Position numbers and translations under genes: made by a program
In this document: positions 1 through 64,000 of the stretch, in pieces
Position numbering within the stretch: the stretch's first letter is position 1
How the letters are laid out: every line of letters begins with the position of its first letter
The notes under the pieces: model-generated
The model's database searches: none
What the model was told of the DNA's origin: nothing
The model's input: the letters and a program-made list of their open reading frames with translations, nothing else
DNA from: a virus
Lineage: Duplodnaviria > Caudoviricetes
Direction: 5' to 3' (one strand)
DNA length: 64,000 nucleotides
Virus record (IMG/VR): IMGVR_UViG_3300028886_000036
Span: 32,001 to 96,000 of that record

Positions 1-83
1 ACAATCTGAATTACATGCTGGTTTAGCAAGACACTGATTTGTAAGTGTAACTACCATTGCTACAAATATTGATCTATGTGTAG

Positions 84-386
84 CTACCATTTAGATATAA
101 CCCCGATCTTATCAAGAAATATGTTAAAATCACATCTTAGTTCTGGATTGAAGTTTTTCAGTATAAATGGGCATTTGCTACAAGAGCCCATATCACAATA
201 TTTTTTTGCTTCTAAAACTGAACGAACATGACTGGATTTATCCATAGAATGTAGCTCACATAATTTATACTCTGTATTGTATAAAAAGCATGTGCTACAT
301 TTATCGTTTTGCAGGCAAATTGATAATAACTGCAAATATGCAAATGGTAGGACGCGTTTACTATACATTCTTAACACACTTCCCAA
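84..386 (-). CDS. Small Cys-rich hypothetical protein (CxxxxxCxxC family)
   Basis: ORF packed in - strand block; two C-x(3-5)-C-xx-C units; real start may be ATG at 368. Confidence 0.7.
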   Translation of the reverse strand: MGSVLRMYSKRVLPFAYLQLLSICLQNDKCSTCFLYNTEYKLCELHSMDKSSHVRSVLEAKKYCDMGSCSKCPFILKNFNPELRCDFNIFLDKIGVISKW

Positions 387-678
387 TCCGGTTGGTTATA
401 TCTGTGAAATAGCATTCATCCATATATCTATTTTTATGCCTAAAGACGCAGTGCTTATCACACCCCATTTCACCAAACATTGCGTGATAGGATTCAGCTA
501 TTTGAGCACTTAACAAACTATCATAATCTAGAAAAGCAAATCTACCATTAAACAAAGAGCAATTTAGATATACTTCATCTATCTCATTATAAAATTTACA
601 GTTATAACAATTATCTTGACCTAAACAAAACGTTAAACTTTGAATATATAGTAGTTCTGTTAATCCTTTTAAGATCAT
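361..678 (-). CDS. Small Cys-rich hypothetical protein
   Basis: ATGA overlap with upstream gene; CLGQDNCYNC motif. Confidence 0.7.
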   Translation of the reverse strand: MILKGLTELLYIQSLTFCLGQDNCYNCKFYNEIDEVYLNCSLFNGRFAFLDYDSLLSAQIAESYHAMFGEMGCDKHCVFRHKNRYMDECYFTDITNRIGKCVKNV

Positions 679-1145
679 TTTTTATCGGCGTTAAACAGCT
701 TGAGTCCATCAATAGCAAATTCATTGATATTCTCAAAGTCTTTAGTGCAATCAGCTCCTAAACAAGTATCTTTACAGCTAAAGCTATAATCAGCAATTTC
801 TGCAAGAATAGAAACTACTTCTTTAAATTTATCCGTAATTTCAATAACTATATCAATATCTTCAACTCTTACTCTAAACTTATCTTTAGGAACAATCAAA
901 TATGCTCTAACACTAGTAAACCTATCAATACTTTCTTTATATTCAAAATAATCTTTTTCAATATTGTTCATATCAGTATCGATAACACCTTCAAATGTAG
1001 TTAAGGCATTGAAGATACCCAGGTAATAATTATGAAGTTTTTCTAGTATGCTATTACCATTAGGATAATCCTTAATTGCATTAATAACATAAACATCACT
1101 ATCAACTTTAGGTATACTTATTTTAAGAAAGTCTACAAGTTTCAT
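675..1145 (-). CDS. Hypothetical protein
   Basis: 156-aa ORF coupled by ATGA overlaps on both sides. Confidence 0.75.
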   Translation of the reverse strand: MKLVDFLKISIPKVDSDVYVINAIKDYPNGNSILEKLHNYYLGIFNALTTFEGVIDTDMNNIEKDYFEYKESIDRFTSVRAYLIVPKDKFRVRVEDIDIVIEITDKFKEVVSILAEIADYSFSCKDTCLGADCTKDFENINEFAIDGLKLFNADKK

Positions 1146-1465
1146 TCTGTACCATCTCCTTTAATAAGAATTGCTGCAACAACCATAGCCCAGTATTTCT
1201 TTTTCATAAAGCTACTTTTCTTAATAAGTTTTGCAGTGTGCTTATCATACTTACCAGGATGTTTCATAATATCATTAGCTAGCGCAACACATCTATTGAT
1301 AAAGTTCATATCAAATACTTTTTTATAATCTTCATAGCTAATACCACAGTCATCAGTGCAAGTTTCCATATATTGATTGTAAAATACTTTCATTACAGCA
1401 TTAACATAGCTGTCATTAATGTGCTTCATTGTATTGAGTCCTTTCTTTCCAAGTTTCAAATTCAT
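1142..1465 (-). CDS. Hypothetical protein
   Basis: ORF in operon-like block; start probably at internal MKHIND. Confidence 0.7.
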   Translation of the reverse strand: MNLKLGKKGLNTMKHINDSYVNAVMKVFYNQYMETCTDDCGISYEDYKKVFDMNFINRCVALANDIMKHPGKYDKHTAKLIKKSSFMKKKYWAMVVAAILIKGDGTE

Positions 1466-2039
1466 CCCAGAAGCATACTGGCATGTGTGTCATTACATTG
1501 CAATCTTTTGGGATAGCGTCTTTCTCAATAAGGCTATATGTAAAATCCAGAGGTCTTTCTTCAGGATACATATTAAGTAGATCTTCAATTAACCCGACTT
1601 CAAGATAATATATATCACCATCAAAACATTCAACCTCATAGCAAAACCGTTTGTCCTCATATAGCATGATTTCATAAGCTTTATTCATTAGTTCTTGAAA
1701 GTTTAACTCACAAGTACAATTGTATCTATCTACTTTGATTTCTTCAAATGGATAGTTCCAATATGCGACTAGAGTATTAATAGCGTCAGCTAGCCAATAT
1801 TCTGTTACTAACCACTCAGTGTGTTTAAATGGATCATAATTATCTTTACAAAAGTATAATTGGTTATTTATAACCGACTCATAGAACTCTTTAAATGAAC
1901 TAAACTCCCCAAGTTCTGTATCACTATCCCCGCATTCTTCACAATAAAGTTCTTCCCAATTAAGAGGTTCACTAGAGGTGAACAAACCACCACCAAGATG
2001 ACTTTGATACACGTATACCTTTTCTGGCATTTTATACAC
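1416..2039 (-). CDS. Hypothetical phage protein with CxxC (YCEECGDSD)
   Basis: 207-aa ORF, AAAGGTG RBS, SHLGG...CEECGD motif. Confidence 0.75.
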   Translation of the reverse strand: MYKMPEKVYVYQSHLGGGLFTSSEPLNWEELYCEECGDSDTELGEFSSFKEFYESVINNQLYFCKDNYDPFKHTEWLVTEYWLADAINTLVAYWNYPFEEIKVDRYNCTCELNFQELMNKAYEIMLYEDKRFCYEVECFDGDIYYLEVGLIEDLLNMYPEERPLDFTYSLIEKDAIPKDCNVMTHMPVCFWDEFETWKERTQYNEAH

Positions 2040-2060
2040 ACCTTTCTTTGCAGTTTACAT

Positions 2061-2101
2061 AAAAAACTTAAGTAGCCGAGTACATCCCGACTACTTAAGT
2101 T
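2061..2101 (-). terminator. Intrinsic terminator
   Basis: AACTTAAGTAG/CTACTTAAGTT inverted repeat with T-tract on the - strand after 2108..2503. Confidence 0.65.
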
Positions 2102-2107
2102 GTATTA

Positions 2108-2503
2108 TTATTCAGTAATTTTAGCGTAAACTGATGCTACATATTTTGGCTTTCCGCCAAATTGAGGAACAATGTTTCCAGCTTCATCAAACCCAAGTTT
2201 GACTAAAGTGGTATGATTATTAGCTACAGCCTTAAGACCTTTTTCAAAGTATTCCTTAATACTATCCTGATCAAGATTGTTATCTGCGGTGGTTTCTTCA
2301 GTTACAGATAATCCATCTCCATCAAAGCTAATGTCTTTTTTAACAGTAATTTCGCTGAAGTAGTCAATGATATTACTTAAGATATCTGTAACACCACTAA
2401 CATTCTTATATACTTTAATTTCATTCTTATAAACTTGGTCTTTAGTAGATGGTAGACCATCATCCAAATATTTTAAAATTTTAAGATCTAATGTGATAGT
2501 CAT
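2108..2503 (-). CDS. Hypothetical protein (possible paralog of 52954..53406)
   Basis: AAGGAG RBS; C-terminal YVASVY resembles YVATIR of 52954..53406. Confidence 0.75.
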   Translation of the reverse strand: MTITLDLKILKYLDDGLPSTKDQVYKNEIKVYKNVSGVTDILSNIIDYFSEITVKKDISFDGDGLSVTEETTADNNLDQDSIKEYFEKGLKAVANNHTTLVKLGFDEAGNIVPQFGGKPKYVASVYAKITE

Positions 2504-2520
2504 TATGTATCGTCTCCTTA

Positions 2521-2829
2521 TTAATCAATTTTAGCCTTGGTATGTTGTAGTATAGCATTAACAAGGCATATATCGTCTATATTAGATTTAAATAAATTAG
2601 CTCGAAGTAAGCAATTTTCACATTTTATACATTCTCCGTCTTTACTACATTTAGAACAAGTAAGATTAAGAATATACGGGTCGGAATAACTGGTTTTATC
2701 AAATAGTTCTTCTAGATTACACGCTACGTGAATAGACCCTAAAAACTTACTGTAATCACCAAATGTAATAGCTTTATTAGTAATTCCAACATATAGGAAT
2801 GCGTATATTGCTTTATATGGTTTTAACAT
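2521..2829 (-). CDS. Cys-rich hypothetical protein, tandem paralog of 2823..3122
   Basis: Shared YVG..NK, CxKC, ANL, C.VNAIL.HT motifs. Confidence 0.75.
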   Translation of the reverse strand: MLKPYKAIYAFLYVGITNKAITFGDYSKFLGSIHVACNLEELFDKTSYSDPYILNLTCSKCSKDGECIKCENCLLRANLFKSNIDDICLVNAILQHTKAKID

Positions 2830-3122
2830 TTTTTCTTTTTCCCGGTATGGAACAATATTGCATTAACTATACAACAATTTTTAAGACATTCTACTTTGTA
2901 TAAGTTTGCTTGCATGATGCACTTATGGCATCCTCCATATTTAAGACATGCTTTAGATAATAGTTTTAAGTAGCGATTACTATAATCAACAAAAGTCCAC
3001 CACAGATTAACTTTTGTACTGTTAGTTAAAGCATCCATAGATCTTTTATCGATTAGTATTTTGTTGTGCATCCCAACATATATCATTAGAAAGATTGGTT
3101 TTGGTTTCACAACAACCACCAC
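2823..3122 (-). CDS. Cys-rich hypothetical protein, tandem paralog of 2521..2829
   Basis: Same shared motifs. Confidence 0.7.
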   Translation of the reverse strand: MVVVVKPKPIFLMIYVGMHNKILIDKRSMDALTNSTKVNLWWTFVDYSNRYLKLLSKACLKYGGCHKCIMQANLYKVECLKNCCIVNAILFHTGKKKKC

Positions 3123-3209
3123 AGATTAAACATTAATATAGCTAGCGATATCCACTTACTTATTGCCATAAATACTATGCATCCTACTATACAAAGAAAG
3201 CATATTAAA

Positions 3210-3593
3210 TCATCCTCCCATTGAGGCATCCTTTGGCAACTCCAATTCAAAGCAACAGGTATCTCTATTCCATCTGGCTATGTAACCAGTATTAAGTATT
3301 TCAATAAGATACTCTAATATTACTACATCGCCATAACCATCTCCATTGACAGTTCTAATGGTTATCGGCCATAGATCAGAATCTTTAAACACAAATTTAG
3401 TTGTATCATATAATCCTTTTGGTACATAAATTTTATCTTTAGGTCCTTTAAATATACCTAGTCGATCAATCAATCTATAGTACCACAAAATGTGCCCAGA
3501 CATTATACTATATAACAAAGCTATAAATGCTAGAGCAAATGATCCAACTATTAAACTAATTATAATAACTATTGTCGTCATATTTACCACCAC
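3210..3593 (-). CDS. Hypothetical membrane protein
   Basis: N-terminal hydrophobic helix. Confidence 0.65.
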   Translation of the reverse strand: MVVNMTTIVIIISLIVGSFALAFIALLYSIMSGHILWYYRLIDRLGIFKGPKDKIYVPKGLYDTTKFVFKDSDLWPITIRTVNGDGYGDVVILEYLIEILNTGYIARWNRDTCCFELELPKDASMGG

Positions 3594-4459
3594 ATACTCC
3601 TAATGATGATGCCATAGATTTGGAATGCATAAGACAGACAAGCCCAGCTCCAAGCATCTTCAAGTTGACTCCAGAACATATGGTTAGGATATTCTTTATC
3701 TGCCTTTTCAAACATTGCAGTAAAACCACAATCTGGTTTGCTGTAGTCTTCAAGACTATTATCATATACATCAATATAATTATCCTTAAAGAGATAATTA
3801 CCATTTTCACTCTTTAGGAATCTAGCAAGATATTGAAGAATTAGATCAATGCAATCTTCTAAATACATATCCTTATATTCAACTTCATAGCACCAATCTT
3901 TATTGTAGAGTTGTGAATTTTTCCAGTGCTCATCAAAAGCCTTTTTACAATCATCAATAAGTTTAAGTTTTAAAACTGGAATAGTATACTGATGAGGATG
4001 TTCTCCTTTAGCAATTTCTTCTTCAGTATAGTCATCAATTCCAATCTTAACATACCCTTTAGCCAACTGTTTATATCTTTTTACTCTTTCATAAAGATAT
4101 ACTGCACTTGTATAATCTAGAGAAAAGGTCTCTCCATCATAAAAACCATTTCTCCATCTATTTCTATAAACATTATACCAACCTACAATCCAATCTCTAA
4201 ATTTGTTCAGAAGATATTTAGGAATAGTAATAAAGTTAAATTTCTGTTGTTCGTTGATTACATTCTCTTTAAATTCTTCTAAACTAACTTTAAAGAACAG
4301 ATCCAATACATCTTCACACTGTTTTATTCTATTCACGCTAAAGTACCATGTAAAAACATGCCACACAGCTTTCCAATCTTTTTGAGATTGAGGTATACAA
4401 GGACCATATACTTTACCAATTTTAAGATCGTCTAGCAAATGGTGATGATTAAGCCACAT
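3584..4459 (-). CDS. Hypothetical protein
   Basis: 291-aa ORF with GGAG RBS. Confidence 0.8.
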   Translation of the reverse strand: MWLNHHHLLDDLKIGKVYGPCIPQSQKDWKAVWHVFTWYFSVNRIKQCEDVLDLFFKVSLEEFKENVINEQQKFNFITIPKYLLNKFRDWIVGWYNVYRNRWRNGFYDGETFSLDYTSAVYLYERVKRYKQLAKGYVKIGIDDYTEEEIAKGEHPHQYTIPVLKLKLIDDCKKAFDEHWKNSQLYNKDWCYEVEYKDMYLEDCIDLILQYLARFLKSENGNYLFKDNYIDVYDNSLEDYSKPDCGFTAMFEKADKEYPNHMFWSQLEDAWSWACLSYAFQIYGIIIRSMWW

Positions 4460-4461
4460 AG

Positions 4462-4650
4462 CTATTCACTCTCCTTTTTCAAATATGTTACATAGATATC
4501 GTCACTAGATACAACGATATATTCGTTATCACTATCCTGAAGTTTAAACTGTAGCTCTCTATTATTATTCTTATAGCAAATATCGAGCATTTCCTTAATG
4601 CTTTTAACTTCATCCCAATGTTCCTCATCATAACTAATCCACATTCTCAT
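4462..4650 (-). CDS. Hypothetical protein
   Basis: Packed ORF, GGAGG RBS. Confidence 0.7.
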   Translation of the reverse strand: MRMWISYDEEHWDEVKSIKEMLDICYKNNNRELQFKLQDSDNEYIVVSSDDIYVTYLKKESE

Positions 4651-4845
4651 TTAGTATTCCTCCACTCTTTTTCCAAACTCGTTTTCAATATATTTGGGGT
4701 TGAAATCTTCAATTTCATCCAAATCATTGAAATCCCTTTCAAGCATTTTACTATCAGCTTTTCTTACAGCTTCAATGGTATCTGAAGCATCTACTTCAAT
4801 GTTGCATTCTCCAATTACTCGATAAGTTACCACATATTTACACAC
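4651..4845 (-). CDS. Hypothetical protein
   Basis: Packed ORF, AAGGAGG RBS; IEVDASDTIEAV pattern common in small phage proteins. Confidence 0.7.
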   Translation of the reverse strand: MCKYVVTYRVIGECNIEVDASDTIEAVRKADSKMLERDFNDLDEIEDFNPKYIENEFGKRVEEY

Positions 4846-5204
4846 TTTAACTCCTCCTTGGTGTATACCTCTTCAAGATATTCATTAGCAACCCTATCCC
4901 AATATTCATCATCAGTTTCAATAGCTAGCTTAAGGCTTTCACTACTGAATTTGATTGGAATATAGTTTGTGTTACTATCCTGTAATACAACTACATATTC
5001 AGCATTATCCCCAAACTCTTTTTGAATATCTTTAATAGCTTTATCTAATTCATTAAGATTATTTACTAAGATGTGCTTCATTGGAATTCTAGTTTCAGGT
5101 TCAATATACCAAACATACACTACCCAACTTTTATACTGATCTAGATTACCATGAATACCACTACAACTAACTCCATTGAAAATATGATTACTCATAAGCC
5201 ACAC
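4827..5204 (-). CDS. Hypothetical protein
   Basis: Packed ORF. Confidence 0.7.
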   Translation of the reverse strand: MWLMSNHIFNGVSCSGIHGNLDQYKSWVVYVWYIEPETRIPMKHILVNNLNELDKAIKDIQKEFGDNAEYVVVLQDSNTNYIPIKFSSESLKLAIETDDEYWDRVANEYLEEVYTKEELKCVNMW

Positions 5205-5539
5205 CTCTCCATTATTCTTTTGAAATCTGTATATCTAAATTCATAATCGCCTACAAATATATCATCTAAAATAGATCTCATATTATACAACCTACTAATA
5301 CAATAAACACATAAATACTGATATACATTGATAGACCCAAAAGGTATTTCAACCTTAAGACTGTATTTACAATCTTTACAAAATGAAGATCCTCCCTTAT
5401 GTAAATAACATTCACCACTAAATAGAAATCCCATAATACCTTTGTGTTTACTAAATGCTAGATTGTTAAATGCATTATACATTGATAAATAACTTAATCG
5501 TTTATACTTGCTTAATTTATACATATAAACACCTCTCAA
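5192..5539 (-). CDS. Cys-rich hypothetical protein, tandem paralog of 5517..5849
   Basis: MYxLxKYKxLSY...CKDCK.S.KV.IP.GS...LC.YCI.RL shared with neighbour. Confidence 0.8.
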   Translation of the reverse strand: MRGVYMYKLSKYKRLSYLSMYNAFNNLAFSKHKGIMGFLFSGECYLHKGGSSFCKDCKYSLKVEIPFGSINVYQYLCVYCISRLYNMRSILDDIFVGDYEFRYTDFKRIMERCGL

Positions 5540-5849
5540 CTATTCTCCTAAATGAATCAGATCTAGATACTGTGCTGTTTAAGAACACGTCGTCTATAAT
5601 AGATCTTACACTAAAAAGTCTATTAATACAATAGATACATAATGGCTTATATGCGAAACAAGATCCTATTGGTATTTTAACTTTGATACTATGTTTACAA
5701 TCTTTACAGACAGATGTTCCTTCATCACCAGCTCTACAATAGTTGTACATATAGTTAAGTATACCACTATTCCTACTTAATGCCATATTGTTAAATGAGC
5801 TATACATTACTATATAACTTAACTTTTTATATTTGCCTAAATCATACAT
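5517..5849 (-). CDS. Cys-rich hypothetical protein, tandem paralog of 5192..5539
   Basis: As neighbour; first gene after the - strand promoter-like motif. Confidence 0.8.
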   Translation of the reverse strand: MYDLGKYKKLSYIVMYSSFNNMALSRNSGILNYMYNYCRAGDEGTSVCKDCKHSIKVKIPIGSCFAYKPLCIYCINRLFSVRSIIDDVFLNSTVSRSDSFRRIVERCLYV

Positions 5850-5886
5850 ATAAACACCCCTTTAACTAATATAAAGATCTGGAACA

Positions 5887-5908
5887 CTAATAGTATATAT
5901 TTATAAAA
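5887..5908 (-). promoter_or_regulatory. Putative phage early promoter motif
   Basis: ttttataaatatatactattag; same 22-nt motif at 7417, 26156, 54303, each heading - strand genes. Confidence 0.55.
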
Positions 5909-5914
5909 TATCAC

Positions 5915-5943
5915 TTGACATTTTCTATAAAGTAGTATATACT
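5915..5943 (+). promoter_or_regulatory. Sigma70/SigA-type promoter
   Basis: TTGACA-17 nt-TATACT upstream of 5998..6171. Confidence 0.75.
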
Positions 5944-5997
5944 ATTAATAGTCAGAAGTCAAGTAGACTAATAAAAAAAGAAAGGAAGTTTTATTAT

Positions 5998-6171
5998 ATG
6001 GATCAGAAATGTGAAAGTTGTAAGTTCTATGATGGAAAGAGTTGTAGGAGATATCCACCTAGATATAGGATTGCTGGTCAGTTTGGTGACTATGAGAATC
6101 CTATTGTAGAAGCTACTAGTTGGTGTGGAGAGTATCAAAAGAAAGATGGTACTACTTTGTTAAGTGAATAA
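5998..6171 (+). CDS. 57-aa CxxC...CRRYPP...WCGE protein (HiPIP-like small phage family); not in ORF track
   Basis: MDQKCESCKFYDGKSCRRYPP...SWCGEY; AAAGGA RBS, own promoter and terminator. Confidence 0.75.
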   Translation: MDQKCESCKFYDGKSCRRYPPRYRIAGQFGDYENPIVEATSWCGEYQKKDGTTLLSE

Positions 6172-6177
6172 GATTAA

Positions 6178-6217
6178 ACAAAAAGAAGAGATCATAACTA
6201 CTGGTCTCTTCTTTTTT
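6178..6217. terminator. Bidirectional intrinsic terminator
   Basis: AAAAGAAGAGATCA...TGGTCTCTTCTTTTTT between convergent genes. Confidence 0.75.
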
Positions 6218-6223
6218 ATTACC

Positions 6224-6390
6224 TGCTTTTTAAATGTCTGCTAGAGAAGCATAACTCTAGGAGGCCTGCATTTCAGCAAGTCTCATAATAACCCCTGCTG
6301 CATTGGCCAATGCTAGCGGGAGGTTTCAAGGTATTGCTTCTTTACCAGGGAAGCATAGACCTGGAGGCCCTACTTGGACAGTAGAGCCTC
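6224..6390 (-). ncRNA. Candidate structured RNA: two copies of hairpin plus H-type pseudoknot
   Basis: Copies 6335-6390 and 6224-6284 with compensatory stem changes; loop UAUGCUU can pair with downstream AAGCA. Confidence 0.45.
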
Positions 6391-7299
6391 AACGTGTTCG
6401 ATGGTGCGAGTAAGGTCGAACACGTTGCATATCATTCCACGAGGACTGCCAGCAATTCCTGCATGCCCACCAGCTCCGGCACCAAAAATCTCGCGCATAA
6501 TTTCGGCAGCGTTATGTTTCTTGCCACCATCTTCAAATGCAAGCGTCACCGAGCTTTTCTTGGTGCTGTAGCTAATGGTACAGGGACGTACCGTAGTATC
6601 AGACCCACAATAGGAAGATGCAGTAAAGTACGGGCCGCAAAAGCCTCTGATGTTTTTACTTTCATATACCAGAGAACCTTCGGTTTGCTCCTTCTTTTTA
6701 GCTTCCCACACTTCCCCTGCAGAAATGACTTCAGTATCCATGTGAGCGATCTTGTCAAGCAGAACGAAATATTCTGCCACAAGAGCCGTCACATCTGTGA
6801 TAGAATCCCTGGAGAACATCGGCGGTCTGTGGTACTCATTGTACGCCCAGAAAGCGCGGAGCTGTTTCTGGGCTTTCTCAGGGACTTCCAGAACGTGGTG
6901 AGGGCCATTACAGTCGATATAGGCCGCTGCATTCCAGAATTCCTGTTCCTCGGGATTGAAATACCCCAGAAGAAGTCCGATGCCTCCTAATGTATCCAAA
7001 TCAAGATGACTTACAATGATAGTTTTAGGCAGCATAGGAGATACATTCTCTTCACAAATGCTGTTCCAAACGCACGGAGCCGGATTGCTACTCCTGCTAT
7101 CGTGATGCGCTAGAGTAGCCCATTTTTCAAGTCTAGGACTTCCGGTAATAACGTGCTCTCCATATTCGGCTTCGACAGTAGCATACGGAGCATTATCCAC
7201 GTTAGCTACAGTTTTAGCAAGATCATACGTAGGGCAAAGAAGCACCTTAGCACCCTTCATGATCTCGGCGTTAATGTTGCTGTTGATGTTGTTGTCCAT
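6370..7299 (-). CDS. DHH/DHHA1-like phosphoesterase-fold protein
   Basis: LAHH, SHLDLD and GGHAGIAG motifs; ATG at 7299 follows GAAAGG RBS; visibly more GC-rich than flanks. Confidence 0.55.
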   Translation of the reverse strand: MDNNINSNINAEIMKGAKVLLCPTYDLAKTVANVDNAPYATVEAEYGEHVITGSPRLEKWATLAHHDSRSSNPAPCVWNSICEENVSPMLPKTIIVSHLDLDTLGGIGLLLGYFNPEEQEFWNAAAYIDCNGPHHVLEVPEKAQKQLRAFWAYNEYHRPPMFSRDSITDVTALVAEYFVLLDKIAHMDTEVISAGEVWEAKKKEQTEGSLVYESKNIRGFCGPYFTASSYCGSDTTVRPCTISYSTKKSSVTLAFEDGGKKHNAAEIMREIFGAGAGGHAGIAGSPRGMICNVFDLTRTIEHVEALLSK

Positions 7300-7416
7300 A
7301 ATTAGGACCTTTCTGAGTTTTATACTCTTCACTGAGTCCCTCAAGTTCTAGCCTATCTACCCAGGTAGAATCAGCCAGATACCGTGTTGAGGAGTTTGTA
7401 CTGATCGTTCAGTACA

Positions 7417-7438
7417 CTTAATTAATATATATGTAAAA
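7417..7438 (-). promoter_or_regulatory. Putative phage early promoter motif
   Basis: ttttacatatatattaattaag. Confidence 0.55.
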
Positions 7439-7478
7439 TATACTGCTAAAAATAAAGGCTAGGTTTCTCTAGCCTTTC

Positions 7479-7799
7479 TTAATATAAATTTTCTGGGATT
7501 AATGAATCGTCCCAAGTATCCCCCACTCGTTTCATTTGGTACTTACATTCAGAAACTATTTTATCTCTGAAGTCTTTCATATATTTCTTGGGAGGACATC
7601 CAGGAATGTCAAGAGTCTCGCAAAACGCCTTCCCGCACACTATGCTTATTAAAGATTTCTTAAGATGATGGAATTCGATCTTAATGCCATCTTTTTCGGA
7701 AACGATTACTGCGTAATACATGTGTTTTCGTTTACCAGTGCTATAAAAATAGTTTATTCTGGTACGCCAATACTTCAAATAACTGTCCCGTTCTATCAT
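7479..7799 (-). CDS. Hypothetical protein
   Basis: AAGGAGG RBS, terminator-like hairpin at 7448-7478. Confidence 0.75.
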   Translation of the reverse strand: MIERDSYLKYWRTRINYFYSTGKRKHMYYAVIVSEKDGIKIEFHHLKKSLISIVCGKAFCETLDIPGCPPKKYMKDFRDKIVSECKYQMKRVGDTWDDSLIPENLY

Positions 7800-7857
7800 G
7801 TTAAAACCTCCTTAAGGTTTATAATATACTTTCATTATATACTTACAATTTTTAATC

Positions 7858-7866
7858 TGAACAAAT
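7858..7866 (+). promoter_or_regulatory. Putative phage late promoter motif TGAACAAAT
   Basis: Recurs at 25630, 35943, 38324, 49576, 54250, 57381, mostly ahead of + strand blocks. Confidence 0.5.
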
Positions 7867-7947
7867 ATAGAGTATAATTTCTTTTTTATTTAGTACACGG
7901 GCTAGATAGAAAAGATAAATTTTATAAACTATAGAGGAGGTGGTGGA

Positions 7948-8325
7948 TTGGCAACTAAACCTATTGAGCCTGCATTAGTTAATTTAGTAAGGCAATATTT
8001 GTTTCCAAATATCACAGATGATCAATCTATAGCACATGTTTTAATTAGCTTTGATGGTAAGACTCATACTTGGAGTCAATTAAAGGACTTATTGTCTAAG
8101 GTAGCAATGACTAATGACTACAATGATTTAGACAATTTACCATCTATAGCTAATATAGTTAATGATGCAATACAAGCACACAATTCATCTCTTGATGCTC
8201 ATTCAAATCTGTTTCAGGTAGTTTCATCAGAAGACACCGTAAGTGGAATGTCTGATGGTGGAATTTATTTTGAGATTGAGGCAGATGAGGAAGAAGAAGC
8301 AGAAGAAAATAATGGAGGTAGTTAA
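7948..8325 (+). CDS. Small fibre-associated structural protein
   Basis: GGAGG RBS; LSKVAMTNDYNDLDNLP repeat shared with downstream fibres. Confidence 0.7.
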   Translation: MATKPIEPALVNLVRQYLFPNITDDQSIAHVLISFDGKTHTWSQLKDLLSKVAMTNDYNDLDNLPSIANIVNDAIQAHNSSLDAHSNLFQVVSSEDTVSGMSDGGIYFEIEADEEEEAEENNGGS

Positions 8326-8329
8326 ATAG

Positions 8330-9898
8330 ATGCCTAATAGTGTAAAACGATTTACTATTAAACAAAAAACTGCTTTAGGGGATCTCATCTTACATCCTGA
8401 AACAGAGATTGCCCAAATTGTAGACTTTGAATCTGGAGTTAATAGTTTAATAGCTAATGCTGCTTTCCCAAGATTTGGGCTAGTAGTTGTTAATGAATTA
8501 CCTACTGGTGATGATATTAGATATGATAAGATTTACTTGGTTACAGGTAATTCTGCTGATAATGATGAAGGAAATATATTTACAGAGTATGTTAGAGTTG
8601 GTAATAGTTGGGAAATTTTAGGTGAGCAGAGATCCGCATTACCGGTTGCAACTAGAACCAATATTGGTGTAGTTAGAATTGGTGATAATATCAATGTCGA
8701 TAATGGATTAATTAGTGTTAATACTGCTACTACATCAGCTAAAGGTGTTGTTCAGGTTGGTGACAATATTGATGTTGATGCTGGTGTAATTAGTGTCAAG
8801 AAAGGTTCTACAACTGATTTTGGTATCCTTAAAGTTGGGGATAACATTGATGTTGCTAATAGTGTTATCTCTGTTAAGAAAGGTTCAACTTCTGACTTTG
8901 GTATTTTAAAAGTTGGAGATAATATTGATGTAAGTTCCAGTGTTATTAGTGTCAAGAAAGGTGATGCTAGTAACTATGGTCTTTTAAAAGTTGGAACCAA
9001 TATTGATGTCAATGACAGTACTATCAGTGTTAAGACTGGTTCGACTACTGATAAGGGTGTTTTACAAGTCGGAGATAACCTTGATGTTGCTTCTGGAGTT
9101 ATTTCAGTTAAGAAAGCTTCTACTACAGATTTTGGCGTAGTTAAAGTTGGTACTAACATTGATGTTGGTACTGGTGCAGATTCTGGAGTAATTTCAGTTA
9201 AGACTGGTAGTACAACTGATAAAGGTGTTTTACAAGTTGGTACTAATATTGATGTAGCTAGTGGTGTAATTAGCGTTAAAGATGGATCTACTACCGACAA
9301 GGGTGTTTTACAAGTTGGAGACTATCTTAATGTTTCTAATGGGGTTGTTAACGCGGATGTTGCTACTGATTCTGCTAAGGGAGTTGTCCAGGTTGGAGAT
9401 TACCTTAGTGTTGCGTCTGGTGTAGTTTCAGCAGATGTCGCTACAGACAGTGCTAAGGGAGTTATTCAGGGCGGAGATAGAGTTACTATTAGCTCTGGTG
9501 TTTTATCAGCAGATATGCAGTATGAGATTGTTGATAATAGTAATGGTGGTACAAATACTCCTACAATTGCTGATGGATTCCTTTGGTTTGAGATCACTGG
9601 CGATGGCACAGATGGATTAACATCTAGTACATTAATACTTACAGCTCCAAGCAGTGTGACTGAAGGCAGCGCGTTAACAGTTACTGCTACAGTTACACCT
9701 AATACTGCTACTGGCACAGTTAGATTTACACTTGATGGTGAAGATGCTGGAGCCTTTAATCTTACTAATGGTACCTATGCTAGAACATTTAATAGCCTTG
9801 CAGTTGGTACTCATACAATTACTTGTGTTTATAGTGGTGACTCAACCTATAGGAGTGATTCTGCTTCAGTTGAAGATATCACTGTAACTTCGGCTTAA
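8330..9898 (+). CDS. Fibre protein with about 11 tandem ~25-aa repeats and C-terminal Ig-like (Big_3) domain
   Basis: (K)GSTTDKGVLQVGDNIDVASGVISV repeats; TATVTP...GTVRF...L.VGTHTIT..YSGD. Confidence 0.8.
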   Translation: MPNSVKRFTIKQKTALGDLILHPETEIAQIVDFESGVNSLIANAAFPRFGLVVVNELPTGDDIRYDKIYLVTGNSADNDEGNIFTEYVRVGNSWEILGEQRSALPVATRTNIGVVRIGDNINVDNGLISVNTATTSAKGVVQVGDNIDVDAGVISVKKGSTTDFGILKVGDNIDVANSVISVKKGSTSDFGILKVGDNIDVSSSVISVKKGDASNYGLLKVGTNIDVNDSTISVKTGSTTDKGVLQVGDNLDVASGVISVKKASTTDFGVVKVGTNIDVGTGADSGVISVKTGSTTDKGVLQVGTNIDVASGVISVKDGSTTDKGVLQVGDYLNVSNGVVNADVATDSAKGVVQVGDYLSVASGVVSADVATDSAKGVIQGGDRVTISSGVLSADMQYEIVDNSNGGTNTPTIADGFLWFEITGDGTDGLTSSTLILTAPSSVTEGSALTVTATVTPNTATGTVRFTLDGEDAGAFNLTNGTYARTFNSLAVGTHTITCVYSGDSTYRSDSASVEDITVTSA

Positions 9899-9914
9899 TT
9901 CAATATAAACTATA

Positions 9915-9961
9915 GGGTATATGCCTAGGGTCTAATGCCTCTAGGTATATACCCATTTTTA
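9915..9961 (+). terminator. Intrinsic terminator
   Basis: GGGTATATGCCTAG...CTAGGTATATACCC followed by T-run. Confidence 0.7.
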
Positions 9962-9988
9962 ATACAGAAAGAAAAAGAGGTGATTAGT

Positions 9989-11947
9989 ATACCTACTGAA
10001 GTTATTAAACTTGGTAAAATTTATAAAAAGATTAGTAATACCACCTCTCAGGTACTTCACCCAGAAACAGAAACATCACAGCTAGTAGACTTTCCAGATA
10101 AATATAATAACTCTGGTAAATATTTGTCTACTGACGGTATTAACTTATTTTGGAATACTGTTTCAGCTGGAGATTCTTTACCAGATCAAGCTGGAAACTC
10201 TGGTAAATATTTAACCACTAATGGCACTACAGTTAGCTGGGCAGAATTAGGAGTAACATTACCATCTCAAACCGGAAATGCTGGAAAAGTATTACTTACA
10301 AATGGAACAACAGCTTCTTGGGTTTCTTTAAATAGCATTCAAGAGGTATTTAATGTTAATTCATCCACTACTTCTGTTACTTTAGAATCAATACCTAATA
10401 ATGCCGAGTCTAAGTATATAGCAGTGTATCATGACGGGTTAAGATTAGTTGATAATATAGATTATACCTATAATAGCTCAACTAAATCAGTTTCTTTTAG
10501 CAGAAGCTTTTTAGATGGAGATCAAGTAGTTGTATACATTGGACCTATAGATTTCGGAACTGGAGAATCGTCTAGTGAGGGAGGATCTGTTGAAGGCTTG
10601 CCAAGTCAAACTGGCAATGCAGGAAAGTTTCTTACTACTAATGGCACAACATTATCCTGGGCTACAGTAAATGCCTTGCCATCTCAAACAGGTAATTCTG
10701 GTAAATTCCTTACTACAAATGGTACCACTGCTTCTTGGGATACTATATTTTCTGGGGATTATACTGATTTAACAAATAAACCAGATCTTACTTTGAAAGC
10801 TAATGTAGCTGATTTGGCTACTGTAGCTACTACTGGGGACTATGAAGATTTAACCAATCTTCCAGATATTCCAGAGATACCTGATCAGGCAAACAATGCT
10901 GGTAAATTTCTTACTACTGATGGAACTGATTTATCTTGGTCTGATATACTTAATGAGGTTAAAGTAAGTTCTGTTCATTATCCAACAATAAATACTAATA
11001 CAGTAGTGCTTACACAAGCACAAGCTTTACCTAGTACTATTAGTAAATATACTATGTCGGTATATAGAGATGGTATTTATCTTAATCCTAGTATAGATTA
11101 TGGCTATAATAGCTCTACTAGAACATTGACCTTTGTTAAATCCTTTAAAGCAGATGAGGTTGTAACTGTTTTATTTACATATCTTACAACTGACTCTCAA
11201 TCAATGTTAGATTTAGATGTTGAAGAATATGAAGCAGGTAGTGGTATTACTTTCACTAATAACGCTATTAATAATAAAATTACTATTAGCGCGAATGATC
11301 AATTGCCTACTCAAACAAATAACAGTGGTAAATATTTAACTACTAACGGAAGTACTTTAAGTTGGGCTAATGTTGATGAGTTTCCAACTCAAGCTAACAA
11401 TAGTGGAAAATTCTTAACTACTAATGGTACAACAGTATCTTGGGGAACTCCCACCGATACAACATATACACAAGGAACTGGAATAACAATAACAGGAACT
11501 ACTATTAGTGCAAATGATCAATTACCTGCTCGAACAGGTAAATCTGGTCAATATCTTACTACAGATGGGACGAACGTGTCTTGGGGTCTTGCTGTTGTGC
11601 ATCCTTCTGAAAAATGTGTACTAAATAATAATGCAAGCGGTACTATAACATTAGATATTGATGATGCAGTTATTTATAGTTTAAATATGACAGGTAATTC
11701 CAGTATTGTAATATCTAAAGATTCTACACTAGATGTGTATTCTACTAATAGATCAGCTACAATTACATTACTTATTAAAAATGGTGGTAGTTATATTATT
11801 AATTGGCCTAGCAACTTAAATTGGGCCGATAGTATAGCCCCAACATTAAGTATCAATAATAAATATGATGTAATTACTTTAATTACATTTGACAGTGGTA
11901 CTACCTGGTTAGGTTTAAGTACTGGTTCTAACTATACACTTAGTTAA
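9989..11947 (+). CDS. Modular tail/head fibre protein (probable ATA start)
   Basis: LPSQTGNSGKFLTTNGTTASW repeats; GAGGTG RBS precedes ATA-CCT; track ATG at 9935 lies inside a terminator. Confidence 0.75.
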   Translation: MPTEVIKLGKIYKKISNTTSQVLHPETETSQLVDFPDKYNNSGKYLSTDGINLFWNTVSAGDSLPDQAGNSGKYLTTNGTTVSWAELGVTLPSQTGNAGKVLLTNGTTASWVSLNSIQEVFNVNSSTTSVTLESIPNNAESKYIAVYHDGLRLVDNIDYTYNSSTKSVSFSRSFLDGDQVVVYIGPIDFGTGESSSEGGSVEGLPSQTGNAGKFLTTNGTTLSWATVNALPSQTGNSGKFLTTNGTTASWDTIFSGDYTDLTNKPDLTLKANVADLATVATTGDYEDLTNLPDIPEIPDQANNAGKFLTTDGTDLSWSDILNEVKVSSVHYPTINTNTVVLTQAQALPSTISKYTMSVYRDGIYLNPSIDYGYNSSTRTLTFVKSFKADEVVTVLFTYLTTDSQSMLDLDVEEYEAGSGITFTNNAINNKITISANDQLPTQTNNSGKYLTTNGSTLSWANVDEFPTQANNSGKFLTTNGTTVSWGTPTDTTYTQGTGITITGTTISANDQLPARTGKSGQYLTTDGTNVSWGLAVVHPSEKCVLNNNASGTITLDIDDAVIYSLNMTGNSSIVISKDSTLDVYSTNRSATITLLIKNGGSYIINWPSNLNWADSIAPTLSINNKYDVITLITFDSGTTWLGLSTGSNYTLS

Positions 11948-11964
11948 AGGAGGGAGAAGTAATC

Positions 11965-14900
11965 ATGCCTACACCTAATTATACAATTGATAAGTTAAAA
12001 CAGCATTTTACAGTAACTATAAATGAACTTCTTCCTACCCAAAGTGGTAATAGTGGAAAGTTCTTAACTACTAACGGAGAAACTATTTCTTGGGCTACAG
12101 TAGATGCTTTACCATCTCAAACAGGCCAATCGGGAAAGTTTCTTACTACTAATGGTACTACAGCAACCTGGGAAACTGTTGATGTTTTACCTACTCAAAC
12201 AAATAATTCTGGCAAATATTTAACTACTAACGGTAGTGTATTAAGCTGGGCTACGGTTGATGCGTTACCAAGTCAAACTGGTCAGAATGGTAAATTTTTA
12301 GCTACTAATGGTACTAATGCAGTTTGGACAGAAATATTTTCTGGAGAAGTTAGAGTATCATCTACACATCACCCGACATCTAACTCTACTACTATAGTAT
12401 TAACTAGTTCTCAAGTCCCAGAGTCTAATGTAGAACAATGGGGATTATCTGTATATAGAGATGGTATTTATCTTATTGACGGTATTGATTACACTTATGC
12501 AAACAATAGTAGAACATTAACTTTTACTAGATCTTTTGAATCTAATGAAGTAGTTAGTGTTAATTTTGCCTATTTAAGTAGTGATAGTGGAACTTCTGGA
12601 TCTACATCATTACCAACTCAAACAGGTCAAAATGGTAAATTCTTATCTACAAATGGACTTGATGCAGTTTGGTCTGATTTACCAATAGCTTCGTCATCTA
12701 CTCTTGGCACTATCAAAGTTGGAAGTAATTTATCTATTAACTCCACTACTGGGGTATTGTCGGCAGATGATCAACTTCCATCACAAACAAACAATAGTGG
12801 TAAATACTTAACTACTAATGGAACATCTGTTTCGTGGGGAACTGTTGATGCCTTACCTTCTCAAACTGGTAATTCTGGCAAAGTATTATCAACTAATGGA
12901 ACTACTGCAAGTTGGATTACAGATGCATTTAGTTCTTGGGATAAAGATTATGATGACTTAACAAATAAACCCACTATACCAGTTGTTCCTACTACAGTAT
13001 CTTCATTTACAAACGATGCAGGATATATAACTAGCGTTGCTTGGAATGATGTTACTAATAAGCCAACGTTATTCTCTGGTAGTTATAATGATTTAACTAA
13101 CAAGCCAGATCTTACTTTAAAAGCTAATGTAGCAGACTTAGCATCAGTTGCAACTAGTGGTAGCTATAATGATTTAGTAGATACACCTACTATCCCCACT
13201 GTACCAACTAATATTAGTTCGTTTACTAATGATGCTGGATATATTACTACAGTTGCGTGGAATGATGTTACTAATAAACCAACATTTGCTACAGTAGCTA
13301 CCAGTGGAGATTATGATGATTTACTCAATAAACCAACTATTCCTACAATACCTACCAATGTATCTTCGTTTACGAATGATTCGGGGTATATAACTAGTGT
13401 TGACTGGGACGATGTTGATAATAAACCCACATTCTTTTCTGGTAATTATAACGATTTATCGAATAAACCGGATCTTACATTAAAAGCTAATGTATCTGAT
13501 TTAGCTACAGTAGCTACTAGTGGTAGTTATAATGATTTATCAGATACACCTACTATACCAACTGTTCCAACAAATGTTAGTGCTTTCACAAATGATTCTG
13601 GGTATATCACTGGAGTTGCTTGGAATGACATAAGTAATAAACCTACATTTGCAACAGTAGCTAATAGCGGAGATTATTCAGATTTAATAAATGTTCCTAC
13701 TAATGTATCTGATTTTACAAACGATGCTGGTTACATTACTTCAGTTGATTGGGACGATGTTGAAAATAAACCTTCTACATTTGCCCCAGCTATACACAAT
13801 CACGATTCTGAATATACTCCGTTATCTACTAGTGTAGGTTCTTCAACCCAAGGTGTATATACCGATATAGATGGTGTAATTAGGGCTATGACGTATCAGC
13901 TTAATAAAACAGTTCCAGCAGATGCTGTGTTTACAGATACGATATACACATTGCCAGAAGCTACTACATCAGAGTTAGGCGGAGTTATAGTCGGGGCTGG
14001 ATTAAGTGTTACAGCTAATGGAACACTTTCAGCTGATAGTCAATTACCAACATTAACTGGGAACTCTGGTAAATATCTTACTACAAATGGTACTAATGTT
14101 TCGTGGGCTAGCATATCTGAATATAGTTTAACGAAGGCTTCTACTACTGAGCTTGGTGGTATTAAAGTCGGGGATAGATTAAGTATAGATTCTAATGGAT
14201 TTTTAAGCGCAGATGAACAATTACCAACTATAACAGGAAATTCTGGGAAGTTCTTAACTACAGATGGTACATCTGTTTCGTGGGGAGATACTCCAGAATA
14301 TACTCTTCCAACTGCTTCAAGTTCAACTTTAGGTGGTATTAAAGTAGGGTCTGGATTATCTATTTCATCCGGGGTTTTATCAGCAGATAATCAATTACCA
14401 ACTCAGACTAACAATAGTGGTAAATACTTAACTACTAATGGCACTTCTGCGTCGTGGGCTAATATTACTGTTACAGGAGTTACTACAACTGGAAGCGGTA
14501 ATGCTGTTACTAGTATTACAGATAATGGTGCTGGTCAATTAACTGCTACAAAAGGATTAACCTTTGCTACTTTAGCTTCCCCAGAATTCACGGGTACTCC
14601 GACTGCTCCGACTGCAACTGCAGGAGATAATAGTACTCAGATTGCTACTACTGCATATGTTGATGGGGCTGTATCAAGTTTAGTTAATTCTGCACCTACA
14701 ACTTTAGATACACTTAATGAATTAGCTGCAGCATTAGGTAATGATCCTAATTTTGCTACAACTGTTTCTACTAGCTTGGGTAATAAGTTAGATAGCAATA
14801 GTGCTAATTACATTAAGTCATTATCCATTTCTGGTAAGACTATTACATATACTAAAGGTAACAATACTACTGGTACTTTAACAACTCAAGATACTACTTA

Positions 14901-17745
14901 TACTCAAGGAACCGGTATTACAATATCTAACGGAGTCATTAGTGCAAATGATCAGTTGCCATCTCAAAGTAATAAAGCTGGGAAATATCTATATACAGAT
15001 GGATCAGATGTATCTTGGGAGGATATTCCGGAATATACTTTACCTGAAGCTACTACAAGCAATCTAGGTGGAGTTATTATTGGAGATGGATTAAGTGTCG
15101 CTGCTGATGGTACTATTTCAGTGGATGATCAGCTTCCAGTTCAAACAAGTAATAATGGCAAATACTTAACTACCAATGGTACTTCTGCGTCATGGGCAAG
15201 TATTCCAGAATATTCAACCGTGACAACAAGTGCTGCTGGGTTAATGTCACCAGAAGATAAAACTAAGTTAGATAGTTTAGATAATTATACTTTACCGATA
15301 GCTAGTTCTTCAACTTTAGGTGGAATTAAAGTTGGTGATAATCTTACTATCGATTCATCTACAGGGGTACTTAGTGCAGATAATACGCTTCCGTCTCAGA
15401 CTAATAATGCTGGTAAATTTCTTACTACTGATGGAACAGATGCATCTTGGTCCGATATATTAGATGAAATTAAGGTAAGTTCTATTCATTATCCAACTAC
15501 TAATACTACTACAATTGTATTGACTGAACAGCAAGCTATTCCATCTACTATTAACAAATATGCTATGACAGTTTACAGAGACGGTATTTATCTTAATCCA
15601 TCTGTAGACTATGGATATAATAGTACTACTAGAACTTTAACTTTTACAGAAGCATTTGATGAGGACGAAGTAGTCACAGTAGTTTTTACTTATGTCACTA
15701 CTGATTCACAAGTTACATTGGATCTTGATGTAGATGAATATGAAGCTGGTTCTGGTATTACTTTTACCAATAATGCAGTTACTAATAAGGTAGTAATTAA
15801 TGCTGATGATCAGCTACCATCACAAGCCAATAATTCAGGTAAATTCCTTACTACAAATGGAAGTGCTGTAAGTTGGGAAACTGTGGATGCTCTTCCTGAT
15901 CAGACCAATAATAGTGGAAAGTATTTAACTACTAATGGAGCAAGTGCTTCTTGGGCTACTATTACACAGTATACATTACCTGAGGCTACTACATCTACCT
16001 TAGGTGGAGTTATAGTTGGGTCTGGCTTATCTGTAAATAATGGAACTATTTCAGTTAATGATCAATTACCGTCTCAAACGAGTAATTCAGGTAAATTCCT
16101 TACCACCAACGGAACAACAGCTTCTTGGGCTACTGTGGATGCTTTACCTCCTCAGTCTGGTAATTCAGGTAAATTCCTTACTACAAATGGTACTTCTGCA
16201 TCTTGGGAAGATATACCCAATACTGAATTAAAAATAAGTTCACTACATTATCCATCTCTTGGGGATACTACAGTCACTTTAACTAGTGCTGAATCTATAC
16301 CATCAGATGTTAATAAATATGCAATGGCTGTGTATAGGGATGGTATATATCTGAACCCAAGTTTAGATTATGGATTTAATAGTAGTACTAGAGTTATTAC
16401 ATTCAGTAGAGCTTTTGAAGCTGACGAAGTAGTTACAGTTATATTTACGTATATTAGCTCTGATACTCAAGCTGCTATAGAATTAGATGTTGAAGAATAT
16501 GAAGCTGGTACAGGAATAGCATTTACTACAAATGCGATTACTAATAAAGTTACTATAAGTACTATAGGTGATGGGTTACCTTCACAAAGCAATAATTCAG
16601 GGAAGTTCCTTACTACAAATGGATCTGAAGCATCATGGGCAGATATTGATGCTCTTCCAGATCAAACTAACAATTCGGGTAAAATTTTAGTAACAGATGG
16701 AACTGATGCTGACTGGAAAGGAATATTTAGTAAGTTTGTTAATATTGCTGCTGTAAACGGAGCTCATACCGTAACAATTCCATCAGGATTCTTAGATGGA
16801 GAAGATTACGATAGTTTAGCAGTATATCTTGCTGGAGTTAAACAAAATAGTACTTATGACTATACTATTAATACTTCTACAGGAGTTGTTACTTTTGTAG
16901 ACGAATTATTAGATGGAGATATAGTTACGGTTGGTATTTTTGCATCTACTGGATTTTATGACTCGTCAGATAATGATGTACAAGTATTATATAATCAAAC
17001 TCCAGGTGTACTTACTTCTGATGGCTCTAATATGTCTTGGAAGAATTTTACCAAGATGTCTTATGTAGTTGATACTACATCTGCTAATGAAGTTATAACT
17101 ATACCAGCTGCTAATAGAACTGATGTAGTTTCTACAGAAGTATATAGAAATGGGTTACTATTAGTTCCTTCTGATGACTATACTATAAATACTACTACCG
17201 GAAATATTACATTTGTAGTACCAATTCAAGCTAATGAGAAAATAAATGTAATTACTCAAAAATCTATAGTAGGTCAAGTTATTAATTACTCAACTGCAGT
17301 TACTCAAGATGTATCAGACAATAGTACAAATGTAGCTACTACAGCATATGTATCTAATAAAATAGCTTCTTATCAATATCAAACTGAATCTGATGTGAAT
17401 ACTGCTATAAATAATAGATTTGCTAATCCAGTAGAAAAAGTTAATGTAATAGCTTCAAATGCTAGTATAAGTATTAATCCTAATAACGGGTCTTTATTTA
17501 TGTTATCATTATCTACTAATTCTACTATAAGTATTGGTACTATTCAGAATGGGCCATATACTACTAATGGGGCAACAATTACACTATATCTTAATAATAC
17601 AAGTAATACAATTTCTTGGGGTAGCAGTATTACATGGATATCTGGATCGGCTCCCGATGTTACTACAAACCCATCTATTATCACGTTTATCACCTTTAAT
17701 GGTGGGACTAATTGGTATGGATCTAGTGCTGAAGTGGAAAGCTAA
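11965..17745 (+). CDS. Large modular fibre protein (1926 aa)
   Basis: Many LPSQT..SGKFLTTNG..SW, ATSGSYNDL, ASSSTLGGIKVG repeats; APTTLDTLNELAAALGNDPNFATT tail-fibre motif. Confidence 0.85.
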   Translation: MPTPNYTIDKLKQHFTVTINELLPTQSGNSGKFLTTNGETISWATVDALPSQTGQSGKFLTTNGTTATWETVDVLPTQTNNSGKYLTTNGSVLSWATVDALPSQTGQNGKFLATNGTNAVWTEIFSGEVRVSSTHHPTSNSTTIVLTSSQVPESNVEQWGLSVYRDGIYLIDGIDYTYANNSRTLTFTRSFESNEVVSVNFAYLSSDSGTSGSTSLPTQTGQNGKFLSTNGLDAVWSDLPIASSSTLGTIKVGSNLSINSTTGVLSADDQLPSQTNNSGKYLTTNGTSVSWGTVDALPSQTGNSGKVLSTNGTTASWITDAFSSWDKDYDDLTNKPTIPVVPTTVSSFTNDAGYITSVAWNDVTNKPTLFSGSYNDLTNKPDLTLKANVADLASVATSGSYNDLVDTPTIPTVPTNISSFTNDAGYITTVAWNDVTNKPTFATVATSGDYDDLLNKPTIPTIPTNVSSFTNDSGYITSVDWDDVDNKPTFFSGNYNDLSNKPDLTLKANVSDLATVATSGSYNDLSDTPTIPTVPTNVSAFTNDSGYITGVAWNDISNKPTFATVANSGDYSDLINVPTNVSDFTNDAGYITSVDWDDVENKPSTFAPAIHNHDSEYTPLSTSVGSSTQGVYTDIDGVIRAMTYQLNKTVPADAVFTDTIYTLPEATTSELGGVIVGAGLSVTANGTLSADSQLPTLTGNSGKYLTTNGTNVSWASISEYSLTKASTTELGGIKVGDRLSIDSNGFLSADEQLPTITGNSGKFLTTDGTSVSWGDTPEYTLPTASSSTLGGIKVGSGLSISSGVLSADNQLPTQTNNSGKYLTTNGTSASWANITVTGVTTTGSGNAVTSITDNGAGQLTATKGLTFATLASPEFTGTPTAPTATAGDNSTQIATTAYVDGAVSSLVNSAPTTLDTLNELAAALGNDPNFATTVSTSLGNKLDSNSANYIKSLSISGKTITYTKGNNTTGTLTTQDTTYTQGTGITISNGVISANDQLPSQSNKAGKYLYTDGSDVSWEDIPEYTLPEATTSNLGGVIIGDGLSVAADGTISVDDQLPVQTSNNGKYLTTNGTSASWASIPEYSTVTTSAAGLMSPEDKTKLDSLDNYTLPIASSSTLGGIKVGDNLTIDSSTGVLSADNTLPSQTNNAGKFLTTDGTDASWSDILDEIKVSSIHYPTTNTTTIVLTEQQAIPSTINKYAMTVYRDGIYLNPSVDYGYNSTTRTLTFTEAFDEDEVVTVVFTYVTTDSQVTLDLDVDEYEAGSGITFTNNAVTNKVVINADDQLPSQANNSGKFLTTNGSAVSWETVDALPDQTNNSGKYLTTNGASASWATITQYTLPEATTSTLGGVIVGSGLSVNNGTISVNDQLPSQTSNSGKFLTTNGTTASWATVDALPPQSGNSGKFLTTNGTSASWEDIPNTELKISSLHYPSLGDTTVTLTSAESIPSDVNKYAMAVYRDGIYLNPSLDYGFNSSTRVITFSRAFEADEVVTVIFTYISSDTQAAIELDVEEYEAGTGIAFTTNAITNKVTISTIGDGLPSQSNNSGKFLTTNGSEASWADIDALPDQTNNSGKILVTDGTDADWKGIFSKFVNIAAVNGAHTVTIPSGFLDGEDYDSLAVYLAGVKQNSTYDYTINTSTGVVTFVDELLDGDIVTVGIFASTGFYDSSDNDVQVLYNQTPGVLTSDGSNMSWKNFTKMSYVVDTTSANEVITIPAANRTDVVSTEVYRNGLLLVPSDDYTINTTTGNITFVVPIQANEKINVITQKSIVGQVINYSTAVTQDVSDNSTNVATTAYVSNKIASYQYQTESDVNTAINNRFANPVEKVNVIASNASISINPNNGSLFMLSLSTNSTISIGTIQNGPYTTNGATITLYLNNTSNTISWGSSITWISGSAPDVTTNPSIITFITFNGGTNWYGSSAEVES

Positions 17746-18800
17746 TGCTTAATTATAGTAGAAATTTAGAAATGAGTATAGTGGACGGCCATTTTAATGA
17801 TGGTCGTCCTATTATACTTGGCTTGGAATATGTTTCAAGCTCTTATACTTGGAGAAGAATTGATGTTGATTCTAATGTAGTAACTATGACTAGTTCTGAA
17901 ATAGACTCACATCCTATTTTTAGTAATATGTATACCGAGACTGTAGATGGATGTGCTATGGTTAGGATACCTAGATTTTATTTTATATATCAAAAAGTAT
18001 CTACCGGTCATAAATGGTGGATAGCCCCATTTAGATTTAGAATAGGTAATACTTTAGCAGAACCGCATAGAGCTTTTATTTATAATGGTGAAGCACTTAA
18101 ATACTTTTATTTAAGTCAGTATGAAGTATCTACAGATCCCGATAATAGCAACATGGTTACATCTGCTGTTAATAAAACTGTTCTTACTGGAAAATCGTTA
18201 ACTCAAATGAAAACTTTATGTGAAGCTAGAAATACTAATGGTGTAACTGGATTTAGAATGTTTAATATATACCAGTTAGGTGCAATTCAAATGCTGTTTT
18301 TATTTGATAAAGCTAATCCAGATTCTCAGGCACTTTGCGGCACCGGACAAGCCAATACTGGTAAAGTTTTAGCTACTGGAGCTAATAATAATAACGGGAG
18401 AGATCTGCATGAACTTTGGGGAAATGCAACACATCTTATTGAAGGATTGGAAAATAGATCAACTAAAATGTATATTTGGCCTAGTGTTAGTAATGAAACT
18501 TTTGAGGATACCAATCAAACTATACCAACTATATCTGGTGGCGGATTTATTACTGATATTCAAGAATATGCTGCAAATATTGGTTTGTTTATAGCATCAA
18601 GTCATTCTTCTAGTGCTACTAACAATATGCTTCCTGATAAGTTTTGGAGTAAAGGATCTGGAAATTTAATATGTTCTCATGGTGGTAAATATTCATCTAG
18701 CACTGGTGCTGGACTATTTAACATTGGTGTTGACAATACAGAAGCAAACGCAGCTACCGCTGCATATACTACTAGATTAAGTAAATACGATTTAAGGTAA
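17745..18800 (+). CDS. Tail-associated protein, CLec/FGE-sulfatase-like fold
   Basis: MVRIPRFY, HRAF, YEVS, LWGN, HGG...GAGLF...TRL pattern. Confidence 0.6.
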   Translation: MLNYSRNLEMSIVDGHFNDGRPIILGLEYVSSSYTWRRIDVDSNVVTMTSSEIDSHPIFSNMYTETVDGCAMVRIPRFYFIYQKVSTGHKWWIAPFRFRIGNTLAEPHRAFIYNGEALKYFYLSQYEVSTDPDNSNMVTSAVNKTVLTGKSLTQMKTLCEARNTNGVTGFRMFNIYQLGAIQMLFLFDKANPDSQALCGTGQANTGKVLATGANNNNGRDLHELWGNATHLIEGLENRSTKMYIWPSVSNETFEDTNQTIPTISGGGFITDIQEYAANIGLFIASSHSSSATNNMLPDKFWSKGSGNLICSHGGKYSSSTGAGLFNIGVDNTEANAATAAYTTRLSKYDLR

Positions 18801-18840
18801 CATAAATGATTTTACAAGTGACAGAAAGAGGTGATGTAAA

Positions 18841-19539
18841 ATACCAAATACTTCATTACAACAGATTAAGAATCATATTATTAGATCATTAAATCATAAA
18901 GAAAACTATATACCTATTGCTAATCAAACTGATATAGTTCTTTCAGCAACTCAACAAGCTATTTTTACTATGAACAATGTTAAATATATAGTTGTATATG
19001 TTAATGGGTTAAGAATGGATGAAGGCGACGATTATACTTATAGTAGTTCTACTTATACACTTACTTTTACAGAAGCATTTGAAGGTGGAGAAAAAGTAAC
19101 CGTAGTAATATCTTATTTTGATGATAGTGCTACTGATATAGCGTTATTTGCTACAAGTGATGTATATGAAAAGCCATTAGAAAAAGTAAAAACCTATAGT
19201 ACTTTCTCAAATACCAATATAACGTTAGATATACTTAACTTTAACCTATTTGTAATAGATATGAGATCTAACACTCCAAATTCATTAACTATTAATATAC
19301 CAAATACTTCAGGTCCGGCTATTGGTAAAAGTATAATGTTGAGTATAATTTTAGGATCTACATTACCAACTATTTCTTGGAGTAGTAATGTTATTTGGAA
19401 CACCTCTGATACTACAGCACCTACTTTTGAAGCTAGTAAAAGTTATAACATCAGTATGTTCCAAGTAAATAGTAATACTAAATATATTGGGAATGTAAAT
19501 AGCTCATTCACTACTTCTGATTTATTGTTAAGTAGTTAA
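18841..19539 (+). CDS. Fibre-associated structural protein (probable ATA start)
   Basis: Frame open from ATA at 18841 behind GAGGTG; VYVNGL...DYTY and W...APT modules shared with fibres. Confidence 0.7.
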   Translation: MPNTSLQQIKNHIIRSLNHKENYIPIANQTDIVLSATQQAIFTMNNVKYIVVYVNGLRMDEGDDYTYSSSTYTLTFTEAFEGGEKVTVVISYFDDSATDIALFATSDVYEKPLEKVKTYSTFSNTNITLDILNFNLFVIDMRSNTPNSLTINIPNTSGPAIGKSIMLSIILGSTLPTISWSSNVIWNTSDTTAPTFEASKSYNISMFQVNSNTKYIGNVNSSFTTSDLLLSS

Positions 19540-19552
19540 AGGAGTAAATAAA

Positions 19553-19945
19553 ATGGATTTTGTTGATACTTTTGATTCTTTAAAAAATTTTTTAGTTAAT
19601 AAAAGATTGTCTAAATCATTAGAGAAAGCTGTTACTGTTAACAAGTATAGTGGAGTTTTCACTGTAGATCCTAACGAATCTAATATGTTTTTAATAAATG
19701 TTGTTACTAATTCAACTGTGGCATTATCAGCATTAGGTTCTGAATATACTAGCACTGGTTCAGTTATATCTATTCTAATGACTTTAAGTAATGCTAATTG
19801 GGTTATAACCTGGCCTAATTCAATTAAGTGGCAGGATGAAACTGCTCCTGAATTAACTCATAAGAATCTTATTACTTTAATGCATTTTGGGGAGACAAAT
19901 ACTTGGTATGGTGGTTGTATAGCAATAGATGATGATTTTAGTTAG
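19553..19945 (+). CDS. Stand-alone copy of the fibre C-terminal domain
   Basis: ITWPNSIKW..APEL...ITL...TWYG as in C-termini of the 11947 and 17745 proteins. Confidence 0.7.
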   Translation: MDFVDTFDSLKNFLVNKRLSKSLEKAVTVNKYSGVFTVDPNESNMFLINVVTNSTVALSALGSEYTSTGSVISILMTLSNANWVITWPNSIKWQDETAPELTHKNLITLMHFGETNTWYGGCIAIDDDFS

Positions 19946-19947
19946 AG

Positions 19948-21489
19948 GTGACTAGTATGTCTCTATTAAAGAAATCATCATTTCTATTTATGAATAACGG
20001 AAATAGACCAGTTGATCTGACTTATTATGCTAGAGATCATATAGCTAATTATGATACTATAACAACTCTTCCTACTGAAACTGTAGAATATTTAGGGTCT
20101 ATACTAATTGGAAATATGTCCAATACATTTAGAGACTGTGCGTCTTTAACTACTATAGACCCCTCTATATGGAATACTGAATTTTGCACAGATATGGGGC
20201 ATCTATTTTATGGGTGTTCTGATTTAACTTCTGTAGATTTAAGTAGCTTAAATGTAACTAATGTAGAAGATATGCAATATTCTTTCTATAATTGTACTGC
20301 ATTAACTTCTGTAGATTTTACTGATTTGGATACACCCAATTTAAAAACAATGAGTTATATGTTCTATGGGTGTTCTGCATTAACAACTTTAACTGGTCTA
20401 TTTGATATAGATGTTTCTAATGTAACAAACTTTTCTAATATATTTAGAGGCTGTACCAAGATAACTAGCTTTAATCTTGCTAATTGGGATATTACTGATA
20501 AATGCACAACTATGACTAGTATGTTTTACGGGTGTTCTGCATTAACTACTATAACCTTTTCCACAGAATGGGATACTTCTAAAGTTACAGGCGCTGGAAG
20601 TATGTTTAGAGGCTGTAGTAAACTTACTACTTTAAATAATGTAAATAGTTTAGACTTTACCAAGTGTTCAACCTTTTCATATATGTTCTATGGTGATTCT
20701 ACATTAGTTAATCTTAATATATCAGACTGGTACAGTGAATCAACAACAACTACTTCATATATGTTTTATAACTGCACTAAGTTAAAGAATGTAGATGTGA
20801 CTGGTATAATCCAAAATTCTCCTAATATAAATTCGATGTCATATATGTTTATGAGTTGTGCTGCGATGACTAATATAAATCTTTCAGGAGTACACGCTAG
20901 TAAGATAACTACATTAGCTAATATGTGTAATAACTGCAAAGGTGCAACTACTATTGACTGTAGCGGTTGGACCTATGATAGTGGTGTTACTACAAAATTA
21001 ACTACCGCTAATGGTGTATTTCAGAACTGCACTGGAGTAGTTAATTTAAATGTAAATGGATGGGATGTAAGTCAAGTAACTGCTTTTAGCTATTGTTTCT
21101 ATACGTGTTCTTCATTAGTCTCATTAGATCTGTCTGATTGGGTTGTTTCTAAATGTACTAATTTTAACTATATGTTTAGTGGTTGCAGTAAAATGAAAGT
21201 ATTAGATATTTCCAACTTTTCAACTTTAAGTAACTCAACTATGACTGGTATGCTTAACATGACTAATTTACAGTATTTAATTATCGGAAGTAGTACTTTT
21301 AAATTTGCAATGAGAGTATCTAATTGCGGTGGTCTCAATACTTCTTGTAAGATATTAGTCCCAAGAGCCTTATTAGATACATATAAATCTGCTACCAACT
21401 GGTCTGCTAGAGAAGATCAATTTGATGCAATAGAGGACTATACTATTACTAGAAGTAATGGTAGAGTAACAGTAACACCTAATAGTTAA
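19948..21489 (+). CDS. BspA/DUF285-type leucine-rich repeat protein
   Basis: About 14 repeats of W.T..V..M..MF.GCS.L..LDL. Confidence 0.85.
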   Translation: MTSMSLLKKSSFLFMNNGNRPVDLTYYARDHIANYDTITTLPTETVEYLGSILIGNMSNTFRDCASLTTIDPSIWNTEFCTDMGHLFYGCSDLTSVDLSSLNVTNVEDMQYSFYNCTALTSVDFTDLDTPNLKTMSYMFYGCSALTTLTGLFDIDVSNVTNFSNIFRGCTKITSFNLANWDITDKCTTMTSMFYGCSALTTITFSTEWDTSKVTGAGSMFRGCSKLTTLNNVNSLDFTKCSTFSYMFYGDSTLVNLNISDWYSESTTTTSYMFYNCTKLKNVDVTGIIQNSPNINSMSYMFMSCAAMTNINLSGVHASKITTLANMCNNCKGATTIDCSGWTYDSGVTTKLTTANGVFQNCTGVVNLNVNGWDVSQVTAFSYCFYTCSSLVSLDLSDWVVSKCTNFNYMFSGCSKMKVLDISNFSTLSNSTMTGMLNMTNLQYLIIGSSTFKFAMRVSNCGGLNTSCKILVPRALLDTYKSATNWSAREDQFDAIEDYTITRSNGRVTVTPNS

Positions 21490-21490
21490 T

Positions 21491-21527
21491 AAAAAGAAAA
21501 CTAGAGACCATTAGGTCTCTAGTTTTT
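21491..21527. terminator. Bidirectional intrinsic terminator
   Basis: AAAACTAGAGACC-atta-GGTCTCTAGTTTT between convergent blocks. Confidence 0.8.
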
Positions 21528-21531
21528 AATG

Positions 21532-21873
21532 TTATTTATAAAATATGGTAATTTTCTTCCACCTAAATCTGGTTTTCTTTTTGAGTCTATAATACTCATA
21601 TACTAGAAGAAAGGTATAATACTTTCCGTGTTCTGGATTAAAAACATTCCCATCTTCGTCTGAAATCTGCCCTGTAGTGGACAGCATAAACTTCCCGAAC
21701 ATATGGGCATCTTTAAAAGGAAACAATCTTGCATATGGGAAATACCCTTCAAAGATATTCTTATACTTTTCTTCAGCATTGTGGGTATACTCAAATACAA
21801 AGAGCTTTAAATCATAGTTACCGGGTACTTTTGTTTCAGATTCAAACTCCGAGTAGAACTCATCTATACCCAC
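21532..21873 (-). CDS. Hypothetical protein
   Basis: Packed ORF with GGAGG RBS. Confidence 0.7.
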   Translation of the reverse strand: MGIDEFYSEFESETKVPGNYDLKLFVFEYTHNAEEKYKNIFEGYFPYARLFPFKDAHMFGKFMLSTTGQISDEDGNVFNPEHGKYYTFLLVYEYYRLKKKTRFRWKKITIFYK

Positions 21874-22349
21874 TAAATTTCCTCCTTTAACATTTCAGTT
21901 TCTGAATCTCTGTAATTAAAATCTATATCAATGTTAAGACCAGTTAAATCTTTTACAGTTCCTTCAATTACTCTGTCGATGTTATTGTACACAATGTCTT
22001 CTTTTGTTACAATCGTATACCCAGCATTTATAAAACGAAGCTTCTCCTGCCCCACATATTTAAGAGCAAATACATCCGTATTTTCTGGGAGAAGCTTTTG
22101 AAGTGGTCTATAAAACACTTCTTCTATATCTTCATAGTCCCCAGTTTCGTCATTATAAGGACCAACAATGTCCCCATAACAGAGTAATTGATGATAAAAG
22201 TATCCGCTTTCCTTACATGGATATTTGTTGTGTATTAAGGTATCATCCCCATCTCCAATAACTACTAACTTATTAAGTATATTTTTCAGGGTGAACTCGT
22301 TGTTCACCCTGAACCAATTCGTCTTTGTGAAAGTGTAGTAGTTAGCCAC
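21873..22349 (-). CDS. Hypothetical phage protein
   Basis: MANYY....TNWFRV...VGQEKLRF pattern. Confidence 0.75.
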   Translation of the reverse strand: MANYYTFTKTNWFRVNNEFTLKNILNKLVVIGDGDDTLIHNKYPCKESGYFYHQLLCYGDIVGPYNDETGDYEDIEEVFYRPLQKLLPENTDVFALKYVGQEKLRFINAGYTIVTKEDIVYNNIDRVIEGTVKDLTGLNIDIDFNYRDSETEMLKEEI

Positions 22350-22351
22350 AA

Positions 22352-22675
22352 TTACTCACCGTCATCATATTCAATAATAACATTAAGTTCATCAGGAGCA
22401 TAATAGCCCTTATTGTTATCTACCTTTGGGCTAGGCTTAATAAGAATTTCAAACTTATCAGTATCACTTTTAATACCTTCCGGTTCAACCCAAATTGTTC
22501 CATCTGAGATATACTCGTATGAGCTAAACAAACCGCATTTGATTCCTTCAAGAACATTTTGCATGTCATTGAAATCAATCATTTTGCTCATCTTAGTGCA
22601 GTAATCATACTTGAATTCCTTAAACTTGTCAGTATTAGTGCAGTTGTCAAAATCAAATACTTTAGTAATAATCAT
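22352..22675 (-). CDS. Hypothetical protein
   Basis: GGAGG RBS. Confidence 0.7.
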   Translation of the reverse strand: MIITKVFDFDNCTNTDKFKEFKYDYCTKMSKMIDFNDMQNVLEGIKCGLFSSYEYISDGTIWVEPEGIKSDTDKFEILIKPSPKVDNNKGYYAPDELNVIIEYDDGE

Positions 22676-22848
22676 TATTTATTCCTCCTAACAGGTTTTT
22701 TATTTAACACCTTATCCCTATAATCTGTAATAGAAAAGTTCTTATCTTTCTTTAACATATTAAGGGCATGTTCACATTTACTAATATCATAATCTCTAAG
22801 TTCAAAAAGAGCTTTGAGGTTATCAATATGTTTTTGTTCAAATGGCAT
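22675..22848 (-). CDS. 57-aa hypothetical protein (below track cut-off)
   Basis: MPFEQKHIDNLK...; GGAGGG RBS; TAATG coupling to next gene. Confidence 0.6.
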   Translation of the reverse strand: MPFEQKHIDNLKALFELRDYDISKCEHALNMLKKDKNFSITDYRDKVLNKKPVRRNK

Positions 22849-22860
22849 TTTTACCCCTCC

Positions 22861-23121
22861 TTATATAATTGGCTTACAAATCTTATAAAACACATACTCA
22901 TCAACAGCTTCAGTAAGTTGATCTGCTACTGTGTCTATACTTACTGAGCTATTAAGTTCATGAGCATAACTACTTAATGTACATAGTTTAGCAAAGTAAT
23001 CAAGGTTATCATCAATTCTCTTTCTAATCTCAACATACTTCTTATCCAGGTTATCAATATCCTCTTTAGTTAATTCTGGTGGATTAGTCCACATTGAGGA
23101 TAAGATTTCTCTGTAAGTCAT
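22861..23121 (-). CDS. Hypothetical protein
   Basis: ATGA overlap. Confidence 0.7.
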   Translation of the reverse strand: MTYREILSSMWTNPPELTKEDIDNLDKKYVEIRKRIDDNLDYFAKLCTLSSYAHELNSSVSIDTVADQLTEAVDEYVFYKICKPII

Positions 23122-23324
23122 TCTTCAACAAGTTCTTTCAGCCTATTGTTGCACTTATTAATTTCATTATGTGCAGAAGTAAGCTGATTCTGAATAGCCT
23201 GAATGTTTACAAGTACATCAGATTTCTCTCTGCAAATTTGACCAATATGTTGCAGAGAGTTAATGTACTTTGGGTCGTTCATAGAACATACCAGGGTCAC
23301 AACTTGTTTCAAAACATCTTCCAT
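23118..23324 (-). CDS. Hypothetical coiled-coil protein
   Basis: AAAGGA RBS; heptad-like C-terminus. Confidence 0.65.
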   Translation of the reverse strand: MEDVLKQVVTLVCSMNDPKYINSLQHIGQICREKSDVLVNIQAIQNQLTSAHNEINKCNNRLKELVEE

Positions 23325-23337
23325 TTATATCATCCTT

Positions 23338-23685
23338 TCATTTAATTAGGTCTCTGAGTTTATCAAATAGTGTGCAATAGCCACGCAACCACGTGCAATG
23401 TTCACAATCATCTTCACTATTGCACGTATTCTCAATTAATTTTAGTAAAAACTCTGGCGGGTCTTTTCCTTTATCATAAAATACATTTTTAGAGAAATAC
23501 ATAGCTATATCATCATCTATTCCACAATCAAAGAAACATCGAATTTTCTGGCCTGAGAATCCACATTTAAGAGGACAATTGTCCGGGCAGTCTTTAAATT
23601 TTAAACAAATATTTCGAAGTATTGGTATAGTTATTAATTTTAAACTTCTTGTGAAATTGTCCATCAGCAGTCCTTCGTAAAACAA
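23338..23685 (-). CDS. Small Cys-rich hypothetical protein
   Basis: CLKFKDCPDNCPLKC and CNSEDDCEHC units. Confidence 0.7.
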   Translation of the reverse strand: MFYEGLLMDNFTRSLKLITIPILRNICLKFKDCPDNCPLKCGFSGQKIRCFFDCGIDDDIAMYFSKNVFYDKGKDPPEFLLKLIENTCNSEDDCEHCTWLRGYCTLFDKLRDLIK

Positions 23686-23729
23686 ATAAAATAATGGGAG
23701 AGACCTAAACAGATCTCTCCCACGATAGA

Positions 23730-24056
23730 TTACTTAATTTCTTTAGACCAGTGGATAAACACTCCCTGGTCAGTAACCTTAGCAGTAATGTCAAGGTTAC
23801 CGTAGGGGATTGTATTGGTCTTGTCATCCTCGCCGCAATTATCCTCACAAAGTCCGATAATGTACGCGAGGATAAGTTTCGCATTTTCGCCAAAGGTTTT
23901 TCGAAGCAGTTTAATCTCTGGCTTACAGTTCAGTTCGACATAGTTCTCGAACTCATCCGCGATACTGTATTTCCCAGTGTTGCAAAGAATATCCAGATCG
24001 CTAGGTTCAATAGAGACAGTGACTTCTTCGGTTCCGATAAACTTCTTGTTAATCAT
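23730..24056 (-). CDS. Hypothetical protein (weak bacterial DNA-binding HU/IHF-like C-terminus possible)
   Basis: GGAGG RBS; GC higher than flanks; followed by hairpin at 23692-23722. Confidence 0.65.
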   Translation of the reverse strand: MINKKFIGTEEVTVSIEPSDLDILCNTGKYSIADEFENYVELNCKPEIKLLRKTFGENAKLILAYIIGLCEDNCGEDDKTNTIPYGNLDITAKVTDQGVFIHWSKEIK

Positions 24057-24143
24057 AACAATACCTCCAGTTAAAATTTGTCCTTGAGAATACTAATGTA
24101 CTCTCGCCATTGAGCGCATCTATAATTTCAACTAACTTAATAG

Positions 24144-24437
24144 TTAGTCTCTAGGGAATGAAATAAGTAAACATCCAAACACACTACACATAAACATTGC
24201 AATGGCAATTACTGGATGTAAGTTCTGGAAACATTTTACTAATCCACCCGGACTGACAACCAATGATACGCAGAATAACCATTTAATCTTGTTAATAAAT
24301 TTAGTGAAGGTTTCACCACCAACACTGATGCCAACACATACAATCAACCAGCTTAAAGTTACTACTAAGAAATAGCTAATGATACTAGTAAACATAAGCA
24401 CTTCAAATACATCAAACTCAGGGATTGTAATAGTCAT
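24144..24437 (-). CDS. Hypothetical membrane protein, paralog of 24438..24896
   Basis: Hydrophobic helices; shared MTI..P start and KFI.K...P.G. Confidence 0.7.
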   Translation of the reverse strand: MTITIPEFDVFEVLMFTSIISYFLVVTLSWLIVCVGISVGGETFTKFINKIKWLFCVSLVVSPGGLVKCFQNLHPVIAIAMFMCSVFGCLLISFPRD

Positions 24438-24896
24438 TTAGATCATCCTTTCTTGATTTTGTTTATCAGCAAGTTGAGCTTCTAATGCAATCTGATCAAT
24501 CCTATAATTTTCAATGATGCCATCTTTACGTTGGATTTCTTTTTCAAGATATGCATTTCTAGATCTAATATCTTTAATTTTTTGTGGTTCAAACTGATCT
24601 GCAAAACATACTAGCAATACACATGAAATACCACCAAGAGCAATAGTCGCTATTACAAGAGCTGTACAATCATAACTAGTTCCATATAAGAACCACCTGT
24701 ATATTCCGTATGGATAGAACATCAAAATAAGTTTCTTAATAAATTTAAGTCCTTTAAACTTATAATCTCCATTAATAAAGCAGCTAACAATTACATACCA
24801 TAAAAACATTAATGTAGCTACTACTGAAAACATACTGAAGTTGTTAACCCAAATAATCAACTGAGCCAAGGTTACATTAGGAACATTAATAGTCAA
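24438..24896 (-). CDS. Hypothetical membrane protein with C-terminal coiled coil
   Basis: AAAGGAG RBS, TTG start, hydrophobic segments. Confidence 0.7.
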   Translation of the reverse strand: MTINVPNVTLAQLIIWVNNFSMFSVVATLMFLWYVIVSCFINGDYKFKGLKFIKKLILMFYPYGIYRWFLYGTSYDCTALVIATIALGGISCVLLVCFADQFEPQKIKDIRSRNAYLEKEIQRKDGIIENYRIDQIALEAQLADKQNQERMI

Positions 24897-24912
24897 TTAT
24901 AATTTCTCCTTT

Positions 24913-25122
24913 CTAGTTAGTGAAGAACTCATCCCTAATTTGAGATGGTTCAACACTTCTTACATTCACATCTATTGGGTTAAAATACTGCCCAATCTCG
25001 CCACTGTAAATTCTTTTCATAGCTTCCTGTTTTGCCCCTTCTTCAGTCTTAACTTCTGAAGCATCAAACCAGAATTCACAGGTACCGTCGAATTTTACCA
25101 CAACCTTAAACACTTTCTTCAT
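24913..25122 (-). CDS. Hypothetical protein
   Basis: GGAAGG RBS. Confidence 0.7.
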   Translation of the reverse strand: MKKVFKVVVKFDGTCEFWFDASEVKTEEGAKQEAMKRIYSGEIGQYFNPIDVNVRSVEPSQIRDEFFTN

Positions 25123-25149
25123 TTAATATACCTTCCTTTTTAAAGATAA

Positions 25150-25608
25150 CTATTTTTCATATCCACAATCAAGAACATAACTTCTAGATTGAACATATTG
25201 TGTCGTTTTATTAGTCCGACCGCGTTTTCTAAAGGTTTTATAGTTTCCTGGTCTATTATATTTATACCGATGACTTTTATCTGCGTTGAACTTGCAAATC
25301 AAAGAATTCAATACGCTATCATCGATATAGATACCCCTATAATATTTAGATCCAACAATATCAATTAAGTTTTTCATAACATCACGTTTAGGATAATGAT
25401 AAGCTTTATAGTAAGCTTCATTAGGACTATCTAGTACCTCGTCATACAGTGTAATCATAAACTTCTTGAAAACTTGATAGAGCTCTTCTTTTGCTTCACT
25501 ATTTTCACTAGAGGATTCATAGCGCCTAGCTTTTTCTTTAGAGATAACCCTTTCAAGATCTTTATCAAAATCTAGAACCATGTTACCCTTGAGAGTAATA
25601 TCAATCAT
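25150..25608 (-). CDS. Hypothetical protein
   Basis: AAGGAGG RBS. Confidence 0.7.
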   Translation of the reverse strand: MIDITLKGNMVLDFDKDLERVISKEKARRYESSSENSEAKEELYQVFKKFMITLYDEVLDSPNEAYYKAYHYPKRDVMKNLIDIVGSKYYRGIYIDDSVLNSLICKFNADKSHRYKYNRPGNYKTFRKRGRTNKTTQYVQSRSYVLDCGYEK

Positions 25609-25646
25609 TTGAGGTTCCTCCTTTTATTTTGAACAAATTATAGGGT

Positions 25647-26051
25647 TTACTTTTTCTTCAAACTATAAACAAAGTCACTATACCCAGTAGGAGTATAAGA
25701 AAACAATGCTTCAGGATCAATGTTATAAATCTTAAGTAGTTGATTGATTTCTACAGGATATACATTGACACCTGATTCAATATGAAGAATGTCAATAATA
25801 GCTCTTTTAGTGATAAAGATCTCAGACTCATATGAATCATATGCTTGAATACAATAGTGTTTTGTTCTAATTTCATATCGATCTGATTCTTCATTCAACT
25901 TGGTGCTATTGAGAAGATCTCTCATAAGTGGATAAAGTTTTCTGAGCTTTAAAGTATATTTACTCAGATCAACTTTTTTACTATCCATAACAACAACTTC
26001 GATACCGCTTCTAATAACACTAATACTCATTGTTGACACCCTTTCTTTCAT
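25647..26051 (-). CDS. Hypothetical protein
   Basis: ORF; start probably at internal MSISV. Confidence 0.65.
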   Translation of the reverse strand: MKERVSTMSISVIRSGIEVVVMDSKKVDLSKYTLKLRKLYPLMRDLLNSTKLNEESDRYEIRTKHYCIQAYDSYESEIFITKRAIIDILHIESGVNVYPVEINQLLKIYNIDPEALFSYTPTGYSDFVYSLKKK

Positions 26052-26155
26052 AAGAGGTTTTGATGGAATGCCTTGTTACGCCGCGAATAACTTTGCTAAG
26101 ATACATTGACTTATACATTGAAACCCTCCTTATAAAGGTTTAAAGATGTAATGCG

Positions 26156-26177
26156 CTAATATAATATATATACAAAA
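26156..26177 (-). promoter_or_regulatory. Putative phage early promoter motif
   Basis: ttttgtatatatattatattag at the head of the 21.5-26.1 kb - strand block. Confidence 0.55.
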
Positions 26178-26267
26178 ACTCACATGAATGTAACAAGTAT
26201 TACTGCCTAGAGATACTCTATGTATCTTTAAGGCAGTATTTTTATTTTTCTAAAAAGAGGTGATACA

Positions 26268-29200
26268 ATGTCTGATAACTTAAACTCTGGTAGTTTATTA
26301 AGCTCTTTAAGTGGTAGCGCTAGGCCTGCTAGAACAACCACTCCGATGACTAATTCATCTAATGCTGGTAATAATAGTATTTTGCCAGGTTCGATGAGTT
26401 CGTCTCAAAGACAAGCTATCAATAGAGAGTTTTTAGATAATCAAACTAGGCAAACTAATCTTTTAAATAGTAATGCTATGTTAAATAATCTAGCAGCTCA
26501 AAACCAAGGAATGATGAATCAATTTAATGGATCATTAATGAGACAAATGGGAGCTATAGATGCAGCTGCTAATAAAATTACTAATGCTATAACGAATCAA
26601 ACTAATCAATTAGTTAGTGCTATTACAAATATGAGTAGCTCAATTACAGAGTCTATTAAAGGTCTTCAAGAAGGAATTAACAACTTATTTTATGAACGAG
26701 CTAGAGCATACGCTAGTAAATTAGAATACGAAGAAGATCAAAATATATATAAAGATTATGCTGAGAATTTTATAAAAACTTTCTTTAGTGAAAAGATTAT
26801 GAACATACTAACAAGTATTGAGTTTGTTTCTTTAAAAGAAGTTAAAGAACAAACTTTAAAATACTTGATGCAAAATGGTGGAGTTGCTAAGTTTTTAGGG
26901 ATAAAGCCTTTAGGATCGGATCGAGCTAATAATATGGTTCCTTTTACCAAAGACATTGCTGATGCAATACTAGAATCTTCTAAACATTTATTAGTTATAG
27001 CTAATGCAGTTAATAATATTAATCGAGATACGCCAATCATATTAGAAAATTTTGGCGGTGCGCTTATAGATAAGCAAGATACACTTTTAAATATTAATAG
27101 AGAACAACTTATTAGTACTAATAGAATTGGAAACATACTCGATGCTTTTAGTAACAATTATATGAATGTAAATCAAGCTAGAGTAACTGAACCTATGCGT
27201 GGAGCTATAGATGTTATAAGAGAAGTTACAGGTAATAATCAAGTACAAAACATTGCTGACTTACAACGTGAAATACAGAGATTAGAAGGCACTTTAAATA
27301 ATGAAAGACAAATTGCACAAAGATATGCAGATAGAGACGATCCTAATAGTGAATATAATAGAAGAAGAAATCAATTAGAACAAGATATATTTAGGAACGG
27401 TGGAGCAGAAAGGCAACAATTAAGAGAACAGCTTAATCAAGCTGGTTTAACTCAAAATCAAAGACGGCAAATAACCCAAAGAATACAGCAATTGAATGGG
27501 CAACTTCAAGTACTTGATAACGAATTAAGAAATTGGACTCAGGATTATAGAAATTTAGGAGCAAATGCGTGGGGAAGAAATTCTTTAACTAATGCTAATG
27601 TTAGAAGATCTAGAGCTGAAACTGAGAGAGAAGTTGCTAGATTAGAAAGAGCACTTAGAACATTAAGAAGAGGTGCTAGAAATCAGAATTCTTTCGATGA
27701 AGCCACTAGAAACGGTTTTGGGGCTAATTATTTAGAAAGTGAAATTAGAAATATAGAAGCCTATGCATCTGGTAGAAGTGGAAGATTTTCATCAAGAGGT
27801 AGAATGACACAAAATAAGGCTCAAAAAGATGATAGGGCTAAATTGATGGAAACGCTTAGGGATTCTATTAATAAGAACGTATATCAAACTGAAGAAAACA
27901 CTAAAGCTTTGAATAAAAGTATAAGTGCTATGGATGTATTTAAAACATCTCTTTTAGCTGCTATTAATCCTATGAATATAAAGAAAATTGGTGAGTTTGG
28001 TTATAAGTTGTTTAAGTTTGTTTCTCCATTCTTCATGTATAGATGGGGATTACAAATGTTAACAGGAAAATCTCCTTTACCACTTATTGGAGAAACTTTA
28101 CCTGGGTTATTAAGTAAACCGTTAAATTATGTAAGTAGTATACAGCTAGGGGATAAAACTTTAGGAGAAAGAGCTTCTGGCTGGTGGGGAACTATTAAAA
28201 CTACTTTAGCAGAATTTTATAATAATCATTTAAAAGGTATTTGGGAAAGCATAAAAGATAATTTAGCATCTTTTAAAGAAACTTTTATAGGATGGATTGG
28301 CAAAGATTGGTGGATGAGAATATATGATACTTGGGAAGCTGTTAAAAAATATACATCATTAGGATGGGATGCCTTTTTAAATCCAGATACTGAAAAAGCA
28401 GCAATAGCTAGAGAACAAATAGTTACTAGTATTAAATCTGCTATGAAAGATGTTGTTATAAAATATCTTTTACCAGGGATTGTGTATGGAATTGGTGCAT
28501 ATACAGCATTTAAGAACGTAACTAATCCTGGTAAATTTTTATCCGAGTTATATAGACCTGTAAAATTTTTAGGGAGAAGGTTTGGTGGCGGATTTAGAAC
28601 TAGAGTATATAATTTTAATGAAGCTAGAACAGTCCTTCAAGATTCAGCTATTAATGAGCTTCAAAGATATAATAAAGAATTTGGTTTAAGTAATATAAGG
28701 ACAAATTTAAGAGCAGATGAAAGAGGAAATCCTGTATTAACTTTAAGAGCTAATAGATTTGGTAATTTGAGATCTACTAACTTTACTGGTCAGTTTAATC
28801 AAGAAAGAGTTTTAGGAAATGCAGCTAGAACTTTAATGGATAGATTAGGAGTAGATAGACAAACTGCTGACAGTATGTTACGTGAAGCTGCTACTGGAGG
28901 AGGAGCTAGTTATAGAATATCTAGATTAGCAACCAGTATAGGCAATGGATTAAAGAATGTAACTAGAGTTTTATCTGCTTTTATGAGAGGTACTACTTGG
29001 GTGTTTAATATAGGAACAACATTATTTAGTTTGTATAAAATGTGGAACTTTTTTAAGGATAAGGTAAAGCAAATAGCTGAAGCTGATGGGATAACTGGCG
29101 GAATGCGAGATATGGTATTATATGCTACTAAAAAAGGAATTTCTACTTTATTAGATGTTGGAAAGGAAATATGGAAAGAATTACCAATAGTAATGGGGTC

Positions 29201-32174
29201 CTTATGGGATGCCGGAAAGGAAGCTTGGAAAAAATATTGGCCAACGTTATTGGCTTCAGCGAAAGTTTATTTTGTACAAAAAGTTATTCCAGCAATAGGT
29301 AATATATTAGAAAAAGGTATAAATTGGATTGTTGAAAAAGCTAAAGGCTTAGTTAATATGGACAAAGAATCTGAGCTTATAAAAAAGGCCGAGAAAGAAC
29401 AGTTTGATTTATATAGTAAAGAGATTAAGAATAGAGCGATTGAGTATAGTAAATCAGATCATTTAGCTGAGCTTGGAAATCCAACGGCGCTTCAAATGCA
29501 TGAGGTTATGGATGCTTTGGATCCAAAAACTAGACAACAGTTATTAGAACAGCAAAATGGTGTTGGCAACAATAAGTACATTGGTGGTGTAAGCTCCAGT
29601 TATGAAGGTAAAGTCGTAGAAGAAGTTTCTGGTACTAAATTAATAAATATGCTTTTAGATAAAAAATTTTTCAATGGAGCTGAATATGTTAGAGACGACA
29701 AAGGTAATATAAAAATAGGAGCAGATGGAAATGCTATTAGAACAACTAGTATACCTTTTTCTGATATGGGAAAGGTTTTAGAAGCTTTAAAAGCGGATAG
29801 AAATGATGCTTTAGCATTAGCTTCTTTTAAAAATTATACTGAACTATTATCAAATAACCCATGGTTACAAGGTACTGAATTTAGAAGCATATTTGAAAAA
29901 ATAGATACAACGATGTCTATAGTAAGTGATGAAGAAAACTATAAGAAATCTATGGATGAGCTTATACAGAAACTAAAAACAGGTGAAGTATATCAAGATC
30001 TAGTTAGAGCTATGGTTAATAGCCCTTACACTTATGTTTCACAATATACTGGAAATGAGATTAGCATCACCGGAGATAAGCTTCTTATGAGCGGTATGAA
30101 ATTAGAAGAAGTAGCTTCAAAATTTGTGAAAAACTTAGAAGAACAAAATGAAAAAAATTTATCTAATAGTATACAAAGAGCTAAATTAGCTGATAAACAA
30201 TTTAAAGATGATGCTAGACGAAAAGAAGAAGAAGAAAGAGCTAGGTTAGCTGAAGAAAAGGCTAGAAAAGCGGCAGAAGAAAATGAAAAGAAAGAACAAG
30301 AAAAACGTAGTTTTACGGATAGTGTAAAGTCTTTCTTTGGTTTTTCAGATAAAACTAATGCTGGTGGGGCTGGTTCATTAGGAGTTATAGCACAATGGGT
30401 TCAATCTGGGAAATTTAAACAAGCTATGGAAACAGCTATGGGATGGATTGGAGATAAAATCGGGGGTATTATAAAGTTTTTTAAGTCACAGAATTACGGT
30501 AAGATATTTGCTGATACTATGTCAGGGCTTGGATCGGCATCCGGAGCTATCTTATCAGCACTTTATGGAGCAGATAAGGCTGATACTTTTTCTAGAAATG
30601 CTTATAACTATGCTGTCAAGCATAATTTGAAGTATGCTAAAGCATTCTTTGGTGGAGCTAGAAAGTCTATACTTATGAGTGTAGATAATATTGCAGAACA
30701 TGCTGCTAAGACAGGTCAAACTGTACAACAGATTTATGAGTTTCTTCAATCTCAAGGTGTAGAAAAACAATATATGCCTGGTGGAAAAGAATATGATCAA
30801 GGTAAAGGATACAACACTCAAGAAGAAAAAAAATATCATGGAAAGATTACAGATGCCAATGGCAATTATATAGGAGATAAATTAGGGCTTGGCGATGATT
30901 CTGATTCGAGATTTAATATGGCACGAGCTAGAACATTTAGTGGAGAAGGAACCCGTATTAACTGGCAAGATAGCTATAGTAAATTTGGTATAAATATTAA
31001 ACGAAAAATGGAATCAAAATATGGAATTTTAGCTCTTGATGTGCCAACCTATGCTAAAAATACAAATAATGCAAAACTTAATGCTTACTTAAAGAATTTA
31101 GGCATTGAAGGAAAAACAGCAAAGGAGTTATGGGGTAATAATGGTGAGTTATGGTGGGGTAAAGGTGGAAATAGAGAAAAGATTCTAAAGGCTATGCAAG
31201 ATCCTAATTCTGGTTTTGGAACCGAAGCTGATAAGATAGCATATATGAAAAATAACTATTGGAACAATTATAAATTGTATAAATTTAAAGATCCGGCTAC
31301 TTCCGGGTTGTTATTAGATAGTTATTGGGTTGGTGGAGGACAAGAAGTATTAAGAAATACATATAATGTTATGGCTGAAAAATATAAAAGACCAGATATG
31401 AAGATAAATTATATAAAAGGTAAAGATGGTAAATATAGGTGGGAGAACTATAAATTATTTGATGATGCTCATATTAACTTTGCAAACTCTACTGGGAAAT
31501 TTTTTGCGGCTGAAGTTTTACGTCAGTCTGCGTTAAGATATGAGAGCCTAGGGAGGAGACCAGATCATAAAGATGATTTAGAGGGTTGGAGAAAAAGAGT
31601 TCGAGATAATGCTGCATATTGGGGTATAAAAAGATTTGATAATAATGGCAGCTATGCTTTTGGATTTAGCGATACAACTTCTTATGACAAGTTAGCATAT
31701 GGCGATGATAAAATAACTAAATCTTACGATAATGGTGATATAACTAACGAAACATTTACTAGAAAATTAAATGAGTTTATACAAGCACAAGGTACTAAAA
31801 GATTTGACACATCTTTTTCAAAAATTCTTTCTAAAACTGGTGGAAGTGGCAGTGAATATAATCGTATGCTCAAAATATTTGGTACAGATGAAAAATCTAA
31901 GAAGTTTATGGCGAAAGTTGTTGATATTGAAAAGAAAGCTCCGTCAGAATGGACAAAGGATGAGGCTGATATCATGGCTAAATTTGCTGGTTTAGTTGAC
32001 AAATATGAAGCAGAATCTAAAAGTAGAGGTAACACAAGCACAATATTTTATAATACTATTACAAGTCAAACAAGCTATATTACCAAATTACTTGAGAAAT
32101 ATCATGGAAATGATGAAGCTAAGCGCACAGCCGTAAATAATACTAGAAAAGGCATGATAGAGGCTAAACATTAA
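26268..32174 (+). CDS. Tape-measure-like protein with C-terminal GH108-like muramidase region
   Basis: 1968 aa, helical/coiled-coil, W-periodic amphipathic segments; EG...SKFGI, YMKNNYW...LLDS, GWRKRV motifs. Confidence 0.6.
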   Translation: MSDNLNSGSLLSSLSGSARPARTTTPMTNSSNAGNNSILPGSMSSSQRQAINREFLDNQTRQTNLLNSNAMLNNLAAQNQGMMNQFNGSLMRQMGAIDAAANKITNAITNQTNQLVSAITNMSSSITESIKGLQEGINNLFYERARAYASKLEYEEDQNIYKDYAENFIKTFFSEKIMNILTSIEFVSLKEVKEQTLKYLMQNGGVAKFLGIKPLGSDRANNMVPFTKDIADAILESSKHLLVIANAVNNINRDTPIILENFGGALIDKQDTLLNINREQLISTNRIGNILDAFSNNYMNVNQARVTEPMRGAIDVIREVTGNNQVQNIADLQREIQRLEGTLNNERQIAQRYADRDDPNSEYNRRRNQLEQDIFRNGGAERQQLREQLNQAGLTQNQRRQITQRIQQLNGQLQVLDNELRNWTQDYRNLGANAWGRNSLTNANVRRSRAETEREVARLERALRTLRRGARNQNSFDEATRNGFGANYLESEIRNIEAYASGRSGRFSSRGRMTQNKAQKDDRAKLMETLRDSINKNVYQTEENTKALNKSISAMDVFKTSLLAAINPMNIKKIGEFGYKLFKFVSPFFMYRWGLQMLTGKSPLPLIGETLPGLLSKPLNYVSSIQLGDKTLGERASGWWGTIKTTLAEFYNNHLKGIWESIKDNLASFKETFIGWIGKDWWMRIYDTWEAVKKYTSLGWDAFLNPDTEKAAIAREQIVTSIKSAMKDVVIKYLLPGIVYGIGAYTAFKNVTNPGKFLSELYRPVKFLGRRFGGGFRTRVYNFNEARTVLQDSAINELQRYNKEFGLSNIRTNLRADERGNPVLTLRANRFGNLRSTNFTGQFNQERVLGNAARTLMDRLGVDRQTADSMLREAATGGGASYRISRLATSIGNGLKNVTRVLSAFMRGTTWVFNIGTTLFSLYKMWNFFKDKVKQIAEADGITGGMRDMVLYATKKGISTLLDVGKEIWKELPIVMGSLWDAGKEAWKKYWPTLLASAKVYFVQKVIPAIGNILEKGINWIVEKAKGLVNMDKESELIKKAEKEQFDLYSKEIKNRAIEYSKSDHLAELGNPTALQMHEVMDALDPKTRQQLLEQQNGVGNNKYIGGVSSSYEGKVVEEVSGTKLINMLLDKKFFNGAEYVRDDKGNIKIGADGNAIRTTSIPFSDMGKVLEALKADRNDALALASFKNYTELLSNNPWLQGTEFRSIFEKIDTTMSIVSDEENYKKSMDELIQKLKTGEVYQDLVRAMVNSPYTYVSQYTGNEISITGDKLLMSGMKLEEVASKFVKNLEEQNEKNLSNSIQRAKLADKQFKDDARRKEEEERARLAEEKARKAAEENEKKEQEKRSFTDSVKSFFGFSDKTNAGGAGSLGVIAQWVQSGKFKQAMETAMGWIGDKIGGIIKFFKSQNYGKIFADTMSGLGSASGAILSALYGADKADTFSRNAYNYAVKHNLKYAKAFFGGARKSILMSVDNIAEHAAKTGQTVQQIYEFLQSQGVEKQYMPGGKEYDQGKGYNTQEEKKYHGKITDANGNYIGDKLGLGDDSDSRFNMARARTFSGEGTRINWQDSYSKFGINIKRKMESKYGILALDVPTYAKNTNNAKLNAYLKNLGIEGKTAKELWGNNGELWWGKGGNREKILKAMQDPNSGFGTEADKIAYMKNNYWNNYKLYKFKDPATSGLLLDSYWVGGGQEVLRNTYNVMAEKYKRPDMKINYIKGKDGKYRWENYKLFDDAHINFANSTGKFFAAEVLRQSALRYESLGRRPDHKDDLEGWRKRVRDNAAYWGIKRFDNNGSYAFGFSDTTSYDKLAYGDDKITKSYDNGDITNETFTRKLNEFIQAQGTKRFDTSFSKILSKTGGSGSEYNRMLKIFGTDEKSKKFMAKVVDIEKKAPSEWTKDEADIMAKFAGLVDKYEAESKSRGNTSTIFYNTITSQTSYITKLLEKYHGNDEAKRTAVNNTRKGMIEAKH

Positions 32175-32193
32175 AGAAAGGATGTGTTAAAAT

Positions 32194-35100
32194 ATGGCTA
32201 ATCCTGTTAAAGATGTTAACTCAGATAAAGAAGCTCGGATAAGCAAAATAAATGAAGAGCTATCTAACTTAAAGCATGAAATAGATACTAAATATGTTCC
32301 TGCAGCAGAAAATTTAGGCACTGTATTGTCTGATTATGAAGCTTTTAAAACAGCTCAAAATAAATTTACCGAATTACAAAGTAGAGGAGTTTCATTTTAT
32401 TCCGAAGAATGGAAAGAAAATGTAAGAAAAAGAGATGCAGCTTTATTAAGATTGAAACAAATTGGTAAAGATTATAGTGATAATCCCACTGTAAATTCTC
32501 CATTGTATAACCAAATGATTAAAGATATGAACAGTGTTTCAGAAAACAAAAAAGTTGCTGACGCTACTTTAGCAACTGCTATGAACCGACAAGCAGAATT
32601 AGAACAAGAAAAACAAAGTCTAGAGAAAGAGATTAATCCTCCGCAAGGTGAACAAGGGAATCCTCAGCCTAATCCATCTGACAATCCTCCGCAGGCTGAA
32701 CAAGGAACTCCTTCGGCTAATCCAACTGACGATACTCAATCCGATACAGACAAAACAGTTTCAAATAGTGATAGAGAAAATTTAATTAATTCCGCTGCTT
32801 CTCAATCTAGAAATTCGTTATTATCTCTAGCATCTGACTCATCTCTTGGTATAGACATAAACTCTATTGAGCCTCCGATGTTAGCAAATCAAGCTACCGA
32901 TAAAGAAAAACTAGATAAAATGTTAGCTGAGAATGAAAAATCTGATGGGAAAAAAATATATTATGCTAAAGATATTTCTCCGGAAAAGGACGGCTCAGCT
33001 ATATCTGTTGTAAGAATAGATAAGGATAAGGAGAAAGATCATGAAAAGACAGAGCAAGCACTAAAAACTCAAGGTTATGAAAAACTTGAAAATAAAGATG
33101 GTAATATAAGCACTAAGTTTGTAGAAAAATATGAAGCTAATAAAGAAACTCAGGGAGTAAGTAAAGCCACTTCGGAAGAAGATTCTGCCCAAGATGCTGG
33201 ACAAAATGAAAAACCTGGAGGAGAAACGGCCACAACAGAATTAAGTTATAATGATAAGAAGAAAAAACTTGAGGATGAAGGTATTAAAGAATATAATAAA
33301 GATGCAAAGCTTACTATTGCTGGTCATAATGTTCCATATGTTAAAGTTAACGGTAGTAATAAGATCAGATTTCCTAAATATGATAAAGTGATGGGTTTAC
33401 CTCCTTTAAGAATTTTTACAAATGATCCAAAAAAACCATCTTCTAATATAGGCAATAATACATCGGATTTATTTGATGTTAATATTGATGCTAGCGATAG
33501 TAAAGATATTAAATTGGCTAAAGAATACTTTTTATATAATGTTGATGAAATGCTAGTAAATTCTTTCCCTATATTAACTATTCGACCGTTAGACTGTGAA
33601 AATTTGATGGGTACAAATGGAAATATTACTAAAGATAAAAAAACTCATGATGATATGAAACGAGATAGGAGATATAATATAGTTGATAATATTGTATATA
33701 AATTTGCAGTAACTACTACAAATAGTATTAATTATTCTCACCAAAATAATTTTGCTCAAAGTTCAACTGAAAGTAGTGGATTGGTGAGTAGTTTAAACGG
33801 TATGGGGAAATTCACTAGCGATTTAGTTGGTATAGGCCAAAATACTGCAGGGTTTGGTCATAATAATTTGATTAAGGATTTAACTAGTATGGGTTTAAAT
33901 TTAGGAGGAGATATTGACGAGGCAGTACGGCAATTTATAGCAGCTGGTGAAGAAGGGTCTAAAGGATTAGGTGCAGTAGGTAGCAAAATGGGCAAAACAG
34001 TAGCAGATATAGCTAATTTAGTAACATCTGTAGTAGGTGGAGGTAGAATAGACTTTCCTGATGTTTGGCAGGATTCTCAAACAAGTTTTCAGCAATCATT
34101 TACTATAGAATTAAGATCTCTTAATCCGGATCCAACTAGTGATCAATATTTTTATGATATAATATTACCCCTATATATTTTATTAACTATATCCTTACCA
34201 ACTGAAGGTAATGTATTTTCTTATAAAACTCCTCCTCTTATTACATGTAGTTTAGATGATTCTTTTATGGAGATCTTGTTAGGAGCAGTTACACAGATTA
34301 ACTGGTCATTTGATACTAAAGAGATTAACTTCAAAAAAGTTCCTTGGCATTGCCAAGTTAACATTACTATTAGGGATTTGTATTCAGTAATGAGCCAAGC
34401 GACATATACTACTAAAAATGAGAAATATGTCAAAGATAGTAATAGAGAAATCATGACCAAGGAAAAGTATTTTGAAAATTTTATTAGAACTAAAGACAAA
34501 AAGATACCTAATGAAAAATACTATCTTACTGAATTTGCAAAGATTCCAGCATATATGAATGCTCTTGAGCAAAGGATGAATAAGGAACAAAAAGTTGCTG
34601 ATGAAGAAAAGATGAAAAATTCTGTAAATGGTGGAGATAAAAGTTCGTCTCAACAACCTGAAGGGAACGTGTCTGGAAACAGCGGAGAAACTGGGAAAGA
34701 TACCAGTAATGCCCCAAAAAAAGAAGAAATCAAAACCGATCCTAAAACCGGTAAGAAAACTTTAATATCTTCAATAGGAGGATTTGTTACTGGAATTACT
34801 AAAGGAATAAGGAATGTAGTAGCTAGTGTTAATAAAGTTATCACACCTGTTAGACAGATAATAAATACTGGAGCCACTGTTCTTAATGCAGCAAATAACG
34901 TTAAATGCGCTATTAAATGTGTAGGTCAAACTGCTAATTTACCTGGGTTACTTAATGGATCTTTTGCTGCATCAGTAGGATTAGCTTTTGAAAATTTAGG
35001 TAAAGCTGGAAATGTATTAAATGGATTATCTGGCGGAGTATTAGGCTCCGTTACAAAGTCTGTAGGCGGTATTTGTACTACTCTATCTGAACTTGGGAGA

Positions 35101-35859
35101 TCTGCATTAGTACTAGATTTGCCTGAATATGTTTCTAAAGATGGCAAGACAATTCAATTAAATGATCCATTTAAAGTTGCATCATCAACAATGAGAGCTA
35201 CTGGATTAATGGTAAGCAATATTTTAAATACTGTTCAGGGTGCTAAAATGATTGGTAATATAACTAAATCATCTGACCCATTAGCTACTTTAACAACTTA
35301 TGTAAATGCCGCTAATAAAATAGTAGGCGAAGTTGATTTTACAGATAGATTGCTTAATGTTGCTAAAGGATCTGCTATAGAAACTGGTCAGTATACTGCT
35401 GGTCAATTAGCCTCTAATGCAACTATACAAGAAAGATTTAGGCATGTTGCCAATACAGTTTCTGGTCAAGCAGCTAGTGTAGCATCTACTATGTTTAATA
35501 CTACACTGGCAGAATATATGATGCAACAACAATGGTTTAATACATATTTCCAATCTACTAATAATAATGCTGATCCAAGTAATCCTGTTAATATTAAAGA
35601 CTTTAAGTATAAGGATGAAATAAAAGCTGCTATTGATTATGCAAATGGTAAAACAGATTCTGTAATAACTCCAGAGGTTAGTTGGAATGCAGTTAAAGAT
35701 GCTGTAATGGATAATATAGATGGATCAATACAAGACTTTAGTAAAGGTGTAAAAGAATTTGCTAATACTACTGGAGATATACTAATTAAATCTGGCTTCT
35801 CTGGAGTAGTTAACACTGCTGGAACACCATTTGATGTTATATTCATGGAAAACAAATAA
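32194..35859 (+). CDS. Large virion structural protein (baseplate/tail-associated)
   Basis: 1221 aa after tape-measure-like gene; FPDVWQDS...SFTIEL...YKTPPL...GAVTQI resembles tube-initiator-type folds. Confidence 0.5.
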   Translation: MANPVKDVNSDKEARISKINEELSNLKHEIDTKYVPAAENLGTVLSDYEAFKTAQNKFTELQSRGVSFYSEEWKENVRKRDAALLRLKQIGKDYSDNPTVNSPLYNQMIKDMNSVSENKKVADATLATAMNRQAELEQEKQSLEKEINPPQGEQGNPQPNPSDNPPQAEQGTPSANPTDDTQSDTDKTVSNSDRENLINSAASQSRNSLLSLASDSSLGIDINSIEPPMLANQATDKEKLDKMLAENEKSDGKKIYYAKDISPEKDGSAISVVRIDKDKEKDHEKTEQALKTQGYEKLENKDGNISTKFVEKYEANKETQGVSKATSEEDSAQDAGQNEKPGGETATTELSYNDKKKKLEDEGIKEYNKDAKLTIAGHNVPYVKVNGSNKIRFPKYDKVMGLPPLRIFTNDPKKPSSNIGNNTSDLFDVNIDASDSKDIKLAKEYFLYNVDEMLVNSFPILTIRPLDCENLMGTNGNITKDKKTHDDMKRDRRYNIVDNIVYKFAVTTTNSINYSHQNNFAQSSTESSGLVSSLNGMGKFTSDLVGIGQNTAGFGHNNLIKDLTSMGLNLGGDIDEAVRQFIAAGEEGSKGLGAVGSKMGKTVADIANLVTSVVGGGRIDFPDVWQDSQTSFQQSFTIELRSLNPDPTSDQYFYDIILPLYILLTISLPTEGNVFSYKTPPLITCSLDDSFMEILLGAVTQINWSFDTKEINFKKVPWHCQVNITIRDLYSVMSQATYTTKNEKYVKDSNREIMTKEKYFENFIRTKDKKIPNEKYYLTEFAKIPAYMNALEQRMNKEQKVADEEKMKNSVNGGDKSSSQQPEGNVSGNSGETGKDTSNAPKKEEIKTDPKTGKKTLISSIGGFVTGITKGIRNVVASVNKVITPVRQIINTGATVLNAANNVKCAIKCVGQTANLPGLLNGSFAASVGLAFENLGKAGNVLNGLSGGVLGSVTKSVGGICTTLSELGRSALVLDLPEYVSKDGKTIQLNDPFKVASSTMRATGLMVSNILNTVQGAKMIGNITKSSDPLATLTTYVNAANKIVGEVDFTDRLLNVAKGSAIETGQYTAGQLASNATIQERFRHVANTVSGQAASVASTMFNTTLAEYMMQQQWFNTYFQSTNNNADPSNPVNIKDFKYKDEIKAAIDYANGKTDSVITPEVSWNAVKDAVMDNIDGSIQDFSKGVKEFANTTGDILIKSGFSGVVNTAGTPFDVIFMENK

Positions 35860-35888
35860 AGACTAGGAGAAATCCTAGTCTTTTTTTA
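35857..35888 (+). terminator. Intrinsic terminator
   Basis: AAAGACTAGGA-gaaa-TCCTAGTCTTTTTTT. Confidence 0.85.
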
Positions 35889-36079
35889 TATGTACTAAAA
35901 TTAGTTTGAAAGTATTTTTGTTAAAACTGACCCAAAAAATTCTGAACAAAGATTGAGGGAAATTGTCAGAAAATTCTATACAATTTAGTTAAACTTCTTT
36001 TGATTATAAATCTATTTAACTGAGTGCGCATAAGTGAAATAGGTTTGTAATAAATATATAACAAAGGAGTTGTTGCTTT

Positions 36080-37433
36080 ATGGAGTATGCAAGTCGCGGA
36101 GTTGCAGGCACAGGGCTTGGTCTGGGTATTTAATAGATGCCCTTAAAACCTTTTCTACTTGACAAGTAGGGTAAAAGATTCTATAATCTCCTTAGTACTT
36201 AAGAAAGGAGACTTTACGTGTGAATTTACAAGAAGAATTTAGACCTATTGAAGGCTATGAAGGTTTGTATGAAATAGGATCGTTTGGAACTGTAGTTTCT
36301 TTAAGAAGATACGGAATTCCTGGGAGATATATTTTAAAAAAAGTTAAGACTAAATCTGGTTATGTAAGAGTGAAATTATGTAGATCTGGCAAATGTAAAA
36401 GTGTTGAAATTCATAGGCTTGTTGCAAAGGCATTTATCCCTAACCCTAATGGGTTTAATCAAGTTAATCATAAGGATGGGGATAAGATAAATAATCGAAT
36501 GGATAATTTAGAATGGTGTACAGGTCAACAGAATTCAAAGCATGCGTATGATAATAACTTAGGTGGAACAAAAAACCGGACGTTGTTACAATTAGGTAAT
36601 ATGAATAAATATAAAATGTATCTATTAGTTATATTGATAAATGATCTTGGAAGTCTATACATATTTAAGTCGATTAAAGAAGCTTCAAGGTTTATAAACA
36701 AGTCTAGAACGGCACTTATAGATAGTATACTGAATAAGTATAACTTGCGCGGATATAAAATTTATGGGTATAAACGTAAAGATTTAGAACAGTTTGCTAA
36801 CGGGGAACCCTTACCAGAAGTGCTGAAGGGAATCCCGTGGGAAAGTTATCTTAATGATAACCAATCCTGTAACGACTATCCCTCAGAAGGGGAGTAGGGC
36901 TGATTTTGTCACAGTTCGAAATGGGTTTGCTTAACTAATGTTAAGTTAAGAGATAGTCTGAGCCACTAGAAATAGTGGATAACTCGATCGCTGGTACAGC
37001 GCTTGGCCTTCTTGATATGGCTGGTGGTTTAACTGGTCTTTTAGGTAATAGGAATTCTGATCCTGGCGATAAACCCGTCACTAGATATGAGATGGGTCTT
37101 TTCCAGCAGATCAATGATAAGAATATTGAGATTAGTGAACTTAAGAGTAACAGATATACTGATGCGGTTGCTAGTGGTTTACAGCAGCAGATTAGTGGTC
37201 AGTTAGCTTGGAATGCTACACAGAACGCTACTCTGGGTGCTCTTCAGGGTCAGATTGCTCAGTTACAGAGTATGACTAGAATTGTTGTTCCTAATGAGAA
37301 CGTTTCACCCGGGTGGGGTAGAACAGCTGTAATGCCTGTTTCTTCATTACCACCGTATTTTGTTCCTTATCCTACTCCTCCTATTCCTACATCTAGCACG
37401 CCAGAAGCTACTGGCACTACTACAGGCGGTTAA
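36080..37433 (+). CDS. Intron-split Gly-rich hypothetical protein; exons 36080..36127 and 36987..37433
   Basis: AAAGGAG RBS; joined frame reads MEYASRGVAGTGLGLG|IAGTALGLLD. Confidence 0.85.
36159..36187 (+). promoter_or_regulatory. Consensus sigma70 promoter inside the intron, for the HNH gene
   Basis: TTGACA-17 nt-TATAAT. Confidence 0.8.
36220..36897 (+). CDS. NUMOD4-HNH homing endonuclease (intron-encoded)
   Basis: FRPIEGYEGLYEI; HRLVAKAFIPNP...VNHKDGDKINNRMDNLEW. Confidence 0.92.
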   Translation: MNLQEEFRPIEGYEGLYEIGSFGTVVSLRRYGIPGRYILKKVKTKSGYVRVKLCRSGKCKSVEIHRLVAKAFIPNPNGFNQVNHKDGDKINNRMDNLEWCTGQQNSKHAYDNNLGGTKNRTLLQLGNMNKYKMYLLVILINDLGSLYIFKSIKEASRFINKSRTALIDSILNKYNLRGYKIYGYKRKDLEQFANGEPLPEVLKGIPWESYLNDNQSCNDYPSEGE

Positions 37434-37521
37434 TAACATATTGTAAAGAGAGGAGATTGTCCTTCTTATTAATTAGGGAGGATGATCTCCTCCCACCTAT
37501 ATCTAATAGAGGTGATATATT

Positions 37522-37890
37522 ATGTTAACCAAGAATCAAATAGTTAATGGTCTTACCAAATATATAGAAACTGAAGTGATATCTAAAATAGAAGATAAAG
37601 CTTTACAAATTATATTAGCTATAGGAGTTACTGCATTGAATAGGAATCATGATTTGATTAATGCTGTTTTAGATAATCAGTTTATATCATATTTAGTTAA
37701 AAAGAATGAAGAGGATAAATATGATTTAGATGAGTTATTTGATATAATAGATGATACATTAAAGACCTATGGTAAGTTACCAATAACTATTCCAGCAATC
37801 AAGTTTATTTCACCTACTGAAAAGACATTAAGATTCTCTACAGAAGATGTTAATAGACTTAGATCTTTAATGGAGCAAGGAGGGATGTAA
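37522..37890 (+). CDS. Hypothetical protein
   Basis: GAGGTG RBS; co-linear with split gene. Confidence 0.8.
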   Translation: MLTKNQIVNGLTKYIETEVISKIEDKALQIILAIGVTALNRNHDLINAVLDNQFISYLVKKNEEDKYDLDELFDIIDDTLKTYGKLPITIPAIKFISPTEKTLRFSTEDVNRLRSLMEQGGM

Positions 37891-37893
37891 AAT

Positions 37894-38265
37894 ATGGCGG
37901 ACAATATTAAAGTTCTTAAAGCAAACGGTTCCAACGGCAGTTCGTTATTGGATGCTTTATCTAATATGGAGAATATTGGAATGGATCATGAAGAGGGACA
38001 TATAGATGATAATCATAAGGAAGAGCATAGCTTTATTGATATAGTTAAGCAAAGAGCTGTTGAAGAATATGATGATGTAGTTACTTATATGGAGTTAGCT
38101 GAGATGACTGAAGAGAAAGAGTTTTGTAAGTTACTTAAAGATATAGCTCATGATGAATGGACACACGGAATGGTTTTAGAGCATATTATAATGCATTCTA
38201 AAGAAATGCCGAAAGATATTAAGGATGCTAAAGCTAATGCTGAAGAGGTTATGAATAAAAAGTAA
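37894..38265 (+). CDS. Ferritin/rubrerythrin-like helical protein
   Basis: EE...V..Y..LA......LL..IA.DE..H di-iron-type motif. Confidence 0.65.
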   Translation: MADNIKVLKANGSNGSSLLDALSNMENIGMDHEEGHIDDNHKEEHSFIDIVKQRAVEEYDDVVTYMELAEMTEEKEFCKLLKDIAHDEWTHGMVLEHIIMHSKEMPKDIKDAKANAEEVMNKK

Positions 38266-38274
38266 TATTGTTTA

Positions 38275-38321
38275 AAACACAAGAAGTCTAGGGGATATAC
38301 TCCTAGGCTTCTTGTTTATTT
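38275..38321 (+). terminator. Intrinsic terminator
   Basis: ACAAGAAGTCTAGG...CCTAGGCTTCTTGT plus T-rich tail. Confidence 0.75.
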
Positions 38322-38375
38322 CTTGAACAAATAAGGAGAATATTTTTATAGTTTCAAGAAAGAAGGTGTGTTACT

Positions 38376-40310
38376 ATTGCATTATTAAGTAATATCCAGA
38401 TCACAAAAGATCCTAATAGAGTTGGTCAAAGATTAACAATAACTGGTTTGAATATTTATGAATTAAAAAGGGATATACGGGTATTCTTTGGTAGAAACAT
38501 ACCAAAAATAACTACATCGGGTATCTCAATGACATATCATATATTCAGTATTGTAGTTAGAGGAGTATTTTTTGGAACTACACAAATCAGTTTTGAAGAG
38601 TTTTTTGTTGTAGAAGTTAAAAAAGTATTTGAATGGTTATATGAAGCGTTTAAAAGATCTTCATATAAAGAAGTTATAAACTTATTAGCACAAAACCCTA
38701 GAATAATTGCTTTAGAAAAGCCGATGGAAGAAGTTCCAAGTGAAGCAGCTAATAAGTTAAATAACTTAGGTGTTGAGCTTAAAGATTACCAAAAAGAGTT
38801 TTTATATTACTATTGGAATGCTACTCATAAAGTTGGTTTGAATGGATTTATAATGGCTTTTGAACAAGGATTGGGTAAAACATTTACAGCTATTTCTGCA
38901 GTATATGCATTAGACCTTTTTCCATGTATAATTACTGCACCTAAAAGTACATTATTATCTTGGAAAAGAAGCATAGAAACATTATTACCAGAAAAGTTCT
39001 TAAGAGAAGATGTTATAAATATTGGTACTAATAAATTTACAATATGTAATTATGAAGCTCTAGAAAAAGTACCTATGTATTTAACATCAACGCCTAAGTG
39101 TATGATAGTTGATGAAATACAAAATTTTAGGTATATGAATACTGCTAGAGTGCAGAATGTAATTAATCTACAGGCTACATATAATATAGAAAACGTAATG
39201 GCTTTATCTGGAACACCTATTAAGGCTCTAGCATCAGAGTTTGTACCAGTAATGACTTTAATAGACCCAATGTTTAGAGATTCTACTATGGCACAAACTA
39301 TATTTAAGCACTTATATAATAGTGGCAAATATGATAATATAGCTTCAGCAGTTTTACAGGAAAGACTAAAACTGTATATGATTAGAAAAGAAGCTAGTAA
39401 AGAGTTAGATTTACCAGATAAGAAAAAATATGATATTACTTTAGAAGTATCTAATATAGAACCATATACACTTACTACAGTAATGAGAAATGTTCAAAAT
39501 TATGTTGCTACCGAACTTGAGAAAAGACCTAAAAATGAGGTAGTTAAGTTATATGAAAATATTGAAAGATTATTATCACAGCTACCTAGATCTGAAATGT
39601 TTAGAGATGACTATTTAAGCTATTATTTAAATATGGTTAAAAAGTTAGAGAAAATGGATGTAAGACATCCACAATATAAAGATCTGATGGAAAATGTTAG
39701 GAATTTTGAAAAAGAAGTTAAAGACTTTAATAGTGCGTTATATAAGGAATTAAGTTCTACTAGAAGAAACATTACATCATATAAGTTTATCTTACTTGGT
39801 AGAGCTTTGGGTGAGTATTTTGTTAGAGGTAAAATTAGATTACTTTGTGATGTAGTTAGAGAGAATTTGAAAAGTATTACAGATATAGTTAATAAAGCAC
39901 ATAAAAAAGTATTAATATTTAGTACTTTTAAAGAACCATTAATGCTTCTTAATCAAGAGCTAGATAAAGCTGGTATTAAAAGTTTGTATGTTGATTCAGC
40001 AGCTAGTTATAATAAAAATTTTGAAGCTTTTGAAAAAGATCCTAACACTAGAGTTATATTAGGTAGTATCCAAGCTATTGGTACTGGAACAGATGGTTTA
40101 CAGAAATGTTGTGATACAATTATCTTTTTAAATCGACCATTTAGAGGAACCGATTTACAACAAGCTGAAGCTAGAATACATAGACAAGGACAAGACAGTA
40201 CTTGTCATATTTATTATGTAAATGTTGATCCAAGACATCCTAATGTCTTATCTCACGAACAAAAGATCTTAGATTGGTCTAATGATATGAGAAAGATTGC
40301 TGGATTATAA
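38376..40310 (+). CDS. SNF2-family (SF2) helicase; probable ATT start
   Basis: EQGLGKT, VDEIQ, LSGTP, KVLIFS, QAEARIHRQGQ; frame open from ATT behind GAAGGTG. Confidence 0.9.
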   Translation: MALLSNIQITKDPNRVGQRLTITGLNIYELKRDIRVFFGRNIPKITTSGISMTYHIFSIVVRGVFFGTTQISFEEFFVVEVKKVFEWLYEAFKRSSYKEVINLLAQNPRIIALEKPMEEVPSEAANKLNNLGVELKDYQKEFLYYYWNATHKVGLNGFIMAFEQGLGKTFTAISAVYALDLFPCIITAPKSTLLSWKRSIETLLPEKFLREDVINIGTNKFTICNYEALEKVPMYLTSTPKCMIVDEIQNFRYMNTARVQNVINLQATYNIENVMALSGTPIKALASEFVPVMTLIDPMFRDSTMAQTIFKHLYNSGKYDNIASAVLQERLKLYMIRKEASKELDLPDKKKYDITLEVSNIEPYTLTTVMRNVQNYVATELEKRPKNEVVKLYENIERLLSQLPRSEMFRDDYLSYYLNMVKKLEKMDVRHPQYKDLMENVRNFEKEVKDFNSALYKELSSTRRNITSYKFILLGRALGEYFVRGKIRLLCDVVRENLKSITDIVNKAHKKVLIFSTFKEPLMLLNQELDKAGIKSLYVDSAASYNKNFEAFEKDPNTRVILGSIQAIGTGTDGLQKCCDTIIFLNRPFRGTDLQQAEARIHRQGQDSTCHIYYVNVDPRHPNVLSHEQKILDWSNDMRKIAGL

Positions 40311-40337
40311 TCTTATATATAAAGGAGATGGTAAATT

Positions 40338-41477
40338 ATGTCAGTTGCTTTTCCTTTACAGAATGAACAAGGAGAAAGTTTAGTTACTAAAAAAGATAAC
40401 GCTAAAACTAGAGTAAATTATGAAAGACATAATGATCAGATAGATACACTTGAAAGAAGAGATTTATTTTTATTAGATTTCTTAAGTAAGTTTGATGCTT
40501 TACCTATTGGTGCTATATTACCAACATCTATTCCTTATGCTGCTAATAAAATGCCAGATGGATGGGTATGGGCGGATGGTCATAAATATGGTAAAACTGA
40601 TAACACTGAAAACCCAAGACCAAATCTTTGGAATGCTATTAAAAACACTAATGCTGTTGCTACATTAGATGAGTTTGAAGCTTTCTGTGCAGCTAATGGT
40701 TATGTGTCACAATCCGGTGAACCTGATGGAATAGTTCCATTTGGTAAATATGTTGATATGGGTGAAAATAATGACTATTTCTGTGTTCCAACACTTAACG
40801 ATGTTTTCTTAATGAGTGTTACATCTAGAAATAGAAAGGGTAGATTGAGTGGTAATTATGAAAAAGACTCTATTGGTGAACACACTCACAATGTTTCAGC
40901 ATATCCAGTTAATGGTGCTAATTTAAATACTACTAAACCAATTGGAGTTGCCTTAACTGATCAGATCACTGAAAAATTTGATACAACTGTTGATCCTCAT
41001 TATAAAAAGGATCTTGCTCAGTATACATCTGAAAATAATAATAATGCTGGCACTGAAACTAAACCAAAATTAATTTCATATCAGTTTATGATTAAGGCTG
41101 ACTTTACTTCTTTTGATTTAGCTAATACAGTTGATACAGATTGTGCTTCAGTTGGTGGGTATAAGCCAAATATTACAGCTCCAGATAGTGACAATTTAGC
41201 TGAAAGAATTTTCCCAGTGCCTAATCCAGAAACTGGTAAAATAGGGTCAGATTGGTTTGATACGGAAGGTTTGGCATTACAAGTTTTAAATGCAGCTGAA
41301 GGTCAAATTAATAATATTATAAATGATACAGCGGTTCTTAAGTCTGATACATTAGAGAGTTGGGGAGATCCTAATAGTAATCCTCAAAATAAAGTTCCTA
41401 TTGCAGATAGTGAAGGTAAAATAGATTCGAGATATTTAAGAACTGTTACTACAGCTCAAATAGAGAGCTTATTCTAA
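40338..41477 (+). CDS. Tail collar domain protein
   Basis: LPIGAILP...PDGWVWADG...PTL...FL...HTH...ETKPK...FMIKA. Confidence 0.85.
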   Translation: MSVAFPLQNEQGESLVTKKDNAKTRVNYERHNDQIDTLERRDLFLLDFLSKFDALPIGAILPTSIPYAANKMPDGWVWADGHKYGKTDNTENPRPNLWNAIKNTNAVATLDEFEAFCAANGYVSQSGEPDGIVPFGKYVDMGENNDYFCVPTLNDVFLMSVTSRNRKGRLSGNYEKDSIGEHTHNVSAYPVNGANLNTTKPIGVALTDQITEKFDTTVDPHYKKDLAQYTSENNNNAGTETKPKLISYQFMIKADFTSFDLANTVDTDCASVGGYKPNITAPDSDNLAERIFPVPNPETGKIGSDWFDTEGLALQVLNAAEGQINNIINDTAVLKSDTLESWGDPNSNPQNKVPIADSEGKIDSRYLRTVTTAQIESLF

Positions 41478-41498
41478 ACTATTGGTAGGTGATTAATT

Positions 41499-44400
41499 AT
41501 GCCTACTAAATTAAAGATAAAACAAATTTATCCCGAACCTATTTCAACTTCAGAAGTTGAAAATAATTATGTTGATTTAAATACTGTACAAGTTATTACG
41601 GAAGAAAAACATTTCCAAAAAAGTTTTACATTAACAAGAGATACTTCTACATTTAATTGGCAAGATATTGTTAAATTTAATGGAGAGCCAGTAGAAGGTG
41701 ATTATAATAGAGTTGGTTCAATTAGATTCTCTACTAATCTAACTACTCAAGCTCACACTGTTGCATTAAATGCAATTACTAAAGGAGAATCTGATACTAA
41801 CGCAACTTTCGGAACTATTTCTGTAAGCATATTACCGGATAAAACTGTTTCTACTTATGCACCAACTCCAGCTACTTCAGATAATTCTACTCAAATAGCT
41901 ACAACAGCCTATGTTAAGTCTAATTTATCAAGTTATTTACCACTTGCTGGTGGTACAACTACGGGATCGATAAAATGCGTAGCTAAAAATTTAGGGTCTA
42001 CTTACGTTAATGCAGCTAAAGACACTGGAGCTATTATAAGTATGACAAATACAGATAGTTTTGGTGCTTGGCTAAGTGGATATACTAAATCATATAAAGT
42101 CGCTTTAGCTACTTATCCTGGTACTAATGAAGAGGTTCAATTATATTCTATAACTAAAGATAATGTAACTGCCGGTACAAATACTGCGAATAAATTTTTG
42201 AGATGGAATGCTAGTACAGGTGCTTTAATTGCCGACAGTTTTAGTGGAGCTTTAACAGGAAATGTTACAGGAAATTGCTCTGGTACGGCAGCTAATGTTA
42301 CAGGCACAGTTGCTATAGCTAATGGTGGTACCGGAGCTACTACAAGATTAAATGCGTGTAAGGCTTTAACTAACGAGAATGTTGGATCATCACCAAATTA
42401 TTTTATTACTATGACATCTTCATGGGGTAAATTTGGATATACTTCAATAGCAGATGCTAAAACTGCATTAGGCCTTAAATCTGCGGCATATACTGAAAGT
42501 TCAGCATATGCTACTTCAGGTCACACACATAGTTATTTACCATTATCTGGGGGTACTCTAACAGGTGCTCTTAGTACTAACTCAGATATAAACTTAACTG
42601 ATGGAAAAATTATGGTAACTACTAATAGTACTGTAGCTGAGCACACTACATCGATAATACAAGCCACTACTGGAACTAATGATTCATGGCGAATAGCTTC
42701 AGGAGCAACGGCTGCAAATGCTGGTTTCATGGAAATAGCTACAGCGGATGATGGAACTGAACCAATCTATGTAAGACAATATAGTGGAACATATACAACT
42801 TTAAAAAGAACTGCTACTATATTAGATGCTTCTGGTAATACATCATTTCCAGGCACAGTTACAGCTCCAACATTTAGTGGCAGCTTAAGTGGAACAGCAT
42901 CTTATGCGTATAATATAGCTGCACAAAAAATTTCAAGCCTAACTAAAGGAACAAAACCAAGTTCAACTGTATGGACATCTAGTTGGCTTAAATGCGATAG
43001 TGCTGGTACGGCTACAGCTAATAGATTAGGTGAATTAAGATCCTTTGTAGATTCAAGTGGAACTACCGGTTATGAAATGCTTTCTTATGATTATACATCT
43101 GGAGCTACTAGTGCAGGAACACTTGGAATTTATAAACCATTAGGCGGTACTGCATATACAGCTGCTCCTACTCCAGCCACTTCTGATAATAGTACAAAAA
43201 TAGCTACTACTGCGTATGTTAAAGCTCAAGGATATATTACTTCGTCAGGAAGTATAACTGGAAATGCTTCTACAGCTACTGAATTTTCAGCAAGTAAGTC
43301 TGTTACATTAACTGGTGCTATTACAGGAACTGCATCAAGTAAAGCTGGGTGGTCTGTTGCGACATCCAGAAAATCGTGTAATGTCGGACAATCTGGATCA
43401 TCTACTACTAATCCTTGGTATAAAGTGGCTACGGTTGATTTGTCTTCAACAGCTAATTATGACGCTTCAATAGATTTATTGGTTGAAGATACATATAGCA
43501 GCCATAAATATGGTATATTAAAAGCACATATTAGAACTGATGGTGACAAAAAAGTTGCAACTACTGCAACGGAGTTAACATGGTTGACACATACGGGATT
43601 TACTTTAGCCGATTTTGTTTTAGTATGCCCCACAACTGCAGGTCCTACCTGTGAATTATGGACCAAAATAGCTACTGGATATATGTATAGAAAATTTACA
43701 GTTTTATCTGAAGGTAATCGAAGCACATTTAGTAATAGTCTGTGGACACTCTTAAATGCCTCTTCTGCTGGTCAAGCTGCTAGTATAACAACTTCTGGAA
43801 CTCAGATTGTTTCAACTAATGCGAACGTTGCTAATAACGCCGCAAATGTTACAGGTACCGTTGCTATAGCTAATGGTGGTACCGGAGCTACCACTAGATT
43901 AAATGCAGCTAAGGCACTAACAAACGAAAATGTTGGTTCCTCCCCAAATTATTTTATTACTATGACTACTTCATGGGGAAAATTTGGGTATACATCTGTA
44001 GCGGATGCTAAAACTGCTTTAGGTCTTAAATCAGCTGCATATACTGAAAGTTCGGCATACGCTACTTCAGGGCATACACATAGTTATCTTCCGCTTTCTG
44101 GAGGAACATTAACTAATAGCTTTTATATACAATCTTCTGGAATTACTAGAGGCACTGCCCCATCTGCTAATAAGTTCATGACTTGGGGATGTAAAGACTC
44201 TGCAGGCGCCTATATTGGGGCGTTTGAAGCAGGATATTATACTAATAAATCTTCTAAAGTGGCTATGTATGCATATAATACAACTGCCGCTACTGGTAAT
44301 AATATAGGTAGTTTAGGCATAGGATGTGATACTTCTGGTAATGTTTATACGTGGGGGCCAACACCAGCCGCAACTGATAATAGTACTAAGCTAGCTACTA

Positions 44401-44846
44401 CAGCTTTCGTTAATAGTAGATTACCATATGAAGTTGGTACTTGGACCCCAACGATGTCTGGAAGTACTACTGCTGGAGCTTTTACTTATTCATATACTGG
44501 CAGTGGTAAAAGATGTTTTTATGTTAAATTCGGTAAATTAATATTTTTAAGAGCAGCATTTATGTATACTATTACAACTGCCCCAGCTGGAGAAGTTAGA
44601 ATAAATGGAGCACCATATGTTTCAAATAGTTATTTTTCTGCTCTAGCAGGTGGTAACACTAGACGTTGGGACACTACACAGATCGGTTATAATAAATCAT
44701 ATTTAATTGCACGAATTAGAAAAGTAGATGGTACAAGTGCGCAGACTACTATTAATTGGGGGTCGAGTGATACAAATACTACGTGGTCTAATGCAGTTAA
44801 TTCAACGGACTGGATTATATTTAGTATTTGGTATGAGACATCGTAG
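41499..44846 (+). CDS. Tail fibre / receptor-binding protein
   Basis: PTPATSDNSTKIATTAYV x3, YLPLSGGTLT, ANGGTGAT, YEVGTWTP motifs. Confidence 0.85.
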   Translation: MPTKLKIKQIYPEPISTSEVENNYVDLNTVQVITEEKHFQKSFTLTRDTSTFNWQDIVKFNGEPVEGDYNRVGSIRFSTNLTTQAHTVALNAITKGESDTNATFGTISVSILPDKTVSTYAPTPATSDNSTQIATTAYVKSNLSSYLPLAGGTTTGSIKCVAKNLGSTYVNAAKDTGAIISMTNTDSFGAWLSGYTKSYKVALATYPGTNEEVQLYSITKDNVTAGTNTANKFLRWNASTGALIADSFSGALTGNVTGNCSGTAANVTGTVAIANGGTGATTRLNACKALTNENVGSSPNYFITMTSSWGKFGYTSIADAKTALGLKSAAYTESSAYATSGHTHSYLPLSGGTLTGALSTNSDINLTDGKIMVTTNSTVAEHTTSIIQATTGTNDSWRIASGATAANAGFMEIATADDGTEPIYVRQYSGTYTTLKRTATILDASGNTSFPGTVTAPTFSGSLSGTASYAYNIAAQKISSLTKGTKPSSTVWTSSWLKCDSAGTATANRLGELRSFVDSSGTTGYEMLSYDYTSGATSAGTLGIYKPLGGTAYTAAPTPATSDNSTKIATTAYVKAQGYITSSGSITGNASTATEFSASKSVTLTGAITGTASSKAGWSVATSRKSCNVGQSGSSTTNPWYKVATVDLSSTANYDASIDLLVEDTYSSHKYGILKAHIRTDGDKKVATTATELTWLTHTGFTLADFVLVCPTTAGPTCELWTKIATGYMYRKFTVLSEGNRSTFSNSLWTLLNASSAGQAASITTSGTQIVSTNANVANNAANVTGTVAIANGGTGATTRLNAAKALTNENVGSSPNYFITMTTSWGKFGYTSVADAKTALGLKSAAYTESSAYATSGHTHSYLPLSGGTLTNSFYIQSSGITRGTAPSANKFMTWGCKDSAGAYIGAFEAGYYTNKSSKVAMYAYNTTAATGNNIGSLGIGCDTSGNVYTWGPTPAATDNSTKLATTAFVNSRLPYEVGTWTPTMSGSTTAGAFTYSYTGSGKRCFYVKFGKLIFLRAAFMYTITTAPAGEVRINGAPYVSNSYFSALAGGNTRRWDTTQIGYNKSYLIARIRKVDGTSAQTTINWGSSDTNTTWSNAVNSTDWIIFSIWYETS
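42291..44113 (+). repeat. About 270-bp internal duplication (42291-42562 and 43842-44113)
   Basis: Near-identical ~90-aa segment ANVTGTVAI...YLPLSGGTLT with mostly synonymous differences. Confidence 0.85.
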
Positions 44847-44917
44847 AATTAATTAAAATATAACAAGAATATAACAATAAATTAAAACTTTAAAGTAAAG
44901 TGTGGTGATGAGATAAT

Positions 44918-47900
44918 ATGGCAATTGGAAGTGTTTGGGCAGATGTTCCTGTAGTTAGGGGTAGTGATGAGTATGGTATTGGCGCTGATTTTATTACAGC
45001 CCAAGTTAATACAGAACAAAACGAAGCTTTACAATCTAGAGATATTTACTTACTTAACAAGTTTAAAGAGTATTATGATAAAGCTCACATAGATAACTTA
45101 TTCAGTAGATACAGTACTAATCTTGATTGGAAGGAAACTTTAAATAGTTATGAAGATATTATTGAGAAATACCCTGCTGGATTAAACTGGAAATCTGATG
45201 TTAATACTTATAGTGACTTATTTACGTTGCCAGCTGAAAATGATGCTGTAGTTAATGTAAAAGATGTTCAGGACAAGTATTATTTTATTTATTTTAAACC
45301 AGATGAAGATTCTGAAGGCGCTTGGACTCAGATAGATCCTAATGCTTATAATAATAATATAGTTGAGGAGCTTCCAGCATACCCATACATTTATTTAAAT
45401 GGGTATTGGCAAGAGTTAAATATAGATGAGTTTTCTGAATTAGAACAGTCTAAATTTTTACCGAAAGGATCTGTAAGTAGTTATGGTGAAATAGCCACTA
45501 CTTATCCCGAACCAGAAGATTATTGGGTAGTTAATGTAGTAGATCCTAATAAAGACTTCTTATTCAAAGGACAAGTAGATTATTATGAAGATATAGCTAC
45601 TGAATATCCAGAACCGGAACATAATTGGTTGGTAGAAGTTATCAATCCAGATAATAATTGTACTTATAAGTATAATGAAGAAAACAATAAATGGGAAAGA
45701 TTTGGTGAAAAGTATAAACCAGAAGATGGATGGGTTGTTAATACTATAGACACTAATTATACTTATAGATATGATATAGAAAGTGACTCTTGGATTGCAA
45801 TTAGTGCTAATGCTATTCCTTTAGCTACTGAAGAAAATGATGGTTTATTAAGTAAAGAAGATTATGCCTATATTAGACAAATAGAGGGAGAAATACTTCC
45901 TAATATCTATTTGGCTATAAATGAATTAGAGCAAAAGATGTTCCCATTAGGAACTATAGTTCCTTATGCTTTTGATACAAACACTCCTCCACCTGGTTTT
46001 GTTTTTGCTGAAGGCTTATTATTAAGACGTGACGAATATCCTGATATGTGGGAAAGATTATATAAAGAACCTACAGATGATGATCCTGGATATGATTTTA
46101 CAGTTGCTGATTATTTAAAAGATGAATATCCAGGTAAATTTACAAATGGTGATGGAGAGACTACATTTAGAACTCCTGATTTAAGAGGATGTTTCTTAAG
46201 AGGATTAGATTTAGGTAAAGGCTATGAAAAATATGAAAGACCATTTGGCTCTTATCAAAACGATGGAATAGGAGAACACGATTATGAATTAGAAGTTACT
46301 GGAGTTGGATCTGTAGACGAACCTGCAATTGAAGGCCATAGATTAACTATAGCTGGAACAACACCTAATGCTATTTCAGAAACTTCTATAATAAAAGTTC
46401 ATACTTCTGCAGATGCTGAAACTAGACCAAAGAATATCGCTGTTAGGTTTATAGTTAAAGTTATTCCAACTGAAAACTTACCAACAATGGCAGATAATAA
46501 TGCTCCTACTATTGTTGTACCTATAGATGCTGATACTCTTAATGGACATCCTTCATCTATATCTGCTACTCCGGGAGCAATACCAGTTGCAGACAATAAT
46601 GGTAAATTAGATAACTCTTGGTTTAATTTAGATTCTATCTCTACAGAAAACTTTGTTCAAAGAAATGAAGTTTCTAGAAAAGATGCTTCTCCAGCAGAAT
46701 CTTCTAATTTAATTCCAGTATTGAATGACTCTGGGTATGCTGATGGATGGATTAGTTTAGTTACTGAAGAAGATGTTGATAAATGGATTAGATTCTTTAG
46801 TAATGATAATTATGATATTTCAGAAGAATCTTATGATGATTCAAGAGATCTTGAAAAGAACTTCTTAACACAAAAGAAATTTGTTAAGTTCTTAATTGGC
46901 TTAAAAGAGTTTATTAATACATTTAAACAGCATTATACTACTGAAGATATAACTCCTACTAATGAGCGTGGATATATTTCTAATGCTGAAAGAATTAAGT
47001 ATAGTGATAAATACACCAAGAATGAGACATATGAACTATTATATAATTTCTTATTAAGTTATATACCATTATCAGATGCTACTACTATACCAACTCCTGG
47101 TAAAATACCTATTGCTTTAGATGATGGTAAGTTAGATCCAGGTTGGATGTCAGATCTTTTCCTTAATAAGATAGGTGAAGATGGTGATACTGGTTATGCC
47201 GAAATAAGTGGTAGTAAAGATGTTCATATTAGAGGTGGTATAGTTGATAACACCTTAACTGGTTCTGTCAACTTACAAGGCGGTGGAACTTATAGCGTAT
47301 CATCAATATCTCCAGCTAAAGCAGTTGTATCAGGATATGATGCAGTTGAAAATAGGGGCGGTAATGTTGAGATATATGCTGGAAATGGTGGAGAAAACTT
47401 ATCATCTATTGGTGGATCAATAATATTACAATCTGGTTCTGGTAATTCTTATAATGGTACGGTAGATATTAACAATATTAAAGTAAACAAGAATAACACT
47501 ATTTATACTAATGAATTGAATTTAAGATTACAACAAAATGATGGTATTAACAATACTAACTATTTAGAATTAACCAATTCTGGGTTATCTTATGTGCATG
47601 ATAATTTAGTTAATGATAGTGATGATTTTGAGTTTACTCTTAATAATAATGGTACTGTAACTACTAATAGACCTAATGTATCTAATGGATTAACAATTCT
47701 TAATAATAACGCATTAGTTCCATTTGAGAATCTTCCTAAAACAGCTTTAGTTAATAATCTGGGAGATATTCTTCAGAACCAAGTTATAAATACCAATTTA
47801 GGTAATGTAATAGTTGCAGATATTGATCAGTCTACTACATTAACTATTGATGATGGTGTTTATACAAATGAAGCTAAAGAACTTACATTTGTTCTTACTA

Positions 47901-49009
47901 TGAAAGGCTTGTATAACATTACTTGGCCTGTCAATGTTAATTGGATGTCTGGTGTTAAACCTAGTATTGATTATGGTGAAACGGCTATTATAAAATTATT
48001 TAGAGTAGATAATGGTGAATGGATTGGATGGAAAGTAGGAGATAGTGTAAGTACTACTGGTACTTCTAAAGAAATTATAATAGATAAATATGAGGAACCA
48101 TTAAATGATTTTACTGGTACTGTACATAAGTATATTAGCAATATAACTTGGGCATCTGGTCAAGAACCACCTAAAGAAGATAGTTCAGTTTATATTGAAA
48201 CTAACGATATTGCCCCTGGAGAATCTGCTAATATTGTTGTTAGAGTTCCTTCAGATGCATATGGTACTATTACAGTTACTGTTACTAATGCAGACACCAC
48301 TGATGAAGTATACAATGAAACTATAACTCTTATAAATACAAGTAATACAATTGTTATACCCAATTTAACAATTGGTGATTATTTAATTGAAGCTACATAT
48401 TCTGGTAATGAATTCTATAATAGTAGTAGCGTTAACGCAGCTCTTTCAGTAAAGAAGCTGGATACATCTATTATTATATCTGCTCCTACAGAGGCTACAG
48501 TTAATGATAGATTAACAGTAGCTGTCAATGTTGCTGAAGATGCTACTGGAAGAATACTGATTAATATGCAGGATGAAGAGAATGCTAGTGCAAATATGAC
48601 TAATAATAGAATTCAAGAGAATGGTACTGTAACTGCTACAGTAAGAGCTGTGTATGGTGGTATTAATATTATTACTGCAGATTACACAGGAGATGATAGA
48701 TACAACAGTGCTCATGCTGAACAGATTGTTATGGTTGAAAAGTTACCTACATCGTGCTCAATTGATGCAGATAATATTACCGCTGGAGAAGATGCTTATA
48801 TTACTGTTAACGTAACTCCAATTGAAGCTACTGGTGATGTTACTATATCTCTTGATACAGGAGAAACTAGAGTAGCTGAGATAGTAAGTGGCAGTGTTAA
48901 CTTTGCTATATCAGATTTAGAAGTTGGCAATAGAGTTATTACAGCAGAGTTTAGTGGTGATAGAAAGTATAGCTCCAGCACTAATACAGCAGAATTTACA
49001 GTGAGTTAA
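44918..49009 (+). CDS. Tail collar protein with C-terminal Ig-like (Big_3) repeats
   Basis: FPLGTIVP...FRTPDLRGCFLRG...ETRPKNIA; three ...ATG....A.Y/FSGD..Y.SS repeats. Confidence 0.8.
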   Translation: MAIGSVWADVPVVRGSDEYGIGADFITAQVNTEQNEALQSRDIYLLNKFKEYYDKAHIDNLFSRYSTNLDWKETLNSYEDIIEKYPAGLNWKSDVNTYSDLFTLPAENDAVVNVKDVQDKYYFIYFKPDEDSEGAWTQIDPNAYNNNIVEELPAYPYIYLNGYWQELNIDEFSELEQSKFLPKGSVSSYGEIATTYPEPEDYWVVNVVDPNKDFLFKGQVDYYEDIATEYPEPEHNWLVEVINPDNNCTYKYNEENNKWERFGEKYKPEDGWVVNTIDTNYTYRYDIESDSWIAISANAIPLATEENDGLLSKEDYAYIRQIEGEILPNIYLAINELEQKMFPLGTIVPYAFDTNTPPPGFVFAEGLLLRRDEYPDMWERLYKEPTDDDPGYDFTVADYLKDEYPGKFTNGDGETTFRTPDLRGCFLRGLDLGKGYEKYERPFGSYQNDGIGEHDYELEVTGVGSVDEPAIEGHRLTIAGTTPNAISETSIIKVHTSADAETRPKNIAVRFIVKVIPTENLPTMADNNAPTIVVPIDADTLNGHPSSISATPGAIPVADNNGKLDNSWFNLDSISTENFVQRNEVSRKDASPAESSNLIPVLNDSGYADGWISLVTEEDVDKWIRFFSNDNYDISEESYDDSRDLEKNFLTQKKFVKFLIGLKEFINTFKQHYTTEDITPTNERGYISNAERIKYSDKYTKNETYELLYNFLLSYIPLSDATTIPTPGKIPIALDDGKLDPGWMSDLFLNKIGEDGDTGYAEISGSKDVHIRGGIVDNTLTGSVNLQGGGTYSVSSISPAKAVVSGYDAVENRGGNVEIYAGNGGENLSSIGGSIILQSGSGNSYNGTVDINNIKVNKNNTIYTNELNLRLQQNDGINNTNYLELTNSGLSYVHDNLVNDSDDFEFTLNNNGTVTTNRPNVSNGLTILNNNALVPFENLPKTALVNNLGDILQNQVINTNLGNVIVADIDQSTTLTIDDGVYTNEAKELTFVLTMKGLYNITWPVNVNWMSGVKPSIDYGETAIIKLFRVDNGEWIGWKVGDSVSTTGTSKEIIIDKYEEPLNDFTGTVHKYISNITWASGQEPPKEDSSVYIETNDIAPGESANIVVRVPSDAYGTITVTVTNADTTDEVYNETITLINTSNTIVIPNLTIGDYLIEATYSGNEFYNSSSVNAALSVKKLDTSIIISAPTEATVNDRLTVAVNVAEDATGRILINMQDEENASANMTNNRIQENGTVTATVRAVYGGINIITADYTGDDRYNSAHAEQIVMVEKLPTSCSIDADNITAGEDAYITVNVTPIEATGDVTISLDTGETRVAEIVSGSVNFAISDLEVGNRVITAEFSGDRKYSSSTNTAEFTVS

Positions 49010-49011
49010 TA

Positions 49012-49524
49012 ATGGGAACTCTTAGATATTTAAGAAAGGACTATCTTAGAGGTGATATTTTTAAGTCTATGAATGATAAGAGGTCTAATAAAATTAGACT
49101 TCCTAATGAAAACTTAGATCTTAATTCATCGCCAGTTCAGATAGATCCTCAAACGCAGTATCCTAATGTAGTATTTATTGATAATGTATTAGATAGTGAA
49201 GTCAACTATACTATGTTATATAATGCTAAAGTTGGTACTATAGTTCCAATTAAACTTGATGATGTATCTAATATGAAAAGTGACTGGATTAAATGCGATG
49301 GTAGTACTTATAATAAAGAACAATATCCTATGCTATTTGATTTATTGAAAGATGCTTTCTATAATGTAGATCTTAATGGTAACGAGACTCCAGTTTATAC
49401 TGATGAGTTTGTAGTACCTAAGATAGATAATAAGAAACTAGAGGATACTGAAGTAGTTTTTATGATCAAGGCAAAAGGTAGAGAAAAAGGTAATTACTAT
49501 TTAAAGAGAGATAATCAAACTTAA
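49012..49524 (+). CDS. Small tail collar domain protein
   Basis: VGTIVP...WIKCDGSTYNKEQYPMLF...F.VP...FMIKA. Confidence 0.8.
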   Translation: MGTLRYLRKDYLRGDIFKSMNDKRSNKIRLPNENLDLNSSPVQIDPQTQYPNVVFIDNVLDSEVNYTMLYNAKVGTIVPIKLDDVSNMKSDWIKCDGSTYNKEQYPMLFDLLKDAFYNVDLNGNETPVYTDEFVVPKIDNKKLEDTEVVFMIKAKGREKGNYYLKRDNQT

Positions 49525-49536
49525 TCTCAATAAACA

Positions 49537-49570
49537 CAGACACTAGCTGTAACTGGCTAGTGTCTTTTTC
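49537..49570 (+). terminator. Intrinsic terminator
   Basis: AGACACTAGC...GCTAGTGTCTTTTT. Confidence 0.75.
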
Positions 49571-49630
49571 TATTCTGAACAAATATGGAGAACTTTAATA
49601 TTGTCCTATAGTGGTGCTACTTAAAGCACT

Positions 49631-50131
49631 TTGATTAACTCCCATATAGGAGGGATGAAAGGAGAAATGCAATTACTTAAAAATAAAATACTTCTAGTAA
49701 AAGAATTAGCTCTTAGACTTTATCATAAAGCTAAGGGAGATAAAGTTGATGGGGAAGGTCTGCCGCCAATGTTAGACAAACCAAAGAAGTCTATTGAGTA
49801 TAGTAACCTGGTTAGAAGAATGCTGTTATTTATATTTACAGCACAATGGACTATGTTACTGCTTACTTCAGAAAGAATGTATTTAAAGCATGGAGATATT
49901 GGTGCTAATTGGACCAAATTACTTATAGCTATTGTTGGAATGATGTCTGTTATATTAGGTTTTTACTTTAGCGGTCAGTATTCAGATAGAAATAGCGAAG
50001 AATTTAAAAAACTCAAAGAGTATGATAATGATAGATTTGATGAATACAAAGAAGAAGTAAAAGAATTTGCAGAGGATACTAGTGTAACTCCTAAAGCAGT
50101 TTTAGATGAAGATAAAGAGGATGATGAATAA
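49631..50131 (+). CDS. Two-TM membrane protein, holin-like
   Basis: Two hydrophobic helices ending ILGFYFS, charged tail. Confidence 0.5.
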   Translation: MINSHIGGMKGEMQLLKNKILLVKELALRLYHKAKGDKVDGEGLPPMLDKPKKSIEYSNLVRRMLLFIFTAQWTMLLLTSERMYLKHGDIGANWTKLLIAIVGMMSVILGFYFSGQYSDRNSEEFKKLKEYDNDRFDEYKEEVKEFAEDTSVTPKAVLDEDKEDDE

Positions 50132-50925
50132 TGTTTAATAAATTACAGCAATGGTTATTGAAATTAATAGGTAGTAGATTTTCATCAGTATCTATTATAA
50201 TGGTCCTTGGGTTCTTATGTTACTATTTTAATATTTCTGCAGCTACCTTGTTTGAATGGTATCATGGGGATATTAGTAAACTTACTGTTGCACTTAGCGT
50301 TGGAGCTTTAGTTTCATTATATATTTCTGCGGATCTCATTATGAGTAGATTAAAACATATAGGTGATAAAGTAGATCGTCATGATGTGGTATTTAATTCA
50401 GCCGCATCTATTAATGAAGATAATAAAAAGAATTTAAAAGTGGTCCTTAAAAAGATTGACAGTATAATACAAGAACTTGGCAATAGTTCCAATGTAGTTA
50501 TTATACTGATACAGCAAAGCATCTATTTAGTTAGACCATCAATAGATATAGTTGCTAGCCAATATTTAGGTTTATCTGGAACTTTGAATGATCTTCAAAA
50601 ACAAGCCTTAAGAAAGCATATTGATAATGAGAAGATTAAATTTATTAGAAATATGTCTTACTTTGTTACTAGATTCTTTGATCCAGATTTAAGAACTACT
50701 ATGTTCAATCAAATGATTAAAACTAGTATTGACAAGGCCTTTGAAAGATGCTATGATGGTTTAGTAGAAATTTTAGATAATGGGGATACTGATTATGCTT
50801 CCAAATTATCTAAAGTTAGAGTAGTTGAAGATCAAATTGTACAAGACTTATTAAAAGGCGTTCTAAATATCGATTATGATATGATAGATCCTAAATTTAA
50901 AAGTAGGATGCCTGTTGACTTATAA
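50131..50925 (+). CDS. Membrane protein (2 N-terminal TM helices)
   Basis: TAATG coupling; hydrophobic N-terminus. Confidence 0.6.
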   Translation: MFNKLQQWLLKLIGSRFSSVSIIMVLGFLCYYFNISAATLFEWYHGDISKLTVALSVGALVSLYISADLIMSRLKHIGDKVDRHDVVFNSAASINEDNKKNLKVVLKKIDSIIQELGNSSNVVIILIQQSIYLVRPSIDIVASQYLGLSGTLNDLQKQALRKHIDNEKIKFIRNMSYFVTRFFDPDLRTTMFNQMIKTSIDKAFERCYDGLVEILDNGDTDYASKLSKVRVVEDQIVQDLLKGVLNIDYDMIDPKFKSRMPVDL

Positions 50926-50943
50926 GAAAGACGGTGATATAAT

Positions 50944-51234
50944 ATGCCAGGAGCTGCAAGATTAGGTGATAGTTGCACTGGTCATGGTTGATTTCCCAGT
51001 AGAGTTAACGTAGAAGGAAGTCACGATGTATATATAAATGGTATTCCAGCACATCGACAAGGAGATGGTTGGGCAGTCCATTGTTGTGGAAAATCCTGAC
51101 ACGGTAGCTCATTAGCTGCAGGTGCAGCTAGGGTATATGTTAATGGTAAACAATTGGGTTATATTGGTGCTCCAGTAGCCTGTGGGAGTTCAGTTTCTTC
51201 GGGTTCAAGCGATGTAATAGTTAATCCAGCTTAA
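50944..51234 (+). CDS. PAAR/gp5.4-like spike-tip protein, 96 aa, with two in-frame TGA codons (candidate selenoprotein)
   Basis: MPGAARLGDSCTGHG*FPSR...HRQGDGWAVHCCGKS*HG...VYVNGKQLGYIGAPVACGSSV; GGTGA RBS; TGA at 50989 and 51097. Confidence 0.88.
51097..51142 (+). promoter_or_regulatory. Candidate bacterial SECIS element
   Basis: UGACACGG...UAGCUGC-AGGU-GCAGCUA hairpin starting 14 nt after UGA; resembles fdhF UGACACGG...UGC-AGGU. Confidence 0.7.
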
Positions 51235-51249
51235 GAAAGGAAGATTTAT

Positions 51250-51954
51250 ATGAGTTTTGTATTGCATGAGATATCAAACAATCTATTATTGAATGAAGAG
51301 GATATTCGTAATCTATTGCACAATCAAGTAATTGAAGATGCTAATAGAAATTTAGGTCTTAAAAAGTATAATGTTAATGCTACTGATATATGTGGATGTA
51401 TAAAGGCTCTATATTTTAAATTTAAGAATATAGAGCCATCTAATCCTCCATCCTATCCTTATTCTCCAATAGTACTTAATGTTGGTTCTGTTATACATAC
51501 TATAGTAGAAATGCTTTTAAAGCCAGAAGAAAAAGAAGTTTCTATTAGGTGTAGTCTACATGGTTTTAATTTGAATATGAGAGCAGATGCTATATATCAT
51601 AATAAGGTACTTCATGAATACAAAACTATTGATAATATAGATGAGAAAACTACTTGTAAAGAAGATCATTTAAAGCAAGCAGTAATTTATACGTATCTAT
51701 TAAATACCTATTGTAATAGATCTATTGAATGGATACAAATTATCTATATTGCTAGAGGTAAAGTTAATGTCAAGGTGTTTAACATACAAGTAACACCAGA
51801 ATTGATGTCTAAAGTAAAAGATAGATTAGACAGACAATTAAGTTATTTAAGAACTTGTTTAGATAGTAATACTGTACCTTCATTTGAAAATGAATTTTGT
51901 AAATGCAGTAAATTCTGTGAGTATTATGAGTTCTGTAAATCATTATCATCATAA
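51250..51954 (+). CDS. Cas4-like PD-(D/E)XK exonuclease
   Basis: N-terminal C, G..IH, RADA...EYKT, Q...Y, C-terminal C..C...C Fe-S-type cluster. Confidence 0.8.
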   Translation: MSFVLHEISNNLLLNEEDIRNLLHNQVIEDANRNLGLKKYNVNATDICGCIKALYFKFKNIEPSNPPSYPYSPIVLNVGSVIHTIVEMLLKPEEKEVSIRCSLHGFNLNMRADAIYHNKVLHEYKTIDNIDEKTTCKEDHLKQAVIYTYLLNTYCNRSIEWIQIIYIARGKVNVKVFNIQVTPELMSKVKDRLDRQLSYLRTCLDSNTVPSFENEFCKCSKFCEYYEFCKSLSS

Positions 51955-51975
51955 TATAGAAAGGATGTCTTATTA

Positions 51976-52584
51976 ATGCTTTTTGGATTAGAGTTCAAGG
52001 ATCTTAGTAAGTTTTTTATTAGGCTGGATGATGTTAGTCTGGAGAATATCATCCCACTTAAAACTGAACAAGAATATACTGGTTGGAGATTTACATTTAG
52101 TGATGAGGTAGTGTGGTTGCCAATTGGTAATGTTAATGAAGTACTAGATTATGCAGTTGCTTTTAAACTGTTGTCTAATGCTGGATTGTATAATGTATTT
52201 AATGACTATACTGTGTATGGTGATGATGTTGGATTAGTAAATAAAGTTCTTTCTATCACAAATAAAGATATTGTTAAGAATATGACCAATAATAAAAACA
52301 TTGAGATCAATCTTAACACTATTACTCCAATGCATATTGAAGAAGAATCTGTTGAAAAAACCAAACATGTTGGAGTTTTCTTTGATGACTGTATTGATTA
52401 TTTAGTTCATGATGATACTTTAGATGAAATCTATTTAATGACTAAAGGAAATGCAGTAGATATTGCTGGCTATTTGTTTTCTTTGCAGATGGCTACCTTT
52501 AGAAAAGATAGACAAGTTCTTTGTGAAAGAGTATGGCTTTGCAACGATCTTGCATTAATGAAGTTTAAGATTGTAAGAAGTTAA
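51976..52584 (+). CDS. Hypothetical protein
   Basis: AAAGGA RBS; 202 aa. Confidence 0.75.
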   Translation: MLFGLEFKDLSKFFIRLDDVSLENIIPLKTEQEYTGWRFTFSDEVVWLPIGNVNEVLDYAVAFKLLSNAGLYNVFNDYTVYGDDVGLVNKVLSITNKDIVKNMTNNKNIEINLNTITPMHIEEESVEKTKHVGVFFDDCIDYLVHDDTLDEIYLMTKGNAVDIAGYLFSLQMATFRKDRQVLCERVWLCNDLALMKFKIVRS

Positions 52585-52587
52585 AAA

Positions 52588-52631
52588 TAAAAACCCTAGA
52601 AGAGATGTAAAGTCTCCTCTAGGGTTTATTA
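52588..52631. terminator. Bidirectional intrinsic terminator
   Basis: AAACCCTAGA...TCTAGGGTTT between convergent genes. Confidence 0.7.
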
Positions 52632-52946
52632 TTATCCTAACGTATTTTTATACCTGCTGCACATTCTAAAGAAAGTATAAGATATACTGCACATTATTAA
52701 AGAAGTGTGCATCTTTTTGTTATTGAAATCACACTCTTTTGAACAAACACCATTACACCATTTAAAGTGCCTAATAGAACTTTTTATAATATACGTATTG
52801 TATGGACACTGGTAGTTATCTACGCTATGTGTTTCAGAGAAAGTTTTTTTAGGTTCACATCTCTTACAGGTAGTAAACTTTAAACAATTATTTAACATAA
52901 TTGCAGCGCAGAATAATCTAAAACTAATTACTTGATTAGGAGTCAT
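52632..52946 (-). CDS. Small Cys-rich hypothetical protein
   Basis: CLKFTTCKRC and CNGVCSKEC units. Confidence 0.7.
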   Translation of the reverse strand: MTPNQVISFRLFCAAIMLNNCLKFTTCKRCEPKKTFSETHSVDNYQCPYNTYIIKSSIRHFKWCNGVCSKECDFNNKKMHTSLIMCSISYTFFRMCSRYKNTLG

Positions 52947-52953
52947 TTAATGA

Positions 52954-53406
52954 TTACTCATTAACTTTATCATCCTTATTTACAACCAACCTAATAGTTG
53001 CAACATATTCTACGTTTTCATTAGTAGCATTACAAAAATCTTCTTTACGGTTATCTTCAAGTAGTCTATCCCACCAATTTAAAGTTCCTTGAGAAGTCAT
53101 CACAAAATATACTTTATCACTGATATAAATAAGATCTTGTTCTAGACCTTCAATAAGTTCTTCAGAGACATTAGTCTCATCAGCATAATATTTTGTGTAC
53201 TTGATTTCTTTAGTGGCACTATCAAATTTGGTACCAATAAACCTGTTTTCACCATTGATGAAATCAATAAATACTTTCTTCAGTTCTTCAAAGTTATTTG
53301 CATAATAAGTCTTTGTAAATCCATTATCATAAGTAGTATTCTTATCAAAATCATAGCTATAACCATTAATCTTAATCTTAAACTTGAAGTTGTTGTTCTC
53401 AGTCAT
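52954..53406 (-). CDS. Hypothetical protein
   Basis: GGAGG RBS precedes MTENNNFK. Confidence 0.75.
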   Translation of the reverse strand: MTENNNFKFKIKINGYSYDFDKNTTYDNGFTKTYYANNFEELKKVFIDFINGENRFIGTKFDSATKEIKYTKYYADETNVSEELIEGLEQDLIYISDKVYFVMTSQGTLNWWDRLLEDNRKEDFCNATNENVEYVATIRLVVNKDDKVNE

Positions 53407-53431
53407 TGTTAACAATCCTCCTGGTTTGATT

Positions 53432-53866
53432 TTATTTAAAGTTAAGCAATTTACCCAAAGATAATTTACATTCAGATGTAGTATTATTAGCGCCTTTAAA
53501 TTTACAAAAACTACAGTCATAGACATTATTGTAGCACCAATATGATACAGCGCTACAGTAATTAGCTAATATTGGTAAATCTATATGTGATTTACCTAGG
53601 TTTGGATCATATGCATAGTAAAGGAAATGCCCTGCAATTTTTAACTCTCTGTGTTTGTACTGCCATTCTTCAGGAGGGCTTTTTAAAGTACAACAGCCAC
53701 ATACATTAAACTTACAGGTACTACATCCTTTATACAAACAATGGTTATTTAAACAAATATACATTAACTTATTAGCTATATTGATATTGTTCCATAACAC
53801 TTTTTTATTAGTTGAAGTCATATGTTTTTTAAAGAAGTCTCTAAGCACGATGTACAATCCTCTCAA
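53432..53866 (-). CDS. Small Cys-rich hypothetical protein
   Basis: CLYKGCSTCKF and CYNNVYDCSFCKF units. Confidence 0.7.
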   Translation of the reverse strand: MRGLYIVLRDFFKKHMTSTNKKVLWNNINIANKLMYICLNNHCLYKGCSTCKFNVCGCCTLKSPPEEWQYKHRELKIAGHFLYYAYDPNLGKSHIDLPILANYCSAVSYWCYNNVYDCSFCKFKGANNTTSECKLSLGKLLNFK

Positions 53867-54261
53867 TCAAATGGTTTATTTTCATAAATTACAAATCTAA
53901 ATATGTTGCGCAATTCTTTTACACTTCCAGTTATATCTCCACAAGATGGTCCATTGCTTCCAATAGGACGCCTATAATAAAAGCATAAATTACAGGCTGG
54001 TAAGTTACAACTTTTCTTGAAGAAGTAGTTATTCATTAAGTTATTGAGTTTAGTTCTAATCTTGTCATTATCTTGTTTACTTAAGCATGCGTTGAATTCG
54101 TCTGGAGTAATACCAAATAAGCACCTTCTTCTATTAGTAATTGGAATAACCATATTATAAACATTACATTCAAATACACAGTTATAACAATGATCATTAT
54201 TAAGACAAATATTATACAACATTATTTGAAGTACAACCTGTTTTCTTTTTGAACAAATTAT
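53863..54261 (-). CDS. Small Cys-rich hypothetical protein (probable ATA start)
   Basis: GGAGGT 7 nt before in-frame ATA; CLNNDHCYNCVF. Confidence 0.65.
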   Translation of the reverse strand: MICSKRKQVVLQIMLYNICLNNDHCYNCVFECNVYNMVIPITNRRRCLFGITPDEFNACLSKQDNDKIRTKLNNLMNNYFFKKSCNLPACNLCFYYRRPIGSNGPSCGDITGSVKELRNIFRFVIYENKPFD

Positions 54262-54302
54262 AGAGAATACCTCCTGATTGAGTATTAGAAAGATGGAGAA
54301 CA

Positions 54303-54324
54303 CTGATATAATATATTTATAAAA
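54303..54324 (-). promoter_or_regulatory. Putative phage early promoter motif
   Basis: ttttataaatatattatatcag. Confidence 0.55.
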
Positions 54325-54362
54325 GTATAGATAACTTAATAAAAGGAAAGAGGTGATGTAAA

Positions 54363-54965
54363 ATACCTACTATAAAGAAACTAAAAATTAAAGTAGACCC
54401 AGATATGACACCGCAAGAAGTTGGTGATGAAATGAGTAAAGGTCTACATATGATGAAACATTTTGAAAAAGAAATGAATCATCATCCATTTGGTCATAAG
54501 TTAATAGCTATTGGTAAACCTATGATGCTTGGAGGGTTACATAATGCAATGGGAATGATGGAACCAGAAGTAATGCATCATATGTGCCATCATAGAGGAC
54601 ATCATCATTGTAAATCACTTGTTAACAATATTGTTAAAGGGATTATACTGTTTCTTATTTGGAAGATATTTGAAAGTATTGATAATAGATGCTGTGGAAT
54701 GTGTGAAAGTGAATGTATTAGAAAGTTTAAGAATGATTTAAATGAGTGTTATAGTAAAATTAGAAAGGTTAACAGTTTATTGAATGAAAGTTATTTAGGG
54801 TTAAGTAAAGAAAGTAGAATTGCTATGAAAATTAAAGGGTTAAAAATGCTTGAAGATTATGTAAATAACATTAGAAATCAAACTAAAGATTCTAGAAATG
54901 CTAAGGGTATTGATATCTACAGAGCATTTAATGATGCTAGAGTTAATATGTTTGTTATGGAATAG
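54363..54965 (+). CDS. His/Met/Cys-rich hypothetical protein (probable ATA start)
   Basis: GAGGTG RBS before in-frame ATA-CCT; MHHMCHHRGHHHC. Confidence 0.7.
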   Translation: MPTIKKLKIKVDPDMTPQEVGDEMSKGLHMMKHFEKEMNHHPFGHKLIAIGKPMMLGGLHNAMGMMEPEVMHHMCHHRGHHHCKSLVNNIVKGIILFLIWKIFESIDNRCCGMCESECIRKFKNDLNECYSKIRKVNSLLNESYLGLSKESRIAMKIKGLKMLEDYVNNIRNQTKDSRNAKGIDIYRAFNDARVNMFVME

Positions 54966-54979
54966 AGGTCTTAGTAAAA

Positions 54980-56320
54980 ATGAAATATAAACTTAAATTG
55001 AAAGAAGATAATTTGCCATATTTTGAAAAACTTAGAAAAGCCGTTAATGATACATATAATTCAGATCTTCAAGCATATGCAAAGCCATTATTAAAGAAAG
55101 CCGATTTATATAATAGCCTTGGATATTCTAGAAAAGCAATGGATATACTTGATAAGTATGAATATAGTATAAAAAAATTTGCCGGGCTTGGTAATGTTAA
55201 ACTTCCAAATGGTCAGATGAGTAACTCTGTGTTAGACAGAATAAACAAACTTAAAAGTGCTTTAAGTTTAGGAAATCAAAACTTAGCTAGGAACATTTCT
55301 AGAGACCCGGAACAAATAATAGGAAAGTCTTCGAATCCGTTGTCACTTAATGCAATACCAAATTTTGATAATACATATACCCCAAGTAATTTTAATGATA
55401 TAAAAGCTAACAATGCTATGAGAATGAGTCAATACTATAGAGATATAGCAGCTAATCCAAAGGATCAAAAGTTTTATATAAATAGGATATCTAAATTGAA
55501 TGATATTAATAATGCTGAAAGAGATTCTATTTCTTTAGTAGATAGTGAAGATGCACAACAAGGTATTAAAATACAAAATAGTATTGATAAAGCTAACAGC
55601 GATTTGTCTATGAAAAAGTGGCAGGATCAGATTAATGCTGAAGAAGCTAAAAAAGCAGCTGAGCATGAAAAATTACTTGCTAAGCAGCGTTCTAATGAAA
55701 TTGTTAGAGAAAAGCAACAGAAAGATTTAGGAGATAAGTCTTCTGCAAAAGCTAGCGAAATTAAAGAAAAGAATCTTAATCGTGACTCTTCGTCTAATAA
55801 TATCGTATCTAATAATTCATCTAGTAGTCAATCTAGTTCTCCTTCGGATTCTACTGATTGGGGAAAGGTTGCAATTTATACTATTGTAGCTATTATAGTA
55901 GCTTATATCGTTTATAAGATAGTAAAGTGGCTATATAATTGGTATAAGAAAAGAAAGTCTAATAAAACTTATGAGTCATTTTATAGTGTATCAAGTTTTA
56001 TAATTTGCGAAGCGGATGAAACTCATCAAGTTGGAAGTATTTATAATATAATGATGAGTCCTATTATAAAATTTTTTAAAAGTGTTTTTAAAGGTATTAG
56101 TGCTATTATATCGTTTATAATGAAAACTATAGCATGGGGTGCTAGTAAATTATATAAATGGTTTACTAGCATTTTTAAGAGTAATAATTCAACAGAAGAA
56201 CTTAAAGACCAATATAATAATACTATATCTAGAATAAACAAGATAGCAAATACTAGTGTTCTTAAAGATAAAGTGTCTAATGTAGTTAAATCTATGCCAA
56301 AACTAAGTGAGTATATGTAA
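54980..56320 (+). CDS. Hypothetical protein with one TM helix (possibly virion-associated)
   Basis: 446-aa ORF; VAIYTIVAIIVAYIVY helix followed by basic residues. Confidence 0.7.
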   Translation: MKYKLKLKEDNLPYFEKLRKAVNDTYNSDLQAYAKPLLKKADLYNSLGYSRKAMDILDKYEYSIKKFAGLGNVKLPNGQMSNSVLDRINKLKSALSLGNQNLARNISRDPEQIIGKSSNPLSLNAIPNFDNTYTPSNFNDIKANNAMRMSQYYRDIAANPKDQKFYINRISKLNDINNAERDSISLVDSEDAQQGIKIQNSIDKANSDLSMKKWQDQINAEEAKKAAEHEKLLAKQRSNEIVREKQQKDLGDKSSAKASEIKEKNLNRDSSSNNIVSNNSSSSQSSSPSDSTDWGKVAIYTIVAIIVAYIVYKIVKWLYNWYKKRKSNKTYESFYSVSSFIICEADETHQVGSIYNIMMSPIIKFFKSVFKGISAIISFIMKTIAWGASKLYKWFTSIFKSNNSTEELKDQYNNTISRINKIANTSVLKDKVSNVVKSMPKLSEYM

Positions 56321-56368
56321 AATGAAGTACAAATTTAAAAGCTTCGTTCACCAGCATAAATACACATC

Positions 56369-56397
56369 TTGATTTTGATCTAGAGCTGTGCTATAAT
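56369..56397 (+). promoter_or_regulatory. Sigma70/SigA-type promoter with extended -10
   Basis: TTGATT-17 nt-TATAAT with TG at the extended -10 position. Confidence 0.6.
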
Positions 56398-56434
56398 AAC
56401 CTCATCTAAATTTGGATGAAGGGAAGAGATCAGA

Positions 56435-57391
56435 ATGGGTTTAAACTTGTTTCAGTTTTTGAAATCAATATGCAACTTTAAACTGCTCTCTTCTACTGGG
56501 AATATCCAATCAGATTTAGATTATTACTATAATCAAACATATCAAGATACAAACCAAATGCTAGTGGATTTTAGTTCAGTATATAATGAGTTTTGGAAAG
56601 AAGTAAACATCCCTAAAATTAGTTCGTCCAATGCTCTTAATATTAAACTAGTTAATCCAGAACAAGGTTGTTACAAACATATAATGAAGATAGACTTTAA
56701 GAGAGCTTTTACCAACTACGTAGTACAATTGATGAATGCTGATGAGCTATCTCTTTATAATTATTATTGTAACAAAGTGTCTAGAATGTATATGTTTGAA
56801 TCTAGTAAGAAGTATTTGTATAACTACTTCTTGACCAACATTATAGACAACAATAAGTTGAAAGAGTTAAGATACAATGTCTATGAAGATGTGTTGTATT
56901 TAGCATCTCATTATGGTGATATAATCAAGTCTGAAGTTGATGGTTGTTATGTCCAAACCAATAGGGAAGATTGTGCTTATTATGATGTATATGGTGAGTA
57001 TAATACTAAACTATATGATAATATTTACTTTGTAGATAAACTACAGATAATGCAAAGAAAAGACAAGGTGCAAATTAAAGGTATCACTAAGAATACTCCA
57101 AATATAGTATATAAGTTGTTTAGAGATATAGTTAAAGAGAAAGATGATAGAGTTATCTATAATTATTTCACTGATAAGAGCATTCATATTTCTGATTGGT
57201 TTCATAAAAGTGATGATGGTAACTCTATTAAGATCATGTTAAAGAACATGACAGTTAATGCTAAAACTGAAACTTATGAGGATATCAAGAAGATACAGAA
57301 ATATAGTGAGTATATTAACAGAGATAAATATTTTGATAGTGTAAAGAATACTTTGATCAGACTAATGAACCAAATTATTCTGAACAAATAG
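56435..57391 (+). CDS. Divergent family-B DNA polymerase palm-like protein
   Basis: IMKIDFKRAF (motif A-like), KSEVDGCYV (motif C-like), IKGI. Confidence 0.45.
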   Translation: MGLNLFQFLKSICNFKLLSSTGNIQSDLDYYYNQTYQDTNQMLVDFSSVYNEFWKEVNIPKISSSNALNIKLVNPEQGCYKHIMKIDFKRAFTNYVVQLMNADELSLYNYYCNKVSRMYMFESSKKYLYNYFLTNIIDNNKLKELRYNVYEDVLYLASHYGDIIKSEVDGCYVQTNREDCAYYDVYGEYNTKLYDNIYFVDKLQIMQRKDKVQIKGITKNTPNIVYKLFRDIVKEKDDRVIYNYFTDKSIHISDWFHKSDDGNSIKIMLKNMTVNAKTETYEDIKKIQKYSEYINRDKYFDSVKNTLIRLMNQIILNK

Positions 57392-57484
57392 TAGACCATA
57401 TAAAGGCTACTTTTCATTCATTACCTTGGGTGGGGTAAGAGATGAATTGTGGTCTTTTTTATTGTATGGTACTAAAAAATTCTT

Positions 57485-58561
57485 TTGAAACTTAATGTGT
57501 ATAAGAGAGGAGGTGAGAAGCAGAAAACTATGTTTAATATTTGGTTTGATAATTATAAGAACTTAGAAGAGTATATAACTGAGTTTGCTGAGAATGATAT
57601 GATACTTCCAGTATTAGCAGAATCTATTAGTGCTCAATTAGGCAATGGTATATTGGTTAGACACTTTCCTTTCTGGAGAAGGAATATGCCTGTTATTTTT
57701 GATATAGAAAACAATAAAGTGTATATCAATTATAGTAAGATAGAACTATTTATACCGTTGTTTAGAAAGATGAATATCTTAAAAGATGAAAAAGATAGGT
57801 TCAAAAGTATTTATAAGAATGAATTTGCTGATATAATGTCTGGATTATTTTATTACGGGATTCATGCTTATAATATTAAGAATAGAGGAGTTCTGATTAA
57901 AGATCAGTTAACGTTAACTTGGTATAAGAACTTCTTTCATTCGTTAATGGTGTCTTATTCTTCTCCAACATCAAAGGGTAATGCATTCTCTCTTAAAATG
58001 AATACTGCTTTATCTAGACAAGTCTCTGAATTACTTTACAGACCATTTTTACAGATTGTATTTCAGTATTATGAAAACTTAACTTATAAAGGTGTTTCAT
58101 TTAATGAAGATCAAGAAAAACGATTAGACTTTATGTTTACACAATTAAACCAACAGGTAGTAGATCAGTTAAACACTTGGAACTATTCTAATGTGGATAT
58201 TAATACTTATAAAGAGTGGTTTAGTAGCTTTATAAAAGAGTTTAAAATTTGCTTTAAAAATAACGATACTATTATACTTAAACAAGATCAAGACTTTATG
58301 GATATCCAAAAGTTTGAAGTATTGAATTTAAGATCTTTACAAAATGCGTATTATTATGTAAAGCCTTATATGGCGGAAAATGTTAAAGAACTTGAGACTG
58401 GTTTAAAACATAGATATCCTGCTCCACCTTTCAGAGAGTTGTATTCTTTAGCAGAGCCATTAGCTCAAACTTTAGCAGTTGGTGCATATGAGCTTAAAAA
58501 ACTCAAGACTGCAGAAGATTTACAGACATTGGCAGCTAGAGGATTAGCTACATTAAGTTAA
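57485..58561 (+). CDS. Hypothetical protein
   Basis: 358-aa ORF; GGAGGTGA RBS suggests a start near MFNIW. Confidence 0.75.
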   Translation: MKLNVYKRGGEKQKTMFNIWFDNYKNLEEYITEFAENDMILPVLAESISAQLGNGILVRHFPFWRRNMPVIFDIENNKVYINYSKIELFIPLFRKMNILKDEKDRFKSIYKNEFADIMSGLFYYGIHAYNIKNRGVLIKDQLTLTWYKNFFHSLMVSYSSPTSKGNAFSLKMNTALSRQVSELLYRPFLQIVFQYYENLTYKGVSFNEDQEKRLDFMFTQLNQQVVDQLNTWNYSNVDINTYKEWFSSFIKEFKICFKNNDTIILKQDQDFMDIQKFEVLNLRSLQNAYYYVKPYMAENVKELETGLKHRYPAPPFRELYSLAEPLAQTLAVGAYELKKLKTAEDLQTLAARGLATLS

Positions 58562-58662
58562 TAATAGATTTATGTAACATTGATTAGTTAATAGTAGCTC
58601 CCAGTTTTTAAATAAAGACTAGGGAGATTTTTTGTTATGTGTTTAGAAAGTGAGAGATTTTA

Positions 58663-59838
58663 TTGTTAGATAAAACTGTAACTGAAGGAACTAAATGGGT
58701 AGTTTATATACACACTTTCCCTAATAATAAAAAGTATGTTGGTATAACCAGTTTAGACGTTACTGAAAGATGGGGTAAAAATGGGTGTGGGTATAGGGGT
58801 CAAACAATAATATATAGGGCTATTAAAAAGTACGGTTGGGATAATATTAAGCACGAAGTAGTTATGTACAATCTTACTGAAGATGAAGCTTGTAAAATAG
58901 AGACATCTTTAATTAAAGAGCTAAATACTACTAATAGAGACTATGGATATAATATATTACCTGGTGGCAAATCTATGCCAATAACAGATAGATCTAAGCC
59001 AGTAATATGTCTTAATACTTTAGAGGTATTTAAATCTGAGAAAGAAGCAACAGAAAAATTAGGTCTTCCTAGAGGTAAAATAGGTTGTGTATGTAATGGA
59101 ACTAGACAACATTGTGGGAAAGATAAGAATGGTATACCATTAAAATTCGCTCATTATGAAGAAGGGAAAAACTATGAAAGGTATGTCTATTCTCCACCTA
59201 ATAGAACTGAAAAGCAAATTCTATTTGCTTCTTCAATTAAGAGGAAGGTTATATGTTTAAATACTTTACAAGTGTTTGATGGTGTTGGAGAAGCTGCAAA
59301 ATTATACAACATTAGTACCGGAAATATATCGAGAGCGTGTAAGGGTAATAGTAGATATGCTGGAAAAGACCCAATTACAGGCGAATCTTTATCTTGGGAG
59401 TATTACGATAAAGATAAAGTTTATGAAAAAAGTGCTTATAAATATAAAAACAACTCATATAGAGAAATTATATGTTTGAATACATTAAAGAGATATCCTT
59501 CAATATCTGAGGCTGGAAGGGTTCTAGGTATTATGGCCGATTCTATATGTAGAAGCTTGAAAGATTCCAACAAGAGAGTTGGTTTATTAGGCAAAGATGG
59601 ATATAGGTATTCTTTTTCATATTATGATTCTTCTAAAAAATATATTAAACTTCCTTTATTTAAAAAGTATCCTTCTGTATACTGTACAACTTTAAACAAG
59701 ATATATGAGGATATAAGAGATGCTATTAAAGATACTGGTATTAAAAGAAGCTATATATTAGATATATGTAATGGTAAAAGAGGTTACAGTTTTTCAAAAA
59801 GTTACAATAAAAAGTTAGTTTTTAAATACAATGTATAA
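58663..59838 (+). CDS. Free-standing GIY-YIG homing endonuclease with NUMOD1-like repeats
   Basis: VYIHTFPNNKKYVGIT...ERW...GYNI..GG; four VICLNT...F.S..EA repeats. Confidence 0.9.
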   Translation: MLDKTVTEGTKWVVYIHTFPNNKKYVGITSLDVTERWGKNGCGYRGQTIIYRAIKKYGWDNIKHEVVMYNLTEDEACKIETSLIKELNTTNRDYGYNILPGGKSMPITDRSKPVICLNTLEVFKSEKEATEKLGLPRGKIGCVCNGTRQHCGKDKNGIPLKFAHYEEGKNYERYVYSPPNRTEKQILFASSIKRKVICLNTLQVFDGVGEAAKLYNISTGNISRACKGNSRYAGKDPITGESLSWEYYDKDKVYEKSAYKYKNNSYREIICLNTLKRYPSISEAGRVLGIMADSICRSLKDSNKRVGLLGKDGYRYSFSYYDSSKKYIKLPLFKKYPSVYCTTLNKIYEDIRDAIKDTGIKRSYILDICNGKRGYSFSKSYNKKLVFKYNV

Positions 59839-59862
59839 TTCATTATAAAGGGTGTGATTACA

Positions 59863-62145
59863 ATACCTGCAAATAATATATTTCCTGGAGTTTATGTAAG
59901 TATTCAGGATAACTCAAACTATGTCGAAGCTATTCCAGGAGCCATAGGATTTATGTGCTTGCTCTCTGAAAAGGGCCCAGATAATAAACCAGTGATGGTT
60001 ACTAGTGTTTCTGACTTAATTTCTAAGTATGGTGAGCCATTAATTCGCCGTTATGGTCAGGGTTGGTATGTTGCTAAAGAGTATTTAGATACTTTAGGTA
60101 ATCTTTGGGTTATGAGAGTTCTTCCAAAGAATGCTACTTATGCTACATTAGCTCTTAAGCTTACACAGAATCCTGATGTAATTACCACATATAAGAGAAC
60201 CATTAAAAAAGATGAGAAGGATAATGATGTTGAAGTTCTTACTATGATTTCAAGAAAAACTACTGATGATGTAGTTCTTACTGTTGAAGATCTTAACAAG
60301 AAGCCTTTAACCGATCTTTTAGCCAAGGTTCCAACTGGTAAAAATGTTATTTTCCCAGCATCTGAAATTAATAGACCTGCCGAATATGAAAATGATATTA
60401 CTCTTATGGGTGCTGAAGCCGGTAACGCTGCTGGTGAAGATGAAAGAGACGGTGGAGAAACTGTTTTCAATTCACCTATACTTGGAAGTACTACACTTAG
60501 ACTTGATGGTCTTACATTAAGTCAGTATGCTTTCTCTGCAGATTATTCCGGGGTTTCTGATATTGAAATTAGAAATTGTAGAATACTTGGGCTTTCTGGT
60601 GCTACAGTTGAAGTTCCTGAAGAATTTTCTACTCAAGAAGCTCCTGTTGAGGAAGTAGAAGATCTTCCATTTGACACCAAGACTTTAACTGAAAGAAGTT
60701 TCTCATTTGTTAATGTTGAACTTGAAGATATTCATACAGTTCCTTCAATGGATTCTCTTCTTAATGGTGAGAATAATGCTGCTGATATTATCTTCTATCC
60801 ATATGGTAGAGGCGAGTATTATAATAGACTTGGCCTTAAGCTCACTAAGGCTAGAAAGTCTTACGATAATGCATTTATTTTAGATATCTACGAGCTTGGA
60901 GATGACTCCGCTTACGCTAATTTAGTTGAGTCTTTCACTGTTTCATTTGATATTGACGCAAAGGATATTTCTGGTTCGTCCTTATTTATTAAGGATGTTC
61001 TTGATATGTACTCAGATTATATCAAGTGCGAAGTTAGTGAAAATAGTGAGTACTTCGGTCATTATGAAGAAAATTCTGAAGAGGTTATTGCTCGTACTCC
61101 TGGGGATAGTTCTACAAAGTACGACTATGAGACTTTAGAAGTTAATTATGATGATTTAGCTATGGCCGAGATTGAATATCTCTCTGGTGGTAAAGATGGC
61201 ACTATGTATGACAAGAACGGTAATCTTGATTGGAATGCTGAAGTTGACGTTGACGACACTGGTAAGAAGAAAGAAAATATGGTTATGGCTTTATCAAATG
61301 CTTACTGTGGATTAAATGTCAATCCCGAGACTGGCGAGTATAACGATGAGATTACTGATACTGAAAATATGGACTTCACAGTTGTCTTTGATGCCGGTTG
61401 GCCTACTCCAGTTAAGGATGCTATAGTCGATCTTTGCGATTCAAGACAAAGCTGCTTTGGTTTCTTAGATAACGGTGTTGCTGCTGAAAATGGTAATAGA
61501 TCAGCAAAACACGCTATTGATAAGAGACTTACAGATCATAATTATAATGATTATAGAGTTGCGTTATATGAGCCATATACAAAGTTATATGATTCATTTA
61601 CCGGTACTTATTTCTGGGCTACTCCTATGATCCATGTTGCGTCATGCTTTACTAGAACTGCTAGAGATAAGAATATCTGGTGGGCTGCTGCAGGCCTTAC
61701 TAGAGGAGCATGTGCCGGTATTAAGGACTATAGATACAAGCTTGCTGGTGGTTATAAGGATATGTTCAAGGAAGATGAGCTTAATCCTATTATGAGATTT
61801 AACCAGGGCGGAGATTGTATCTGGGGCAATTGGACTACTCAGCAAACCCCATCTGCTCTTAAGAATATCCACGTTGTTCTTTGCTTACAGTATATTCATA
61901 GAGTTCTTGAAAGAAATCTTAAGCAGTATGTGTACGAGTTTAATGATGAATATACTTATGCTAAGATTAAAGACACTGTTAATGCTTTCTTATCTGATCT
62001 TGCTTCAGAAAGAGCATTAGAGAGCTTTAGTGTTAACGTTGGCGCTACAGAGTATCAGAAGAGAAATAATCAATGCAAGGTTGATATTGATCTTAAGATT
62101 ACTGGCGTTATTGAAATTATCAACGTTTCACTTAATGTTAACTAA
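59863..62145 (+). CDS. Contractile tail sheath protein (probable ATA start)
   Basis: FPGVYVSIQD, KGPDN, WAAAGLTRG, LNPI, WGNWT, YEFND. Confidence 0.92.
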   Translation: MPANNIFPGVYVSIQDNSNYVEAIPGAIGFMCLLSEKGPDNKPVMVTSVSDLISKYGEPLIRRYGQGWYVAKEYLDTLGNLWVMRVLPKNATYATLALKLTQNPDVITTYKRTIKKDEKDNDVEVLTMISRKTTDDVVLTVEDLNKKPLTDLLAKVPTGKNVIFPASEINRPAEYENDITLMGAEAGNAAGEDERDGGETVFNSPILGSTTLRLDGLTLSQYAFSADYSGVSDIEIRNCRILGLSGATVEVPEEFSTQEAPVEEVEDLPFDTKTLTERSFSFVNVELEDIHTVPSMDSLLNGENNAADIIFYPYGRGEYYNRLGLKLTKARKSYDNAFILDIYELGDDSAYANLVESFTVSFDIDAKDISGSSLFIKDVLDMYSDYIKCEVSENSEYFGHYEENSEEVIARTPGDSSTKYDYETLEVNYDDLAMAEIEYLSGGKDGTMYDKNGNLDWNAEVDVDDTGKKKENMVMALSNAYCGLNVNPETGEYNDEITDTENMDFTVVFDAGWPTPVKDAIVDLCDSRQSCFGFLDNGVAAENGNRSAKHAIDKRLTDHNYNDYRVALYEPYTKLYDSFTGTYFWATPMIHVASCFTRTARDKNIWWAAAGLTRGACAGIKDYRYKLAGGYKDMFKEDELNPIMRFNQGGDCIWGNWTTQQTPSALKNIHVVLCLQYIHRVLERNLKQYVYEFNDEYTYAKIKDTVNAFLSDLASERALESFSVNVGATEYQKRNNQCKVDIDLKITGVIEIINVSLNVN

Positions 62146-62169
62146 TTGGGAAGGATGGTGAGAATATAA

Positions 62170-62874
62170 ATGGCTATTAATCCTTTTGTTAATGGTTTAG
62201 GTTTTAGCAAGTATAATTACCCAGATAGTATGAGAGGTATGTTTGGTGGAGAAAAGTTCTTTATGGATCCCTATACTTCGGGATATCATTTTATGTATTT
62301 CTTCCCACCAGATACTATCGGCAATGAAGTTGGTCAGTTTTTAACTACAGTATGTCAGGCAGTTACAATCCCTGGAATTACTGTTCAGCCCATTGAGTAT
62401 AATGGTCTCAATGATATGAAATGGTATGTTCCTGGTATTACTAATCTTGAAAGAAACACTGTTGACTGCACATTTGTTGAGTATGCTGGTCTTCCTATTA
62501 CCCAGATTATGGGTAGATGGGTTACTATTTTCAGAAATATTCTTTACGGTATCTCTGATCCATCAGCTCAGAACACATATTCTCAGGGTGCTTATAAGGG
62601 TAAGGCAGTTTATGCTACTACTCTTCCCGATGGATTAACTGTTCAGTTTGCTGCAGTTTTCACCGGTGTGTTCCCAACCAAGATTCCTACAGACTTATTT
62701 GAGTCTAACAGAGCTCAGCAGGAAAAGAAAGAAATTCAGATTTCTTTCCAGTTTGACCAGATGCTTACTGGTACTGCTGCGGAGTCATATGCGGCCTCAT
62801 TAGTTGCTGCTACTAGAAATCAGGCTATTAGTACCTCTGATAGCATTTATGCTGTTGAAACTTCTAGTAACTAA
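62170..62874 (+). CDS. Tail tube protein
   Basis: Directly after sheath; CQAVTIPG...F.E...FTGVFPT...ISFQFD. Confidence 0.8.
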   Translation: MAINPFVNGLGFSKYNYPDSMRGMFGGEKFFMDPYTSGYHFMYFFPPDTIGNEVGQFLTTVCQAVTIPGITVQPIEYNGLNDMKWYVPGITNLERNTVDCTFVEYAGLPITQIMGRWVTIFRNILYGISDPSAQNTYSQGAYKGKAVYATTLPDGLTVQFAAVFTGVFPTKIPTDLFESNRAQQEKKEIQISFQFDQMLTGTAAESYAASLVAATRNQAISTSDSIYAVETSSN

Positions 62875-62894
62875 TTATTAAGTAACACTAATTA

Positions 62895-62937
62895 TAGTGT
62901 ATAGCTCATTCATTGGGCTATACACTATTTTATTTTT
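62895..62937 (+). terminator. Intrinsic terminator
   Basis: ATAGTGTATAGCTCA...TGGGCTATACACTAT plus T-run. Confidence 0.75.
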
Positions 62938-62963
62938 AAAGAAAGAGGTGGTGAGACTAGAAT

Positions 62964-64000
62964 ATGCCTAATGCATCACCAACAACAAAAGTAATACCTT
63001 CGTTTGATCCTTTTGATGTAAAAGAACAGCTTGTTGAACTTGCGCAAGATTATTTTAATCTTGATGAAATTGATACTTATGAATCTGGATTTATGGGGTA
63101 TCTTATTCAAGCTTTAACTTATTTAACTTCAGATGTGTTATATCAGAATGCTTTTGCATATAATGAAGCTTTTTTAAATAGAGCATTATTAAGGTCTTCA
63201 GTAACTAACATAGCCACACAATTAGACTATAAAATTAAAAGTGCTACGCCAGCATCAGGTACTTTAACTATAGCAGTGCCTATTGATTTAAATGAACAAA
63301 CTTCAATTAAAATTTCAGCCGGAACTAATATAGCTGCTGGAGATATACCATATAAAGTATATAATACATATTATATTAAACAGAATAGTAATGGATTACA
63401 TGTAACTTCATATAATCCAGATACAGGTATAGTTGAAGCTATACCATATAATATAGAAATGTATGATGGGCAAGTTACGGTTGTGTTTGGAATACAGATT
63501 TGGCAGATCAATATTTATACTTATGATTTTTCATTTGAGAATCCTACCTTATATCAGTTTTATAAAACTAGTTTTACTGGCTTTGAAGGAGAAGTATATA
63601 AAGTATTAGTTGAGGTAGAGGAAGAAAAATATAAAGAAGTGGCATCAATATATCAGTCAGGATTTGATAGCAGAGAATATGAAATGGAATTAATGAGTAT
63701 TGAGGATAATGAATATAAGGTTACATTAAAATTCGGAAACGGTATTTATGGTTATCAGCCTAAAAATGGTGCTGAAGGTAGAGTAACTATTTATACTACT
63801 CTTGGATCTAAGGGAAATATATCTTCTGGTGTAGCTAGATTTGATGAAAGATTAATTAATACTCTTAATGCTACAGAGGGAGAATTAGAAGTATTAAGTA
63901 CAAATAGATTAGCTATACAGAATGGTAGAGATGCAGAAACTCTTGAAGAAATTAAGAAGCATACAATTGAATCTATTAGTTCTGCTAAAAGACTTGTTAC
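62964..64000 (+). CDS. Baseplate wedge protein (T4 gp6-like), truncated by window end
   Basis: MPNASP...NEAFLNRALLRSSVTNIATQLDY; KFGNGIYG.QP; TTLGSKGN; NGRDAETLEEIK. Confidence 0.85.
   Translation, partial: MPNASPTTKVIPSFDPFDVKEQLVELAQDYFNLDEIDTYESGFMGYLIQALTYLTSDVLYQNAFAYNEAFLNRALLRSSVTNIATQLDYKIKSATPASGTLTIAVPIDLNEQTSIKISAGTNIAAGDIPYKVYNTYYIKQNSNGLHVTSYNPDTGIVEAIPYNIEMYDGQVTVVFGIQIWQINIYTYDFSFENPTLYQFYKTSFTGFEGEVYKVLVEVEEEKYKEVASIYQSGFDSREYEMELMSIEDNEYKVTLKFGNGIYGYQPKNGAEGRVTIYTTLGSKGNISSGVARFDERLINTLNATEGELEVLSTNRLAIQNGRDAETLEEIKKHTIESISSAKRLV

Follow-up and report, generated by a model that had tools for sequence, protein, structure and literature searches.

The window analysed here is a 64,000-nucleotide stretch (positions 32,001 to 96,000) of the virus record IMGVR_UViG_3300028886_000036, a 275,466-bp genome rated as complete by CheckV. 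It derives from a jumbo myovirus only distantly related to phiR1-37 and PBS1/AR9 (27-30% sheath identity); no closer cultured phage was found. At window positions 50944-51234 (+), among baseplate and tail genes, lies a frame of 96 codons running from ATG (50944) to TAA (51232-51234) without frameshift, preceded by a Shine-Dalgarno-like GGTGA motif (50933-50937) located 6 nt before the ATG. The same motif and spacing occur in relatives. The frame is interrupted by TGA at codon 16 (50989-50991, G-H-G-*-F-P) and codon 52 (51097-51099, K-S-*-H-G), and standard gene callers leave it uncalled. The observation made in the first-pass annotation, an intact gene for a PAAR spike-tip protein carrying two in-frame UGA codons, was thus confirmed.

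To identify the product, we read TGA as Cys and compared the resulting protein with known families. It matched the Pfam PAAR_motif profile (PF05488; E 9.8e-14, 51.8 bits against a 27-bit cut-off; 39.6 bits on the raw frame), and aligned to solved PAAR proteins including P1 UpfC (9VYI, 4.6e-14), Vibrio cholerae VCA0105 (4JIV, 3e-9), Escherichia coli c1882 (4JIW) and T4 gp5.4 (2.6e-5). H14, H46, H53 and C80 align with the three His and one Cys of VCA0105, residues which hold the apical zinc in such proteins (PMC10715212). The three His are invariant among 120 homologues and C80 is Cys in 119, the single exception being a TGA-encoded residue. No structure was predicted to examine the conical beta fold, and no gp5/VgrG-like spike partner was identified, since the neighbouring 264-aa and 166-aa proteins gave no Pfam or PHROG hit. 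The 234-aa gene just downstream (51250-51954, +), conserved in synteny in all relatives, matched PHROG 1706, labelled 'CRISPR/Cas system associated' (E 1.6e-24), and had no Pfam hit.

Conservation of the TGA codons and their restriction to Cys columns

Sequencing error and neutral decay of a redundant copy had been named in advance as outcomes that would overturn the proposal. Raw reads and RNA were not examined, but the same TGAs were present in contigs from more than 10 independent samples and assemblers. Database proteins 75-97% identical to the product proved to be the same gene translated with TGA as Trp by gene callers using code 4, and their DNA, from independent assemblies of different samples, carried in-frame TGA. 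Further searches added other members of this low-GC clade, designated here by L numbers for their contigs: L144, L146 and L147, forming one lineage with both TGAs; L154; L157, from a 293-kb relative; and L159, from a 113-kb relative. In L157 and L159 the gene again lies in an uncalled gap. In total, TGA16 is kept in six diverged lineages (the window with L002-4; L005-7; L008/L159; L144/146/147; L154; L157) and TGA52 in three, despite 31-40 synonymous codon differences per pair. Pairwise dN/dS was 0.11-0.18, with dS near or above 1. A search of the complete genome revealed no second PAAR gene. In L144/L146 the gene carrying two internal TGAs also terminates at a TGA, so that termination and recoding at UGA would coexist within about 300 nt. 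In L157 (8421-11878) and L159 (9280-12235), a gene with faint or weak NUMOD1/I-HmuI-like hits sits directly upstream of the sheath gene and the called sheath product of L157 is shorter (625 against 763 aa), which may reflect a homing-endonuclease insertion.

We next asked whether the phage uses another genetic code or recodes its late genes. Code-11 ORFs cover 88-91% of the genome and TGA ends 37 of 298 greedily chosen ORFs, six of them in the window, all on the minus strand. No other uncovered stretch contained a convincing TGA-bearing frame. The single Trp of the PAAR gene is TGG and its five Cys are TGY. An alternative code or late-gene recoding was rejected. None of the 41 plus-strand (structural) ORFs of the block spanning the window (genome 25-100 kb) ends in TGA, against 37 of 257 elsewhere in the genome; 29 ORFs counted in the window itself gave 24 TAA and 5 TAG. 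This may be ordinary TAA preference in highly expressed late genes, or could reflect avoidance of UGA terminators when UGA decoding is active.

To determine what the TGAs stand for, we aligned 120 homologues, as the first-pass annotation had suggested in order to test for Cys at both positions. Column 16 is Cys in 81 and column 52 in 90, and the remaining sequences lose each of these columns only together with a partner column. Columns 16 and 48 are both Cys-like in 86 sequences and neither in 34, with none discordant; columns 47 and 52 are both Cys-like in 92 and neither in 28, again with none discordant; columns 16 and 52 vary independently. The TGA-encoded residues fit this rule only if counted as Cys-like. 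In L008, L154 and L157, where column 52 is Ser or Val, Cys47 is also lost. We conclude that the protein possesses two coupled pairs, 16-48 and 47-52, flanking the zinc-binding histidines, with one member of each pair encoded by UGA in the window. Spatial adjacency of these pairs was not checked on a structure.

A search for homologues alternating between TGA and Cys codons had likewise been suggested as a test. A pattern scan of IMG/VR identified PAAR genes with TGA at column 16 in at least nine further lineages, mostly of higher GC content and some from IMG genome-derived records, and a scan of species genomes identified five more in MAGs; in all, TGA16 is found in more than 12 phage or prophage lineages outside the low-GC clade. 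In low-GC contigs related to the window, TGA also occurs at column 48 (L148 and L149/L150) and at the zinc-ligand column 80 (L151-153, codon 82, in addition to column 16). No in-frame TGA was seen at a non-Cys column.

RNA elements and decoding machinery

To look for SECIS-like signals, we first examined W-type TGA16 lineages, in which Trp follows the UGA (G-H-G-U-W-P). All 12 distinct sequences have a 5-bp hairpin at +16 to +29 with G22-U23 in the loop, and the wobble-position pair 18-27 changes in a compensatory way (C-G, U-A, U-G). Only 1 of 27 Cys homologues has such a hairpin: L035 (IMGVR_UViG_3300042283_000261; loop G-A-U-C), which may be a recent Sec-to-Cys reversion. A BLAST search of the window's hairpin region against E. 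coli gave no match, but the fdhF element read directly from K-12 has G23-U24 in its loop. In L151, the column-80 TGA is followed by a textbook arrangement: an 11-nt spacer, a 7-bp stem and a G-G-U triloop at 22-24. Sec at this column would place selenium in direct coordination of the apical metal.

In the window, the 42 nt after TGA52 fold at -14.4 kcal/mol, among the most stable 0.5% of sampled genome windows. The element, H2 (51113-51130), is an fdhF-like SECIS candidate with a 7-bp stem and an A-G-G-U loop, 13 nt after the UGA. H2 shows a compensatory U-A to A-U change in L005, and in L144, where two Ala have become Ser, it is rebuilt in a slightly shifted register from GC-rich codons that are unusual for a 30% GC phage. 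In contrast, the 42 nt after TGA16 fold at only -1.6 kcal/mol (78% of genome windows fold as well or better), the consensus local fold is -1.9 kcal/mol, and neither single folds nor the consensus revealed a convincing conserved hairpin. A stem-loop with G/U in its apical loop at the expected distance (about 11-20 nt) thus follows TGA52 but not TGA16, and for the gene as a whole the question of a SECIS after each UGA is not settled either way. At codon 27 (51022-51024) the window has His (CAC) where all close relatives have Pro (CCC or CCT), a change that also breaks a small 3-bp G-G/C-C hairpin which the relatives could form at +27 to +36 after TGA16.

Folding of the stretch from TGA16 through H2 in each lineage predicted the same closing helix, H1, in four of six MFE folds. 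Its 5' arm (51002-51011) starts 10 nt after TGA16 and its 3' arm (51101-51110) ends 2 nt before H2; positions 14-19 and 21-23 after TGA16 pair with positions 113-122. On an alignment of six sequences, 94% of the cells in this helix pair, compared with 34-50% when the partners are slid. Pair 16-120 occurs as C-G, G-C, G-U and U-A, pair 18-118 as U-A, C-G and U-G, and pair 15-121 as A-U and U-G; none of 500 shuffles reached the observed covariation score. In effect, codon 21 is the reverse complement of codon 55 in every lineage, even though both amino acids change. L157 keeps the helix with a one-base slip, although in L154 and L157 the MFE fold prefers to pair the same 3' stretch with the UGA16 codon and the bases after it.

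Three observations make a functional link between H1 and TGA16 plausible. H1 and H2 persist in L008, L154 and L157, which have TGA16 but no TGA52. The path from TGA16 to H2 (10 nt, one base pair, 2 nt) is about as long as the 13-nt spacer from TGA52. Finally, L148 and L149 have Cys at column 16 and TGA at column 48, and in both the same pre-H2 stretch pairs with bases 8-10 nt after their own UGA, looping out about 23 nt. In L148, by our own reading of the bases, two of the six core H1 positions (G15-G121, U16-U120) cannot pair; this was not checked in L149.

A phage-borne selC or UCA-anticodon tRNA, and selABCD in the host, had been proposed beforehand as tests of Sec decoding. The phage encodes eight tRNAs, none with a UCA anticodon. 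The tRNA-Sec model touches only a tRNA-Leu, below the cut-off, and neither SelA nor a SelB wing domain was detected. No relative of the sheath or of the F-type PAAR (Phe after the UGA, the window's clade) was found in 185,579 species genomes. The host of this phage is unknown, and its selABCD genes are therefore unverified. We therefore turned to genomes carrying relatives of the gene as a proxy. SelA is encoded by four of five genomes with a TGA-type PAAR (E 1e-133 to 1e-142), the exception being an incomplete MAG, and by none of 12 genomes carrying Cys-type PAARs of the same family (Fisher's exact test, calculated by hand, about 0.002). A tRNA-Sec scored over the Rfam cut-off in three of the five. 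Adjacency of tRNA-Sec and PAAR in the Bacillota MAG was rejected: the first 23.6 kb of the 43.5-kb contig carrying the tRNA-Sec, including the tRNA-Sec site, do not hold the PAAR gene.

Selenocysteine as the probable reading of both UGAs

Taken together, these results indicate that this is the functional spike-tip protein of the phage and that both internal UGAs are most likely translated as selenocysteine by the SelA/SelB/SelC/SelD system of the host, the phage supplying only the mRNA signals. The interpretation offered in the first-pass annotation, that host SelABCD places two Sec residues beside the metal-binding His, perhaps as a diselenide, is partly supported. Its core is strongly supported by comparative evidence, and we consider Sec at both positions more probable than not, although selenium in the protein was not assayed and two Sec codons in a 96-codon gene should be translated inefficiently. 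A 16-52 diselenide is contradicted by covariation, which pairs column 16 with 48 and 47 with 52. Gene integrity, conservation of the TGAs, their restriction to Cys columns, the RNA helices with their covariation and the association with SelA are shown by the analysis, whereas insertion of Sec rather than Cys, sharing of one SECIS and formation of Se-S bonds are inferences drawn from it.

In our tentative view, H2 is the SelB-binding SECIS of the gene and serves both UGAs, which lie 108 nt apart. With the ribosome at UGA16, H1 would stand at the mRNA entrance, loop out about 95 nt and hold H2 at SelB-compatible spacing; the ribosome would then melt H1 and the inner domain and reach UGA52 with H2 13 nt ahead. 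Related phages would re-wire the same pre-hairpin stretch to whichever Cys codon has become UGA. This mechanism rests on about six lineages, and we know of no precedent for a bacterial SECIS acting through a long-range helix. Sec16 would partner Cys48 and Sec52 Cys47 next to the zinc site at the cone apex, probably forming two selenylsulfide or S-S-like bridges that stiffen the membrane-piercing tip. Se-S bonds form and persist at lower redox potential than S-S bonds, and could cross-link the tip in a reducing cytoplasm or an anoxic habitat. Sample labels of the relatives, and a deer-omasum Pyramidobacter MAG, suggest ruminant gut, an inference from names only. An alternative or additional benefit would be throttling synthesis of a protein needed once per virion. 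Sec at the zinc-ligand column of L151-153 would show that replacement is not confined to the paired positions.

Of the alternatives, the least unlikely is that the UGAs are decoded in a SECIS/SelB-dependent way or by near-cognate reading, but with mostly Cys inserted, through Cys-charged tRNA-Sec when selenium is scarce, a tRNA-Sec-like tRNA-Cys or misreading by tRNA-Cys, yielding an ordinary Cys-PAAR at a low, regulated level. Restriction to Cys columns fits Cys as well as Sec, only one PAAR is needed per virion so inefficient decoding is tolerable, and nothing here distinguishes Se from S. However, the co-occurrence with SelA, the enzyme that makes Sec-tRNA, and the hairpins of fdhF geometry speak against it, and repeated independent TGY-to-TGA changes need some advantage over plain Cys codons.

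Slightly less likely is that only UGA52, with its canonical spacing to a hairpin, is a classical Sec codon, UGA16 being decoded by unknown means and H1, which rests on few lineages, serving mRNA stability or translational pausing. Yet TGA16 is the more conserved of the two and has its own SECIS-like hairpin in other phages, H2 is kept where TGA16 is the only UGA, and L148 and L149 build analogous bridging helices for their own UGA. Less likely still, the UGAs could be leaky terminators read by tRNA-Trp or another near-cognate tRNA, throttling synthesis or releasing short N-terminal peptides. UGA is the leakiest stop codon in bacteria and TGA16 lacks a local hairpin, but in-frame TGAs fall at four Cys columns across many lineages and never at Trp or variable columns (which had been named beforehand as refuting the Sec reading), counting them as Cys-like gives perfect pair covariation (0 of 120 discordant), the phage carries no suppressor tRNA, and readthrough at about 1% each would give roughly 1e-4 full-length product; the association with SelA is unexplained under this reading. 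A pseudogene or assembly error, suggested only by the absence of gene calls, is refuted by the comparative data.

Comparison with known systems

Full-text literature searches found no report of a phage selenoprotein or of a Sec-containing PAAR. The elements that appear new are two UGAs in one PAAR gene, inferred Sec at four different Cys columns within one clade, the covariation-defined partners, the SelA contrast between TGA-type and Cys-type carriers, and the bridged, possibly shared SECIS. Selenoproteins are known as redox enzymes of cells, and a selenium-containing structural protein at the piercing tip of phage particles, recurring in many phage lineages, would extend selenium biology to virion architecture. 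Phage infectivity would be tied to host Sec machinery and selenium supply, which could act as a host-range determinant and help predict hosts. These genes are systematically missed or mistranslated by gene callers. The two-UGA gene with one hairpin and a bridging helix bears on the rule that each bacterial Sec codon needs its own adjacent SECIS, and the paired Cys/Sec positions offer a natural system for comparing S-S and Se-S cross-links in a small, structurally known fold.

Compared with the solved PAAR proteins VCA0105 (4JIV), c1882 (4JIW), T4 gp5.4 (4KU0, 5IV5) and UpfC (9VYI), the product is of similar size (about 95 residues) and conserves the three His and one Cys of the apical zinc site, but belongs to a phage subfamily with two extra covarying Cys pairs that the solved proteins lack. 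The recoding matches the bacterial SelB/SECIS system in every feature we could test, except a local hairpin at the first UGA. Compared with E. coli fdhF (Sec140) and its SelB-bound SECIS, the mRNA at TGA52 shares the first eight bases after and including the UGA and the G-C-A-G-G-U apex, and L151 reproduces the 11-nt spacer and G23-U24 loop exactly at column 80. However, the H2 loop lies 3 nt further from the UGA than in fdhF, no bulged U is evident, two UGAs are accompanied by only one such hairpin, and the gene belongs to a virus and encodes a structural protein, not a redox enzyme.

The only viral selenoproteins named in a recoding review (PMC8310308) are the glutathione peroxidases of poxviruses (molluscum contagiosum, fowlpox). 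There too a virus relies on the Sec machinery of its host for one of its own proteins, but those are captured cellular enzymes of eukaryotic viruses with eukaryotic SECIS elements, whereas the present gene encodes a bacteriophage virion protein with a candidate bacterial in-ORF SECIS. Finally, distal SECIS elements of eukaryotic and archaeal 3'-UTRs, as in selenoprotein P, provide a parallel for one RNA element servicing more than one UGA. Here the element is inside the ORF, and would reach the distant UGA only because a helix loops out the intervening RNA, which keeps bacterial-type close spacing.

Follow-up and report, generated by a model that had tools for sequence, protein, structure and literature searches.

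The locus discussed here raises the question of whether an RNA hairpin that directly follows an in-frame UGA codon in a phage tail gene is a bacterial-type selenocysteine insertion sequence (SECIS), or whether its fold and its position have some other origin. The stretch of DNA analysed (the window, 64,000 nucleotides) comprises bases 32001-96000 of a virus record of 275,466 bp, with 32% G+C and complete by CheckV. It belongs to a contractile-tailed jumbo phage (a giant rumen phage), whose tail sheath gene at 59854-62145 encodes a protein 27-30% identical to the sheaths of phiR1-37, PBS1 and AR9. In the tail module, genes for proteins of 264 and 234 aa flank a stretch of 325 nt that holds no open reading frame under translation table 11. 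When TGA is read as a residue, this gap becomes a 96-codon gene for a PAAR spike-tip protein on the plus strand (50944-51234), running from an ATG at 50944 to a TAA at 51232-51234 and preceded by a Shine-Dalgarno-like GGTGA 6 nt 5′ of the ATG (50933-50937, by direct reading of the sequence); homologous TGA-bearing PAAR genes likewise possess a Shine-Dalgarno sequence and an ATG or GTG start. The two in-frame TGAs are codon 16 (50989-50991, context GHG-U-FP) and codon 52 (51097-51099, context GKS-U-HG).

Such genes are a pitfall for annotation, as a TGA-containing gene is left as a gap by most callers, for which the PAAR locus is 325-350 nt of ‘empty’ sequence. In the public gene calls of two contigs (L252:1276-1566 and L253:1781-2071), the full 96-aa product is given despite two TGAs, presumably because a TGA-sense model was chosen for these two short contigs; all other assemblies (e.g. 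L248, L249, L250 and L251) have the uncalled gap of 325-350 nt in place of the gene. In more distant contigs (L258-L265, where the downstream-neighbour protein is 50-52% identical), the flanking tail genes abut with no PAAR gene between them, and the spike-tip gene of those phages is therefore elsewhere or absent.

Membership of the product in the PAAR family is clear from its match to Pfam PF05488 (PAAR_motif; E 1e-13, 51.8 bits against a gathering score of 27) and from its relatives in the PDB, namely 9VYI (UpfC; 4.6e-14), 4JIV and 4KU0. Residues H14, H46, H53 and C80 align with the metal-ligand positions of 4JIV and 9VYI, and we take them, after Shneider et al. 2013, to be the three-His-plus-one-Cys set of metal ligands. 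Positions 16, 47, 48 and 52 lie right beside the metal-binding histidines, which would place any selenocysteine (Sec) residues at these sites in the apex of the spike tip.

Comparison with close relatives shows that both UGAs are translated through and that the frame is under purifying selection. The relatives were retrieved from an index of 5.8 billion proteins, combined with contig look-ups, by way of their upstream-neighbour proteins, which are 70-98% identical and come from bovine and rumen assemblies. The window sequence (WIN) and seven further PAAR sequences (L248-L253 and L255 among their labels) make up a rumen clade of eight. A search of IMG/VR with the two neighbouring proteins returned no relatives; when the coding pattern of GAARVYVNG was scanned for, metagenomes yielded one further member of the clade and IMG/VR none. 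Over the codons 3′ of UGA16, dN is 0.19-0.39 and dS 1.1-2.0 between WIN and six relatives, and the same picture holds after UGA52; no frameshifts occur in these comparisons, every family-invariant residue is retained, and the contigs of all relatives show either the same uncalled gap or a TGA-containing PAAR gene. The failure of most gene callers at this locus would suit a pseudogene or a sequencing error, with the TGAs as inactivating mutations or assembly artefacts. Against this, assemblies made independently in separate rumen studies (L253, L252 and L254) contain the same TGAs, UGAs are kept at Cys sites across the relatives, and selection downstream of the TGAs is strongly purifying. A pseudogene is excluded by dN being far below dS through both UGAs, and the reading as a whole, error included, is extremely improbable.

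Nor does the phage use TGA differently in general. TGA terminates 47 of its 317 ORFs of at least 100 aa and is thus an ordinary stop; no convincing in-frame TGA was found in any phage gene besides PAAR, and none of the phage's 8 tRNAs has a UCA anticodon. An alternative genetic code (of type 4, 15 or 25) or a phage suppressor tRNA was rejected on these grounds, and the PAAR gene is almost certainly recoded at UGA. The phage genome holds no SelB domain and no tRNA-Sec of its own, its single RF01852 match being a tRNA-Leu(UAA) that was rejected as a tRNA-Sec. Outside the window, a tRNA-shaped gene (G000:C1:242743-242809) with a 6-nt anticodon loop, CAUUAG, is reported by ARAGORN at the relaxed threshold only; it has no UCA anticodon and was rejected both as a UGA suppressor and as a tRNA-Sec.

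The identity of the inserted residue can be approached through the rest of the PAAR family. The 115 distinct homologues have either Cys (101) or UGA (14) at site 16, and Cys without exception at site 48. Sites 47 and 52 covary: both are Cys or Sec in 55 homologues, so that UGA52 of the window gene aligns with Cys there and covaries with Cys47, neither is in 59, and only one homologue is discordant. In the rumen clade, WIN, L253 and L252 carry UGA at codons 16 and 52, L249, L251 and L255 at codon 16 only, and L248 and L250 combine Cys16 with a UGA at codon 48. UGA thus occurs in the clade only at codons 16, 48 or 52, each of which is a Cys position of the family, and this confinement argues for a Cys-like residue rather than generic read-through. 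Across all UGA-bearing genes, UGA is never found on both members of the pair 16-48 or of the pair 47-52. The two genes with UGA48 (L248:2149-2463 and L250:2849-3151) have it at the family-invariant Cys48 (H-T-U) and share a longer loop between positions 48 and 53; L248 also has an insertion of 8 residues after codon 25.

The same alternation is found outside the rumen clade. Site 16 is UGA in about nine distinct, otherwise intact PAAR genes of phages (by a DNA-pattern scan) and in MAGs of Bacillota, Opitutia and Porticoccaceae (by a genome scan), which also revealed UGA52 twice in one Synergistaceae MAG (L200 and L210). UGA at site 52 is present in L252, L253, L200, L210 and L240, the last of which, a gene of the L210 type, was all that pattern scans for further site-52 genes returned. 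Another low-G+C lineage with the UGA16 form is represented by L099:4281-4571, on a contig of 29% G+C, with an unusual, Cys-rich 47-52 segment (H-G-C-C-C-C-P-P-H) and the hairpin CUUCC-AGUUCA-GGAAG.

Of the UGA16 genes of other phages that encode a P-S-x-E/G-G peptide, 13 of 13 have a 5-bp hairpin whose G-containing loop is at nt 21-24, and the count for Cys homologues, genes encoding this peptide included, is 2 of 104; UGA plus hairpin is therefore the rule in the PAAR family. The other site-52 genes, L200 and L210, have weak hairpins only, in different registers. Among four host MAGs of UGA-PAAR prophages (hosts of other phages, not of the phage studied here), three have selB above threshold (422, 243 and 317-347 bits) and two have tRNA-Sec above threshold, which in one of them adjoins selB; no selB was seen in a sister Synergistaceae MAG with a Cys-form PAAR. 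Taken together, Cys/UGA alternation, hairpins after UGA16 and selB in prophage hosts are the usual signature of selenocysteine.

The window gene itself does not follow the pattern of one UGA with one adjacent SECIS, since UGA16 has no hairpin comparable to that after UGA52. No SECIS-like hairpin follows UGA16 in the window gene (local fold z = -0.4; best value in a bSECIS-style scan +1.9 kcal/mol), and a local hairpin at this codon is equally missing from L253, L252, L249 and L255, with L251 as the exception. The reason is that the ancestral P-S-x-E-G stem decayed to V/P-N-V/I-E-G in the clade (RVNVEG/RPNVEG). Canonical SelB recoding therefore cannot yet explain the whole gene.

The situation at UGA52 is different. 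The initial annotation had described an fdhF-like SECIS hairpin directly after this codon, and the RNA that it quoted, UGA included, is found exactly at 51097-51142, with the TGA being codon 52 of the frame. The candidate SECIS, UAGCUGC-AGGU-GCAGCUA (51113-51130, plus strand), does have the perfect 7-bp upper stem ascribed to it, with arms at 51113-51119 and 51124-51130, all pairs Watson-Crick and four of them G-C; a U.G pair (51112/51131) can lengthen the stem to 8 bp, and the hairpin alone folds at -10.4 kcal/mol. The AGGU loop, given earlier as about 21-24 nt after UGA, is located at 51120-51123, which is nt 24-27 when the U of UGA is counted as 1. UGA52 is separated from the stem by 13 nt and from the loop by 20 nt, and the second loop position is G, followed by GU. 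The minimum free energy of the 54 nt from 51097 to 51150 is -16.6 kcal/mol (z = -1.95 against dinucleotide shuffles). The lower pairings that had been thought possible (GCUC/GGGU and UGACA/UGUUA) do form in this minimum-energy structure but are not conserved, with 73% of cells paired across the relatives, and are dropped by RNAalifold. In a bSECIS-style scan, which had been proposed as a check, the UGA52 hairpin fits, and no other hairpin that follows a UGA or a Cys codon in the clade does so. Over 50900-51300, the Rfam SECIS families (RF01988-RF01991 etc.) were without a match, both at gathering score and with E allowed up to 10. The bulged U found in the upper stem of the E. coli fdhF/fdnG type is absent, the stem being perfect; this bulge is a feature of E. 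coli-type SECIS elements and is not universal.

How much of this structure could arise by accident can be considered at two levels. In the 275-kb genome, there are only 52 perfect Watson-Crick hairpins of at least 7 bp with at least four G-C pairs. Stems of at least 6 bp with a 4-nt loop containing GGU number four on both strands together, and the only G+C-rich one is the UGA52 hairpin. Given this rarity in an A+T-rich genome, the chance of such a hairpin being placed in the 25-nt zone after one of two UGAs is about 4e-4 to 1e-2. At the level of the peptide, L-A-A-G-A-A-R in favoured GCU/GCA codons may simply fold, as a by-product with no function in the RNA: with the codon usage of the phage, 12.5% of the synonymous codings of LAAGAAR reproduce the perfect stem, and the fold is equally stable in 13-20%. 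Taken by itself, the window sequence therefore owes its hairpin mostly to the peptide. Indeed, the synonymous-recoding test on the window alone is not significant for UGA52 and null for UGA16; the window sequence by itself does not prove selection on the RNA, as codon choice is not significant there. It also suits a by-product that all eight clade sequences retain the GAARVYVNG peptide, L251 with its lost hairpin included. The peptide is nonetheless unusual. As the initial annotation had remarked, it departs from the PAAR norm, positions 60-61 being G-S in 110 of the 115 homologues outside the clade and G-A here, and the replacement of Ser61 by Ala is precisely the change that forms the 3′ arm of the hairpin, which stands against a by-product.

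The comparison across the clade goes further. The hairpin is perfect in five of the seven relatives (L253, L252, L249, L250 and L248), which with the window sequence make five lineages (WIN/L253, L252, L249, L250 and L248). The remaining two, L255 and L251, carry UGA16 only; the former has a weakened hairpin and the latter has lost it. The upper helix is 91.8% paired across the clade alignment, and all breaks are in L251. Covariation among UGA-bearing relatives, another check proposed at the outset, was indeed found, through one compensatory swap in which a stem pair is U-A in three sequences and A-U in three more, so the structural support amounts to about five independent lineages and a single covarying pair. 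The AGGU loop is invariant in six clade sequences, even though its GCA and GGU codons could vary. At saturated synonymous divergence, four of four structure-relevant synonymous third positions are invariant, compared with 9 of 42 codons for conserved residues elsewhere. Stem plus loop would be expected from the peptide alone with a frequency of 0.016 per lineage, yet five lineages at dS of about 0.7-2 keep both. Changes in the stem are only compensatory and the loop codons GCA and GGU are fixed, against 33 of 42 other conserved-residue codons that vary, all of which makes the by-product reading very improbable. A perfect hairpin in five diverged lineages, the swap and the invariant loop together indicate that 51113-51130 is a selected RNA element inside the phage PAAR gene.

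L251 (3341-3637) stands apart in the clade. Its peptide is LDSGAAR, and it is the sole member without the Ala-Ala-Gly-Ala-Ala hairpin. Nucleotides 21-31 after its UGA16 form a small hairpin instead, UACC-GGU-GGUA (4 bp, -0.9 kcal/mol). The distal and the UGA16-local hairpins thus have complementary distributions in the clade. RNAalifold also proposes a long-range helix in which codons 3-6 (GGAGCUGC) pair with codons 84-86 (GGUGCUCC), which corresponds to columns 13-22 and 251-260 of alignment A2 (in the window, about 50950-50959 and 51191-51200) and encloses both UGAs and the hairpin. Two of its pairs change on both sides and several cells are broken; it may merely stem from the complementarity of Gly and Ala codons.

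A selected RNA element is not necessarily a SECIS for the UGA next to it. Under the refuting test that the initial annotation had itself named, sequences without UGA52 ought to lack the hairpin, and the outcome is divided: the hairpin is indeed missing from about 115 Cys-form homologues outside the clade, but it is perfect in three clade members without UGA52. Specifically, L249 has Ser52 and its only UGA at codon 16, about 124 nt upstream, and L248 and L250 have Thr or Ser at 52 with UGA48 at 41 nt from the loop. A UGA-free member does not exist among the eight clade sequences; as every member carries a UGA, the clade offers no clean negative control.

These observations invite the reading that the SECIS is shared and acts at a distance, with one SelB site licensing any UGA upstream (codon 52 at 13 nt, codon 48 at about 34 nt and codon 16 at about 124 nt), by tethering of SelB or through intervening folds. 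Every hairpin-bearing clade member has at least one upstream UGA, and L249 keeps a perfect hairpin without UGA52 despite substantial synonymous divergence. UGA16 is without a local hairpin in WIN, L253, L252, L249 and L255, and the hairpin-less L251 is the one that has a local hairpin. In L248 and L250, the RNA between UGA48 and the conserved hairpin has an additional helix, not the same one in the two, that could shorten the effective distance. On the other hand, L255 combines UGA16 with a weakened hairpin, the sample is of eight sequences, and the local hairpin of L251 is just 4 bp. We know of no precedent for a bacterial SECIS acting over more than 100 nt. In one published account, which cites Heider 1992, the bacterial SECIS lies immediately adjacent to the UGA and the UGA-SECIS spacing is critical in E. 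coli (PMC2933860). A shared element is thus a tentative proposal that we regard as unlikely. The fuller version, in which the single AGGU hairpin would be the only SelB site of the PAAR mRNA in the clade, Sec would be inserted at UGAs 13, about 34 and about 124 nt upstream, and the virion tip would carry two Sec-Cys pairs next to its metal site, appears rather unlikely; if it were true, a bacterial SECIS could act at a distance and serve several UGAs.

The persistence of the hairpin where UGA52 is absent, as well as the lack of a match to the Rfam SECIS families, would also suit a conserved role that does not involve SelB, such as a pause site, an element for mRNA stability or regulation, or a stimulator of UGA read-through by a near-cognate tRNA (for Trp or Cys). 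Such a role does not sit well with UGA being found only at the Cys positions 16, 48 and 52 and nowhere else in the phage, with a loop GGU and a distance that match the rules for SECIS elements, or with selB in the hosts of other UGA-PAAR prophages, and it is judged distinctly improbable. Both a role without SelB and a by-product of the peptide are less likely than an adjacent or a shared SECIS.

The reading that we favour, with slightly better than even confidence, is that the hairpin is a bacterial-type selenocysteine insertion sequence for UGA52, 13 nt upstream, and hence a candidate SECIS to which SelB is predicted to bind. It draws on the position of the UGA at a Cys/Sec site, on translation through it, on the bacterial-SECIS geometry and on conservation with a compensatory swap; what weighs against the earlier SECIS claim is that the hairpin is not coupled to UGA52 and that UGA16 has none. 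Under this adjacent-SECIS reading, host SelB carrying Sec-tRNA(Sec) would bind the AGGU-loop hairpin while UGA52 is in the ribosomal A site, and Sec would be inserted where translation would otherwise end. The resulting virion protein would carry Sec at 16 and 52, beside the metal-binding H14 and H53 at the apex of the PAAR cone. The Sec/Cys partners would be 16 with 48 and 52 with 47, possibly as selenylsulfides or as metal ligands; as each covarying Cys pair has at most one Sec, the chemistry may be that of a selenylsulfide, or of a metal ligand provided by Sec, able to withstand a strongly reducing habitat.

No phage selenoprotein and no PAAR selenoprotein was found in the searchable literature, where viral selenoproteins are poxvirus enzymes only. 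Beyond the UGA16-type PAAR genes, what is new at this locus is a gene with two UGAs, a predicted Sec position at 52 (48 in relatives) and a conserved hairpin that is uncoupled from the adjacent UGA, the other UGA having none. If recoding by SelB is true, the clade amounts to a natural experiment on the latitude that bacteria allow in UGA-to-SECIS spacing, and insight into spacing would be of practical interest for engineering Sec into proteins. Recoding would further imply that phages of anaerobes spend selenium on the virion tip, the part that pierces the membrane.

Among known systems, the closest parallel is the SECIS of E. coli fdhF, which is an in-ORF hairpin right after a Cys-equivalent UGA. 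The likeness proposed by the initial annotation holds when checked on E. coli K-12 from codon 140 onward: the first 8 nt, UGACACGG, which encode Sec-His-Gly in both, and the motif UGCAGGU are common to the two, and GGU is exposed in a 4-nt apical loop in each. The differences are in spacing and detail. UGCAGGU occupies nt 18-24 in fdhF and nt 21-27 in the PAAR hairpin, whose loop is thus 3 nt (one codon) further from the UGA; the PAAR stem pairs perfectly over 7-8 bp and lacks the bulged U, its lower stem is not conserved, and SelB binding of the PAAR element is predicted. Unlike the fdhF element, it is also kept in relatives without an adjacent UGA.

In the consensus model for bacterial SECIS elements used by bSECISearch, the distance from UGA to apical loop is 16-37 nt. 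The UGA52 hairpin agrees with this model in its distance, its small loop with G in the first two positions and its stability, whereas UGA16 has no fitting element and UGA48 of the relatives, at 41 nt, is outside the range. A published discussion of the model notes that it also misses about 13% of known bacterial selenoprotein genes (PMC12013277).

Within the PAAR family, the UGA16-type genes of other phages and prophages (L051-L139, L147, L165 and L171) likewise have UGA in place of a conserved Cys and a downstream hairpin with G in its loop. They possess one UGA and a hairpin formed by Pro-Ser-x-Glu/Gly-Gly codons, whereas the window gene has a second UGA at 52 (48 in relatives) and a hairpin formed by Ala-Ala-Gly-Ala-Ala codons. 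The solved tips, VCA0105 of V. cholerae (4JIV), gp5.4 of T4 (4KU0) and UpfC of P1 (9VYI), belong by sequence to the same fold family but lack the extra cysteines, with Gly at 16, Asp/Thr at 47, Lys/Asp at 48 and Ser/Thr at 52, and none is a selenoprotein. Among viruses, the glutathione-peroxidase selenoproteins of poxviruses (fowlpox and molluscum contagiosum) use the host machinery, and the fowlpox SECIS lies inside the coding region (PMC8310308, PMC1802603). The poxvirus proteins, however, are enzymes and rely on a eukaryotic SECIS and SBP2, whereas the PAAR protein is a structural component of the virion for which a bacterial, SelB-type system is predicted.
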